Shown here: one piece after another, positions 1 to 46,304 of the stretch
How positions within the stretch are numbered: the stretch's first letter is position 1
How the letters are laid out: each line of letters opens with the position of its first letter
IMG/VR virus record: IMGVR_UViG_3300028145_000137
Coordinates: 1-46,304 of that record
Reading direction: 5' to 3' (one strand)
DNA: 46,304 nucleotides
Source of the DNA: a virus
Taxonomy: Duplodnaviria > Caudoviricetes
Notes under the pieces: model-generated
What the model was told of the DNA's origin: nothing
Seen by the model: the letters and a program-made list of their open reading frames with translations, nothing else
Databases searched by the model: none
Made by a program: the position numbers and the translations under genes

Positions 1-253
1 CAAGGACAGGGATGCCTGCGCCGCCTGTGGCGAGTTCGTCATCAATGACCCAGACAGCTTCGCCATCGTAAGTGATGCCGCCTTGGGCGCAGCCTACGCC
101 GAAGCTATCGCGGATGGAGTAGCCTGCGCGCTTCACGATCATCGGGCCTAGAGGCGTGTTCTCTCGATAGCAGTTGCTTAATAGGCCGTCTTTAGAGACT
201 GTACTATCTCTAGTGGCTAAAATCTGAGATAGCTCTAGCCTTTTGGTTTCCAT
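1..253 (-). CDS. N-terminal part of a P22 gp10-like tail hub / packaged-DNA stabilisation protein (runs off the left edge)
   Basis: ATG at 253 overlaps the upstream TAA. The frame METKRLELSQILATRDSTVSKDGLLSNCYRE...MIVKRAG is open to base 1 and resembles gp10-like N-termini. It follows the gp4-like gene. Confidence 0.7.
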   Translation of the reverse strand, partial: METKRLELSQILATRDSTVSKDGLLSNCYRENTPLGPMIVKRAGYSIRDSFGVGCAQGGITYDGEAVWVIDDELATGGAGIPVL

Positions 254-1230
254 TAACGTGCCCTAGTATCCAGGCTGAAGTATGTGCTCGCTTCTTCCAC
301 TGAAAAAGCAAAAGCTTCTGCTATGGACTGTTGGTACCTCTCTGTAATCCGTTTTTCTGTGGTTTGGTCTACCCCATAGTCTGGCAGGACTTCGTAAGCG
401 AGCCCCCACTTCAGCGCATTGAGGAATTCCTGCGGGAAGTCGAATAGCTCAGTTGCGCCGGTCGTGTCACTGATGATTTGTTGCTCCATCAAGTGCATCG
501 AGTGATTGATTTGCGCTCCAGGCACAGTGAAGACGTAGAGGTTGCCGTTGGAGTTGGAGACAGAGCCTGTGGTGGAGAAGGCAACGTCGTACCAAAATTG
601 ACTGGGGATGGTTCCATTGGTGGATTTGTTGCCCATCCGGTTGTAGTCGGAGCGGCTCAGCATGAAGATGGGTTGGTCGTAGCTTGTGGTGTTGTTGCGG
701 ATGAAATTGCCCTGGTCGAGGATGCGCTGCACGCGGGCAGTGGTGAGGCCGACAGGGACGATAGTGATGGTGGGGTTGAGGATGCCCCCGCTGGGGAAGG
801 AGAGAATAGGGGTGATGTAGGCGGAGCCGGCGGCGGTGATGGACACGGCTGTGATTGTGCCTCCAGCGATAGTGTAGGTGCCTGTTGCGCCGGTGCCGCC
901 TCCGGCGTCGGTGATGCCGAGCGCGTAGGTGCCGGCCGAGCCGCCTGTACCTCCGTCGGTAATGGTGACTGCTGCTGTGGCTAAGTAGCCACCTGTTGGG
1001 CCAAGGGGGTAGACAGCCACGCCCTCGACCATGGGGACAACGATCTCCTTAATCTTCCACAGTGTCGCGCCCTTGTTGACCCATGCCTTGAGCATGAGGT
1101 TGAGGGCTTCCGAGCAGAAGGTATAGTCTTCGGGGGAGGGGGCTTGGGTCTGGCCAATGACACCGAGAGCGCGCAGCACAGCCTTGATGAGGTCGTTGCG
1201 GGTGAAGGTCAAGCCGAATGAACTGGACAT
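253..1230 (-). CDS. Head-to-tail adaptor (P22 gp4 / tail tubular A-like) with a Gly/Thr-rich beta insertion
   Basis: N-terminal helices TRNDLIKAVLRALGVIG...EALNLMLKAW, PSQFWYD and C-terminal DFPQEFLNALKWGLAYEV are typical of podoviral adaptors. It lies upstream of the gp10-like gene. Confidence 0.7.
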   Translation of the reverse strand: MSSSFGLTFTRNDLIKAVLRALGVIGQTQAPSPEDYTFCSEALNLMLKAWVNKGATLWKIKEIVVPMVEGVAVYPLGPTGGYLATAAVTITDGGTGGSAGTYALGITDAGGGTGATGTYTIAGGTITAVSITAAGSAYITPILSFPSGGILNPTITIVPVGLTTARVQRILDQGNFIRNNTTSYDQPIFMLSRSDYNRMGNKSTNGTIPSQFWYDVAFSTTGSVSNSNGNLYVFTVPGAQINHSMHLMEQQIISDTTGATELFDFPQEFLNALKWGLAYEVLPDYGVDQTTEKRITERYQQSIAEAFAFSVEEASTYFSLDTRAR

Positions 1231-1508
1231 TATGAATCCTCCGGGAGGGGTGTTACAGGCGCCACTTCACCATCGGGGCGTGTAGCCATGTTGACGAATT
1301 GGAGTGGGGCGCGTTGACGGGACCAGGGCACACCGGAGGGGTCGGGGACGCCGCGCACGTAGTCCTGGCTGTTTCTTGGTTCCCAACAGAGATGGCATGA
1401 ACGGAGCCCATCCCAAGTGAGGCGTAGCATGGAGGCTTTGCGTACGAGGCCGCAAACGTCACAACACGCTTGCCAATCACCAAGCTTAAAGTAATTGTAT
1501 TGTCCCAT
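1230..1508 (-). CDS. Small Cys-rich phage protein (CxxC...CxxC), probable Zn-binding, in the virion module
   Basis: GDWQACCDVCG...CHLCWEPRNSQDYV; translationally coupled to both neighbours. Confidence 0.7.
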   Translation of the reverse strand: MGQYNYFKLGDWQACCDVCGLVRKASMLRLTWDGLRSCHLCWEPRNSQDYVRGVPDPSGVPWSRQRAPLQFVNMATRPDGEVAPVTPLPEDS

Positions 1509-1996
1509 TAGCTTCTCCCGTGGTTAGGGTGGAAACCGTAGCGAAGTTCTGCAGCTTTACGTACGCAGCAAGCTTCGAAAAAATCTGTTTGCCGGCCCAA
1601 GTAATGGCGTTTATTTGCAATGTCGATGTATGTCATGTAAGCACCGCGATCCCAAAATACCCCCATTAAACCAGACCGATTAGCACGATTACGTTTTGCA
1701 TTTAGATTCTGGGCTGATTGTGGTACTGCTCGTAAATTAACCCACCGATTGTTGCGACTGCAGCCATCTATATGATCTACAGTTTCTGCCCACTCCCCAG
1801 TCATGTATAAAAAGGCAAGCTGATGTTGTCTGTAAAGCTTACCGTCTATGCGACACTCGACATATGGATTTGAGTGCGTAGAAAGCGATCCACACAAAGC
1901 GCCAGCACGCGCACGTTTTTTGTTGACAAGCCGCGTAAAAGTACCCGTTTCAGGATCATACCGAACCAACTCTTTGAGGCGCTCTTGGGTTAGCAT
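1508..1996 (-). CDS. HNH homing endonuclease with an AP2-like C-terminal domain
   Basis: LTQERLKELVRYDPETG N-terminus, HQLAFLYMTG, VDHIDGCSRNNRWVNLR (HNH), SGLMGVFW...YLG. More AT-rich than its flanks. Confidence 0.9.
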   Translation of the reverse strand: MLTQERLKELVRYDPETGTFTRLVNKKRARAGALCGSLSTHSNPYVECRIDGKLYRQHQLAFLYMTGEWAETVDHIDGCSRNNRWVNLRAVPQSAQNLNAKRNRANRSGLMGVFWDRGAYMTYIDIANKRHYLGRQTDFFEACCVRKAAELRYGFHPNHGRS

Positions 1997-2006
1997 TCAA
2001 TTCTCC

Positions 2007-3272
2007 CTACGCTTTCTCGTATCCAATCACGTTGGCAACCCACGTCGTACTTGTGACTGCAGATGGTGTCACCACGAAGCGAATGACTGTGCCGGCGGGG
2101 ATGGGTAGGGGCTCAGAAAGCACTTGACTGAAGCCATCCTTCCCTGCGCCGCGTGCGAACCAGGTTTGAAGTTTCGTGCCACTAGGCGTTTCGAGAGAGA
2201 TGTTGCCGAAGTCGTCATCGGCATGGTCGAGGGTTGTGTGGGCTACTTGCCAATCCCAGCCGAGCAAATAAAGGGTCTTCCCGCTTGTGACTGTGTATGT
2301 GAGGACCACTTGGTCAGCGGTGGTGGCGGTGGTGGCCAATGTTGCAGTCTTCCCGACGATGGTCTTGCCGGTCGAGGAGCCGATGCTGACTGAGAAGACG
2401 GATTGGTCGGATGCGATGGCGACAGGGATGCTTGCGGCCATTGCAGCTTGGCCCTGGGAGGGGACCTTCGTGTTGAGCGCCGCAAGCGTTGCTTCGGATG
2501 CTCTCGTTGAGAGGGTTGCTTCAGTCGCGCGGGTGCTAAGCAGAACGTCTAGGTTGTCGGTCTTGGCTTTGACGAGAAGTTGGGTAGCCTCTGCGTTGCG
2601 GGCTGCAAGTGTGGCTTCGGTGGAAGCGCCTGCTGGGAGTGGGAGGGCGGCGGCGCTAATGGGGACAGTGCCGCTTACTCCGACTGTCCACACTCCATTT
2701 TGGGAGGCAGCGACAGTGCCGCTAACGGACACAGACCATAGACCACTTTGGGTAGCATCAATGGTCCATGCGCCGGATTGACCAACAGACCAGGGGCCTG
2801 CTTGGCCAGCACCGACTAGCCATGAGCCGCTCTGCGATACAGGGAGAGGAGATTGGTTGCTCGCTATAGCTACGGGCGAGGAGGCGGCCATGAGGGCTTG
2901 ACCCTGCGCTGGTGTTTTGCCGTCGATTGAGGCTAGGCTGGCATTGCCTGTGTCTTGCTTGGCCGCAGTGGAGGCACCTGTTGGCAGCGTCTGCGACCCT
3001 GTGATCGAGCAGGCCCATGGGGTTGTTCCCTGTACGACCAAGGTGCCGGGGCCACCATCGCCGGGAGGAATGGAGACTTCGAAGGCGAAGGGTTTATAGT
3101 TGGTCTCGAAGTCGGTGACGTCTGTTGGGTCGGTGATGTAGGCAGAGAGAATGACCGAACCGTTGGAGGAGAAGAGGAAGTAGTGGGCCCCCTCCGGAGC
3201 GTAGTCGATCGTCAGTGCGTACTGAGTGACGAAGCCTTTGAATTGGGTCCAATCTAGGTTGATGGGGACCAT
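2007..3272 (-). CDS. Putative virion fibre/accessory structural protein with internal repeats
   Basis: 421 aa, Ser/Thr/Ala-rich. About 5 xQSGxWxV repeats, about 4 (S/T)EATL repeats and a duplicated KxPxQGQAxMAASxPVAIASxQS block. Confidence 0.55.
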   Translation of the reverse strand: MVPINLDWTQFKGFVTQYALTIDYAPEGAHYFLFSSNGSVILSAYITDPTDVTDFETNYKPFAFEVSIPPGDGGPGTLVVQGTTPWACSITGSQTLPTGASTAAKQDTGNASLASIDGKTPAQGQALMAASSPVAIASNQSPLPVSQSGSWLVGAGQAGPWSVGQSGAWTIDATQSGLWSVSVSGTVAASQNGVWTVGVSGTVPISAAALPLPAGASTEATLAARNAEATQLLVKAKTDNLDVLLSTRATEATLSTRASEATLAALNTKVPSQGQAAMAASIPVAIASDQSVFSVSIGSSTGKTIVGKTATLATTATTADQVVLTYTVTSGKTLYLLGWDWQVAHTTLDHADDDFGNISLETPSGTKLQTWFARGAGKDGFSQVLSEPLPIPAGTVIRFVVTPSAVTSTTWVANVIGYEKA

Positions 3273-3310
3273 GACTGCTCCAAGAAGTGATTGATATCAT
3301 TCATAATTGT

Positions 3311-4099
3311 TCAATACTCGGTCCAAGCTGTGGGCAAGCGCTGGATGACGGATGGGTGGGTCAGATCCGTGAGGATGCCTGTCACTTGGAAGTTGATATT
3401 GATCCCATTCGAGCCAACCTCGATGACCCGGAAGTCGAAGTCCACCTTCTCGGGGATTGTGAAGCCTGACGGGACGACAATGGGGATGGCGCCTGTTTCC
3501 CACGCCTGCGTGCCGCCTACGATGGAGGTTCCGTTGGGGAAGCCTAGTTGGGAGGCGCTACGCCAAGTGGTTTGACCGCCACCACTCTTCGCCGAGTTGG
3601 TGAAGAAGTTGGGAATCCAGAGGTTGTGGCCAGCGGGGACTGTGTAGACGAAGGCGAGAGAATTGCCGATCCCTGCCCCAATGAAGCCACGGGTTAGGCC
3701 GCCGCCGATGGATTCGAGGATGATGTCGCCTTCGTTGATGTGGCTGGAGCCTGAGTCGATGACAAGCATCGAGTTGAGGCGGAAGTAGTTGGCGCCGCCG
3801 GGGAGGGTGACTGGGTTGGTGCCGTCGAGGGCCACGACTTGGGATGTCTGGGTGTAGGTTGGGTCGAGGGTTTGGAGGACGACAGCGCGGGCGCCACTCC
3901 CACTTGCTGAATCGTTGGGGGAGGTGGAACGGATGCGCCATGTTTCGCCTGCCACAGGGAATATGTAGGGTATGGCCGGGGGCCAGAGCGTGCAAGGCAC
4001 CTGAGTGCCCATCACATTGAACACATTGCCGAAGATGTTGACGATGGAGCGGCCGGGGATGAAGCCGCAGCCTACGTCGAGGAAGTACTTTGCGCTCAT
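3311..4099 (-). CDS. Putative virion structural protein (beta-rich)
   Basis: 262 aa with STSPNDSASGSGARAV..L..LD and YTVPAGH motifs, a pattern common in phage structural modules. Confidence 0.55.
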   Translation of the reverse strand: MSAKYFLDVGCGFIPGRSIVNIFGNVFNVMGTQVPCTLWPPAIPYIFPVAGETWRIRSTSPNDSASGSGARAVVLQTLDPTYTQTSQVVALDGTNPVTLPGGANYFRLNSMLVIDSGSSHINEGDIILESIGGGLTRGFIGAGIGNSLAFVYTVPAGHNLWIPNFFTNSAKSGGGQTTWRSASQLGFPNGTSIVGGTQAWETGAIPIVVPSGFTIPEKVDFDFRVIEVGSNGININFQVTGILTDLTHPSVIQRLPTAWTEY

Positions 4100-4119
4100 C
4101 TATGCAGACTCCTCTAGGG

Positions 4120-4515
4120 CTATAGGTAGACCTTGATGAGATGGAGGACGATAGAGTATGTATCGCCTGCGCTTGCGCCTATTGTGGTGAAGAGAATGTC
4201 CCCTGTCTTGCCTGCGCCTGCATTGTTGGGGAGGTAGTAGGGGAAGTCTAGATCGTTATCTTGGTCGGGGGTGAGTTCCCAGCACAGCACATCGGTGGTG
4301 GCGTCCCAGAGGATTTGGACATTCATCCCGATGAGAGAGTAGTCGATGTGGCGGATTTGGACCTCGCTTGGGGCTACGCCATTGATCCCGCTGAGGGTGC
4401 TGACGTCCACTTTGAGGACTGCAGTTTCACCTGTGCCGTCCGAGACGGAAAGGAACTTCAAAATGGCATTTCTGGGGCCATCGGCTATAATTTGTGTGCT
4501 AACTTGATCAACCAC
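4120..4515 (-). CDS. Phage structural-module protein
   Basis: 131 aa, AGGAGG RBS, C-terminal AGKTGDILFTT...YSIVLHLIK. Confidence 0.6.
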   Translation of the reverse strand: MVDQVSTQIIADGPRNAILKFLSVSDGTGETAVLKVDVSTLSGINGVAPSEVQIRHIDYSLIGMNVQILWDATTDVLCWELTPDQDNDLDFPYYLPNNAGAGKTGDILFTTIGASAGDTYSIVLHLIKVYL

Positions 4516-4527
4516 AATATCCTCCTA

Positions 4528-5085
4528 CTAAGTATGCTTCCAAGTGTGCCGTTTAACAATATTGTTAATCGTGGACTTTGGGACAGCCAAAAAGTGCGCA
4601 ATATCACTTATGCGGCAATTTTGGCTGAAATAAGCCCGAATCTCCATGACACCTGTGTTTGTTAAATTCGCTCGCCCGTTTAAACTCCCAGGCCTTGCAC
4701 GCCTTCTATTCGATTCTGGGGTACACGACAATTTAACCTTAATAGAATGCAAATCCCCCTTACTTTCACGCCCCTTCAAAAGCATATCAGTTGTATTGTC
4801 TTGATTTGTACCTAACCATAAATGCTCTGGATTAACGCAATTGCCGTTATCACAAATATGTAGAACACAAATTCCGGCGGGTATTTCGGCCTTATGTAAT
4901 TGATAGGAAAGTCTTGATGCAATCACATTCTTTTTTGCGATCCTTACTACCCCGCGAATCCCGTCGAACGTGGCTGCCTTCCATGACCAGCAGGGTGTAA
5001 GTCCAGCTCGAATGACGGGTCCGTTCTTGTCGACTTTTGCGAGAAATCTTTCTAGCAACGTCCCGCGACACCCAAACTTTGCCAT
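4528..5085 (-). CDS. HNH homing endonuclease with a C-terminal HTH-like tail
   Basis: RFLAKVDK..CWSWK, ASRLSY, VLHICDNGNCVNPEHLWLGTNQDNTTDM. Markedly AT-rich. Confidence 0.9.
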   Translation of the reverse strand: MAKFGCRGTLLERFLAKVDKNGPVIRAGLTPCWSWKAATFDGIRGVVRIAKKNVIASRLSYQLHKAEIPAGICVLHICDNGNCVNPEHLWLGTNQDNTTDMLLKGRESKGDLHSIKVKLSCTPESNRRRARPGSLNGRANLTNTGVMEIRAYFSQNCRISDIAHFLAVPKSTINNIVKRHTWKHT

Positions 5086-5101
5086 GGTAGCTCCTCAAAG
5101 G

Positions 5102-5117
5102 AGGGGCCGGAGCCCCT
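5102..5117 (-). terminator. Possible weak intrinsic terminator or stem-loop
   Basis: Minus strand AGGGGC-TCCG-GCCCCT followed by CCTTT, in the intergenic gap after the beta-helix gene. The U-tract is short. Confidence 0.4.
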
Positions 5118-5128
5118 AGTAGATTAGC

Positions 5129-6046
5129 CTAGTCCAACCCACTGCCATCCACCACGCCAACAGTGTCGTAGTTGCCGACGAAGGTGAAGCCGGTGCCGAC
5201 CATGGCGACACGTGTGGTGTTGATTGCGTCGGCAGCGAACCAGTTGCTTGAGATGATGCCCGTTTGGTCAGATGCGGCGCCGCCATTGGAAGTGGTCAGA
5301 TCGATGTAGTTGGTCTTGTTCTTCGTCTCGAAGATGTTGCCGTGGATTACGCCGCGCTGGATTGAGTATGTGCCGGGGCCGGTGTCGGCGGTGGCGATGT
5401 CGGATTGGTCGTTACCGACGAAGATGTTGCCCCGTACTGTCACATCCGTTTCGCCGACTCCTACAGCGGGCTCCGCTGTGTCGAAGATTAGGCCAAGGCC
5501 GCCTGAGCCACGAAAGAGGCAGTTCTGGATGATTCCTTCACTGGCGGTGAAGGCGTCGTCCGTTGCGTTGCCTTTGAGGCGCAGGAGACCTTTTGCGTTG
5601 CCTTGCGTTGAGTCGCCGTCGAATACACAGTCTTCGATAAGGAAGCCATTGCCCTCCTGTAGGACAAGGTCTGTGTCGGCTGCAGGGGCGGCAAAACGCA
5701 TGTGACGCAGGACGATACCCTGCGAAGCTGTCACAGTGAGGGCCAGGCCGGAGGATGGGACGATGTCGGGCTTGGCGTAGCCTGGAATGATGACACCTGC
5801 GAGGGTCAGGTAGTTGATGTTTGCAACAACGAGGTTCTCGTCGTAGGAGCCTGGGTAGAGGAAGATTGTCGACCCGGTGTCGGTCGTCATCGAGTCGATT
5901 GCTTCCTGGATCGTTTGGAAGGCTGCGCCATTGGAGCTGCGCGGGGCGAGCCCATTGGGGTCGACGAAGAGGATTTTGCCGTTGCGGGTTGGGACGGAGT
6001 AGCTGCCACCCATTAGCTGGGTTCGAAAACTTGTGCTGAAACTCAT
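5129..6046 (-). CDS. Right-handed parallel beta-helix (pectin-lyase-like) protein, probably virion-associated
   Basis: LFVDPNG...AFQTIQEAID...TIFLYPGSYDENL entry motif, then repeated rungs IEDCVF / IQNCLF / VRGNIF / IHGNIF / ISSNWF. Confidence 0.75.
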   Translation of the reverse strand: MSFSTSFRTQLMGGSYSVPTRNGKILFVDPNGLAPRSSNGAAFQTIQEAIDSMTTDTGSTIFLYPGSYDENLVVANINYLTLAGVIIPGYAKPDIVPSSGLALTVTASQGIVLRHMRFAAPAADTDLVLQEGNGFLIEDCVFDGDSTQGNAKGLLRLKGNATDDAFTASEGIIQNCLFRGSGGLGLIFDTAEPAVGVGETDVTVRGNIFVGNDQSDIATADTGPGTYSIQRGVIHGNIFETKNKTNYIDLTTSNGGAASDQTGIISSNWFAADAINTTRVAMVGTGFTFVGNYDTVGVVDGSGLD

Positions 6047-6082
6047 GATGTAGCTCCTTTGGGTGGTAGAGGGGGATGTGGG

Positions 6083-6316
6083 TTACTTCTTTGTGACCTT
6101 GCTTGAGTAGGTGACGATGCCGGCGCCGGGGGCGCGGCCCTTGTCGCTGCCGGTCGAGCCGCTTACCGCGAAGCCGTAGGACTGGGAGGGCATCGAGGGA
6201 CCGGCTTTGGGGCGTGGGGTGGACTTCCCGGCTGCTTGGGTGGTGGGGGGCCGCTTGGGGATGGGAGCGATAGTGTTTGGTCCGTTGCCATAATCGCCGC
6301 GTCTGGATTTATTCAT
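6083..6316 (-). CDS. Small basic, probably disordered protein (77 aa)
   Basis: K/R/P/G/S-rich; ATGA overlap with the upstream ORF. Confidence 0.6.
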   Translation of the reverse strand: MNKSRRGDYGNGPNTIAPIPKRPPTTQAAGKSTPRPKAGPSMPSQSYGFAVSGSTGSDKGRAPGAGIVTYSSKVTKK

Positions 6317-6453
6317 CTCCCTCTCCCCTTCTGGCGATACTGTGATGTGGATACAACCCTAGTGGACTTGCGGCGGGGGAGCTTCACTTTGCCGCTGCTG
6401 CCCTTGACCCCGCCAATACCCTTCAGCATCATTGGGCCGATTGCGCCTTTCAT
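6313..6453 (-). CDS. Small, very basic protein (46 aa)
   Basis: MKGAIGPMMLKGIGGVKGSSGKVKLPRRKSTRVVSTSQYRQKGRGR; ATGA overlaps at both ends; no acidic residues. Confidence 0.55.
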   Translation of the reverse strand: MKGAIGPMMLKGIGGVKGSSGKVKLPRRKSTRVVSTSQYRQKGRGR

Positions 6454-6590
6454 CGCTTCCTCGCTTTCTTTGTCACACCCTTGATGGTTCCTTTGTTCTC
6501 GCTTGCGTAGAAGACGGAGTCGCCCTTTTTCTTCCCGTAGGTTTGCTCCATCTTGGACTTGATCTTCTTGCCTTTGGTGTTGAGGGGCAT
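6450..6590 (-). CDS. Small Lys-rich protein (46 aa) directly after the capsid gene; absent from the ORF track
   Basis: Hand translation MPLNTKGKKIKSKMEQTYGKKKGDSVFYASENKGTIKGVTKKARKR; AGGAG RBS at the capsid stop. Confidence 0.75.
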   Translation of the reverse strand: MPLNTKGKKIKSKMEQTYGKKKGDSVFYASENKGTIKGVTKKARKR

Positions 6591-6601
6591 GGACTGATCT
6601 C

Positions 6602-7522
6602 CTACGGGCCTTCGCTGCCGAACAGGCCCAGAGGGTCCGATGCGCCGACAGAGAAGCGCTGCACGGCTGAGGTGAGGGCATTCTTGGTGCCGAAGTCATT
6701 GTCCTTCTCGATGACTGCTTTCATGCGGGTGAAGCGGCGGAGGCCGCGAGGTGCGTCGCTGCGCAGGAACCAGGAGTTGGGTGCGTCGAGGTAGTGGCAT
6801 TGCATGACACCCTCAGGGATGGTGTTTTGCATCTTGAGGACGTTGACTGCATTGTCGGGTGTGTCGTTTTGGTAGACTGATTCGAGGATGCGATTTGCAT
6901 TCCACCAGTTGTTGGGGTGGACGATCAGTTTCTTAGGCTTCAGGGCGATGATGAGGCCTCGGTCGTCTGTCGCCAGGCTCATTTGGGTTACGAGGTCTTC
7001 AAGGGCCGTTTCGCTCAAGTCGGCTGCGGAGGCGAGAATGTTACTGAATGTGCCGCCTGTGGTGTTGGGGTGGGCGGCGTTGAGAAGGGAGACACCGTCC
7101 GAGAGAGGAAAGGCTGCGTCGAAGGCGTTGTTGTAGACATCGGCGGCGACGATCTCTTCGGTGATTCGGTGGCTTCGAGCGAGGGCAGGGGTGCGGGTTT
7201 GGGTGACCTTCTCGTAGAGGTTATCCATCAACTCTTCCATCGTGACTGCGTAGCCGAGAGCATAGGTCACGTGGGTGTAGCGAACAACTTGACCTTGCTC
7301 TTCGGAGTCGTAGGTGATTTGCGCGCCCTGAGCCTTCACTGGCGCGAGGCCGAAGGAGGTGATTTTGACCTCTTCTTCATATGCCTTCTCGCTCGACTCT
7401 TCGTCGAACATCTGGGACCACTCGCGAGGGTAGTCGTTGTAGTCTCTGCCCCAGATTGCGATAATGCCGGGCCAGAGGAATTTGGGGTGGTTTCCGGTCG
7501 ATATGATACCTGCGATAGCCAT
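6602..7522 (-). CDS. Major capsid protein (HK97 fold, Mu gpT-like type)
   Basis: 306 aa; SEKAYEEE...FGLAPVK..G..ITYD, YTHVTYALGYAVTMEELMDNLY, DGVSLLNAAHP, KPKKLIVHP. Follows the scaffold and decoration genes. Confidence 0.9.
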   Translation of the reverse strand: MAIAGIISTGNHPKFLWPGIIAIWGRDYNDYPREWSQMFDEESSEKAYEEEVKITSFGLAPVKAQGAQITYDSEEQGQVVRYTHVTYALGYAVTMEELMDNLYEKVTQTRTPALARSHRITEEIVAADVYNNAFDAAFPLSDGVSLLNAAHPNTTGGTFSNILASAADLSETALEDLVTQMSLATDDRGLIIALKPKKLIVHPNNWWNANRILESVYQNDTPDNAVNVLKMQNTIPEGVMQCHYLDAPNSWFLRSDAPRGLRRFTRMKAVIEKDNDFGTKNALTSAVQRFSVGASDPLGLFGSEGP

Positions 7523-7540
7523 GGTTGGTTCTCCTTTCTA

Positions 7541-8119
7541 TTAGACGACTGCGAGCGTGCCGCCCATCAATTCGTGCTGGTTAATCATCACCAAGAGCTT
7601 CGTGTTGGCGGTCAGGTCGACATCGGCGCGCTGGACTTTGCCGAGGATTTTGAGCTGAAGGGTGGCCGTCACATCGGTGGTCGAGGCATCGAGTTCGGTG
7701 GTGGCGAGGGGGCTGATGCCGGTTGGGGCGCCGACAACGATGTTGGCGTTGGCGTTGAGGTCCGAAGTGGGGAATGCTCCCGCATTGTTGGCTTGGATTT
7801 CGAACACGACTTCTGGGTCGTCGCACACTAGGACATAGTAGTTGCGGGACTTGGAGGCAGGGATTGGGCCAGGGGGGCTGGATTGGTCCTGCGGGACTAC
7901 GGCTACGATGACGCCGCGGAGGATGTTTCCTGCTGCAGCGAGGGTGACAGCCGGAATGCCGTCTGCATCACCGCCTGCGAAGCTTTTGACTGCGCTCCCC
8001 ACTCCGTAGACTGCGTTGTCGGTGCTTAGGATCACGTACATGTTGACTGTCCCATTCCACGTCATGCCGTTGAGGTGCTTGACGGGAGCCAGGCCAACTG
8101 GTCGGTCTGCATTAGCCAT
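7541..8119 (-). CDS. Capsid decoration/cement protein
   Basis: MANADRPVGLAPV..., YVLVCDDPEVVFEIQ, C-terminal VMINQH; immediately upstream of the capsid gene. Confidence 0.65.
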   Translation of the reverse strand: MANADRPVGLAPVKHLNGMTWNGTVNMYVILSTDNAVYGVGSAVKSFAGGDADGIPAVTLAAAGNILRGVIVAVVPQDQSSPPGPIPASKSRNYYVLVCDDPEVVFEIQANNAGAFPTSDLNANANIVVGAPTGISPLATTELDASTTDVTATLQLKILGKVQRADVDLTANTKLLVMINQHELMGGTLAVV

Positions 8120-8130
8120 TTTAGGTCTCC

Positions 8131-8625
8131 TTACTTGGTTGAAATCTTGATCGAAGTGTGGTTGGGGACGTAGAAGTTTTTGTCAACCGCCGTCGTTTCA
8201 CCACGAAGAATACTCCTTAATCGGTTTTCACGCATCCCCTTGATGATGGCGCGGTTTTCGTCTTTGTGCTCCTTGCGGATTTTCATGAGGAAGGCTTTCT
8301 CGCCGATCTTCTTGAAGACGATGATGGAGATTCGGTCGCCTAGCTCCTTGTTGTGGGGGGTGACAGCTTCGGCGCCGACGGCGAGGGTGATTTCGCTGCG
8401 TGCGACGAATTCGTAGCCGCCTAGTTGGGCCTCTTCTATACGGCCGCCTACGTCGTTGATCCATGCGAGTTCCCAGCCGGGGATTTCGCCTAGGACTTGC
8501 ATCTTTTGGCGGGGCACGCCGAAGGGGATGCGGGCGCGGGGTTGGCGGTCGGGGACTCGATCCAGTTCGGCGCGAACTTGAGCGATTGGCTTTGTTGCTG
8601 CGTCTGTATCATTCTTGGTTGTCAT
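8131..8625 (-). CDS. Head-module protein (164 aa)
   Basis: True start probably MTTKND at 8625 (GGAGG RBS, ATGA overlap). IPGWELAWIND.GGRI...GGYEFV...AFLMKIRKE pattern. Confidence 0.7.
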   Translation of the reverse strand: MTTKNDTDAATKPIAQVRAELDRVPDRQPRARIPFGVPRQKMQVLGEIPGWELAWINDVGGRIEEAQLGGYEFVARSEITLAVGAEAVTPHNKELGDRISIIVFKKIGEKAFLMKIRKEHKDENRAIIKGMRENRLRSILRGETTAVDKNFYVPNHTSIKISTK

Positions 8626-8864
8626 AGCGGTAGTACCTCCCAATCCTCTGCCATCAGGTCTGTTTGAGATGCGAACCAAGGAATACGAGATCCCTTTGGA
8701 TAAGCAACATGACCTTCTGGATATTCGATATAAATGTAAGGGTGGGTCATTTTGCTGTGCGCATCTGGCCGTTGGAGTAGTAACCACATACCTTTACCAT
8801 TCCACCCCTCACGCGAAACGCGCTCCCCTCGTTTTAGTGCTTCTAGTGCTTGTCCGAAGTTCAT
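8622..8864 (-). CDS. tad2: DUF2829 / Tad2-family anti-defence nucleotide-sponge protein
   Basis: MNFGQALEALKRGERVSREGWNGKGMW...PYIY...PWFASQTDLMAEDW matches the DUF2829/Tad2 signature. Confidence 0.85.
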   Translation of the reverse strand: MNFGQALEALKRGERVSREGWNGKGMWLLLQRPDAHSKMTHPYIYIEYPEGHVAYPKGSRIPWFASQTDLMAEDWEVLPL

Positions 8865-8866
8865 AA

Positions 8867-9712
8867 TCACTCCCATTCGTAGGCGTCAACGTATGCTTCT
8901 TTGGTCATGAAACCGTTCTTGACCCAGCGGTCGCAGGCTGCTTTTGCGTCGGCGGGCAGGTCGGCGTAGGTTTTGCCGCGCTTTCCTTCGCCCCGAGCAC
9001 CGCCGCCTTCGTGGGGGGCGGATTTGCGGCGTGGATTCTCGAACTTGTCGGGGAATTTGGCGCGGACTTGCTTTGCGACTTCGTCCATGAAGGTGCGGCC
9101 GACGAGGTCCGTTTGATTGCGGCTTAGGCGAAGGGCGATGGCTTCGGCTGCGTCAAAGAGATCAGGCTCCCTTTCTTCATCGTACCAAGTGTTCTCTCGC
9201 TGCCATGCTCGGAATTCAGCTAGGTCGGGTGATGGGGGCTTGGTGGGCTTAGGTGATTCGGCCTTCTTGGCCTGCTCATCTTTGAGGGAGTCGATTCGGT
9301 CCTCAAGGTCGTCGACGAGTTCGAGGTTGTCCGCCTGGAGGGCTTCGCGGCGCTGGGCACGTAGCTCACCGATTGCGCGTTTGTATGCATTCTCACGCAT
9401 CTTAGCAAACTCGGTTGCGAACTCGCTTGTGGTGAGCTTCAACTCATTGAGTTCGGCCTTGGCTTCGTTGAGTTCGCGCGTGAGGCGTTCGTTGGTGCGT
9501 TTGAGGATGGGGCGGACCGCGTGGGCCTGCTTCATGAAGGCTTCGGCGTCGACCCAATCGGACTCGCGGCCCTTGAATTTGTCTTTGGGCTGCCAGCCTT
9601 CGCGCAGCGCTTCGGCTTCGATTTCGTGGTTGGAGTCGTCGGCTCTGCCAGCAGCGCCATCGCCCTCGACTTGGGGCTTCTCTACAGCTTGTTCGTTCTT
9701 TTCCATCATCAA
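8867..9712 (-). CDS. Capsid scaffolding protein
   Basis: EALREGWQPKDKFKG...WVDAEAF, a long coiled coil, W..EN.WY, and C-terminal KTYADLPADAK...TKEAYV. Located between portal and capsid. Confidence 0.75.
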   Translation of the reverse strand: MMMEKNEQAVEKPQVEGDGAAGRADDSNHEIEAEALREGWQPKDKFKGRESDWVDAEAFMKQAHAVRPILKRTNERLTRELNEAKAELNELKLTTSEFATEFAKMRENAYKRAIGELRAQRREALQADNLELVDDLEDRIDSLKDEQAKKAESPKPTKPPSPDLAEFRAWQRENTWYDEEREPDLFDAAEAIALRLSRNQTDLVGRTFMDEVAKQVRAKFPDKFENPRRKSAPHEGGGARGEGKRGKTYADLPADAKAACDRWVKNGFMTKEAYVDAYEWE

Positions 9713-9993
9713 TCTCCTTCGAGGATTTTCAAAATGTCATGGAATTTCATTCGTAGCTTAGCTAACTCTCTTTCTAGTTGAACACTCTCTATTTGGATGT
9801 ATTCATGCACAAGTTTGGTGGGGATTAGTATCGTTCGGTCGTCTTGAGCATCCGCTACACTAGCGGTGGCAAAGAACTTCTCCTCTGCTGCCATAGCTTG
9901 GAGGTCGAACAGCCTCTGCTCTTTCATACGGACCTTGGATGCGAACATACGAATCGTGTCGTAGGCTGCGAAGCTGTCAAGGAGCGTGCTCAT
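9709..9993 (-). CDS. Hypothetical protein
   Basis: 94 aa; ATGA-coupled to both neighbours. Confidence 0.55.
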   Translation of the reverse strand: MSTLLDSFAAYDTIRMFASKVRMKEQRLFDLQAMAAEEKFFATASVADAQDDRTILIPTKLVHEYIQIESVQLERELAKLRMKFHDILKILEGD

Positions 9994-10394
9994 GACTCAC
10001 CCCCAATCACAGCGATGACATCCAGATCGCTAATCACGCGGTATTTGATGCCGTTTCGCTTCCATAACTGACCAGCCCATTTCGCTATCATAACGTGGTC
10101 GCCAGGCTTGGCCCATGGACCACTTACATGTTGGTCGGCCCATGCGCTTGCACCCACTGCGATGATGGTGGCGCGGGTGCCGGACATTTCTTCGCGGTCG
10201 GCGACCTCTTCGGGGAGCACAATGCCGCTCTCAGTGGTGCGTTCGACTTCGTCCATTCGAACAATTACGCGGTGGCCAAGTGGGACCAAGCCTGCTTCAT
10301 TGTCTTTCGTTGACTTGAGACTTTCAGCTTCATACACATCGGCAAAAGTCATTGGCTTGTCGCCGTATACATCAAGCGCTTCATTCTCCTGCAT
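9990..10394 (-). CDS. groES: GroES-like co-chaperonin
   Basis: LVPLGHRVIVR...TTESGIVLP...IIAVG...KPGDHVMIAKWAG...YRVISDLDVIAVI is the Cpn10 pattern. Confidence 0.9.
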   Translation of the reverse strand: MQENEALDVYGDKPMTFADVYEAESLKSTKDNEAGLVPLGHRVIVRMDEVERTTESGIVLPEEVADREEMSGTRATIIAVGASAWADQHVSGPWAKPGDHVMIAKWAGQLWKRNGIKYRVISDLDVIAVIGGES

Positions 10395-10611
10395 GACTTC
10401 CTCCCAACAAGAATTGCTCCAGTTGTTTTTGAAGGTGGCGGATGTCTGCTAGATTTTTGGGGAGAATCTCCCCGTTATTCAGCATCACCAGAGTAGTGTC
10501 CGTAAAACTCCCAGCTTCCACTTTCAAATGGAACGAATTCTTCCCGATGGATAGGGTGTAGTCCGTCTTTACCCCGTCCGCTTCGAAACTTATTCCTACG
10601 CTATTCTCCAT
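10381..10611 (-). CDS. Hypothetical protein
   Basis: 76 aa with short overlaps at both ends; somewhat AT-rich. Confidence 0.5.
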   Translation of the reverse strand: MENSVGISFEADGVKTDYTLSIGKNSFHLKVEAGSFTDTTLVMLNNGEILPKNLADIRHLQKQLEQFLLGGSHAGE

Positions 10612-10840
10612 CGCACCACTCCCTCTTGATGTCTTCGATCATTTGGACACGCCCGATTGCTTTTGCATTCATTTGGGCTGTGCCGTCGGCCAGATGGCTA
10701 GTGAATTGGCCCGCCGCCCACTCCTCCAGCATCGCTTGCCGCATTTCCGACAGGGCTTGGAAGAATTCCTCCGTTATTGGATGCTTCCGCCACGCTTGCC
10801 ACTGTTCTACGTCCTTCATGGTGTCCCTTTTCTCGGTCAT
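10601..10840 (-). CDS. Small protein downstream of the portal
   Basis: WQAWRKHPITEEFFQAL...AIGRVQMIEDI, a pattern typical of post-portal genes in podoviruses. Overlaps the portal 3' end. Confidence 0.65.
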   Translation of the reverse strand: MTEKRDTMKDVEQWQAWRKHPITEEFFQALSEMRQAMLEEWAAGQFTSHLADGTAQMNAKAIGRVQMIEDIKREWCDGE

Positions 10841-12845
10841 TGGAATGAATCTTACTTAGTACTTCTATTGCGCGCAGCAGGCCCTCGTGTTGAATCTTGG
10901 CTGCGCCAATTTGGGCATTAATGAGGGCTATTTCTTCGTCCATCTTTGCTGTGCCGGCTTGCTCTATGAAGAGCATTGCTTGGGCCTGGAGATTGAGGAT
11001 CTTCGCTTGGCCCAGTTCGGCCTCGGCCATGAGTTCGAGGATACGCATCTTGGAGTCGATGGCGGATTGAGCTTTTTCGGCTTCGAGCTCGGCCATCTTG
11101 GTCTGCTGCCGCATCTGCTCGATTTGGAGCTGGATAGGTGGTGGTGCAGGTTGGACCTCTTTGACAAGGAGCATATCAACACCGGGCACTTTCATGACGC
11201 GGAGGAACCAACGCTCCACCTCCAGGCCGTTGTAGTATTGGGGGGTGGCCGCAGCGGAGGCTTTGACAAGTTGGGCTTGGCTTTTGCGCTGGCCGTCACT
11301 CATGTAGTAGGGGTCAGCGGCTGGGCGGATTGAGGTTGGGGGAAGGCCGTAGGCGCTTTTGAGGACCTCTTTCTGCTGGCCGTCGTGCTCGAATTCTTGG
11401 GTATCGTTCAAGTAGAGTTGGTTGAGGCGGAAGAGTTTGCGGAATTCGTCTCGCATCGCCCTGTACGTGCGCTTGTAGATGCCGGAGAAGACGGTGAGAC
11501 CTTGCTCGACCATCTGGTCCATTGTGCCCACTTTAGTGTTTTGGCCAGGATTCTCCCCTGCAGTGGTTTCGGTTGCTCCTGCGATGCGCTCCCCGTATTG
11601 AATAAGGAGGGAGAGGAGCTGAAAGAGGGTGGGGGAGGGCTCGCCGACAGGGAGGGGGAAGACGCTCTTGCCCAGATCCTCGCCTGTGGAGTCGACTCGC
11701 TTCCATTCACCGGGGCGGAAGGTGTATTCGCCGCCTTTGACGCGGACGCCGCGGCCGAGGAAGCCGCCTCCTGCGTTCTTCATGGTGCCGGCGTCGACCA
11801 ATTGGTTGATGGAGGAGTCGATTGAGGCGGAGAGGGGGCCGAGAAGGGCGCCGAGGCCGAGCGCGTAGAAGCCTCCGTCAGGGGAGGGGATGAATTCATA
11901 CTTGGTGTAGGCTTCCTCGGGGCGAATGTTGGTGACTTCGCGCTTTGAATTGTATTGGATGCTTTCTTTGAAGTAGGCTGCACGGATGCGTAAGACCTTC
12001 GAGGTATCGTGCCGGAGAGTGATGATGTAGGGCTCTTTGTAGCCGTCTTGGTCGAGGTCCAGCCAACAGGCCTGTTCGAGGGCTACGACGGGCTGCTCGC
12101 AGTCGCCACCGTCAGGGGAGGTGCCTTGGAGTTGGTTGCGGACTTGGGCGAGGGGGCCGAGGAGTTCTGGCTGCGGCGCAACGCCCGCGGAGTCATAGCT
12201 GCAATAAAGGCCTTGGCGTTCTTTCTCCAGGATCTCATTCGTGGAGATATAGCGAATGTGGGTGGTGCGGGGGGACGTGGCCAGGGACTTGGTCCAGTAG
12301 TTGACGACGAGATCGCTCGGCAGGATCAACTCACTCACGTTGTGCTTGAGGGTTCGATCGAAGTATGACTTCTTGAATGCGCACCCCAGAATTGCATACA
12401 CAAGGAAGAGTTTGTCGGTTTCGGCTTCCCATGATTCGTCCTCTTCGAAGACTTGCCAGGACATGTGCTCCGAGATGAGGGACGCAGTGGCGGCGAGCTG
12501 GCCTGTTGGGTCGGAGCCGTAGGAGCAGCATTTGACGATGTCCGGATGCTGCACAAGGGATGGGTAGATGCGCGAGTGGAAGGAGAGAGCCGCTGTGGTG
12601 ATGAGGGGGAATTTAACATTTGATGCGCCCGGCCATGGGAAGGTTTTGTCCTCCCGAAGTTGGAGGGCCATCTTCATTGCGTCGCGCATGCGGTGTTCCC
12701 ACTCGGTGCGGGATTGGAGATCGATGTTGAAGCCTTCGAGAGCCCAGAGGCCCACGCGCGAGCGGTCTTGGTCGCTCAATTCCTCGGCGATGTTGGGGAT
12801 GCCGATTAGGTCCCGCAATGGCAGTTTGGTGGTTAGCTTGAGCAC
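10698..12845 (-). CDS. Portal protein
   Basis: 715 aa; DLQSRTEWE, KTFPWPGASNVKFPL, GCAFKKSYFD, DGGFYALGLG, NQLVDAGT, C-terminal coiled coil. Follows TerL. Confidence 0.9.
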   Translation of the reverse strand: MLKLTTKLPLRDLIGIPNIAEELSDQDRSRVGLWALEGFNIDLQSRTEWEHRMRDAMKMALQLREDKTFPWPGASNVKFPLITTAALSFHSRIYPSLVQHPDIVKCCSYGSDPTGQLAATASLISEHMSWQVFEEDESWEAETDKLFLVYAILGCAFKKSYFDRTLKHNVSELILPSDLVVNYWTKSLATSPRTTHIRYISTNEILEKERQGLYCSYDSAGVAPQPELLGPLAQVRNQLQGTSPDGGDCEQPVVALEQACWLDLDQDGYKEPYIITLRHDTSKVLRIRAAYFKESIQYNSKREVTNIRPEEAYTKYEFIPSPDGGFYALGLGALLGPLSASIDSSINQLVDAGTMKNAGGGFLGRGVRVKGGEYTFRPGEWKRVDSTGEDLGKSVFPLPVGEPSPTLFQLLSLLIQYGERIAGATETTAGENPGQNTKVGTMDQMVEQGLTVFSGIYKRTYRAMRDEFRKLFRLNQLYLNDTQEFEHDGQQKEVLKSAYGLPPTSIRPAADPYYMSDGQRKSQAQLVKASAAATPQYYNGLEVERWFLRVMKVPGVDMLLVKEVQPAPPPIQLQIEQMRQQTKMAELEAEKAQSAIDSKMRILELMAEAELGQAKILNLQAQAMLFIEQAGTAKMDEEIALINAQIGAAKIQHEGLLRAIEVLSKIHSNDREKGHHEGRRTVASVAEASNNGGILPSPVGNAASDAGGVGGGPIH

Positions 12846-12906
12846 GATTGTTCCCCCCAGCGATGTAGCAACTGCTGCCCAATAGCCTGATTAAGTGTAG
12901 ATTTTT

Positions 12907-13080
12907 CTAGGATTGACAAGATTGCTCCAGTCGGTGGAGGGCCTCGGCCAAGGCCGGCGGCATATTTGGCGAGCGATTGGCATGCAGGAACCGGACAAGC
13001 TCCCACGTCGGCATGTTGGCGAAGAGTGTGCCGGCGGGTTCGCCAGGGAATAGAGGTTGGGGGCTGGGCTTGGGGGACAT
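12907..13080 (-). CDS. Hypothetical protein (57 aa) between terL and portal
   Basis: MSPKPSPQPLFPGEP...ALAEALHRLEQSCQS starts 2 nt after the TerL stop. Confidence 0.45.
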   Translation of the reverse strand: MSPKPSPQPLFPGEPAGTLFANMPTWELVRFLHANRSPNMPPALAEALHRLEQSCQS

Positions 13081-13081
13081 C

Positions 13082-14578
13082 CTAGTAGCCAGTCGTGGCG
13101 CAGCGGCCGGAGAGGAGCTGATTCTTGAATTCTTCGTACGCATAGTCCTCTTCCTCCATGTCGCCGAGGGCGGGGCCGGGGTCGAGGGACTCCAACTCAA
13201 GGCCGATCCAAGCGGCAGCATCGACACGGTCGTCGTGGGCCCCGCGGGGGAAGGTGGTCATTTCGTTGTAGAAGTCGTCGTACCACTCAGCATTCTTGTC
13301 GACTAGGACGCCGCCCGCGCGAAAGCGGGCCTGGAGGGACCTGGCGCGGGCTTGCTTATCCTTTCCGGGTACCCGTGGGATGATATTGAGGTAGATGCCA
13401 CTCCGGCGCATCTCGACGTTGACGAAGGGGCCTAGGGATTTGCGGATTGCGCCTTCCTCAGCTATGAAAAGTTCGGGGTGGAAGGTCCGATGGACCTCGA
13501 ACATCTGTTCAATGATTTCGAGCGCATCCCAGCGGCCGGCCCGACAGTCGACGAAGACCATGCGTCCGTCATCCAGAATACCGACAGTGACGATGGCGGT
13601 GCGATCGGCGCGTTCCTTCTGGGAGATGGCGAAATCTATCGCGGAGTAGAAGCGCATTGGTTGGCCCCAAACCTCGTCGGGGATGTCGACGAACCACTCA
13701 GGGCGGAAGAAGCGATCCGATTCGGCGACGGGCGCATTGAGATATTCTTGGGAGTAGCCGGAGGCGTTGCCCTGGTGGATGAAGGAGGCGCGAAGCTGGC
13801 GCAAACGCTCGGCGGGGAATTTCTCGGGCCAGAGGATGTTGGAGAAGTCGTCGAAGCTGGCGTGTGCAGCGTAGCGATGCGCGAGCCACAGGGGGTCGTG
13901 AAGGAGGCGCTCCAGCAATGAGTCGAGGTGAAGCACAGTACCGAGCACACGCACAAGACAGTCATCGGAGCCTGCAGGGATTAGGGCATTGAGGAACCAG
14001 CGCCGCAACTTCTCACGCCGGTCTGGATTGATGACCTGCTCGTCTTCTTCCATATCGTCGCACACAATGAGGTTGGGCCTCTTATTGCGCCACCGCGTAC
14101 CGCGAATCTTCTGCTCCGCTCCCTTGGCGATGATCTTGAAGATGCGCTCCCCTGAATGGCATATCACTTCGGCCTCGTTGTCTTTAGACAACCCGTGGAT
14201 AGCGAATGCCTCGATGAGGGGTTCGTTCTCGATCAGCTCTGTCCGTATATCGCCGAGGAAGGAGATGGCCTGCGCTTCGGTGGCAGAGACAAGCCAGACA
14301 TAGTCGCGGAAGCCGAACAGTGTTGCAGCGAGGGTGAAGGAGTGTGTGCCGGCGGTGGTTTTGGCGTGGCCGCGCGGCGCTGCATCCACTACGTATGGCG
14401 ACGCTGTGCACCACTGCGTCCATAGCTCCTGATGGAAAGGGGGAATGGTTTGGGGAGTGTCGAAGCGATGCCACAGGTACTCACGCACGAAGGCTTCGAT
14501 GAGGCTCGCATCGAGGGGGATGCCAGATTCGCGCCCTGCTGTAGGGAGGGGGAGGCGCTTTTTAAGTTGGCGGGTCAT
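13082..14578 (-). CDS. terL: Terminase large subunit
   Basis: Walker A APRGHAKTT, IRGTR, Walker B LIVCDDME, SQEYLN, nuclease motifs AIDFA and FPRGAHDDRVDA. Confidence 0.95.
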   Translation of the reverse strand: MTRQLKKRLPLPTAGRESGIPLDASLIEAFVREYLWHRFDTPQTIPPFHQELWTQWCTASPYVVDAAPRGHAKTTAGTHSFTLAATLFGFRDYVWLVSATEAQAISFLGDIRTELIENEPLIEAFAIHGLSKDNEAEVICHSGERIFKIIAKGAEQKIRGTRWRNKRPNLIVCDDMEEDEQVINPDRREKLRRWFLNALIPAGSDDCLVRVLGTVLHLDSLLERLLHDPLWLAHRYAAHASFDDFSNILWPEKFPAERLRQLRASFIHQGNASGYSQEYLNAPVAESDRFFRPEWFVDIPDEVWGQPMRFYSAIDFAISQKERADRTAIVTVGILDDGRMVFVDCRAGRWDALEIIEQMFEVHRTFHPELFIAEEGAIRKSLGPFVNVEMRRSGIYLNIIPRVPGKDKQARARSLQARFRAGGVLVDKNAEWYDDFYNEMTTFPRGAHDDRVDAAAWIGLELESLDPGPALGDMEEEDYAYEEFKNQLLSGRCATTGY

Positions 14579-14847
14579 GCGCCTGCCTCTGCGTGCTGTG
14601 CCGGCGGCGCCGCATCGCCTTCGTGACTGCGAATACGATCAAAACGCTTCATCAACTCTGCTACCAATCCCCATCCAGGGCCTAAAGGAATGTGGGAGAC
14701 AAGCATTAACAAGTGTTGGTCCGAGAAGGACTGAGCACCCGATGTGTCCATCTCGCGCCAGCCGCGTAGTATACCGTCATGTGCAACCGTCGTTGTATGG
14801 GGTTCCACGTTAGGCACACGGTCGTAGTGAGGGTCAGGATTTGTCAT
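14575..14847 (-). CDS. Hypothetical protein between terS and terL
   Basis: 90 aa, ATGA-coupled on both sides. Confidence 0.55.
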   Translation of the reverse strand: MTNPDPHYDRVPNVEPHTTTVAHDGILRGWREMDTSGAQSFSDQHLLMLVSHIPLGPGWGLVAELMKRFDRIRSHEGDAAPPAQHAEAGA

Positions 14848-15497
14848 ACGACAGCCTCTGCATGCTGCGCGGCACCAGCCGCAGCCGCATCTGCAATCGG
14901 CGTGGCGTCGAATATCTGTGGCGGCGGCCCAATCTGCTTGGCGCGCAGCGCCTCAGCCAGAGCCACGAGCCTCCGGCCCTCATCGGTGCCGAAGTCATTC
15001 GAGACCGCTTCCAGCTCACGCTTCTTGTCGAACATCGCTGTGGCGATGGTGGCTAGATCGCGGGCCGCTACTGCCACACGATGAATAGTGCCATCGCGAT
15101 TGAGTTTCTCATCCCCTTTCTCAAGGCGATCCTCCAACTGGTCGAGGGAGCAGCCTAGTATACGCGTGAGGCGTACCTTGAGCTGAGCGGAGGCCTCTCG
15201 TTCTAGGACACGAATCTCATTCGTCCACCAGTGGGTGCGAGCCATCTCGAGGAGGTCCTCATAGGAGATGCGCATCTCACGCGCGATTTCTGTCAGATTG
15301 CCCGTCAGGAAGAATTGGTGAGCGCATTGTATGCGCTCCACAGGAGTGAGTTCGTCTGCGGGTCTTGTGTCGCGGGGCGTCATCTGTGAAGCAGCATGAT
15401 GGGCAACGATATTGGTGCGATCACGTGTGCGTGATGTGCACAAGGCTTCGTATTGGCGAGGTTTGAAGCGCTTCAGTTTATCATTCTTGGCAGCCAT
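14844..15497 (-). CDS. Probable terminase small subunit
   Basis: HTH-like FFLTGNLTEIAREMRISY...WW, then LEDRLEKGD...VAARDLATIA..FDK. First gene of the packaging operon. Confidence 0.65.
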   Translation of the reverse strand: MAAKNDKLKRFKPRQYEALCTSRTRDRTNIVAHHAASQMTPRDTRPADELTPVERIQCAHQFFLTGNLTEIAREMRISYEDLLEMARTHWWTNEIRVLEREASAQLKVRLTRILGCSLDQLEDRLEKGDEKLNRDGTIHRVAVAARDLATIATAMFDKKRELEAVSNDFGTDEGRRLVALAEALRAKQIGPPPQIFDATPIADAAAAGAAQHAEAVV

Positions 15498-16075
15498 CGT
15501 AGGTGGGGCTCCATCGTGTCCCTGTGGCCGTAGTCCAGTAGGGCTATGTCGGCTGCAGGATGATTCGTTCGCATGCAGACTAGCATACGTGTTGCGGAAG
15601 GGTCAACGTATGCGCATACGTGCATAGAGGTGCGCAGCCTAGACTGTGGCAGCCAGGGCCGCCAGCCAATGTACCGAGCCAGGGCCGCAGGCCGGAGCAT
15701 CTGCCGCATGCTGCAGTGCAACAAAGTACATTCGCAGAAAGTAGTGCACGCCGGAGGATCGGGGCTTAGCCCTGTTTCGCGCGCCAATACTTTACCCCCC
15801 CGGGGGTGGTTCGGCTATGCGGCTACGTATGTGGGTATGCGCATGCAGGAGTGGGGAGTGAGCGCTTACGTGAGTGTGTATGTGAGTGCTTGCACATGCT
15901 GTAGTGGAGGAGGAGCGCGGGCATGCGGCTGCATCACGCAGCGCAGGCTGCTACGTATATAGCTGGGAGTGCTATGCATGTGGGGATGATATAGCTGATG
16001 GTGATATGCATGAGCTGATGCGCGGCTGACCTCGCATGGGCGGAGCCCCAGGACGCGCCAGGAGGCTACAAATTG

Positions 16076-16181
16076 CGTCAGCATATGACGTAGTATGTCA
16101 CACGCATGCAGGCGCAGTGGAGTGTGATGTGTGTAGAATCAATGGGTTGCATGTGTAACATGGCATGGCACGCACATTGCA
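16076..16181 (+). promoter_or_regulatory. Sigma54-type promoter with IHF site and upstream inverted repeat
   Basis: TGGCACGCACATTGCA (16166-16181) fits TGGCAC-N5-TTGCW. AATCAATGGGTTG (16137-16149) fits WATCAANNNNTTR. CGTCA-N5-TGACG lies at 16076-16090. Confidence 0.65.
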
Positions 16182-16239
16182 TATATAAAGGTGCAACATG
16201 GGGCGAAGCCCCACAGCATCAACGAACGAGGAGAGCGAA

Positions 16240-16398
16240 ATGCTAACGTACGACGAAATGTGGGTATCAAGCTGGCAATTTAGCGAAGTATTCACTCAAT
16301 GCTTGTCGTTAGATTACTGGTATATAAGCAATGCAATAACAGATGGCGAAGCGGCGACATGCGATCACTTCGCTATGTTTTGTGCAATGCCATTTTAA
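16240..16398 (+). CDS. First early gene, hypothetical (52 aa)
   Basis: GAGGAG RBS before ATG 16240. Confidence 0.5.
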   Translation: MLTYDEMWVSSWQFSEVFTQCLSLDYWYISNAITDGEAATCDHFAMFCAMPF

Positions 16399-16408
16399 GG
16401 AGACGGAA

Positions 16409-16567
16409 ATGAAACGCATACTATTAGTATCGATGCTGGCCGCATTCCCTACGGGGATGCTGCTTGGGATGCTGTTCACGGACCACACATCGCATGTGTT
16501 CATGGGTGCTGCGTTCGTGGCCACAATGATTGCGCTATGGGCTGAGTATATGGGAGGTGAGCGATGA
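16409..16567 (+). CDS. Small membrane protein (2 predicted TM segments)
   Basis: AAGGAG RBS; two hydrophobic stretches in 52 aa. Confidence 0.6.
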   Translation: MKRILLVSMLAAFPTGMLLGMLFTDHTSHVFMGAAFVATMIALWAEYMGGER

Positions 16568-16782
16568 GCTGGCTACTGCAGATGAGCATGGCCATGAGCG
16601 ATTCGCATGTCCTTATAGATGCCAATGGCGTGGCTGTGATGAGCGGCTCGTATGAGGAGATGGCCGAGCTTGAGAGGCATCTCATAGCTGAGGGGCATAC
16701 GCAAGTCGCAGTGAGGCCAATCGCTGAGCTGATGGGATGGGATGTGGGTCACAATGGAGGAGCAAGGCCATGTGGAAAATAG
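16564..16782 (+). CDS. Hypothetical protein
   Basis: GGAGG RBS and ATGA overlap. Confidence 0.55.
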   Translation: MSWLLQMSMAMSDSHVLIDANGVAVMSGSYEEMAELERHLIAEGHTQVAVRPIAELMGWDVGHNGGARPCGK

Positions 16783-16871
16783 TCCAGCAAATCATTGTGG
16801 TGGTGTGTGTCGCGGTGTGTGTGGCAGGGCCATTTGTGCTCGCTATCCTGATGGGATGGGGAGTGGTGTGA
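16770..16871 (+). CDS. Single-TM micro-protein (33 aa); absent from the ORF track
   Basis: GGAGGAG RBS; MWKIVQQIIVVVCVAVCVAGPFVLAILMGWGVV. Confidence 0.5.
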   Translation: MWKIVQQIIVVVCVAVCVAGPFVLAILMGWGVV

Positions 16872-16998
16872 AAGCGACGACGCGGAGGTCGACTTTGGAC
16901 AAGTACTGCAGGCAGGTTGTGCTGGTGGGACAAAGGGTTAGGGTAGGATGGGTGCAGGTGCACATGTGTGCAGGATGGGCTGATAAATGGAGGTTCAA

Positions 16999-18012
16999 AT
17001 GAGTGCAGCAATCGAAAGAATGGCGTATGTGGGGCAGAAACCTTGGCATGACTTCGGGACGCAACTGACACAAGGGGCAGACAAGGCTACATGGCGACGC
17101 GAAGCGGGGCTGGAATACGAGGTCCGTAGAGCTGTGGTGCAATACCAAAATGGGCAGTTGCACCAGTTCACGGGGCAAAATGTGCTTTATTGCTCGGATG
17201 ATGGGCGGGCGCTTAGCGTGGTGAGTGACGACTATCGAGAGATTCAGCCGGCAGAGTGTTTGGACTTCTTTGATGGCGTGGCGCAGGAACTTGGGTGCGA
17301 GATTGAGACGGCCGGGACGTTGAGCGGGCGCAAGAAGATTTGGGCGCTGGCCAAGACTGGGGAGAATGCGCGCATCGCGGGCACGGATGATGTGATTAAG
17401 GGGTATATCCTGTTTGCGACTTCCTACGATAAATCGATGTCTACGGTGGCGATGCACACAAGTGTCAGAGTGGTGTGCCAGAATACATTGGCATTGGCCA
17501 CACAGGCCTCAGGAGGGGTCCGGGTGCCACACAGCACAAAGTTCGATGCCCATGCAGCGAGAGTGAAATTGGGTCTTGTGCAGGACGTGTGGAAGGGTTT
17601 CGAGGAGGATTGTAATAGGCTGCATGAGTATAAGGTACAGAAAGCGAGTGAGGCGGCTAGTTTCTATGCGCGGGTGCTGTATGGAGATGAGGCTGATACG
17701 GAGCAGTTGTTGAAGGATAGGGATCGCAACCTTGTGGCAGTGATGGAAACGTTTCGTAGAGCGAAGGGGCAGGAACCGACAGCATGGGGATTGGTGAATG
17801 GTGCGACGGCGTATGTGGATCATGTGAAGGGGAGGACAAGAGAGACGGCGCTCAATGCTGCGTGGTTCGGGGAAGGGGCGCAAATGAAGCAGGAAGCGTG
17901 GAGGAGGGGGATCGCGCTTGTGGGAGGGGACAGGCAGCAAGTGGAAGTGAGGATGGATGCACCGGTTAATGTGGTGGCAGGGGATGAGTTCACAAGGTTG
18001 GTGCAGCGATAA
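16999..18012 (+). CDS. DUF932-family phage/plasmid protein
   Basis: MAYVGQKPWHDFG, VSDDYREIQP, ETAGTLSGRKKIWALA, TSVRVVCQNTL, TAWGLVNGATAYVDH, AWFGEG. Confidence 0.85.
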   Translation: MSAAIERMAYVGQKPWHDFGTQLTQGADKATWRREAGLEYEVRRAVVQYQNGQLHQFTGQNVLYCSDDGRALSVVSDDYREIQPAECLDFFDGVAQELGCEIETAGTLSGRKKIWALAKTGENARIAGTDDVIKGYILFATSYDKSMSTVAMHTSVRVVCQNTLALATQASGGVRVPHSTKFDAHAARVKLGLVQDVWKGFEEDCNRLHEYKVQKASEAASFYARVLYGDEADTEQLLKDRDRNLVAVMETFRRAKGQEPTAWGLVNGATAYVDHVKGRTRETALNAAWFGEGAQMKQEAWRRGIALVGGDRQQVEVRMDAPVNVVAGDEFTRLVQR

Positions 18013-18098
18013 GGTGGCTGTAGGCCGGTGGCGCGGGGCAGTCAGGAATGGTTGCCCCGTTGCTGTTGGATGATGAACGACACACAAAGGAGAATGAG

Positions 18099-18386
18099 AT
18101 GAAACACACACAAGGACCTTGGCGCACCGGAGATCGATTCAATACAGTGTTTGGGCCACCGAACGGGACTCCATCCCCACAGACGATAGCGACTGTGGCA
18201 AAGGGTAATGAAGCTAATGCCCGACTGATTGCGGCGGCGCCCGAACTGCTAGAGCAGTTCGAACAAGCGATGATTGTGTTGGAAGCTGTGAATAGTAAAG
18301 GTGCGCAGGATACGGCGTTCATCATGAAGTGCCGAGCAGTGATTGCTAAAGCTAAGGGGGGAGGAAAAGGACAGTTAAGTAGCTAA
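18099..18386 (+). CDS. Phage early protein (HTxGPW / ANARLIAAAPELL type)
   Basis: MKHTQGPW...ANARLIAAAPELLE; AAGGAG RBS. Confidence 0.75.
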   Translation: MKHTQGPWRTGDRFNTVFGPPNGTPSPQTIATVAKGNEANARLIAAAPELLEQFEQAMIVLEAVNSKGAQDTAFIMKCRAVIAKAKGGGKGQLSS

Positions 18387-18486
18387 GTAGAGTGCATATG
18401 GCCGGCAATCTGTGCGGAAAGTCACAAAAAAGAGTGAATTTTGCGCACTTTGCCGGCTTTGTATGTGGTTGATTATATTAACATAG

Positions 18487-18828
18487 TCAGATGATCAAAG
18501 TTCAGGTGATCATCCCTGACCCATTGAATGAGCATCTGAATGAGCATCTGAGCTAAGTCATTGATTATAAACAGAATATGTATAAAATATCTAACGTAAA
18601 AAGGTTCAGGTGATCATATTCTATGTGGTGAACACCTGACATTTGGCTTCATAGTGGGTGTTGCAGTGCGGGATAAGTGGGGGTGGGCCACTAAGGCATT
18701 TTAGAAGTAGGTGCTGTGGGGCTACGAAGTTGGAAAAAGCTCAGATGCTCATGATTTTGCGTTTTGGCTCAGATGATCATCTGAAAAAGCTATTGGGGCA
18801 TAGCAATATGAGGGGCAATGCGTTGATT
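18487..18828. repeat. Iteron-like repeat cluster TCAGRTGHTCA with IHF sites; candidate replication origin
   Basis: Forward copies at 18487, 18502, 18606, 18741 and 18769; reverse copies at 18529, 18541, 18629 and 18774. IHF consensus on the minus strand at 18554-18566 and 18816-18828. AT-rich core about 18555-18625. Confidence 0.7.
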
Positions 18829-18830
18829 TG

Positions 18831-19790
18831 TTACATGGTTGTTGAATCGGGGAGCACCCAAAGCCATTGACGGCCGATTTGTCTTTTTTCGACACCTAGA
18901 AGGTCGGCTGCACGACGCAGCGTCATGGGGGAGATGTTGTAGGCAACGCTGTTGTTTTGGATGTCGGTGGCGGCGCGGGGGCCACTGGAGAGGGACATAA
19001 GGAGGTAGGCTTTCGCGTCGTCTATCTTGAGACCTGCGTTGGTGAGGTCGCCGGCTGTAGAGTCGTTGTAGCCAGACCATACGAAACGGCCTGCGTGATC
19101 GTCATCAAGGATTTGGTAGGCGAAGGACTTGCCTAGACGGGCGCCATTGGACTTGATGTGCGCGACCCCACAGGAGATGCCATCGCCGGTCGAACCGGCT
19201 AGAAGGACGCTTCTGCAAGCTCCTGTGATGTCTATGCTGCCTTGACCGCGATATTTGATGTTGTCGTTGTTGGCCTTCGATAAGTGGCGAGCAATGACGA
19301 TTGCGCAGTTGTGCTTCTCGGCGATGTCCTTCAGTTCAGTGAGAACTTTGCGGGTGTGGTTGGCTTGGTTCATGTTGATGGTGGCGCCTAGGTAGCCGGC
19401 AAGAGGGTCGATTGTGACTAGGGTGGGTTTGAGATCGGTGACGGCGGCGCCGATGATGCGAGCGCCACGTGTGTCATAGCATGGAGCTGTGGCGAACATA
19501 TGGATGCGGTCAAGGTCGACGGGGGTGAATGCGCCGACGCGGGGGCGGATGGTGTCGGCGATGTCGTCTTCTGCGTTGGCGATGATGGTGGATTGGGGGC
19601 CGCAGGCGGCGGGGGTGCCGTCTGGTAGGAGGCCGATGCTAAGGTTGGCGGCGAGGGCGGCCAGGAGCCAGGATTTGCCGATGCCGGGGTCGCCTTCAAG
19701 GCATGTGACTTTGCCGAGTGCTATGTAGGGTTTCCAGAGCCAATTGATGTCGCGAGGAGCAATGTCGGAGAGACGAAGGATGCGGGACAT
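18831..19790 (-). CDS. RepA-like AAA_25 / SF4-type helicase with a short C-terminal winged-helix-like domain
   Basis: INWLWKPYIALGKVTCLEGDPGIGKS (Walker A), AEDD, LVTIDPL (Walker B), IARHLSK, GSIDITGACRSV. Likely start MSRIL at 19790; the frame is open to 19910. Confidence 0.85.
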   Translation of the reverse strand: MSRILRLSDIAPRDINWLWKPYIALGKVTCLEGDPGIGKSWLLAALAANLSIGLLPDGTPAACGPQSTIIANAEDDIADTIRPRVGAFTPVDLDRIHMFATAPCYDTRGARIIGAAVTDLKPTLVTIDPLAGYLGATINMNQANHTRKVLTELKDIAEKHNCAIVIARHLSKANNDNIKYRGQGSIDITGACRSVLLAGSTGDGISCGVAHIKSNGARLGKSFAYQILDDDHAGRFVWSGYNDSTAGDLTNAGLKIDDAKAYLLMSLSSGPRAATDIQNNSVAYNISPMTLRRAADLLGVEKRQIGRQWLWVLPDSTTM

Positions 19791-19971
19791 ATAGGAAGAT
19801 GTAGGGAATAAGAAGGTTAGCGGGAACGGCCGGAAGAATAATTGTAGCTGGGTGCGAGGAAGGGGTATAGAACTCTTGGGCATATGAAGGGCGGCACATG
19901 GATGCGACAAAATCTAACGTGCTGCGGGCAGAATGTGTAATGTAGAAACATCGAACGGAATGGGAGGAAAG

Positions 19972-20376
19972 ATGGCTAAGCGAGCAAATAAACAGGAGGC
20001 TGGGCGAGCGAAACGGCCGGTGGGACGGAATGTGTTTTGGCAAGCCGCAGGGCTGATTGAAAGGTATGGGTGGACGCAGCGGCGCGCGGGGGATAAGGAG
20101 CAAGGGTATTGCATGATGGGGGCGCTTTGGAGGACGAATAGGCTGGGCGGTCTGTGGGAGACGAAGGAGGGAACGGAGGTTGTGTGTAACCAATTGTCCT
20201 TGGCACAGCCGTTCGTCTTCGTTGGCCTGCAGCCATATCATCTACGATATCGATTAATCAACATCAATGACTACTATCTAAGCAATCCAACAGAGGCGAT
20301 TGTGTTCATGTCGCTGCTGGCGTGTTTGATGGATGATGCGCAAGCTGAAGTGGGTGCGAAGGGTGCGAAGCGATGA
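19972..20376 (+). CDS. Hypothetical protein, DUF6197-like
   Basis: AAGLIERYGWTQ...GYCMMGAL motif; GGAGG RBS. Confidence 0.6.
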   Translation: MAKRANKQEAGRAKRPVGRNVFWQAAGLIERYGWTQRRAGDKEQGYCMMGALWRTNRLGGLWETKEGTEVVCNQLSLAQPFVFVGLQPYHLRYRLININDYYLSNPTEAIVFMSLLACLMDDAQAEVGAKGAKR

Positions 20377-20765
20377 AGCGGACGAAGGCAGAGCAGAAGG
20401 TGGCGCAGAAGTTCCGGCATCAAGATGCTGCGTTTGCCGGGGCGGCGGAGGAGATTGCGAAAGTATTTGAGGCGGGGTATGAACGAGTTGTGGTGCCGGC
20501 AGAGAGTCTCCAGAAGGCGCGGGCCTTTAGGAGAGATTTCTACGCATTTAGGGCCGCACTCAAGGTGCATATGGCGCCGGGACAATTCACGCGGATATTC
20601 GAGGTCCAGGTAAGATTGGAGGAAGGGTGGGAGGCGACCCCCATGATGCATGGAGTGCCAAGAGCAGGGTGGAATGTGGTGCTGGAGCATAGGGATGCGA
20701 CACCGTTTGCGAAGGCGTGTGGGGAAGCGCGCGTGGCGGGGCCTGCAGTGAAGGAGGGGGAATGA
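20373..20765 (+). CDS. Hypothetical protein
   Basis: 130 aa; ATGA coupling. Confidence 0.6.
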   Translation: MKRTKAEQKVAQKFRHQDAAFAGAAEEIAKVFEAGYERVVVPAESLQKARAFRRDFYAFRAALKVHMAPGQFTRIFEVQVRLEEGWEATPMMHGVPRAGWNVVLEHRDATPFAKACGEARVAGPAVKEGE

Positions 20766-21040
20766 GCGCAAATACACGATGGGTGCAGTCGATAACGATA
20801 TTGCCGCCTACGCTGACAACGACGACGGGGGTTTGGAGGGCTGTTGCGGTGGTTGTGTTGAGTGATCCTGCGTTCGTGGAGTATGTGACTGTGCGGTCGA
20901 TGAAGAAGAGCACTGTGAGCGCCGAGGAGTGTCAGCGGGAGCTGCTGAAGGAGATCGGGGACTGGATTGTCAACCCCGGGGACTATGAGATAGACATGGA
21001 TGAATACAAAGTACCTCCTGGGCAGGAGGATAGGGGATGA
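20762..21040 (+). CDS. Hypothetical protein
   Basis: AGGAGG RBS; ATGA coupling; starts MSANTRWV. Confidence 0.55.
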   Translation: MSANTRWVQSITILPPTLTTTTGVWRAVAVVVLSDPAFVEYVTVRSMKKSTVSAEECQRELLKEIGDWIVNPGDYEIDMDEYKVPPGQEDRG

Positions 21041-21255
21041 AATTCTGCAAAGACTGCAGGCATTGCACAGAGCCGGAGAGTGAGTTCAGTACGTGCGGGC
21101 ATACGAAGGCGGTCAATGGGGCTGCGCTGGTGGATGGGAGGTATGTGGTGCTGGGGCGGCTGGAGTATCAGCAGGTGCAGTGTACGACGATGAGGAGTAG
21201 TGAGACGAAGTGTGGGGGAGAGGCGAGGTATTTTAGTCAACGGAAGGGAGTGTGA
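21037..21255 (+). CDS. Small Cys-rich phage protein
   Basis: MKFCKDCRHC...C...CTTMR...CGGEARYF. Confidence 0.7.
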   Translation: MKFCKDCRHCTEPESEFSTCGHTKAVNGAALVDGRYVVLGRLEYQQVQCTTMRSSETKCGGEARYFSQRKGV

Positions 21256-21256
21256 A

Positions 21257-21508
21257 ATGAATTGCGTGGAGAAGAAGATTGCGGAGTTTGAAGTGCACTG
21301 TGCCGAAGGGGGAGAAATTCCGGACGAAATGGCGTGGCAGTTGGTCTTCCTTGCCGGCCTGGCGGCAGGTAACTGGTTATGCATGGATGTAGGGGAAGCG
21401 GAAGTTTGGTTTGCTTGTGGTGAGGCGGCTGCGGTGTGGGAGAAGCAATTGAAAGCGTCTGATGGGGTGGAGGAAGGGCAGGCGCCAGGCGCAGAGGCTG
21501 CGCCATGA
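21257..21508 (+). CDS. Hypothetical protein
   Basis: GGAG RBS; acidic 83-aa ORF coupled to the nuclease gene. Confidence 0.5.
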   Translation: MNCVEKKIAEFEVHCAEGGEIPDEMAWQLVFLAGLAAGNWLCMDVGEAEVWFACGEAAAVWEKQLKASDGVEEGQAPGAEAAP

Positions 21509-22416
21509 CATTCGGGCGCCAATTCCCGCAGCATATCGATGCGACGCTCTGCGTCGAGTTCCTGCGATGCGAGCATAAGGCATTGAGGAAGTATATGGAG
21601 GGGCTGCATCAAGTGGAGAAGTCCACGGACTTGCATGCGGGGGGTGCGTTCGCGATGGGGTTGGAGGCGGCCAGGATGGCGCTTATGACAGGCGAAGGGG
21701 AAAAGGAGGCGCTGGAGATAGGAAAGGCTGTACTGGCGCAGGCTTATGGATCACACCAACCTAGGGAGGGGTCCGGGAAATCGAAAGGGAGGATGCTGGA
21801 TGCGTTTGAACTGTACGACAGTACATGGCCCCTTGCGCAGGAGAGGCTGATTCCTGGAGGGGTAGAGTACGCGTTCAAGGTGGAGCTGCCTCGGAGGCAT
21901 CCTGTGACTGGCGAAGCCCTCTACTACACAGGGAGGATGGATAGGGTGGAGGTGGAGATGCCGTCGCTGCTGGCGCCGGACGTGCAGCTTCTGATGCCGG
22001 GAGATGATAAGACCACGTCATCGTTCGGCTTCGGGTGGGTGAATTCGTGGGATATGTCGTTCCAGATGCTGGGGTATGCGTGGGCGCTGCAACAGCAAGG
22101 GTATGGGGTGGAGAGGGTGGGGGTGAGGGGGGTGGCCATACCGAAGACGGGGGCGCTAAGCGCGAAGGAAGTGTTTGTGCAGACGCCTGAGTGGCGGACG
22201 CAGCAATGGTATGAGGACATGATGGGCACGGTGGAGAGGATGTTGGAGGCGTGGAAGCAGGATCGATGGACAAGAGCATGGTCGAATGCTTGCAATGAGT
22301 ACACGGGGTGTGAGTTTAAGGCTGCGTGTATGGCGGGGCCGCAGAGCATAGCGGATAGGTTGTTGGCGCAAACGCACGCAATGCGTTGGTGGGACCCATT
22401 AAAGAGAGGGGGGTAG
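21505..22416 (+). CDS. PD-(D/E)XK exonuclease, Cas4/RecB-like
   Basis: VEYAF, YTGRMDRV, DDKTT, QMLGYAW; N-terminal Cys plus C-terminal CNEYTGCEFKAAC cluster. Confidence 0.85.
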   Translation: MTFGRQFPQHIDATLCVEFLRCEHKALRKYMEGLHQVEKSTDLHAGGAFAMGLEAARMALMTGEGEKEALEIGKAVLAQAYGSHQPREGSGKSKGRMLDAFELYDSTWPLAQERLIPGGVEYAFKVELPRRHPVTGEALYYTGRMDRVEVEMPSLLAPDVQLLMPGDDKTTSSFGFGWVNSWDMSFQMLGYAWALQQQGYGVERVGVRGVAIPKTGALSAKEVFVQTPEWRTQQWYEDMMGTVERMLEAWKQDRWTRAWSNACNEYTGCEFKAACMAGPQSIADRLLAQTHAMRWWDPLKRGG

Positions 22417-22420
22417 GGGG

Positions 22421-22696
22421 ATGGATGCGAAGACGAAGGAGATGGTGAACAAAGTGAATGCGCAGGCACAAGAGGAAGCGCGCCTGCAACAAACGGGAGT
22501 GTTGCAGAGGGTGCTTGAGGCGAAGTATGGGTATGAGGTGGCGGCGCAGTTGACGATGATTGCTGTTGCTGTTGTGAAGCTGTCGATGAAGACGAGTGAG
22601 GATGCACCTGCGATAGCACAGCATGTTGTCGCGCTTGTGCAGGCGTCATGGGATGAAGCAGGAGTGTTGATGGAGCGCCAGCCTAGGGAGGATTAA
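22421..22696 (+). CDS. Hypothetical protein
   Basis: 91 aa; starts MDAKT and contains ASWDEA, like the next ORF. Confidence 0.6.
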   Translation: MDAKTKEMVNKVNAQAQEEARLQQTGVLQRVLEAKYGYEVAAQLTMIAVAVVKLSMKTSEDAPAIAQHVVALVQASWDEAGVLMERQPRED

Positions 22697-22697
22697 G

Positions 22698-22967
22698 ATG
22701 GATGCGAAGACTGATGTGCGCTTGCGGGAGGTTATTGCATTGCAGGAGGAGATTGAGAAGAAGTATGGGGTGAAGTTCACCATGCGCCTCACGTTGCTGG
22801 CGGTGGATATTGTGACTGCGGCGCAGAGTGTGGGAGAGAGCACGATCCCGATCGCAGAGCTTGTGCATAAGTTGGTGCTGGCCTCGTGGGATGAGGAGAA
22901 GTGGCAGGCTGAGATAGCTGAGCGCAAGGCTGCGCAGGCGGACGCAGCGAAGGGAGAGAAAGGGTGA
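22698..22967 (+). CDS. Hypothetical protein, probable paralog of 22421-22696
   Basis: MDAKT start, KYG..., LT.(I/L)AV, ASWDE shared with the preceding ORF. Confidence 0.6.
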   Translation: MDAKTDVRLREVIALQEEIEKKYGVKFTMRLTLLAVDIVTAAQSVGESTIPIAELVHKLVLASWDEEKWQAEIAERKAAQADAAKGEKG

Positions 22968-23608
22968 GCACACCAATTATAGTGATGGGGGAGTCGGGCT
23001 CAGGCAAAACACGCAGCCTGCTCAACCTCAATCCAGCCACAACGCTGTTGGTGCAGGCGCTGGATAAGAAGTTGTCCTTCAAAAGTCCGGAGTGGAGGAA
23101 GTTCGATCCGGCGACGAAGGCCGGCAACATCTTCGTGACGGACGATGCGCAGCAGATCATGGCGCTCATGAAGGGGACGAAGCGGAAGGTGATTGTGCTG
23201 GATGACTTCCAATATGTGCTGGTCAATGAATTCATGCGCCGGAGCGATCAGAAAGGGTATGACAAGTTTAATGACATCGGGCGCAACTGTTGGGACATTC
23301 TCATGCTTGCGAATACATTACCTGAGGACGTGCGTGTGTACTTTATGTGGCATACGCAACTGGATGACTTCGGCAACACGAAGCCCAAGACAGTGGGGAA
23401 GATGTTGGATGATAAGGTGGTCATTGCGGGCATGGTGACCATATGTCTAAAGGCAGTGATACAGAGTGGGCGACACCTATTCACCACGCGGAACAATGGG
23501 GCAGATACGGTGAAGAGTCCTGAGGGGATGTTTCCCGAAGACTTCATCGAGAATGACCTCGCAATGGTGGACAAAGCGGTGTGTTCGTATTATGGGATTG
23601 CGCAATAG
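22964..23608 (+). CDS. Sak4-like AAA ATPase / single-strand annealing recombinase
   Basis: GESGSGKTRSL, IVLDDFQY, KGYDKF, KTVGKMLD, TVKSPEGMF...IENDL. Confidence 0.85.
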   Translation: MSTPIIVMGESGSGKTRSLLNLNPATTLLVQALDKKLSFKSPEWRKFDPATKAGNIFVTDDAQQIMALMKGTKRKVIVLDDFQYVLVNEFMRRSDQKGYDKFNDIGRNCWDILMLANTLPEDVRVYFMWHTQLDDFGNTKPKTVGKMLDDKVVIAGMVTICLKAVIQSGRHLFTTRNNGADTVKSPEGMFPEDFIENDLAMVDKAVCSYYGIAQ

Positions 23609-23674
23609 CGCAGCAAGGTAGCAGCGCAACGCAGGCTATCGATTGAGCAGTACTAACAGAAGAGGAGATGCAAA

Positions 23675-24265
23675 ATGAGTGGGTATGATTATGATGAAGC
23701 AGGACTTGAAGGTGCGGATGATGCAGCGTCCCGGTTGACTGAGAATGGTGCGTACGTGGGCACATTCACGCAAGTGGTGGGGGTTGTATCTGGGGAGAAG
23801 GGGACACATGGGCTGGAGTTTGAGTTCACTACACGCGCTGGGGATCGCACCAGGTTCAATCTGTGGACTAAGAAGGAGGATGGAACGAAGTTGTTTGGGA
23901 TGTCGATGCTGCAAGCGATGATGTTGTTGACAGGAGTGCGAAGGTTGGACCCGGTGAGCGCGAGTGTGAAGCGCTTCGGGGAGGAGGAGGAGGCTGAGAC
24001 GTATCCGGCGCTTTGTGGGAAGACTATTGGCTTGGTGCTGCAGAAGGAGTTGTACACGAAAGGGGATGGGCACGAGGGCCAGCGCATCAATCTGGTGGGG
24101 TCGTTTCATCCGGAGACGAAGATGACGTCCACGGAGATTCGGGATCGTGCATCGAAGCCTGAGAAGCTGGACAAGATGCTAAAGGGGTTAAAGACGAAGG
24201 ATGCGCGGCGCGCATCGAGAGCAGAGCCGGCTACGCCTCCTATTGCGGGTGCGGGGGACTTCTAG
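23675..24265 (+). CDS. Probable single-stranded DNA-binding protein
   Basis: Follows the Sak4-like ATPase. ENGAYVGTF, GKTIGLVLQKELY and a flexible tail ending in DF. Confidence 0.65.
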   Translation: MSGYDYDEAGLEGADDAASRLTENGAYVGTFTQVVGVVSGEKGTHGLEFEFTTRAGDRTRFNLWTKKEDGTKLFGMSMLQAMMLLTGVRRLDPVSASVKRFGEEEEAETYPALCGKTIGLVLQKELYTKGDGHEGQRINLVGSFHPETKMTSTEIRDRASKPEKLDKMLKGLKTKDARRASRAEPATPPIAGAGDF

Positions 24266-24368
24266 CCCTGCGCAAGCGCAGATGGGCAGGGAGGAGTGAA
24301 GCGCCAAGGGGTCTTCGCAACCCCTCCTCCCGCAGCTAAACGTCGTATGCTGGGTGCGAAATCGGCGT

Positions 24369-24396
24369 GGCGCTCCGGAGAGACGGAGGCTTTTTT
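24369..24396 (+). terminator. Intrinsic terminator candidate after ssb
   Basis: CTCCG-GAGAGA-CGGAG stem, extendable by GC with one bulge, followed by TTTTTT. Confidence 0.55.
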
Positions 24397-24421
24397 GGAC
24401 GCAACATTATGGGAGGAAGAG

Positions 24422-24676
24422 ATGAACAAAGACTTAGAATTTCATGCGCGTAGTATGCTGATGGCACAGTTGGCCTTAGTGCCTGAAAAGAGTCAAGAGC
24501 TATTCAAGCTCATGTATGGGCGACTGGGCGGGAAGCGCTCCGTTGCGGACACGAAGGCCATGTCCATTGAGGAAGTGGTTGCAGAGATGGAGGCCGAGAA
24601 ATTGGATTGGGCAATGACGCAGGTGGATAACACGATCGCGAAGCTGCCGCAGGCGCAGCAAGTAGAGGGAGGATGA
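24422..24676 (+). CDS. Hypothetical protein
   Basis: GGAGG RBS; QELFKLMY...EKLDWAMTQVDNT. Confidence 0.65.
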   Translation: MNKDLEFHARSMLMAQLALVPEKSQELFKLMYGRLGGKRSVADTKAMSIEEVVAEMEAEKLDWAMTQVDNTIAKLPQAQQVEGG

Positions 24677-24677
24677 A

Positions 24678-24971
24678 ATGCCAACAGTAGATAAGCAGTT
24701 TGCGGACAGGCTTATAGCGGCGAATGGGTACTACGTGAAGGGGGATGAGGATAACAGTTTCGGGGATAATCCTCGTGTGACTCGCATCGTGGAGTACGCC
24801 AATGAGTGGGGTACTAAAGCATACGGGGTCACATATGAGGGTGAGGACCAAATGCGATACCTGAGCCCTACTGATTACACTCAGAATCCGACCATCTATT
24901 GGGAGTATAAAGGGGAGGATGATGTTGGGGAGGACGTCCTCCCCACTCGAACCCCGCGCGTACGCGATTAG
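24678..24971 (+). CDS. Hypothetical protein
   Basis: GGAGG RBS; DNPRVTRIVEYANEWG..AYG. Confidence 0.65.
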   Translation: MPTVDKQFADRLIAANGYYVKGDEDNSFGDNPRVTRIVEYANEWGTKAYGVTYEGEDQMRYLSPTDYTQNPTIYWEYKGEDDVGEDVLPTRTPRVRD

Positions 24972-25018
24972 GGTAGCATGCTTTGTAGATGGTGGCGAGT
25001 CGATAATGGAGGTGCACA

Positions 25019-25288
25019 ATGGATTGGGCAACAGCAAAGAAAGTGTGGAAGATATGGGAATCCCACAGCACATGCTGCAATGATTGTGTCTACTATCGGC
25101 ATCAGTACGCAACGATGTGGGAGCCCGCGGATGAGGTGTGCAGGGTGCTGGATGAGGCGCGTGGGTTTGATAGATGTCCTGGGCTGGTGGATGACGCGGA
25201 AGTGGCAGGCGCTGGAGAAGACGCAGTGAGCGATGCAGATGGCGCAGTAAACAACAACGACAAGGAGGCAACAAATGGACCAGAGTGA
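25019..25288 (+). CDS. Hypothetical Cys-containing protein
   Basis: GGAGG RBS; CCNDC...C...CPG; acidic tail. Confidence 0.5.
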   Translation: MDWATAKKVWKIWESHSTCCNDCVYYRHQYATMWEPADEVCRVLDEARGFDRCPGLVDDAEVAGAGEDAVSDADGAVNNNDKEATNGPE

Positions 25289-25709
25289 AATGGATAGGAT
25301 GCAGGACCCCCGAGCAGTGCAGCTTGAAAACCTGCGGAGGCTGGCGGGCATATTGGAAGGGCTCAAGCCGGAGCAGTACACACAATTGTACTACTACAAT
25401 GATAGTTTTCCTGACCGACCTGCAACAGGCTGCGCATGGGGATGGTATGTAAAGGAGGCAATCGCCAAGCCGGGTGAGGATGCCTACACACTTATGCTGG
25501 ATGGTTACGACTCCGCAGATGAAATATTCGGCGTTGATTTTGCCGAGTTCCAATTGCTGTTCTTCGGCGGCGTAGGCTCATACGGCAACAAAGATCGCAC
25601 CCTCGCGCAGCAAATCAACCTTGTGCGGGGCGTGATTCGGGGGCATGAGATGCTGTTTGAGGCCGATGCGCAGACGCTGCATGAGATGCTGGCTCAAGCT
25701 CCCATATGA
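25275..25709 (+). CDS. Hypothetical protein
   Basis: AGGAGG RBS; NLRRLAGIL...TGCAWGW. Confidence 0.6.
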   Translation: MDQSEMDRMQDPRAVQLENLRRLAGILEGLKPEQYTQLYYYNDSFPDRPATGCAWGWYVKEAIAKPGEDAYTLMLDGYDSADEIFGVDFAEFQLLFFGGVGSYGNKDRTLAQQINLVRGVIRGHEMLFEADAQTLHEMLAQAPI

Positions 25710-25945
25710 CCGAAGACGACCGAAAAGTTAAACTGGATCGAGCCCGCGCACGGCATGGCAAGCCGTTCGTGACTGAGCTGCCTGTGCGGCGCTTGACCGA
25801 GGATAGTGGTTATCTACGCAGACTGAAAGGAGTGAAGCATGTTGACGACAGCGCGGGGGAAGTTGATAGCATTCGGAGTGTCGACTCTGCTGGGGATAGT
25901 GGTGGGTTTCATTCTGGCGTGGGCAACGGACGCAGGCGCACATGA
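25706..25945 (+). CDS. Hypothetical protein
   Basis: ATGA coupling upstream; the 3' part overlaps the next ORF by 107 nt. Confidence 0.4.
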   Translation: MTEDDRKVKLDRARARHGKPFVTELPVRRLTEDSGYLRRLKGVKHVDDSAGEVDSIRSVDSAGDSGGFHSGVGNGRRRT

Positions 25946-26234
25946 GTTAACGCCTGATGAGTGTGCGATGCAGACGCTTCGCGCAATTGGGATATTGAAT
26001 ATCAGGGCAGAGCCGGGCTTCGATCCAGCGAAATTCAAGCGCGAGCTACGAGAGTACTACAAGGAGAAGTGCAGCAAGGGCATCTCCGAGTGCTGGGACA
26101 AGGATGATGAGGACCTCAACCGATCCCTTGCGATGTTTGATATGCTGGTGAAGCCATTGACGCCGGAGAGGGTCATAGGGGAGGTATATCAGGCATGCAT
26201 GGAGCGGTGGAGGACGGTGGAGCGCAAGAAGTAG
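25839..26234 (+). CDS. Putative secreted or membrane-anchored protein
   Basis: AAGGAG RBS; hydrophobic N-terminus ending in an AGA signal-peptidase-like site; four Cys. Confidence 0.6.
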   Translation: MLTTARGKLIAFGVSTLLGIVVGFILAWATDAGAHELTPDECAMQTLRAIGILNIRAEPGFDPAKFKRELREYYKEKCSKGISECWDKDDEDLNRSLAMFDMLVKPLTPERVIGEVYQACMERWRTVERKK

Positions 26235-26272
26235 ATGTGATGCTGCGCTTTGACAAACAGGAGGGGTAGAAA

Positions 26273-26509
26273 ATGCATACATATAAAACAGATTGGTCTG
26301 CAGTATTCGCTGCCGCAATGACGAAATTGGGCGTAGAGGAAATATCGTTATCCCATGAAGAAATTCAGGCGCACCTAGACTCTGGCCCCTTTCAACAGGT
26401 GCTAGTGGTGCGACGCGAGCCCGGTGAGTACCGCTTTCAGTTGATGCCCTGCATAGATGCTGAAGCACTTGTGGCGCTTGCGGAGACACCTACGGAGGGG
26501 GCTGCATGA
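26273..26509 (+). CDS. Hypothetical protein
   Basis: AGGAGG RBS; 78 aa. Confidence 0.55.
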   Translation: MHTYKTDWSAVFAAAMTKLGVEEISLSHEEIQAHLDSGPFQQVLVVRREPGEYRFQLMPCIDAEALVALAETPTEGAA

Positions 26510-26530
26510 TGCGAAGGGAGGTAAAACAGA

Positions 26531-26698
26531 ATGCCTACAAAGGAAGAGTGGCTTGAGCTTCGACTCTGGGCTTTGGAAATGCGCCTTGCGGATATCGTCG
26601 AAGCTCGCAAGAAGAGTCGCGAAGACCTGCGAGAAACTCGCGCCAGGATAGCAACTGTTAAGCGCGCATTACGGAAGATTGCTAAGCAAGCGTGCTGA
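26531..26698 (+). CDS. Small basic coiled-coil protein (55 aa); absent from the ORF track
   Basis: GGAGGT RBS; MPTKEEWLELRLWALEMRLADIVEARKK...KQAC. Confidence 0.55.
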   Translation: MPTKEEWLELRLWALEMRLADIVEARKKSREDLRETRARIATVKRALRKIAKQAC

Positions 26699-26712
26699 AG
26701 GGGAGGTGCGTG

Positions 26713-26964
26713 ATGTTCACAGTCGAAATCACATGGCCCGGTAATTGGCATATCCTGGCCACAGGGGCGACGCGGGATGATGCAGAGGCGAATGTGCTGG
26801 CGAAGATTCGCAGCGCGAGGGTGAGGCCTCTATGTCCGCAGGGCCGCAGGGCCATGGCGAAGTATGTGGAGACGGCTGTGGATGCGTATGGGGCGCCCTT
26901 CATAAGGCAGCAATGGGTGGAGGAGTGGAAGTTGGGTGCAGAGTCGAAGAGGGCGAAGAGATGA
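26713..26964 (+). CDS. Hypothetical protein
   Basis: GGAGGT RBS; starts MFTVEITW. Confidence 0.55.
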   Translation: MFTVEITWPGNWHILATGATRDDAEANVLAKIRSARVRPLCPQGRRAMAKYVETAVDAYGAPFIRQQWVEEWKLGAESKRAKR

Positions 26965-27287
26965 GCCAATCCCTATTACGAACTTGGTGGGGGATGATAA
27001 ACATCGACAATGAGCTGGCCGGCAACCCACCGATTGCTGACGATGCTGTGATACTTCACTTTTCAGGTAGCGGGGCATCCTGCTTTTTGACGAAGAAAGA
27101 TCTTGATAACGCCATCGAAGAGAGCGCGGCTCTGGAAAAGGACGCGGAGCGATATCGCTACCTGCGAGACGCTGCCGGACCGGAGCTGTGCGTTGTGCAG
27201 ACTAGAGAGCGACAGCCCTTGTATGACGCATTGCTTGATGCTTCTATCGATGCCGCTCTCGCCGACGAGAAAGAGCAAGCAAAGTGA
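26961..27287 (+). CDS. Hypothetical protein with an Ead/Ea22-like DAERYRYLR tail
   Basis: LEKDAERYRYLRD...LDASIDAAL; ATGA coupling. Confidence 0.6.
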   Translation: MSQSLLRTWWGMINIDNELAGNPPIADDAVILHFSGSGASCFLTKKDLDNAIEESAALEKDAERYRYLRDAAGPELCVVQTRERQPLYDALLDASIDAALADEKEQAK

Positions 27288-27454
27288 AAATCCTCCTAGT
27301 GTGTTTCGCTGTCGCGGTTTTAATCCTCGTGACTTTCGCAGGGTGCGAGGAGATTGAGCGCCGCGCATGGCTCCATGGCCATCAGTGCCACACATACGAT
27401 GACAGGATGTATAAATGCGAAGCACCGACACCGACGTGGTGGCTTCGAAGGTGA
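27284..27454 (+). CDS. Small lipoprotein (56 aa); absent from the ORF track
   Basis: GTG start overlaps the upstream TGA. MKILLVCFAVAVLILVTFAG-C lipobox, plus two further Cys in the mature part. Confidence 0.6.
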   Translation: MKILLVCFAVAVLILVTFAGCEEIERRAWLHGHQCHTYDDRMYKCEAPTPTWWLRR

Positions 27455-27459
27455 TGCCC

Positions 27460-27583
27460 CTATTACAGAAGCTGTAGCTCAGCCTGGGGGAGAGCGTGGT
27501 GAAGTGGAACCTCTGTAGGTGCACTACAAGTTTCCGTAAGTAGCCAAGGTCGCTGGTTCAAATCCAGCCAGCTTCTGTAATAG
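27460..27583 (+). ncRNA. tRNA-like RNA with extended acceptor stem and no canonical anticodon arm
   Basis: Acceptor GAAGCTG/CAGCTTC, TA, D arm GCTC-AGCCTGGGGGA-GAGC, variable AGGTC, T arm GCTGG-TTCAAAT-CCAGC. There are 50 nt instead of 17 in the anticodon arm. Intergenic. Confidence 0.75.
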
Positions 27584-27646
27584 AAGGGGATGATGCAGGT
27601 AGTAGGTGGACGAGGGGTGATGTACGACAAATGGAGGAGAGGGAAA

Positions 27647-27964
27647 ATGAGAGAGAAGGCTACTAGAGAGTTGCAGGACACGATGGAGACGATGGAGACG
27701 ATGGGTGAGTTGGATGCGTTGCTGACTGCGGCATTTGTGCCGAATGATGCGTTTCTGCGTTCGCGAGAGGTGGATTTGATGCAGGTTGTGCTTCCCCTAC
27801 CGCCAATGCCACAGATTGCCCCTCTTTGGGGGAGGGTGTCCTACGTGGAAATGTCTATCAAGTCTGAAAGGTGTTGTGGCCTCTGCGGTGCGCCGGAGAG
27901 TAAGTGGGACTCGGCTTGCCGCGAATACATGATGTTCAATGATTCGAACCCATGGCCTGGTTGA
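27647..27964 (+). CDS. Hypothetical protein with a C-terminal Cys cluster
   Basis: GGAGGAG RBS; CCGLCG...C. Confidence 0.45.
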   Translation: MREKATRELQDTMETMETMGELDALLTAAFVPNDAFLRSREVDLMQVVLPLPPMPQIAPLWGRVSYVEMSIKSERCCGLCGAPESKWDSACREYMMFNDSNPWPG

Positions 27965-28210
27965 CCCTTTCATGCAGAGCAGGAGAGCATGCACAAAACA
28001 CACCGACAGCAGCATTTCGACACAGACGTCAGCCAAATGGTTAGGCCGGATGCCGGCTGACAACTGTGGGTGCGTAGGGGGCTGTCGGTGGCTACAACCT
28101 CTGCGCACTCCTCCAAAAGACAATGCGCCGTGGCATTGATAATTCGGTCACACGGCATTCGCCTGCGTCGCAGGCCCATGCAATATAACGAGATGAAGGA
28201 GGGTAGCAGA

Positions 28211-28681
28211 ATGAAGAAGCCACTAAGTATGTTGATGGACATCCCGAAGGAGGACCTACCATTCACTGTGGAGCAGATTGCGAAGCATGCATCCAATCCC
28301 GCATTGATGGCGATGGCGAGAGCGTTGCTGGAGCACAAGGCGTACATACAGTTTTCGAAGTATGAAATTATGGCGGCCGTGTTGCATGATCTTTATGTAT
28401 TTCAGGAGGCGGCGAAGGCGAAACTGAGATTAAGTGAGCCGCAATCAGCAGATAAGGAACTGAGTGAGAAGCTGCGTGACATTGCGCAAGCGCTTTCTAC
28501 GTACCTCAACCCGGGGGATGAACCCGCAACAGGCTTCGTGCTGTTGGTGTTTCCTGTAGGAGAGGGAGAGGCGCGATGCCAGATGGCGGCGAATGTGACG
28601 AAGCAAGATGTAGCGGCGACGCTGAAGAACATCCTCTCGCAGATGGCGGAGCGTGGGGCGCAGAGCAACACGGTGCAGTAG
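28211..28681 (+). CDS. Hypothetical protein
   Basis: AGGAGG RBS; C-terminal TGFVLLVFPVGE..RCQMAAN..DV domain. Confidence 0.6.
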   Translation: MKKPLSMLMDIPKEDLPFTVEQIAKHASNPALMAMARALLEHKAYIQFSKYEIMAAVLHDLYVFQEAAKAKLRLSEPQSADKELSEKLRDIAQALSTYLNPGDEPATGFVLLVFPVGEGEARCQMAANVTKQDVAATLKNILSQMAERGAQSNTVQ

Positions 28682-28688
28682 GGCGGCA

Positions 28689-28859
28689 ATGATGCGTGCG
28701 CGTACGTTATCTAAACCAAGGCTGGCGTATAGGCATGGTTGCTGGTGGTGCCAGACACGTGATGGAATGAATGGCACGCTTGGGTGGGGGAGCACTGCCA
28801 AGAGTGCGTACTTAATGTGGCGTGTGCATTCAATCGTAGCTCACCGAAGAGTCGACTAA
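28689..28859 (+). CDS. Small phage protein
   Basis: KPRL....G.WWC.......GWGSTAKSAY..W pattern. Confidence 0.5.
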   Translation: MMRARTLSKPRLAYRHGCWWCQTRDGMNGTLGWGSTAKSAYLMWRVHSIVAHRRVD

Positions 28860-28883
28860 AGCTGCATACAGGAGGAGAGCGCA

Positions 28884-30071
28884 ATGCCAACAAAAGTACC
28901 CGCCGAGGGGCCATCCAACGCCCGCATCATGATTGTCGGTGAAGCACCCGGTGCGCAGGAAGTGGAGCAGGGGCGCCCCTTCGTGGGTGCAAGCGGGCAA
29001 CTCCTCTTCAGCAATGGAAGTGGCGGGTTCGAGGCTGGAATGATGGCGAAGGCTGGCATACGGCGCGCAGAGTGCTTTGTCACAAATGTGTGCAAGTACC
29101 AGCCGCCTGGAAATGACATGGAGGTGTGGTTGACGGACAAGAAGAAGAATGCTGCGAGGGATGGGCTCCAACATTTTCGGCATGGGCGATGGTATAACGA
29201 TCTGGTGCAGGAAGGGCTCCATGAGCTGGAGGATGAGATTGAGCAAGTGCACCCGGAGGTCATTCTAGCGTTCGGCAATACTGCGCTGTGGGCGCTCACA
29301 GGAGAATGGAGTGTCTCGAAGTGGCGAGGGAGTGAGTTGTGGTATACGGGGGCGACGTATGGACCCGTACCCCTAATCCCGACATTGCACCCTGCATCGG
29401 TGCTGCGCCAGTATTCGGAGCGCGCCATCGTTGAACTGGATATTGCGAAGCGTGCTGTGGGGAAGATGGCTACGCCGGACGCGCGCAGAGAGCCGCAGTG
29501 GCGATTCCAGCACACACCCACATTCGAGGAGGCGTGCGCATGCTTAGAGCGCCTGACGGGCCTGGGGACTCCCCCATGGCTCTCCGTGGACATAGAGACG
29601 AAGTGGGAACGGATCGCATGCGTAGGCTTCGCGTGGAGTGATGTGGATGCGATCTGTATTCCGCTCATGCATGTGCGAGGGGCGAGGTGGTGGACTGTCG
29701 AAGAAGAGGCGCACATATGCATGCTCATGAAGAGGGTGCTGCTGCATCCACATATACGTGTGCTGGGCCAGAACATCAACTATGACAGGCAGTACATCAA
29801 GGCTGATGCATGCCTGGGAGTGGATGTGCCTGTCGCATTCGATACGGGCATTGCGCAGCACCTCCTCTATCCGGGCACACCCAAAGATCTTGCGCGCCTG
29901 GCGTCCATCTACTGTCCTTGGTATGTGTACTGGAAGGATGAGGGGCAGGGACTGGAGGACGATACAGATGAGGAACGTTGGTGGTTTTATAATTGCCGCG
30001 ATACAACAGCCACATACGCGGTGGCGATGTTGCAGATGGATGCGCTAAGGAGGGCTGGGCTATGGAAATGA
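28884..30071 (+). CDS. Uracil-DNA-glycosylase-like domain fused to a 3'-5' exonuclease (N-terminal half of a split family-A DNA polymerase)
   Basis: UDG family-4-like IMIVGEAPGAQE..QGRPFVGASG, VTNVCK, PTLHPA. ExoI SVDIET, ExoII QNINYD, ExoIII YNCRD. Confidence 0.9.
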   Translation: MPTKVPAEGPSNARIMIVGEAPGAQEVEQGRPFVGASGQLLFSNGSGGFEAGMMAKAGIRRAECFVTNVCKYQPPGNDMEVWLTDKKKNAARDGLQHFRHGRWYNDLVQEGLHELEDEIEQVHPEVILAFGNTALWALTGEWSVSKWRGSELWYTGATYGPVPLIPTLHPASVLRQYSERAIVELDIAKRAVGKMATPDARREPQWRFQHTPTFEEACACLERLTGLGTPPWLSVDIETKWERIACVGFAWSDVDAICIPLMHVRGARWWTVEEEAHICMLMKRVLLHPHIRVLGQNINYDRQYIKADACLGVDVPVAFDTGIAQHLLYPGTPKDLARLASIYCPWYVYWKDEGQGLEDDTDEERWWFYNCRDTTATYAVAMLQMDALRRAGLWK

Positions 30072-30316
30072 TGGATAAGGAGGAGCGCAATCGCGCACTT
30101 ACTGAGTTAGACACGGAGTGGGCACGCACTGTGATGCCTTACGCGAGTAGTGATTATGTTCGGTTGGTAGCCCTGCACAAAGCACGATACGAATGCGTAG
30201 ATATCGAAACGCGCCTGCGGCTCGCAAGCGGAGATTGGCTGCGATGTCGGGGCTTTAAACGGATCGGTGGTAAGGAATTGCTGCCTGTAGGTGTGCTGCC
30301 GGAGGATGTATGCTAA
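30062..30316 (+). CDS. Hypothetical protein between the polymerase halves
   Basis: AAGGAGG RBS; LVALHKARYE...SGDWL..RG. Confidence 0.65.
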   Translation: MEMMDKEERNRALTELDTEWARTVMPYASSDYVRLVALHKARYECVDIETRLRLASGDWLRCRGFKRIGGKELLPVGVLPEDVC

Positions 30317-30552
30317 TGATGGAGATGAGTGTGGATGCAAGGAAGCTGGGCGCCGAGTTCAAGCGGATTAGGTTGTCCTTGGGGCTGACATTGGATGTAG
30401 TCGCTACTCGGGTAGGCACCACCAAGAGTTCCATATGGGGATTGGAGCATGGGACCAACGATCCATCTATTACGCGGTGTTGCAAGGTCGCAAATGCTTT
30501 AGGGACCGATCTATGGCGGATTCTGCGAGATATGGAAGGCAGGAAAGAATGA
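30310..30552 (+). CDS. XRE/Cro-family HTH transcriptional regulator
   Basis: FKRIRLSLGLTLDVVATRVGTTKSSIWGLEHGTNDPSI...VANALG. Confidence 0.9.
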   Translation: MLMMEMSVDARKLGAEFKRIRLSLGLTLDVVATRVGTTKSSIWGLEHGTNDPSITRCCKVANALGTDLWRILRDMEGRKE

Positions 30553-30752
30553 ATATGCCGTCCATTCCAAAACTACGACTTATCTACTGCACTAAGTGTG
30601 GGTGGGTATCTTCGCACAATGCAGCACACGTAGGAATGGTGAATGAATGTCCGTGGTGCTGCAATTCATTGTCGTTTGCCGAGTGCGAATGTGAGTTGCT
30701 CACGCTTGTCGACGAGCTGGGCTTTGACATCCGTTTTGTGGAGAAGATGTGA
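30549..30752 (+). CDS. Small Zn-ribbon protein
   Basis: CTKCG...CPWC; ATGA and GTGA coupling. Confidence 0.55.
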   Translation: MNMPSIPKLRLIYCTKCGWVSSHNAAHVGMVNECPWCCNSLSFAECECELLTLVDELGFDIRFVEKM

Positions 30753-32095
30753 TGGACCAATCTCACCCCAGCGAGCCGTTCCCCTATCCTAGCGGGTCCG
30801 TAGATGCGCGTCAACCCATCCCTGCAAGCCTGTTCGACATCCAACTCCGCGTCGCCGATGTCGCCTACAACATGATGAAGCGCGGTGTGCAGACCGATCG
30901 GAAGCGTGTGCAGGCCCTGAAGCGCGAAGTCGCAGCAATGATGGAGGAACGCCGACGCATCGTCGAAGAGGTACTAGGCCGCCCCCTGGAGTGCAACAAA
31001 GCCGGCCACCTTGCGTTCTTCAACTCCAACCCGCAGATGCATTCCTTCTTCACAGCACGCGGCATGAAGGGGAAGGCAAAGCGCGGCGCGAAGAAGCTCT
31101 CGTATGATGACGACGCACTTCACACATTGGGCAAGAAGGACCCTGCGCTTGCGTCCTTCTGCAATGCTGTCATCGAGTACCGAAGTCTTGGCGACGCGCT
31201 CTCCACATTCCTGCTTGCAGAATGCGAGCCCGGCGGCCGCCTACGCACCTCCTTCAATACTGCCTCAGCAGAAACCTTCCGCTGGACATCCTCCACCAAC
31301 CCTTTCTATCGTGGCTGCAACATCCAGAATGTTGGAGGCGCAGTCCATAAGACCACAGCCTGCCCGCTGCCCAACTATCGCCAAGCCATTATCCCGGATG
31401 AGGGAATGATGCTACTGGAGCCTGATCTCAAAGGAGCCGACGCGCAAGTCGTCGCATGGGACAGTGGCGACGCAGTCTTGAAGGATATGTGCAAGCAAGG
31501 GGTCAAGATCGCAGCCGAGCGCGCGAAGATGATCTTCAATGGGGATGCAGGGCCGGACGGCCGACGTGAGCCCTACTATACGAACGCGAAGTCGGCAGGG
31601 CATGGCTGGACATACGGAGGCAAGGCGCGCACCCTGGCCGCCGTGTGCGGCATCACGCAGCATGAGATGGATAAGGTACTGAAGAAGCTCGCGGGCATTC
31701 ATCCAGGCATCCCAAGGTGGCATCGCCGCGTTGAGGGGCAACTTGAAGCCACCCGCACCATCACGAATGCGTTCGGTTATCGGGTCGTCTACTTCGGACG
31801 GGTTGCGGACTCCCTCACGAAGGCGCTTGCGTGGATAGGACAAGGGACAGTCGCATGCGTCATCAATCGAGTGCTGATTGCAATGGAGGATGATGTGCCG
31901 GCAGTGGAGCTACTCATCAACAATCATGATTCGTTCGTGGGGCAGGTAAGGCCTGATGAGTGGGCGCGCGTGAAGCCCCTTGTGCGCGGCGTATACACAA
32001 GCGTCGTGGTGCCATACGCGGAGCCGCTGATAATCCCACCTGCACTCAAAGTATCGACGAAGTCGTGGGGCGATATGCAAGAGGAGGGGTGGTGA
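30749..32095 (+). CDS. polA: Family-A DNA polymerase, polymerase domain only
   Basis: MMKRGV, FNSNPQ, ETFRWTS, NIQN, motif A DLKGADAQVVA, motif B AKSAGHGWTYG, motif C NHDS. Confidence 0.9.
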   Translation: MMDQSHPSEPFPYPSGSVDARQPIPASLFDIQLRVADVAYNMMKRGVQTDRKRVQALKREVAAMMEERRRIVEEVLGRPLECNKAGHLAFFNSNPQMHSFFTARGMKGKAKRGAKKLSYDDDALHTLGKKDPALASFCNAVIEYRSLGDALSTFLLAECEPGGRLRTSFNTASAETFRWTSSTNPFYRGCNIQNVGGAVHKTTACPLPNYRQAIIPDEGMMLLEPDLKGADAQVVAWDSGDAVLKDMCKQGVKIAAERAKMIFNGDAGPDGRREPYYTNAKSAGHGWTYGGKARTLAAVCGITQHEMDKVLKKLAGIHPGIPRWHRRVEGQLEATRTITNAFGYRVVYFGRVADSLTKALAWIGQGTVACVINRVLIAMEDDVPAVELLINNHDSFVGQVRPDEWARVKPLVRGVYTSVVVPYAEPLIIPPALKVSTKSWGDMQEEGW

Positions 32096-32150
32096 TGCTG
32101 CGCCATTCTACGTATGCACGTGTAAGACCAACAAAGGAGGATGATTAAGA

Positions 32151-32339
32151 ATGAAGATCTCCACATACATAATCGTAATCCAGTACGGCGCCGGATATGT
32201 CCACATCGGAGGAACTTATGAGAACCGCGCTGAGGCTATCCGCGTTGCCAAGGCTTCCCAGGACGTCCACGACCGAAGGTACAAAGGAGGAGAAAAGGTT
32301 GAAGTGCATGTATTCAAGAAGGAGAATGAAGATGGATGA
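32151..32339 (+). CDS. Hypothetical protein
   Basis: AAGGAGG upstream; 62 aa. Confidence 0.5.
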   Translation: MKISTYIIVIQYGAGYVHIGGTYENRAEAIRVAKASQDVHDRRYKGGEKVEVHVFKKENEDG

Positions 32340-32520
32340 GACAAAGCTAAGGGAGGCTGCGCCGGCCGGCCCCACAACAGAAGCCATGAAGTGGGTGGTG
32401 CTTATCGTGGGCGGGCTGCTGACAATCCTGGTGATGGGGATATTCTTCCTCACACATCATATTGATGGCGCGCTACGGCGCTTCGTGGCATGGATGGACA
32501 ACGAGGGGAGACCAAAATGA
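32332..32520 (+). CDS. Single-TM membrane protein
   Basis: WVVLIVGGLLTILVMGIFFL; AGGAG RBS. Confidence 0.55.
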   Translation: MDETKLREAAPAGPTTEAMKWVVLIVGGLLTILVMGIFFLTHHIDGALRRFVAWMDNEGRPK

Positions 32521-32726
32521 AGGACACATGTGTATATGGGCATGGCGAGGAGACAGACCGCCGATGCGAGGCGCTTGCTTCTGTCGTGCGCGACATGCAG
32601 GGCTTCATGCCAATACGTTTTAGGGAGCGCGAAGGGTCGAATGGTCAAGCATGGTGGAAATTGCGGACGAAGAAGATTGTGGGGCGTGAGCGGGCTGATG
32701 GAGACACGGGGGCGGAGGATCTGTAG
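32517..32726 (+). CDS. Hypothetical protein
   Basis: GGAG RBS; ATGA coupling. Confidence 0.45.
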   Translation: MKDTCVYGHGEETDRRCEALASVVRDMQGFMPIRFREREGSNGQAWWKLRTKKIVGRERADGDTGAEDL

Positions 32727-32987
32727 ATGAAAACAAAAGACACACCAGGATTTGGGCTAGCGCCTGTAAAGCAGCAGGGTGCTACGGTATCCTACACAGG
32801 CAGCGCAGACAGTACGGAACCACTCGATCTGGCTGATCGCCACAACGAAGGCGATATCGAAATTATCGATGGCGAGCTTTGTGTGTGGTACGACAGTGGA
32901 GCGACGTACATCAGTATCCCACTCGACCGTGTGAAGGAACTCCTACAATCCCACGCCAACGAACCAACCGTTGATGAAGGTGAATAG
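32727..32987 (+). CDS. Small acidic protein with an N-terminal copy of a major-capsid segment
   Basis: GGAGG RBS; FGLAPVKQQGATVSY versus capsid FGLAPVKAQGAQITY. Confidence 0.65.
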   Translation: MKTKDTPGFGLAPVKQQGATVSYTGSADSTEPLDLADRHNEGDIEIIDGELCVWYDSGATYISIPLDRVKELLQSHANEPTVDEGE

Positions 32988-32989
32988 GC

Positions 32990-33247
32990 ATGAAACTCGG
33001 CCAAGAAATCGAACGCGCTATACGCTCAACAATCGATGCAGCAGAGGCGCGTATTCGAGCGCGTGTCTATCGCGCACGGTTGCGACTATATCTGGGGGTG
33101 CGTGACAAATGCTGCGGCCAGTGCCGACAAGAGATAACCATGCAGATGGATGAAGAAATTCTGAAGCATGGGGAGCGCACCGGCGAGTGGCCTACGTGGA
33201 AGCAGATAGAGGGGCTGAAGCGGTTAAATGGGGATGGGGACCTCTAG
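32990..33247 (+). CDS. Hypothetical protein, last plus-strand gene
   Basis: 85 aa; its stop overlaps the convergent endolysin stop. Confidence 0.5.
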   Translation: MKLGQEIERAIRSTIDAAEARIRARVYRARLRLYLGVRDKCCGQCRQEITMQMDEEILKHGERTGEWPTWKQIEGLKRLNGDGDL

Positions 33248-33660
33248 GCGAGCAGCAGCACACGCTCAGCCTCCCTGCGAGCAACCAGGCCAGGAAGCTT
33301 GCGCCCGCCGGCAAAGACCCACTTGCGCAATTCATCCGCTGCGCCTTGCCAATCAGCACGGTTGAGGCGACGTCGGAGGGTGGATGCTGCAAGGCGGCTC
33401 GCGCCGAGGTTGAAAGTGAAATCAGCAATAGCCTCAAGGCGTCGCCCCTCTAGCCTAGGGCAAAGACGCAGCGTTGCACGCATGGCTATCTCCCAATCCA
33501 CCGCAAGGCGCGCTTCAGCTTCGGGTGCTGTGATACGCATCCCCTTATGCACCCCATGGATGGAGCCGTATCCAATAGTAAGGATACCAACTGGGTCGCG
33601 ATACGCCACAAGGCGCAGCCCCTCGAAGTGGCGCACGAGCGCTTTGCCTTCGTTGGCCAT
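33244..33660 (-). CDS. Endolysin, GH24 (T4-like) lysozyme
   Basis: HFEGLRLVAYRDPVGILTIGYG (E-X8-D-X5-T triad), FTFNLG, STLRRRLN, WVFAGGRKLPGLVARREAE. Confidence 0.95.
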   Translation of the reverse strand: MANEGKALVRHFEGLRLVAYRDPVGILTIGYGSIHGVHKGMRITAPEAEARLAVDWEIAMRATLRLCPRLEGRRLEAIADFTFNLGASRLAASTLRRRLNRADWQGAADELRKWVFAGGRKLPGLVARREAERVLLLA

Positions 33661-34139
33661 CACTGCGTCTTCTGTTTGTCAAAGATACGATTGAGGAAGA
33701 AGAAATTCAGGCACCCCGAAAGCATAGCTTCATCTTCGGGTCCGTACGACATCTGTAGTATTGTGGGGATGGCAATGCCACTGTGATGTAGTGAGTACAT
33801 CGTAGCGCATTTCGCGCCGACATACAAAAACAGCAAGATGTACGTCGCAAATGGGCGGACAGTTTGATTAACGGCGTCCACCCACTTCACACCTGTAAGC
33901 TGGCTCTGCCCTTTGATGCCCTCCATGAGTGCAGCAAGTCCACCCGTAATACGCGCAGTGTCCTGCACTTGTGCACCCTCAGCTAGAGCCTGCGCACCTT
34001 TCTGCTTATCGGCCTCTAGTTGCTTGTCGAACATCGCCAGCTCATGCTTGCGCTCATCCTTCTTATCCAAGATAGTCATGACTTCGGGCGCCAAGCGCAG
34101 AAGTCCACCCAATAGTCCGCCGAGCAAAGTTTCGATCAA
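33660..34139 (-). CDS. Holin-like membrane protein (3TM / gene-transfer-release type)
   Basis: TTG start with AGGAGG. LLGGLLRLAPEV...DERKHELAM, WVDAVNQTVRPFATY, NFFFLNR. Adjacent to the endolysin. Confidence 0.7.
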   Translation of the reverse strand: MIETLLGGLLGGLLRLAPEVMTILDKKDERKHELAMFDKQLEADKQKGAQALAEGAQVQDTARITGGLAALMEGIKGQSQLTGVKWVDAVNQTVRPFATYILLFLYVGAKCATMYSLHHSGIAIPTILQMSYGPEDEAMLSGCLNFFFLNRIFDKQKTQ

Positions 34140-34148
34140 GGTATCCTC

Positions 34149-34430
34149 CTATGGCTTCCTCAGTTGATGAACATCCCGCCGCAACTCCTTAATCTCCTCC
34201 CGCAGTTGCTTTGTCTGCTCTAGCAGTTGGGGATAGATCAAGTTGACGGTCATTGCTTCCTTCTCCTTCAGCACTTCTACATCCTCCTTCAACTTCGCGA
34301 CCGATGTGCCGAGCCCCACCCCCCACGAGCCAATAAACCCCAGCACCCCCGTCGCGAAGATAGTGATAGCCGCCTTGAGGGCACTGACTGCCCAATTGGA
34401 TCGATCTGTGGTTCGGCGCTTCGGGGCCAT
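34149..34430 (-). CDS. Single-TM coiled-coil protein of the lysis region
   Basis: RRTTD, a hydrophobic segment, then a heptad-rich C-terminus. Confidence 0.6.
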   Translation of the reverse strand: MAPKRRTTDRSNWAVSALKAAITIFATGVLGFIGSWGVGLGTSVAKLKEDVEVLKEKEAMTVNLIYPQLLEQTKQLREEIKELRRDVHQLRKP

Positions 34431-34462
34431 AGGATTGCTCCTTTCATTGCTGCATCTGTTGA

Positions 34463-35719
34463 CTATCCTCGAATCCCGATAGAAAGGCCAGTTCGTTTAC
34501 CCGCTGTTGCAGTGCCATGAATAGAACCCCCTCCAGTACCTGACTGAGCGAAGGAAAGCACCGTTGCATAGTGGTAGCCCTCCGCTAGCCCATTCTTTGT
34601 TTGGCCCAACCCCACCGAAATAATTGCTAATGTGGCACTGATAACAAAGCTACCTTCTTCTGGGGTTGTTCCATCGAAAGCGAGTGCAATATAGATTTGG
34701 TCGGTAATGACATTCAAAAATGCTCCTCCGCCCAAGTTAGTCACCACAGCCTCCTCCGCCCAAGTTATGAACTCCACCCGTACTTCTGTGTTTATCTCCG
34801 CCCAAGCTGCCGATGTGGCGAGCGCGCGATTGGCGGTGAAGACATTCATAGTGCCGAGTAATCGGCGGTTAAACCATGAAACTGTAAATCGTTGCGTGAG
34901 GCTGTCGGCAAACTGCGATGAACCGTTTGTGCGAATCATCCCTACAAGAGTTCGAGTATCATCCCCAGACTTCACCTCAACACCAACATTGCCGGCTGTG
35001 CTGGATGTTGCGTGCGTGGTGGTGGAGAAGTCCGCCGTGACAGTGCCGGAGTTGCTGAACGCATACACATAGTAGAGGGTGGAGGCGGCGAGGTTCTGCC
35101 CACCGGTCCCATTTACGAAGACGGATGTGTTGGCAACGCCGGCTATACCTGCGGAGGGGATTTGGAAGAGTGCACCATTGATCTTGATGAGGTCACCGTT
35201 GTAAGGGGCGAATTTGATCGCCGTGGTGCTGACGAACGTAAGCCTCCCACAAGCCGGAGGAATCGCTTCAGTGAGGCTTGTGCCCCCATTTGCGACCGGA
35301 AGGACACCAGTGACCTGGGAGGTCAAGACAACCAACCCAGGGACTGTCTTCCAATTGCCGCTTGAGTCGGTGACTACCCACCCATGGGCGTGCGTGTAGG
35401 TAAGTGTGTCTCCTACCGAGAGGGTGATCTTGACCAAGATGCGCAATGTACCGTTGTCGTTCTCCCGCACTGTAATGATCGCGGCGACAGTGTCGGCATT
35501 GTAGATGTTGATGCTATGGACTTCGCGCTGTGTCGAGGCTGCTGGTGCGGCGGCAATCGTGACAGTGCTGGTGCTATTCGTGGCAGAGGTTGTCTTGCCC
35601 GGCGTGAATGTCGTAGTGGTCTTGTCCGCGAACGAGACAACGATGGGGAGCTGGTTCGTCGTGATTGCGCCCGCGAGGACGACTTCGAGGGAGGTGGTAG
35701 TGTTGTCGAGAGTGAACAT
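34463..35719 (-). CDS. Tail fibre / receptor-binding protein
   Basis: 418 aa, Thr/Ser/Gly-rich. SQVTGVLPVANGGT fibre motif, CGRLT, TLYYVYAF, RTLVGMIRT, VSWFNRR. Confidence 0.65.
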   Translation of the reverse strand: MFTLDNTTTSLEVVLAGAITTNQLPIVVSFADKTTTTFTPGKTTSATNSTSTVTIAAAPAASTQREVHSINIYNADTVAAIITVRENDNGTLRILVKITLSVGDTLTYTHAHGWVVTDSSGNWKTVPGLVVLTSQVTGVLPVANGGTSLTEAIPPACGRLTFVSTTAIKFAPYNGDLIKINGALFQIPSAGIAGVANTSVFVNGTGGQNLAASTLYYVYAFSNSGTVTADFSTTTHATSSTAGNVGVEVKSGDDTRTLVGMIRTNGSSQFADSLTQRFTVSWFNRRLLGTMNVFTANRALATSAAWAEINTEVRVEFITWAEEAVVTNLGGGAFLNVITDQIYIALAFDGTTPEEGSFVISATLAIISVGLGQTKNGLAEGYHYATVLSFAQSGTGGGSIHGTATAGKRTGLSIGIRG

Positions 35720-35720
35720 G

Positions 35721-35912
35721 TCAGTAGACTAGGGCTGCTTCGAACATGAGGGAAATCTCGGTGCCGCCAACTGCGGAGATGAGCCGCTTGGAGGCATCCG
35801 TGGATACAGCGCTGCTGGCCGTCAACCCGCTGATGATGAGGTTGCCGGTGATGGTCAAGTCTCCAGACGCGGGGATCAGTGTCTCGTTTGGGTGATCTGT
35901 GGTGATGCTCAT
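35721..35912 (-). CDS. Small fibre-like protein
   Basis: AGGAG RBS; ISGLTASSAVSTDASKRLIS fibre-type motif. Confidence 0.5.
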   Translation of the reverse strand: MSITTDHPNETLIPASGDLTITGNLIISGLTASSAVSTDASKRLISAVGGTEISLMFEAALVY

Positions 35913-35933
35913 GTAGGCTCCTGTGTGGGTGGA

Positions 35934-37562
35934 CTACGATTCCATAATCTTTGTCATCCGGACATTACCAACCCAACGAATCGTCTTGCCGGCCTCCCCT
36001 GTGACAGTAGGATAGACCGCCCCGGTCCCGGTGTCGACTGCAGCGCCCACGTCCCATGTAGCTGCGCCTGCGTCCTTGGTCAGGATGGTTTTGACTGTCG
36101 AGCCCACGAATGCGACGGAGCCCACTCCTGTATCCCGCTTCGCGGAGAATCGAAAGTTCCAGCTAGCGTTGGTGGAGTGCGCATCCGTCCGCCGCGCGAT
36201 GATGTTGATGTCGAAGTCCCAAGACGAGTTATCCACCAGAACAATCTGGCCGCCAGGATTAACACCTGTCGGATTCGCGCTCGTGGCGCAGCCAAGTGGT
36301 GTGAGAGTCGCATTCGTAGTCTGCGCCCGCATCGGGAACATGCCGACTTTGGCGGTCCCGGATGTACCCGCGACGAAGTTGCCTTGGCTCCACGAGCACT
36401 CGCCTGCGAAGTCTGTGTTGGAGCCGGTGCCGAGGCTGACGAAATTGTTGACGGCGCCATTCGCGCCGAAGGGTTGGCCGCCATTCCTGTACGTGCCGAT
36501 ATGGACGGCGTTCTGCGCGTTGCTTAGCAAAATGGGTGTAGGAGAGGCAGAGATGCTGATGCTTGCATTGCCGTTGTTGACCGCGTTGCCGATAACGACT
36601 GTGTTGGATGCGCCGCACCCTGCGCTTGGGCCGATAGCGATTGAGTTGGAGAAAGTGCAGGAGGCTGCGTGGCCAATGGCGACTGTTTCTGCTGCCGAGG
36701 CTACTGCGTTCTGGCCTACGGCCAAGGCATTCGTAGCGCTCGCACTGGCCGATAGTCCAATTGCAGCGGCATTGGTTCCTGTTGCTGAAGCGCTTTGGCC
36801 CAATGCCAATGCATTGGCGAAGGTTGCTTGAGCACTCTGTCCAATTGCGACAGAGTTGCTGCCACTTGCTGTAGCGCTAACCCCCTTCGCTAGAGAGTTG
36901 AGTCCGCTTGCGGTTGCGCCAAAGCCCAGCGCAATAGCAGCAGTGTTGGACGCTACAGCATTCTGCCCAATCGCCTTGGCGTTTGTTCCTGTAGCTTGTG
37001 CATTGAGGCCAATTGCGATGGAGGGAGAGCCAGAGGCTAGAGCGCCATGACCGATAGCAATTGCGTCGGTGCCGGAGGCCACAGGCGGGGCTGCGATCAG
37101 ACTTGGATAATCAATCGCGAAGCCCAAGGAGGCGAGTGTGCGATAGATAGGCGTAACGCCTACACCTTGACTTGCGAACACTTGGCCATCGGCTACGTCG
37201 GCTCGGCGGGCGAGCGTCGTTGTGGTGTTCGCGTAGAGGATGTCCCCGACAGCGTAGGAGCTAAAGCCGGTGCCGCCATTGGTAGCTGGTAGTGTGCCAG
37301 CAACACCCTGCACCCCGAGGGTCTTGTACTCTATATCCGTCCCAGCACTATTGACTCCGAGGAGTTGGTTGCTTGAGCCGAGCGTGGGCAGGACTGTGAG
37401 GGTAGCGAGTTTCTCCCATAGGCGCTGGAAAAAATCTTGCCAAGTCCAGTTAGTTCGGGGGATTACATCCGTGACTTTCTGGTCCTTGTCCCGCTTGATG
37501 TCCAGGTCAGCAATTGTCTGGCCAGTTGGTGGAGGGGGTAAGGAGGAAAAACGCGCCATCAA
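35934..37562 (-). CDS. Tail fibre/needle with YadA-head-like repeats
   Basis: N-terminal LPPPP...WQDFFQRL anchor, GTLPATNGGTG..SYAVGDILYA, and about 12 repeats of 14 aa, AIGxxAxAxxxxAx. Confidence 0.75.
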   Translation of the reverse strand: MMARFSSLPPPPTGQTIADLDIKRDKDQKVTDVIPRTNWTWQDFFQRLWEKLATLTVLPTLGSSNQLLGVNSAGTDIEYKTLGVQGVAGTLPATNGGTGFSSYAVGDILYANTTTTLARRADVADGQVFASQGVGVTPIYRTLASLGFAIDYPSLIAAPPVASGTDAIAIGHGALASGSPSIAIGLNAQATGTNAKAIGQNAVASNTAAIALGFGATASGLNSLAKGVSATASGSNSVAIGQSAQATFANALALGQSASATGTNAAAIGLSASASATNALAVGQNAVASAAETVAIGHAASCTFSNSIAIGPSAGCGASNTVVIGNAVNNGNASISISASPTPILLSNAQNAVHIGTYRNGGQPFGANGAVNNFVSLGTGSNTDFAGECSWSQGNFVAGTSGTAKVGMFPMRAQTTNATLTPLGCATSANPTGVNPGGQIVLVDNSSWDFDINIIARRTDAHSTNASWNFRFSAKRDTGVGSVAFVGSTVKTILTKDAGAATWDVGAAVDTGTGAVYPTVTGEAGKTIRWVGNVRMTKIMES

Positions 37563-38143
37563 ATCACCGACTTCGCCCGCATGCGCGCCTCTTTCTCGCT
37601 CATCCCTCGTGCCTTGAGCATGTCGATGAGTTGCTGTTCTTGCTTCGGAGTCTGCTTCCCTCGCACACTCTGCTGCGCTGGTGCTGCGCCAGGCGCAGCC
37701 GGCATGGCGCCACCCCCCACAACCAAGTCCGACATATCCCCGCCGACATCTTTGCCAAGGCGGTCCATCGCTGCCCGAGTTTGTGCGCTTACCCCGCCAT
37801 AGGCATCAGGCGCTTGCGCCATGAGCATGTCCTCGGGCTGGAGTCCGGCTTGCTCCTTGAGCATCCGCTCCTGTTCTAACCGGCGCTGGCGCAGTTGGTC
37901 GCCCATTGAGCCGGGGGCAACAAGTTCATCGGCCTTTCGCTCGCCCGGCTGCGGAGGGGCTGGCTGCTGCGGCCGCCCAAACAATCGCTGTAGCAATGAC
38001 CCCTTCGAATCCGGCGCATTCGCGGCCATCTGCATCGGCTGTTCGCCACGTGAGGCTGCAAGGAGCGCCAACTCCTCCTCGGAGGGCTCCTGCCGACCTT
38101 GCTGCGCAAGTATGTACTCCATCATGCTCGGGACTTGGTTCAT
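37559..38143 (-). CDS. Hypothetical low-complexity protein of the ejection/tail module
   Basis: 194 aa, Q/A/M/P-rich; ATGA coupling. Confidence 0.55.
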   Translation of the reverse strand: MNQVPSMMEYILAQQGRQEPSEEELALLAASRGEQPMQMAANAPDSKGSLLQRLFGRPQQPAPPQPGERKADELVAPGSMGDQLRQRRLEQERMLKEQAGLQPEDMLMAQAPDAYGGVSAQTRAAMDRLGKDVGGDMSDLVVGGGAMPAAPGAAPAQQSVRGKQTPKQEQQLIDMLKARGMSEKEARMRAKSVI

Positions 38144-41100
38144 CGAGTGATCCTTTTCGATTGTCGTTGACGGCGGCGGGCGATTTCCATTCGTGTTCTG
38201 CGCTTTGCTTCCTCGCGTTCCTGTAGTGAGCGCCCGTGGATGGGTACGCCGAGGGCACCGGAGACTGCTTCAGCACCACGTCCTTGGGCGACCTCTTGCA
38301 CTCCAATTGGTAGCATTCCCTTTACGGCGTGACCGATTCGGCCGGGAATGGATTGATCCGCCATTGGAGGGGCACCCTTTGTGGAAATATACTCCTTGCC
38401 GAGTAGCTGAGCTGCAGCCTCCTTTGGCACATAGCCGAGTTTGTTGACAGCTGTGCCAGTTGGGTCTTGCAGCCAATGGAAGATCTCTGTGAAATGCTTC
38501 GCGACCTGAATAGTGCGGCCATCCGGCAGATAGACCATTGTTGGGTCCTTGTTGTCCCAGAAGTGGGTTCCGGTGAAATGCTGCTGGAGCCCCTCCATGA
38601 CTGCCGCTGTCATTAGTGCGCCGCCGAGGAAGTACCTGCGGTAGATGTCCTCGGCTACGGACAGCTTTGTCCCAGGGATTGCGGACTTGGCTGTCGCTTT
38701 CATTCCTTTGTAGCCAGCGCGGACTGTGGAGGTTACCCAATCTGGGGCGAGTAGGCCAACGCGTAGAAGGCGTAGCCCCTCTGGGTTGGTCATACTGGCA
38801 GAGAGATTGTGCAAGAACTTCGACTCAATCTCCCCGCTCACTTGGCGCCAATTCAGCCCACCGAAGAGGTCATTCGTTGCACCCGCAACCTCACGCATGA
38901 CTTGGCTTGGCGAGAGGGCTTTGTAGGTTGCATCCTTGGCGAGCTTGCCTGCTTCCCGCTCAAGCGCCTTAGTGTAGGCCACATTCGCGGTGGCGAGCTT
39001 AATTGCTGGGTGGAGGTATTCCCATAGGAAATGGTTGAGGCCCTCACTCAGCTTTGCGACTCCCTTGACAGGGAGGGAGGCAACCTTCCCTGCAACAGGG
39101 ATTTTCTCCAGGCCTGAGATAAGAGCATCCGATAGCTTAGCCCATGCGCTGGTGTCCATATCGAATCCATGCGCATCAACCTTCAAGCCCCCTCGAATTG
39201 CTTGATCGACGAAGTCCCCTGCTTTGCCCTTCCGCAGCATCTCCACCATTGCGGGGATCTTGGTCAAGGTCTTGGGCGAGCCGAGGCCGAGACCAATGCC
39301 TAGCCCTACTTCAAGTAGCGACTTGATGTGAAAGCCGCTGAAGTTCAAGAGACCTTGCTTTGCTGCTGCACTCACCGCAGTTGCAGCTTGCAGGTAGGCA
39401 GGGATGCTGGTTGCGTGGAATAGATAGGAAAGCGACGGGGCCATGTCCGGATGGACAAGCATCCCTTGCATCTGCGGGCCTGGTAGCGGGGCGTAGTCCG
39501 CAGGGGCATCTGCTCGATCCATTACGGGTCTAGGACGATCAGGAAGTGCTTCAGCTGCTTTAAGTTGTTTCTCTGTTTTCGCCGCCTTGATTGCTTTGTT
39601 ACGGATAGCCGCGAGGCGGGCATCTTCACCAACACCGACGACATTTGTGGTTTTGAGGGTCTCAAGCAGCTCTTTATTCGCCATAGACTTTCCAAGACTT
39701 CGGCCATAGATGCGAGCAATTTCGGCAATGTCCAAGGTCTGGGGCTCTAGGCCTAGTTCAATCCCTTTTGCGTATGAAGGGATCAGGCGGTCCTCCGCAA
39801 AGCGACTCGTTCCACTCACTGACTTGTAGTAAGCCCGCGCTTTGCCCTCATCCTTCCACAGTTGGGTTACGTAGCTTCCGTCGTCGATAAGGTCGTCAAG
39901 GACGCCCATTTTTTGCGCTGCGTCCCCAAATTCGGCCATCTCTTTTTGGAATAGCTCAGCCGCCGCACGAGTATTCCCCTTTAGCTGCTCAACATGCCCA
40001 CCTTGAATCGCGTGGATAAGTTGCTCACGCGCAGCAGCATCCGGCACAAGTTCCTTGATCGCGTAGGCTAAGCGATCCGATGCGAGGCTAATTCCCGCAG
40101 TCATTGCTTCGTGCGCACTCATGATATTGTCGATCTGTCCTGCAATTGCCGGGTCGCGCTTTAAGGCGGCGAAGCGCTCGCGGGCCTGGCCGAGCTTCTC
40201 CATCCCTTCGCTCACTAAGTGCCTCCCAGCTTTGGCTGCAAGCCCCCCACCAAGCGCGAGGGCTGCACCGATTGCTGCCCCCTTCCCTTTGTCATCGCTC
40301 AAGTAGCCGCCGAGGGCTGCGCCCCCTAGACCAACTGCAACCCACTTAGCCATCTCAGGGTCGAAGACACCACGCTCCTTCCACCCAGGCGGCAAGCCAC
40401 GCCGCTCAGCCTCCATCTGCGCTGCGGCTTTTCTGGTAAACTTTTGCAGAGATTTATCGACTTTAGGGAAGGCTTCATTAGCAGCTCCCCCGCGCAGGTC
40501 TTGTAGGTGTTTTTGATGCGCATCTTCCAGATGCTTGATAACCTCCTCAAAGTCTGCTCCGCCTTTCGCTGCGGAAGCAGCTTCCGAGATTTTCTCCCCA
40601 ACTGCATTAGAAACTGGCCCTTTCGTGAGTTCGCTCATGTATAAACGAACTTCATCCCGTTCTGCCTTCCCTATTTTTTGTCCTATGGATCGGTCTCGGA
40701 GGGCGTCTGTTATATCTGTTACAGTGGTATCGGGAAAGCTGCGTTCTTTGGGTCCGGGTGCAGGTGGCTGTGCCTCCTCTAAAACCTTCGGCCCCTCTAT
40801 CTTGGCGAATGTGTCAAGCGGCGCTTCGGGGAGCTTGCGCTCAATCCACGCCTTGGCTTGGGAGGGTGTCATCACGTCCGCTGCTTTCTCCCCTACGCCC
40901 AGCTCGGGCAACACACTCCGATAGGCTTGAATGTCCGTGAGTTCTTTCGCCTGACTGGGTGTGAGGGATTTCTTTGCTGAGAGGAACTCCTCTCTCGCTG
41001 CGAGTGCGGATGGCTCTTCACCATGCCCCTTTGCCTCCCCACTTGTGATGCGCTCTTGCGCTGCCAGGCGCTCAGCTGCTGCTTCATCTCGGTAGGGGGC

Positions 41101-42081
41101 GGCTGCATCGGCGAGGTCTTGGGCCTTCGACTTCTCCATTCCCCCCTTCACAAGAGAGTCCCGCGCCGCATTGATGGCATCCTCTCCCCTCGCTACTGCT
41201 GCTGCGACTTCGTCAGCCAACCCACTTGGCTTCGCCTTCACCATCATGCCGCCGACAGTGAGCATCCCACTAAGTCCTGCAGCCATAGCTGCGCCGATTT
41301 TCATATCCTGGCCGAGCTTTGATGGGTCGATGAAGCCTGCTTTGTCGAGTTGATCTGCTGCAGAGACGGCACCACCGACGCCTGCGCCTGTGAGGCCTAC
41401 TTCGGCTGCGCGCCCGACTGCCGCCCCAACCTTCGCTGCTGTTGCGCCTAGCTTTGCGCCCATGCTGCCACCTGCGATAGCCAGTCGCCCACCAAGGGCC
41501 TCCCAGAAGACCGGAAGAAGGAGGTATGGGTCCGCAACAACTGTGTTTACGAATTCGCCCGCGAATCTCCCAGGATTCGCCTTCGCTGCTTCAACAAGAC
41601 CCTTCACAGAGAAGTCCTTCACAGCCTCGGCTGCACCATGCACCAACTCCCCGACAGGCTTATCGAAGACTCCTTTCTTGTAGGCACTGGCTAGATGGGC
41701 TGGCAGCGACTCCTGCGTCCACAACTGCCATGGGTTTTTGAGGGTCTCCATGAAGCCCTGCGGCTCGGCTGGGGCAGCGGCCTCCGGCGCAGCATACTGA
41801 GACCATGGCCCATTAGCTTCCAACTTATCTGAAGCAAGCGCCATTGATAAGCGTGTTTGCTCTTCTTTCAATGGGCCTGTTTGCTTCTCTACCAGCCCCT
41901 TCCGAGCAAGCTCCTCGTTAACTCGCCCAAGATTCTTCGTTTGATCTCGCGCTTCTATTTGGGCAGTTTGGGCTACTTCTTCAGGGGATTGAGCTACTCG
42001 CTCGGGTAGTTGCCCATAGCTATACCCCTCCTGCGGGACAGGTTCTTCCATCCCCCCATACTGCTCCCATGGCCCAGCCAC
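38140..42081 (-). CDS. Large internal virion / DNA-ejection protein
   Basis: 1313 aa, Ala/Gly/Lys-rich and helical; AGPWEQY / GPWSQY N-terminal motifs; last of three ejection-type genes. Confidence 0.7.
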   Translation of the reverse strand: MAGPWEQYGGMEEPVPQEGYSYGQLPERVAQSPEEVAQTAQIEARDQTKNLGRVNEELARKGLVEKQTGPLKEEQTRLSMALASDKLEANGPWSQYAAPEAAAPAEPQGFMETLKNPWQLWTQESLPAHLASAYKKGVFDKPVGELVHGAAEAVKDFSVKGLVEAAKANPGRFAGEFVNTVVADPYLLLPVFWEALGGRLAIAGGSMGAKLGATAAKVGAAVGRAAEVGLTGAGVGGAVSAADQLDKAGFIDPSKLGQDMKIGAAMAAGLSGMLTVGGMMVKAKPSGLADEVAAAVARGEDAINAARDSLVKGGMEKSKAQDLADAAAPYRDEAAAERLAAQERITSGEAKGHGEEPSALAAREEFLSAKKSLTPSQAKELTDIQAYRSVLPELGVGEKAADVMTPSQAKAWIERKLPEAPLDTFAKIEGPKVLEEAQPPAPGPKERSFPDTTVTDITDALRDRSIGQKIGKAERDEVRLYMSELTKGPVSNAVGEKISEAASAAKGGADFEEVIKHLEDAHQKHLQDLRGGAANEAFPKVDKSLQKFTRKAAAQMEAERRGLPPGWKERGVFDPEMAKWVAVGLGGAALGGYLSDDKGKGAAIGAALALGGGLAAKAGRHLVSEGMEKLGQARERFAALKRDPAIAGQIDNIMSAHEAMTAGISLASDRLAYAIKELVPDAAAREQLIHAIQGGHVEQLKGNTRAAAELFQKEMAEFGDAAQKMGVLDDLIDDGSYVTQLWKDEGKARAYYKSVSGTSRFAEDRLIPSYAKGIELGLEPQTLDIAEIARIYGRSLGKSMANKELLETLKTTNVVGVGEDARLAAIRNKAIKAAKTEKQLKAAEALPDRPRPVMDRADAPADYAPLPGPQMQGMLVHPDMAPSLSYLFHATSIPAYLQAATAVSAAAKQGLLNFSGFHIKSLLEVGLGIGLGLGSPKTLTKIPAMVEMLRKGKAGDFVDQAIRGGLKVDAHGFDMDTSAWAKLSDALISGLEKIPVAGKVASLPVKGVAKLSEGLNHFLWEYLHPAIKLATANVAYTKALEREAGKLAKDATYKALSPSQVMREVAGATNDLFGGLNWRQVSGEIESKFLHNLSASMTNPEGLRLLRVGLLAPDWVTSTVRAGYKGMKATAKSAIPGTKLSVAEDIYRRYFLGGALMTAAVMEGLQQHFTGTHFWDNKDPTMVYLPDGRTIQVAKHFTEIFHWLQDPTGTAVNKLGYVPKEAAAQLLGKEYISTKGAPPMADQSIPGRIGHAVKGMLPIGVQEVAQGRGAEAVSGALGVPIHGRSLQEREEAKRRTRMEIARRRQRQSKRITR

Positions 42082-43142
42082 TACACTTTCTCCCAGGATT
42101 TTGGGTCAGCGGGATTGCCCCCTTTGAAGCGATAGCCTTGCTGGACTTCGCCAGCCTTAGGGGCTGCAGGGGCGGGAGCCTTGGGGGCTGCTTGGGGCGC
42201 AGGTTGCGCCATTCCACCAGGCTTAAATGCTGCAGGTTGGTCAAAGACTGGACCTGAGCCGATCAAGTTGAAGAACGATCCCGCCTGGGGCATCCGCAGT
42301 TCGCCCTTGGAGATCATCTCATTGTAGGCATCCGAAAGGAGGGATTCGAAATCCACACCCTGGGCTTCCGGGGTGCCCACCTTTGCTTTCGCAATTGAGG
42401 CAGCTTTGGCCGCGGCCGCGTCTTGGGCCTGAAGCGACAATCTTCCAAATCCTTCCCCCAAAATCCCGCCCAAGACTTGGAGCGCCTGCAGCCTGTCCTC
42501 CCTCTTTGGAATACTCGCCTGCGCCTTGATGCCCTCACGCTTCAATGCAGCATCCTGACTCCGTCGAAGCTCCACCTCTTTCGCAAGTTGGATACGGGCC
42601 TGCCGGGCTTCCTCCAAGTCGACCATCTTTGTCTGGGCCTCTTGCCGGATAGCCTGCTCCTTTGGGGTCATTGTGGCTGAGATCGCAGCCTCGATATTCG
42701 GCTTGTCGACTTCATAGTTCCCGGTGAACCACTTCGGCTTCTTCCCACCGCTTGCCAAGTACTGCAACATCGCAGGGCGATACTCGTCCTGAGACTGGAC
42801 GCCGCCTAGATAGTTCTCCAGCGGGTGCGCCGGACTTGTTCCGGCGGGAGGCATGCCCAGTTGGTCCCTTAGCCTGGCATCACTGTAAGCATTCCCTGTC
42901 GCTGCGAGGCCCCGCCCTTGTTGCTCCCGCAACTTCGCTTCAGAGTACTGTCCGCTCTCTTGAGACATCTTCTGCAGGGCAGTTGGCTCATTGGCCTGTG
43001 CTAGAATCTTCTGCCTTTGTGCCTCTACAGAGGCCGATTGCGCGACTTGCTGCTGGCGCTGGCGATCTTCCTCTGCCGTGATATCCCCTTGGTAGTTCCG
43101 GGTCTGCGTCGCCAAGAATTGAAGAAGGGAGTCTGCGCTCAT
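42081..43142 (-). CDS. Internal virion / ejection protein
   Basis: Q/A-rich helices; C-terminal GEVQQGYRFKGGNPADPKSWEKV motif. Confidence 0.65.
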   Translation of the reverse strand: MSADSLLQFLATQTRNYQGDITAEEDRQRQQQVAQSASVEAQRQKILAQANEPTALQKMSQESGQYSEAKLREQQGRGLAATGNAYSDARLRDQLGMPPAGTSPAHPLENYLGGVQSQDEYRPAMLQYLASGGKKPKWFTGNYEVDKPNIEAAISATMTPKEQAIRQEAQTKMVDLEEARQARIQLAKEVELRRSQDAALKREGIKAQASIPKREDRLQALQVLGGILGEGFGRLSLQAQDAAAAKAASIAKAKVGTPEAQGVDFESLLSDAYNEMISKGELRMPQAGSFFNLIGSGPVFDQPAAFKPGGMAQPAPQAAPKAPAPAAPKAGEVQQGYRFKGGNPADPKSWEKV

Positions 43143-44020
43143 GCCAGGAACCCCTTAGGCATATTCGCCTGCTGTTGAACGAGGGACAGGCGGTTTTGCG
43201 CATCACGCATTTGTTGCATTTGTTGTTGCAGCAACTGGCTTTGCATCTCACCCACACCTACTTGCTGTTGGCCCTGGAGGGCGCCATTTTGCAATGCTGT
43301 GAGTTCGTATGGAAGCTTCTGCGTTTGGACTGCCTGATTGAATCCTGTCTGCTGCTCAGCGAGTTGCTGGCCTGGGATTTGGGCAAGGATGCCGGCCGAG
43401 GAGGCAGGAGAGCCTGCATTCACTCCTGCGAGCATTGCAAGGCGATTGAATTGGTTTCCATACTCTTGGCCTGCGATGTCTTGGCCTTTCTTCTGAAGCT
43501 CTTCCAGGATGTTCCCAGAGCCGAGGAATCCCTGTGCAGCCATGGAGCGAGCAAGCGCATCGGTGCCACCCTTCATTCGGGCTTGGACTGAGGGATCATT
43601 CGCTACTGCGCTGGCGCCACCCTGCATGAGGTTGTTGAGTTGGGTTTGGTATTGGCCACGTTGGGCAGCCCAGGGGTCAGCAGTGGCGGCAGCGGATTGG
43701 AGGAGGGTGGCGGAGGATGGGCCTGCTCCTGCTGCACCCCCTGCGCCCGCTCCCGTCCCTCCTCCATAAGCTGTCCCTGCCGCGCCACTTGCCCCGGCTT
43801 GCAGCGCCGTCGGCATCCCTGTAAGGGGCATTGCTCCCGCTTGTGGATTAGTGCCTGATTGAACCGCGTCGCCCTGCAGGTAGCCATACTGAATTAGTTG
43901 GTTCCGCAGATTCCCCGAAATAGCGCTCGGGTCCTGGCGGACGCGCTGGAGCATTTGCTGAAAGTCGGGACTCCCTGTCGCGGAGGTCCCGCCGGTGTAG
44001 GGGTTTGCGAAAGATAGCAT
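43139..44020 (-). CDS. DNA transfer / pilot protein
   Basis: G/A/Q-rich; DPSVQ.R...G..AL.RSMAAQGFLGSGN.L..LQ..GQ.IA.QEY. Confidence 0.7.
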   Translation of the reverse strand: MLSFANPYTGGTSATGSPDFQQMLQRVRQDPSAISGNLRNQLIQYGYLQGDAVQSGTNPQAGAMPLTGMPTALQAGASGAAGTAYGGGTGAGAGGAAGAGPSSATLLQSAAATADPWAAQRGQYQTQLNNLMQGGASAVANDPSVQARMKGGTDALARSMAAQGFLGSGNILEELQKKGQDIAGQEYGNQFNRLAMLAGVNAGSPASSAGILAQIPGQQLAEQQTGFNQAVQTQKLPYELTALQNGALQGQQQVGVGEMQSQLLQQQMQQMRDAQNRLSLVQQQANMPKGFLA

Positions 44021-44032
44021 TAGGGTGCTCCT

Positions 44033-46304
44033 CTAAAAGGACCCAACATCGAAGTCGATCTCCGCTGTCGAGAGGCGGAGTGGGGTGTTTTCTGTGTGGC
44101 GGAGCCCGAAGGCCCTCCTGCGGCCACTCCCCAGGTTCGATATCTTTGCCCGTTTCTGCGCCATCGGGATAGTTCGGTAAAGGGACCAGGATTGGTAATC
44201 ATCGTCAGAGTAGCGAACAAGGATGTTTGTGGTTACTTTATCCCCAACAAGCTCGAATCGATTATACCGCTTCGATGCCATCAGGCCGAAGTCGTTGAGC
44301 ATTGTCCGGATTAGGAGATCGATTGGGAGGCCCTTGTCTTGGTAGAGCGCTGGGTCGAAGGTGTAGACATCCCCGGTGTCGATGTCAAGGAGTAGGTCTG
44401 CGCCGCTTCCCTTTGCATAGTAGACTCCGGGGAAATATGATTCAGTGTAGAAGGTGCCGAGGATTGTCCCTGTGATAGCCCCACTTACTGCAGTTGTGGG
44501 GGTGTAGGTGAACTGGGAGGTCGACATTGAGCTTGAGTCATAGCGGAGGTTGAATTCTCCATCTGCTGTGCTTGGCGTTGCCCCGCTTACTGTCACAACA
44601 TTCCCATCGGCCTGGCCATGCGGAGCACTCGTCGTTGCGAGGATCGAGCCATCGGCCTGGACAACTGCGCTGACGATTGAAACAGGTGCGGCGGCGGTCA
44701 AGTGAGACCAAGTGTGCCACTCACCGGTCACTTCATCGAGGACTAGTGTGATGGCGCTCGTAACGAGGGTGAGGACGTAGAAGAAGTGCCCATTCGTCTT
44801 CACGACGAAGGCGTATACCTCGGCGAGGCTATCCCCATTCAGCACCCGGTCGATGTATTGGTTGGAGATGTATTTAGGGGTGTAACCCTCAAGCTTCATG
44901 ATGGAACGTCCCTTCTGGCGGGAGTTGGCCATGAAGTAGACGGTGTTGTCGCTGAAGGCAATAGAGCCTGCCGAGGCGCAGCCGATCTCGAGGAGTGCAT
45001 TGAGGACCTTGGAGAGCGGCGAGCCTGTCGCATTGCCCGCGTCATAGAAGAACTCAGTTGAGAAGTCCTTGAATGCGACAACATAGTTGAGCTGGCGGAC
45101 GAGGGCTACTGCTGCGTCGGCCTCGGCATTCGCCGAGATGAAGTTCGTCGCGGTCCAGGAGGTTGGGGCATTGAGGTCGGAGCCGAATATAACCCCGCGG
45201 GAGTTCATCACGTAGATTGTGCCGTCGAGATAGACGACGCCGTAGACGGTCGAAGGAGGGTAGTCGGCATCGGTGATTCGTGTGACTGAGAGACCGTTGT
45301 AGTAGTAAGCAACCTCGTTGTTCTTGAGGAAGATCGCTGTTGGGGTGGTTAAGGTCGCCGGGATGAGGGTCATCTGGAACGGCAGGCATGAGGTCGCTGG
45401 GGGTGGGGTTAGGGGGATCGAAGTTGAAACCGTTGGCGTGGCGAAGAAGAGCCCATCGCGGATTGCGCTTGAAGTTTCGCCCGGACCAATATAGAGCGCC
45501 CCATTATGGACAGTTGAGCCAGCCGCCTTGCGGGTGGTCCAAGCAGAGGAGGCGGATGCAAGAAGCCACGCGCTCCCATCGCTTGAGCCATAGACATCGT
45601 TGAGGAGGACCGAAGCGCCCGCGTTCGTGGCCCCGCCACCAATCCACAAGCGGCCATTCGAGACCCATGCGGAGGCTCCCCATCGCGCGGGGAAGCCTGC
45701 CGGGTCGACAAGAAGAACGAAGTTCGCTCCATCGTCGGATGAAACCCAGACATCGTTCTTGACTGTAGCGCCGCTTACGATGCCGGCGCCGACATACAAC
45801 TTGTTGCTGAGGGACCACACATTGAAGCCGACACGGTTTGCCAGCAGAGCTACACCGGCATTTACTGCCAGCCATGTTGCACCGTTGGAGGATGACCAAA
45901 TTTGGAATGCGCCGGATGCGCTGCTGAGGAATGCGTAAAGCAGGCTGTTGTGGATTATGAGGGCTTGGCTGAAGAGCGTGCCGCCACCCGACAAATCGGC
46001 AGTTTCTTGTGTCCAGGCCACACCATCGGGGCTTGACTGGACTGCCCGCGAGGCTGTGATGCCTAAGGCGTAGATCTTCCCGCCGAATGAGACAGCTAGT
46101 TGGGAGTTGCTTGAGGCTGAGCCGTTGTTGCCGATGGCGGTTGAGGTCCAGGGGGTAGAGATCGTGGACCAGCTTGTCCCATTATTGAGGGACTTGTAGA
46201 CGCTGATTTGGGTGTCGCCATTGTCGCGGCCCCCAATAGCGAAGAGGTTGCCGCCGTGGGAGACAAGATAGCTGCCGTGGGCTGTGCCGACGGATGAGCC
46301 GGCT
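44033..46304 (-). CDS. P22 gp10-like tail hub protein, C-terminal portion (open to the right edge), with a Kelch-like propeller insertion
   Basis: The frame stays open upstream of the listed GTG to the window end. VYLDGTIYV, STEFFYDAGN, IGCASAGS, NGHFFYVLTL, VRYSDDDYQSWS, LGSGRRRAF. Kelch/BNR-like repeats LYVGAG...NDVWVSSDDG. Confidence 0.8.
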   Translation of the reverse strand, partial: AGSSVGTAHGSYLVSHGGNLFAIGGRDNGDTQISVYKSLNNGTSWSTISTPWTSTAIGNNGSASSNSQLAVSFGGKIYALGITASRAVQSSPDGVAWTQETADLSGGGTLFSQALIIHNSLLYAFLSSASGAFQIWSSSNGATWLAVNAGVALLANRVGFNVWSLSNKLYVGAGIVSGATVKNDVWVSSDDGANFVLLVDPAGFPARWGASAWVSNGRLWIGGGATNAGASVLLNDVYGSSDGSAWLLASASSAWTTRKAAGSTVHNGALYIGPGETSSAIRDGLFFATPTVSTSIPLTPPPATSCLPFQMTLIPATLTTPTAIFLKNNEVAYYYNGLSVTRITDADYPPSTVYGVVYLDGTIYVMNSRGVIFGSDLNAPTSWTATNFISANAEADAAVALVRQLNYVVAFKDFSTEFFYDAGNATGSPLSKVLNALLEIGCASAGSIAFSDNTVYFMANSRQKGRSIMKLEGYTPKYISNQYIDRVLNGDSLAEVYAFVVKTNGHFFYVLTLVTSAITLVLDEVTGEWHTWSHLTAAAPVSIVSAVVQADGSILATTSAPHGQADGNVVTVSGATPSTADGEFNLRYDSSSMSTSQFTYTPTTAVSGAITGTILGTFYTESYFPGVYYAKGSGADLLLDIDTGDVYTFDPALYQDKGLPIDLLIRTMLNDFGLMASKRYNRFELVGDKVTTNILVRYSDDDYQSWSLYRTIPMAQKRAKISNLGSGRRRAFGLRHTENTPLRLSTAEIDFDVGSF

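Follow-up and report, generated by a model that had tools for sequence, protein, structure and literature searches.

A capsid E-loop-tip copy on a phage ORFan protein recurs on unrelated small phage proteins

A small acidic protein encoded in the replication arm of a soil phage was found to carry, close to its N-terminus, a copy of the E-loop tip of the HK97-fold major capsid protein, and copies of the same loop tip were found on further small phage proteins with unrelated bodies. Judged from these sequences, the copied loop tip is likely a reusable docking peptide for the capsid protein. An earlier note on this DNA had proposed a selected mimic of the capsid; the recurrence of the motif, in five other protein types, and purifying selection in one family could be established, whereas the sensor-decoy mechanism and the tracking of the phage's own capsid could not.

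Results and Discussion

The phage and its major capsid protein

The window, by which we mean the whole stretch of DNA analysed (46,304 nucleotides), is a 46.3-kb phage record that is 99% complete, with the structural arm on the minus strand and the replication arm on the plus strand. The phage is a distant soil relative of the HTVC023P-type and CRP-901-type podophages, with which it has the capsid family and a gene set of GroES, portal, and polA in common, whereas in the GenBank phage set neither the 86-aa protein nor family B, both described below, had a significant match. The major capsid protein (Table 1) belongs to the same family as the HTVC023P-type pelagiphage and CRP-901 capsids, with 37–40% identity in GenBank matches, and 5243 homologs of it were found. 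Its AlphaFold model (mean pLDDT 85.6) matched the HK97, T5, and GTA capsids in Foldseek searches with E values of 1e-11 to 1e-12, indicating the HK97 fold, and the residues of the E-loop tip sit in the extended hairpin that follows the capsid N-arm. The close relatives G001 and G002 cover the structural arm only, so that the 86-aa locus lies outside their sequence.

Several other features of the genomes were noted. DNA polymerase A is split over 28884–32095 (+), with a UDG and exonuclease gene (28884–30071), an HTH gene (30310–30552), and the polymerase domain (30749–32095). The GroES co-chaperonin gene adjoins the portal gene (9990–10394, −), two HNH endonuclease genes lie within the structural arm (1508–1996 and 4528–5085, −), a tRNA-like match lies at 27468–27576 (+), and two tandem paralogous small genes without a family, 39% identical (E 8e-12), lie at 22421–22967 (+). 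The capsid gene of another genome, G029 (17191–18943, +), is apparently split, its first 16 codons lying ~800 nt ahead of the remainder, which suggests an intron or insertion.

Table 1. Positions of the capsid features, the loop-tip copies and their carriers (window coordinates unless a locus or genome is named)
Feature	Position	Strand	Basis or context
Major capsid protein, 306 aa, HK97 fold	6602..7522	−	Profile, homology and fold searches
Capsid E-loop tip, residues 56–74, between predicted strands 48–55 and 75–83	7301..7357	−	AlphaFold model, pLDDT about 88–91
N-terminal PVGLAPVK of decoration-like gene (7541–8119), upstream of capsid	8078..8101	−	Context, separate from the copy
Tad2-like gene (PF11195)	8622..8876	−	Pfam match 8631–8864, 87 bits, above Pfam cut-off
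GGAGG, Shine-Dalgarno-like, 8 nt ahead of ATG	32714..32718	+	Sequence
86-aa acidic ORF, next-to-last replication-arm gene	32727..32987	+	
Capsid E-loop-tip copy, residues P7–T24, matching capsid positions 55–72	32745..32798	+	DNA profile and alignments
119-aa ORFan carrier (G003)	L035:882-1241	−	
L164 carrier, twin-arginine-like leader (by eye), no NCBIfam match	L237:1522-1857 (G009)	−	
L176, 83-aa carrier			Between terminase and portal; contig 3.9 kb, its assembly without capsid match
L229, new 90-aa acidic ORF			Between terminase and portal
Family B, 53–62 aa Cys-rich motif carriers			Body DPD..W.C.C..C..Y..WK
N-arm-like copies	G031:34626-34892; G033:32820-33095; G036:33089-33364; G038:44988-45299; G049:8578-8877		

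The 86-aa ORF and its capsid-loop copy

The 86-aa protein is acidic, with a pI of 4.3 and 17 Asp/Glu versus 6 Lys/Arg, and is predicted to consist of a disordered N-terminal half (1–41) followed by a small three-strand-plus-helix body (43–77), in a model with an overall pLDDT of 53. The ORF abuts its neighbouring genes, and its codon usage is the best of the six frames, with an equally high score in 3 of 890 wrong-frame windows; together with the Shine-Dalgarno-like sequence ahead of its start, it looks like a real gene. Two Logan assemblies, both possibly the source of this DNA, contain the stretch unchanged and without joints.

The peptides that the earlier note had paired were confirmed. 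Bases 32751–32795 (+) encode FGLAPVKQQGATVSY and bases 7310–7354 (−) encode FGLAPVKAQGAQITY, residues 57–71 of the capsid protein, with 11 of 15 residues identical; the count of synonymous differences was also correct, 7 of the 11 identical residues being specified by other codons (29/45 nt identical). The copy is slightly longer than this 15-mer (Table 1), and its ends match those of the loop tip, a structural element flanked by two strands. The assignment of the segment to the HK97 E-loop, which the note had considered probable, is upheld by the AlphaFold model and Foldseek, which place it at the tip between strands 48–55 and 75–83. A capsid origin was likewise borne out, in that a DNA profile built from 114 segments of related capsids had 32745–32795 as its sole match outside the capsid gene (E 2e-9). 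When a capsid profile was run over 35 replication-arm genes, the 86-aa ORF scored 46 bits and the next gene 19 bits.

The match also lies well beyond what shuffling produced, 11/15 never being reached. In 3000 shuffles of the 86-aa protein against the capsid, none gave 10/15 and the best ungapped score was 48, compared with 60 observed; no cross-gene 15-mer with at least 10 identities appeared in any of 20 shuffles of the whole proteome (73 genes), and the copy is the only cross-gene 11/15 match among the 73 plausible genes. The expected number of 11/15 matches per genome was 0.006 by analytic calculation, and the Karlin–Altschul E values were 0.003 for capsid versus proteome and 0.07 for all versus all. 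It is thus highly improbable that the resemblance arose by chance or that the ORF is non-coding, a reading now largely refuted: although an all-versus-all expectation of 0.006–0.07 per genome is not negligible across very many windows, it is opposed by the E value against the capsid DNA profile, by the codon usage, by the recurrence of the motif in other small proteins, and by the residues unlike the own capsid, which are the Gly and Val of the family consensus.

Other capsid-like or repeated material was searched for around the copy. A second capsid segment in the 86-aa body was not supported, 117 of 300 shuffles being equally good, and a frameshifted capsid relic downstream of the copy, suggested by a likeness seen by eye in the +1 frame, was likewise not supported by the DNA profile, which revealed no additional capsid relic around the copy in any frame. 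An origin from a repeat, spacer, or RNA element was also dropped, with no repeat pair flanking the copy and only a tRNA found in an Rfam scan, and no RNA holder is listed for the stretch. The likeness of another gene (24678–24971, +) to capsid residues 245–280 (E 0.027) was lost on a broad capsid profile and is likely due to chance. The gene next to the 86-aa ORF (32990–33247, +) agrees at 7 of 12 positions (TGEWPTW) with a conserved W..W stretch in the head-closure protein of the same phage (430–441; E 0.10), which is possibly a second structural-peptide copy or a chance match.

Origin of the copy

The earlier note had expected the copy to follow the phage's own capsid. This did not prove to be the case, as 92 of 215 capsids match P7–T24 better than the own capsid does; the identity is 11/18 with the own capsid, 15/18 with the best foreign capsid, and at most 12/18 with the 12 capsids nearest on the tree. 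Among 121 capsids, the consensus is Gly before the motif (88%) and Val at position 69 (60%), which are the residues carried by the 86-aa ORF; the own capsid has Ser and Ile there. A similar relation was observed in 5 of the 6 other carriers with a known capsid, in which the own loop is GFSAAPVKNEG-like and the copy is GFGLAPIKxEG. The exception is G013, in which the copy is near its own capsid (12/18), with only 9 of 215 capsids better.

The synonymous differences had been taken as a sign that the peptide is under selection in the 86-aa ORF. This argument did not hold, since they correspond to ordinary divergence between capsids: when other capsid genes are compared with the own one, a mean of 0.55 of the identical residues have different synonymous codons (n = 106), and 28% of the genes reach 0.64 or more. 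Because capture from a foreign capsid yields an equal pattern without selection, a value of 7/11 does not prove that this ORF is under selection. The comparisons suggest that the copy was likely captured from another phage's capsid gene. A donor capsid gene with near-identical DNA was not found, the best having 39/54 nt; because the third positions of the copy are saturated against every capsid compared (at most 8/18 identical), none of these is a recent donor. A metagenome scan for the copy returned 5 loci, namely its own contig (L042) and 4 capsids.

The homolog search that the earlier note had proposed as a check returned no relatives of the 86-aa protein, but only the protein itself. Among 5.8 billion proteins (lengths 47–151 only), one of 2 candidates was confirmed and was the protein itself, and the 4 matches among 1.84 billion representatives were itself and three repeat-rich proteins. 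There were no homologs in IMG/VR and no Atlas match, and GenBank phages gave 9 records, all with E ≥ 0.2. Pfam, PHROG, and NCBIfam gave no match, and the fold, queried with the low-confidence model, had no BFVD match at E ≤ 0.001.

These results bear on a neutral explanation, by which a young ORFan gene would have acquired 54 nt of a foreign capsid gene by recombination and the copy would serve no purpose in the 86-aa protein, family B having kept its copy for reasons of its own. The lack of homologs, the capsid-like level of synonymous divergence, and the better match of distant capsids all agree with such a capture, whereas the saturated third positions and the missing capsid relics around the copy do not. 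We regard it as rather unlikely, taking into account also the evidence on other carriers that follows.

Recurrence on unrelated small proteins

In a first degenerate scan, all 13 loci were capsids, and in a further one 19 of 20 were; the remaining locus (L035, in G003) is a 119-aa ORF that begins MTPGFGLAPIKREG and is, like the 86-aa ORF, a singleton. A larger scan gave at least 128 loci, 119 in IMG/VR (47 of 64 parts covered) and 9 in GTDB, comprising 108 capsids and 20 non-capsids. The latter were 16 members (53–56 aa) of a Cys-rich family, which we call family B, the G003 protein, and the carriers L176, L164, and L180. L180, on a bacterial contig, was dropped as a probable chance match, about 2.4 chance matches being expected in GTDB. 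We also ran a scan in which capsids were removed by their invariant glutamate and the GFSAAP loop type was also allowed. This returned 11 loci and no capsid: 10 of family B, 2 of them divergent, and L229. The chance matches expected in the viral scans numbered 0.02–1.2 for an assumed collection size. As the collection scans were built on the E-loop motif, the preference for this loop over other capsid segments is partly a matter of ascertainment.

Including the 86-aa ORF, there are six body types that do not align with one another past the motif (blastp E > 0.2 between types). All copies of the motif begin no more than 2 residues from the same glycine, and in typical members of 5 of the 6 types its start is at residue 11 or earlier; in the sixth, L164, two-thirds of the signal-like leader precedes it. 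The motif is thus an N-terminal tag common to unrelated bodies. This pattern speaks against neutral capture, because independent bodies hold the copy in frame, intact, and near the N-terminus from the same glycine onward, and because 11 of 11 matches of the capsid-excluding scan were such ORFs and none was out of frame.

Carriers with a capsid gene on the contig have the same capsid family, as found for G003, G013, and 4 of 5 family-B records tested. In G007, G009, G010, G011, and G012, which are incomplete genomes (G007 and G012 about 25% complete), no full capsid was found; G011, a family-B member that is 89% complete, had no match to the window's capsid and its contig ends in tail genes, so that it is probably truncated. 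A second copy was present in 0 of 40 genomes selected by their capsid (1.42 Mb, many partial, mostly of the FGLAP type), which sets an upper bound of about 7%. Because none of these genomes carries one, the motif copy is not a core function, and this rarity is also what a neutral capture would predict.

Selection on the motif in family B

The body of family B does not align with that of the 86-aa protein, and the two have the motif alone in common. When family B was searched by its body, using an alignment of 7 members from which the motif had been removed, 34 loci (25 distinct) were found, and [FW]G.AP[IL]K.E[GD] was kept in 34 of 34, in its strict form in 20. The pooled pairwise pN/pS was 0.19 over 11 motif codons and 0.20 over 35 body codons (24 distinct sequences, uncorrected for relatedness and saturation; the L217/L218 sequence was excluded owing to an insertion). 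The invariant Gly, Pro, Lys, and Gly of the family-B motif are those invariant in capsids, and its fourth position varies to Lys or Asp. The full retention and the low pN/pS indicate that the capsid peptide has been maintained within the protein in one family at least. The own loops of family-B phages are (S/A)GFSAAPVKNEG; since they differ in type, the copies of this family do not track the own capsid.

Possible function as a sensor decoy

According to the sensor-decoy idea of the earlier note, the 86-aa protein would be made before the capsid and, without causing activation, occupy a defence protein with which the host recognises the E-loop tip. The convergence of the copies on one consensus regardless of the own capsid would suit such a role, as would the position of most carriers in the early arm, yet a decoy that protects its own phage should track the own capsid, and the copies mostly do not. 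With short-motif sensors such as Lit, which detects Gol, a free peptide would more likely trigger than block, and this counts against the idea. The 86-aa protein had no sequence, profile, or fold match to a known anti-defence family (Pfam, PHROG, and NCBIfam; fold E ≤ 0.001). Precedents can be cited on its behalf, in that DSAD1 blocks a sensor of a structural protein by competition (PMC11087589) and Lit and CapRel are described as detecting short motifs (PMC12803255). The capsid sensors described in the same and in another source are less favourable: Avs7 binds the whole fold, for the most part through its A-domain contacts (PMC12803255), and Sau-Thoeris responds to the hexamer (PMC11312562), so that what is recognised there is a fold or hexamer and not a free E-loop tip. 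The mechanism is thus not supported, and we consider it unlikely.

The earlier note had also named a Tad2 sponge as a second layer against the same defence. The Tad2-like gene was confirmed (Table 1) and may be counted in favour of a decoy, but its link to the copy is co-occurrence only. It is located within the head operon, where one gene separates it from the decoration-like gene further downstream.

Other copied capsid segments and the decoration-like protein

Some carriers hold more than the loop tip. The G003 protein consists of two capsid pieces end to end, the E-loop tip and then C-terminal residues 286–300 (0/300 shuffles), and in L164 the leader is followed by copies of the E-loop tip and of spine helix 107–135 (0/300 shuffles for the helix). 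In five genomes, a peptide like the capsid N-arm (ITTGNxPKAL) stands in frame before basic proteins of two unrelated kinds, and its codons differ synonymously from those of the own capsid gene; singly, these matches are weak (E 5e-4 to 0.01 before correction for 292 windows). By HK97 anatomy, residues 286–300, the spine helix, and the N-arm may also be subunit-contact elements. Copies of other segments fit both a wider mimicry and a plain reshuffling of capsid DNA, and the two-piece mosaics, which show capsid DNA reshuffled into small ORFs, are accordingly a point for neutral capture.

The decoration-like protein encoded upstream of the capsid gene has an N-terminal PVGLAPVK, which shares six identical residues with the E-loop tip of the capsid. 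An N-terminal motif of the P[FY]GL[KR]P[VI] or FGLxP[VI] type occurs in the decoration-like proteins of 29 of 47 genomes, and in 30 of 39 the best E-loop-tip match falls within residues 1–45, although it is rarely the best capsid window overall. Such a motif is compatible with a shared groove on the capsid.

These proteins also raise the possibility of a packaging or display tag, by which unrelated passengers would be targeted to the own head in the manner of the T4 capsid targeting sequence (CTS). One N-terminal tag on unrelated bodies is the design of the CTS (PMC9026906), and a similar motif on the decoration-like protein, the position of two carriers in the head operon, and the basic, possibly packaged proteins behind the N-arm copies are in line with this. 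It nevertheless seems quite improbable, because in the finished shell the neighbouring subunits would, by HK97 anatomy, fill the E-loop site, the copy is mostly unlike the own capsid, and the 86-aa protein is acidic.

Proposed role in head assembly

We tentatively prefer the explanation that the copy serves as a docking peptide for the capsid protein and in this way modulates or poisons head assembly, which on the sequence evidence is quite possible. In the HK97 capsid, the E- and P-loops of adjoining monomers are described as holding the hexamer together (PMC11312562). The 18-residue copy, presented on an N-terminus predicted to be disordered, would bind the E-loop site of unassembled capsid subunits. 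Because the partner of the E-loop tip in the shell is the neighbouring subunit, a free copy could occupy this site only on monomers or growing edges. Once bound, it may cap, slow, or divert head assembly, with the acidic body as a bulky or charged passenger, and it could be of most use when a relative infects the same cell and offers a loop site to which the copy is better suited than to that of the carrier. In a wider and rather doubtful form of this proposal, HTVC023P-type phages would repeatedly graft the E-loop tip onto unrelated N-termini as a dominant-negative weapon against procapsid assembly of FGLAP-type relatives in co-infected cells.

Some observations are at odds with docking. The 86-aa ORF is a singleton, in which the motif could be unselected; a poison would also hit the phage's own assembly, given a capsid of the FGLAP type, and in G013 too the copy is near the own capsid; the fourth motif position varies in family B; and L176 and L229 are encoded between terminase and portal, outside the early arm. 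A complex prediction of the capsid with residues 1–40 gave a score of 0.00 twice, with controls that were not folded, and was weighed neither way.

If the motif docks on the capsid, it would explain a class of phage ORFans as modular constructs of a copied structural-protein peptide and a variable body, would mark an attackable interface in HK97 assembly, and would provide a directly testable reagent of 13–18 residues, in a capsid family to which the highly abundant HTVC023P-type phages belong. Should it be a sensor decoy instead, the peptide would be a ready bait for capsid-sensing defence, and even a copy that is neutral in the 86-aa ORF shows that new small genes are built from capsid fragments. 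In the part of the literature covered, we found no account of capsid-loop or capsid-peptide copies on unrelated small phage proteins.

Comparison with known systems

The capsid-size redirector CpmB of SaPIs is likewise a small protein that acts on the capsid assembly of another element by a copied head-assembly motif, but it is encoded by a satellite, copies the scaffold and not the capsid, and forms one family, whereas the present copies occur on several bodies in lytic-type phages. DSAD1 of SPbeta-like phages, directed against DSR2, resembles the present case as a small accessory protein that replaces a virion structural protein at its binding site; it was shown to compete with the tail tube for a known sensor, whereas here a literal linear copy of a capsid loop, known from sequence, stands on six unrelated bodies (PMC11087589). 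The CTS of T4 IPI–III is similar as an N-terminal tag of ~10 residues common to otherwise divergent small proteins, but the CTS is a propeptide removed by cleavage, with the prohead core as its target, and is not presented in that source as copying the capsid protein, whereas here an outer inter-subunit loop is copied (PMC9026906). Tab is a small phage-encoded blocker of the assembly of competing phages, but it is expressed from a prophage and affects the tail by way of the tape measure protein; an anti-Tab exists, and the abstract mentions no sequence copy (PMC10884400). The capsid-loop-copy proteins belong to none of these four systems. Taken together, they fall under a kind already known, in which accessory proteins of phages mimic structural proteins, and the copy read from these sequences is real, capsid-derived, recurrent, and selected in a sister family.
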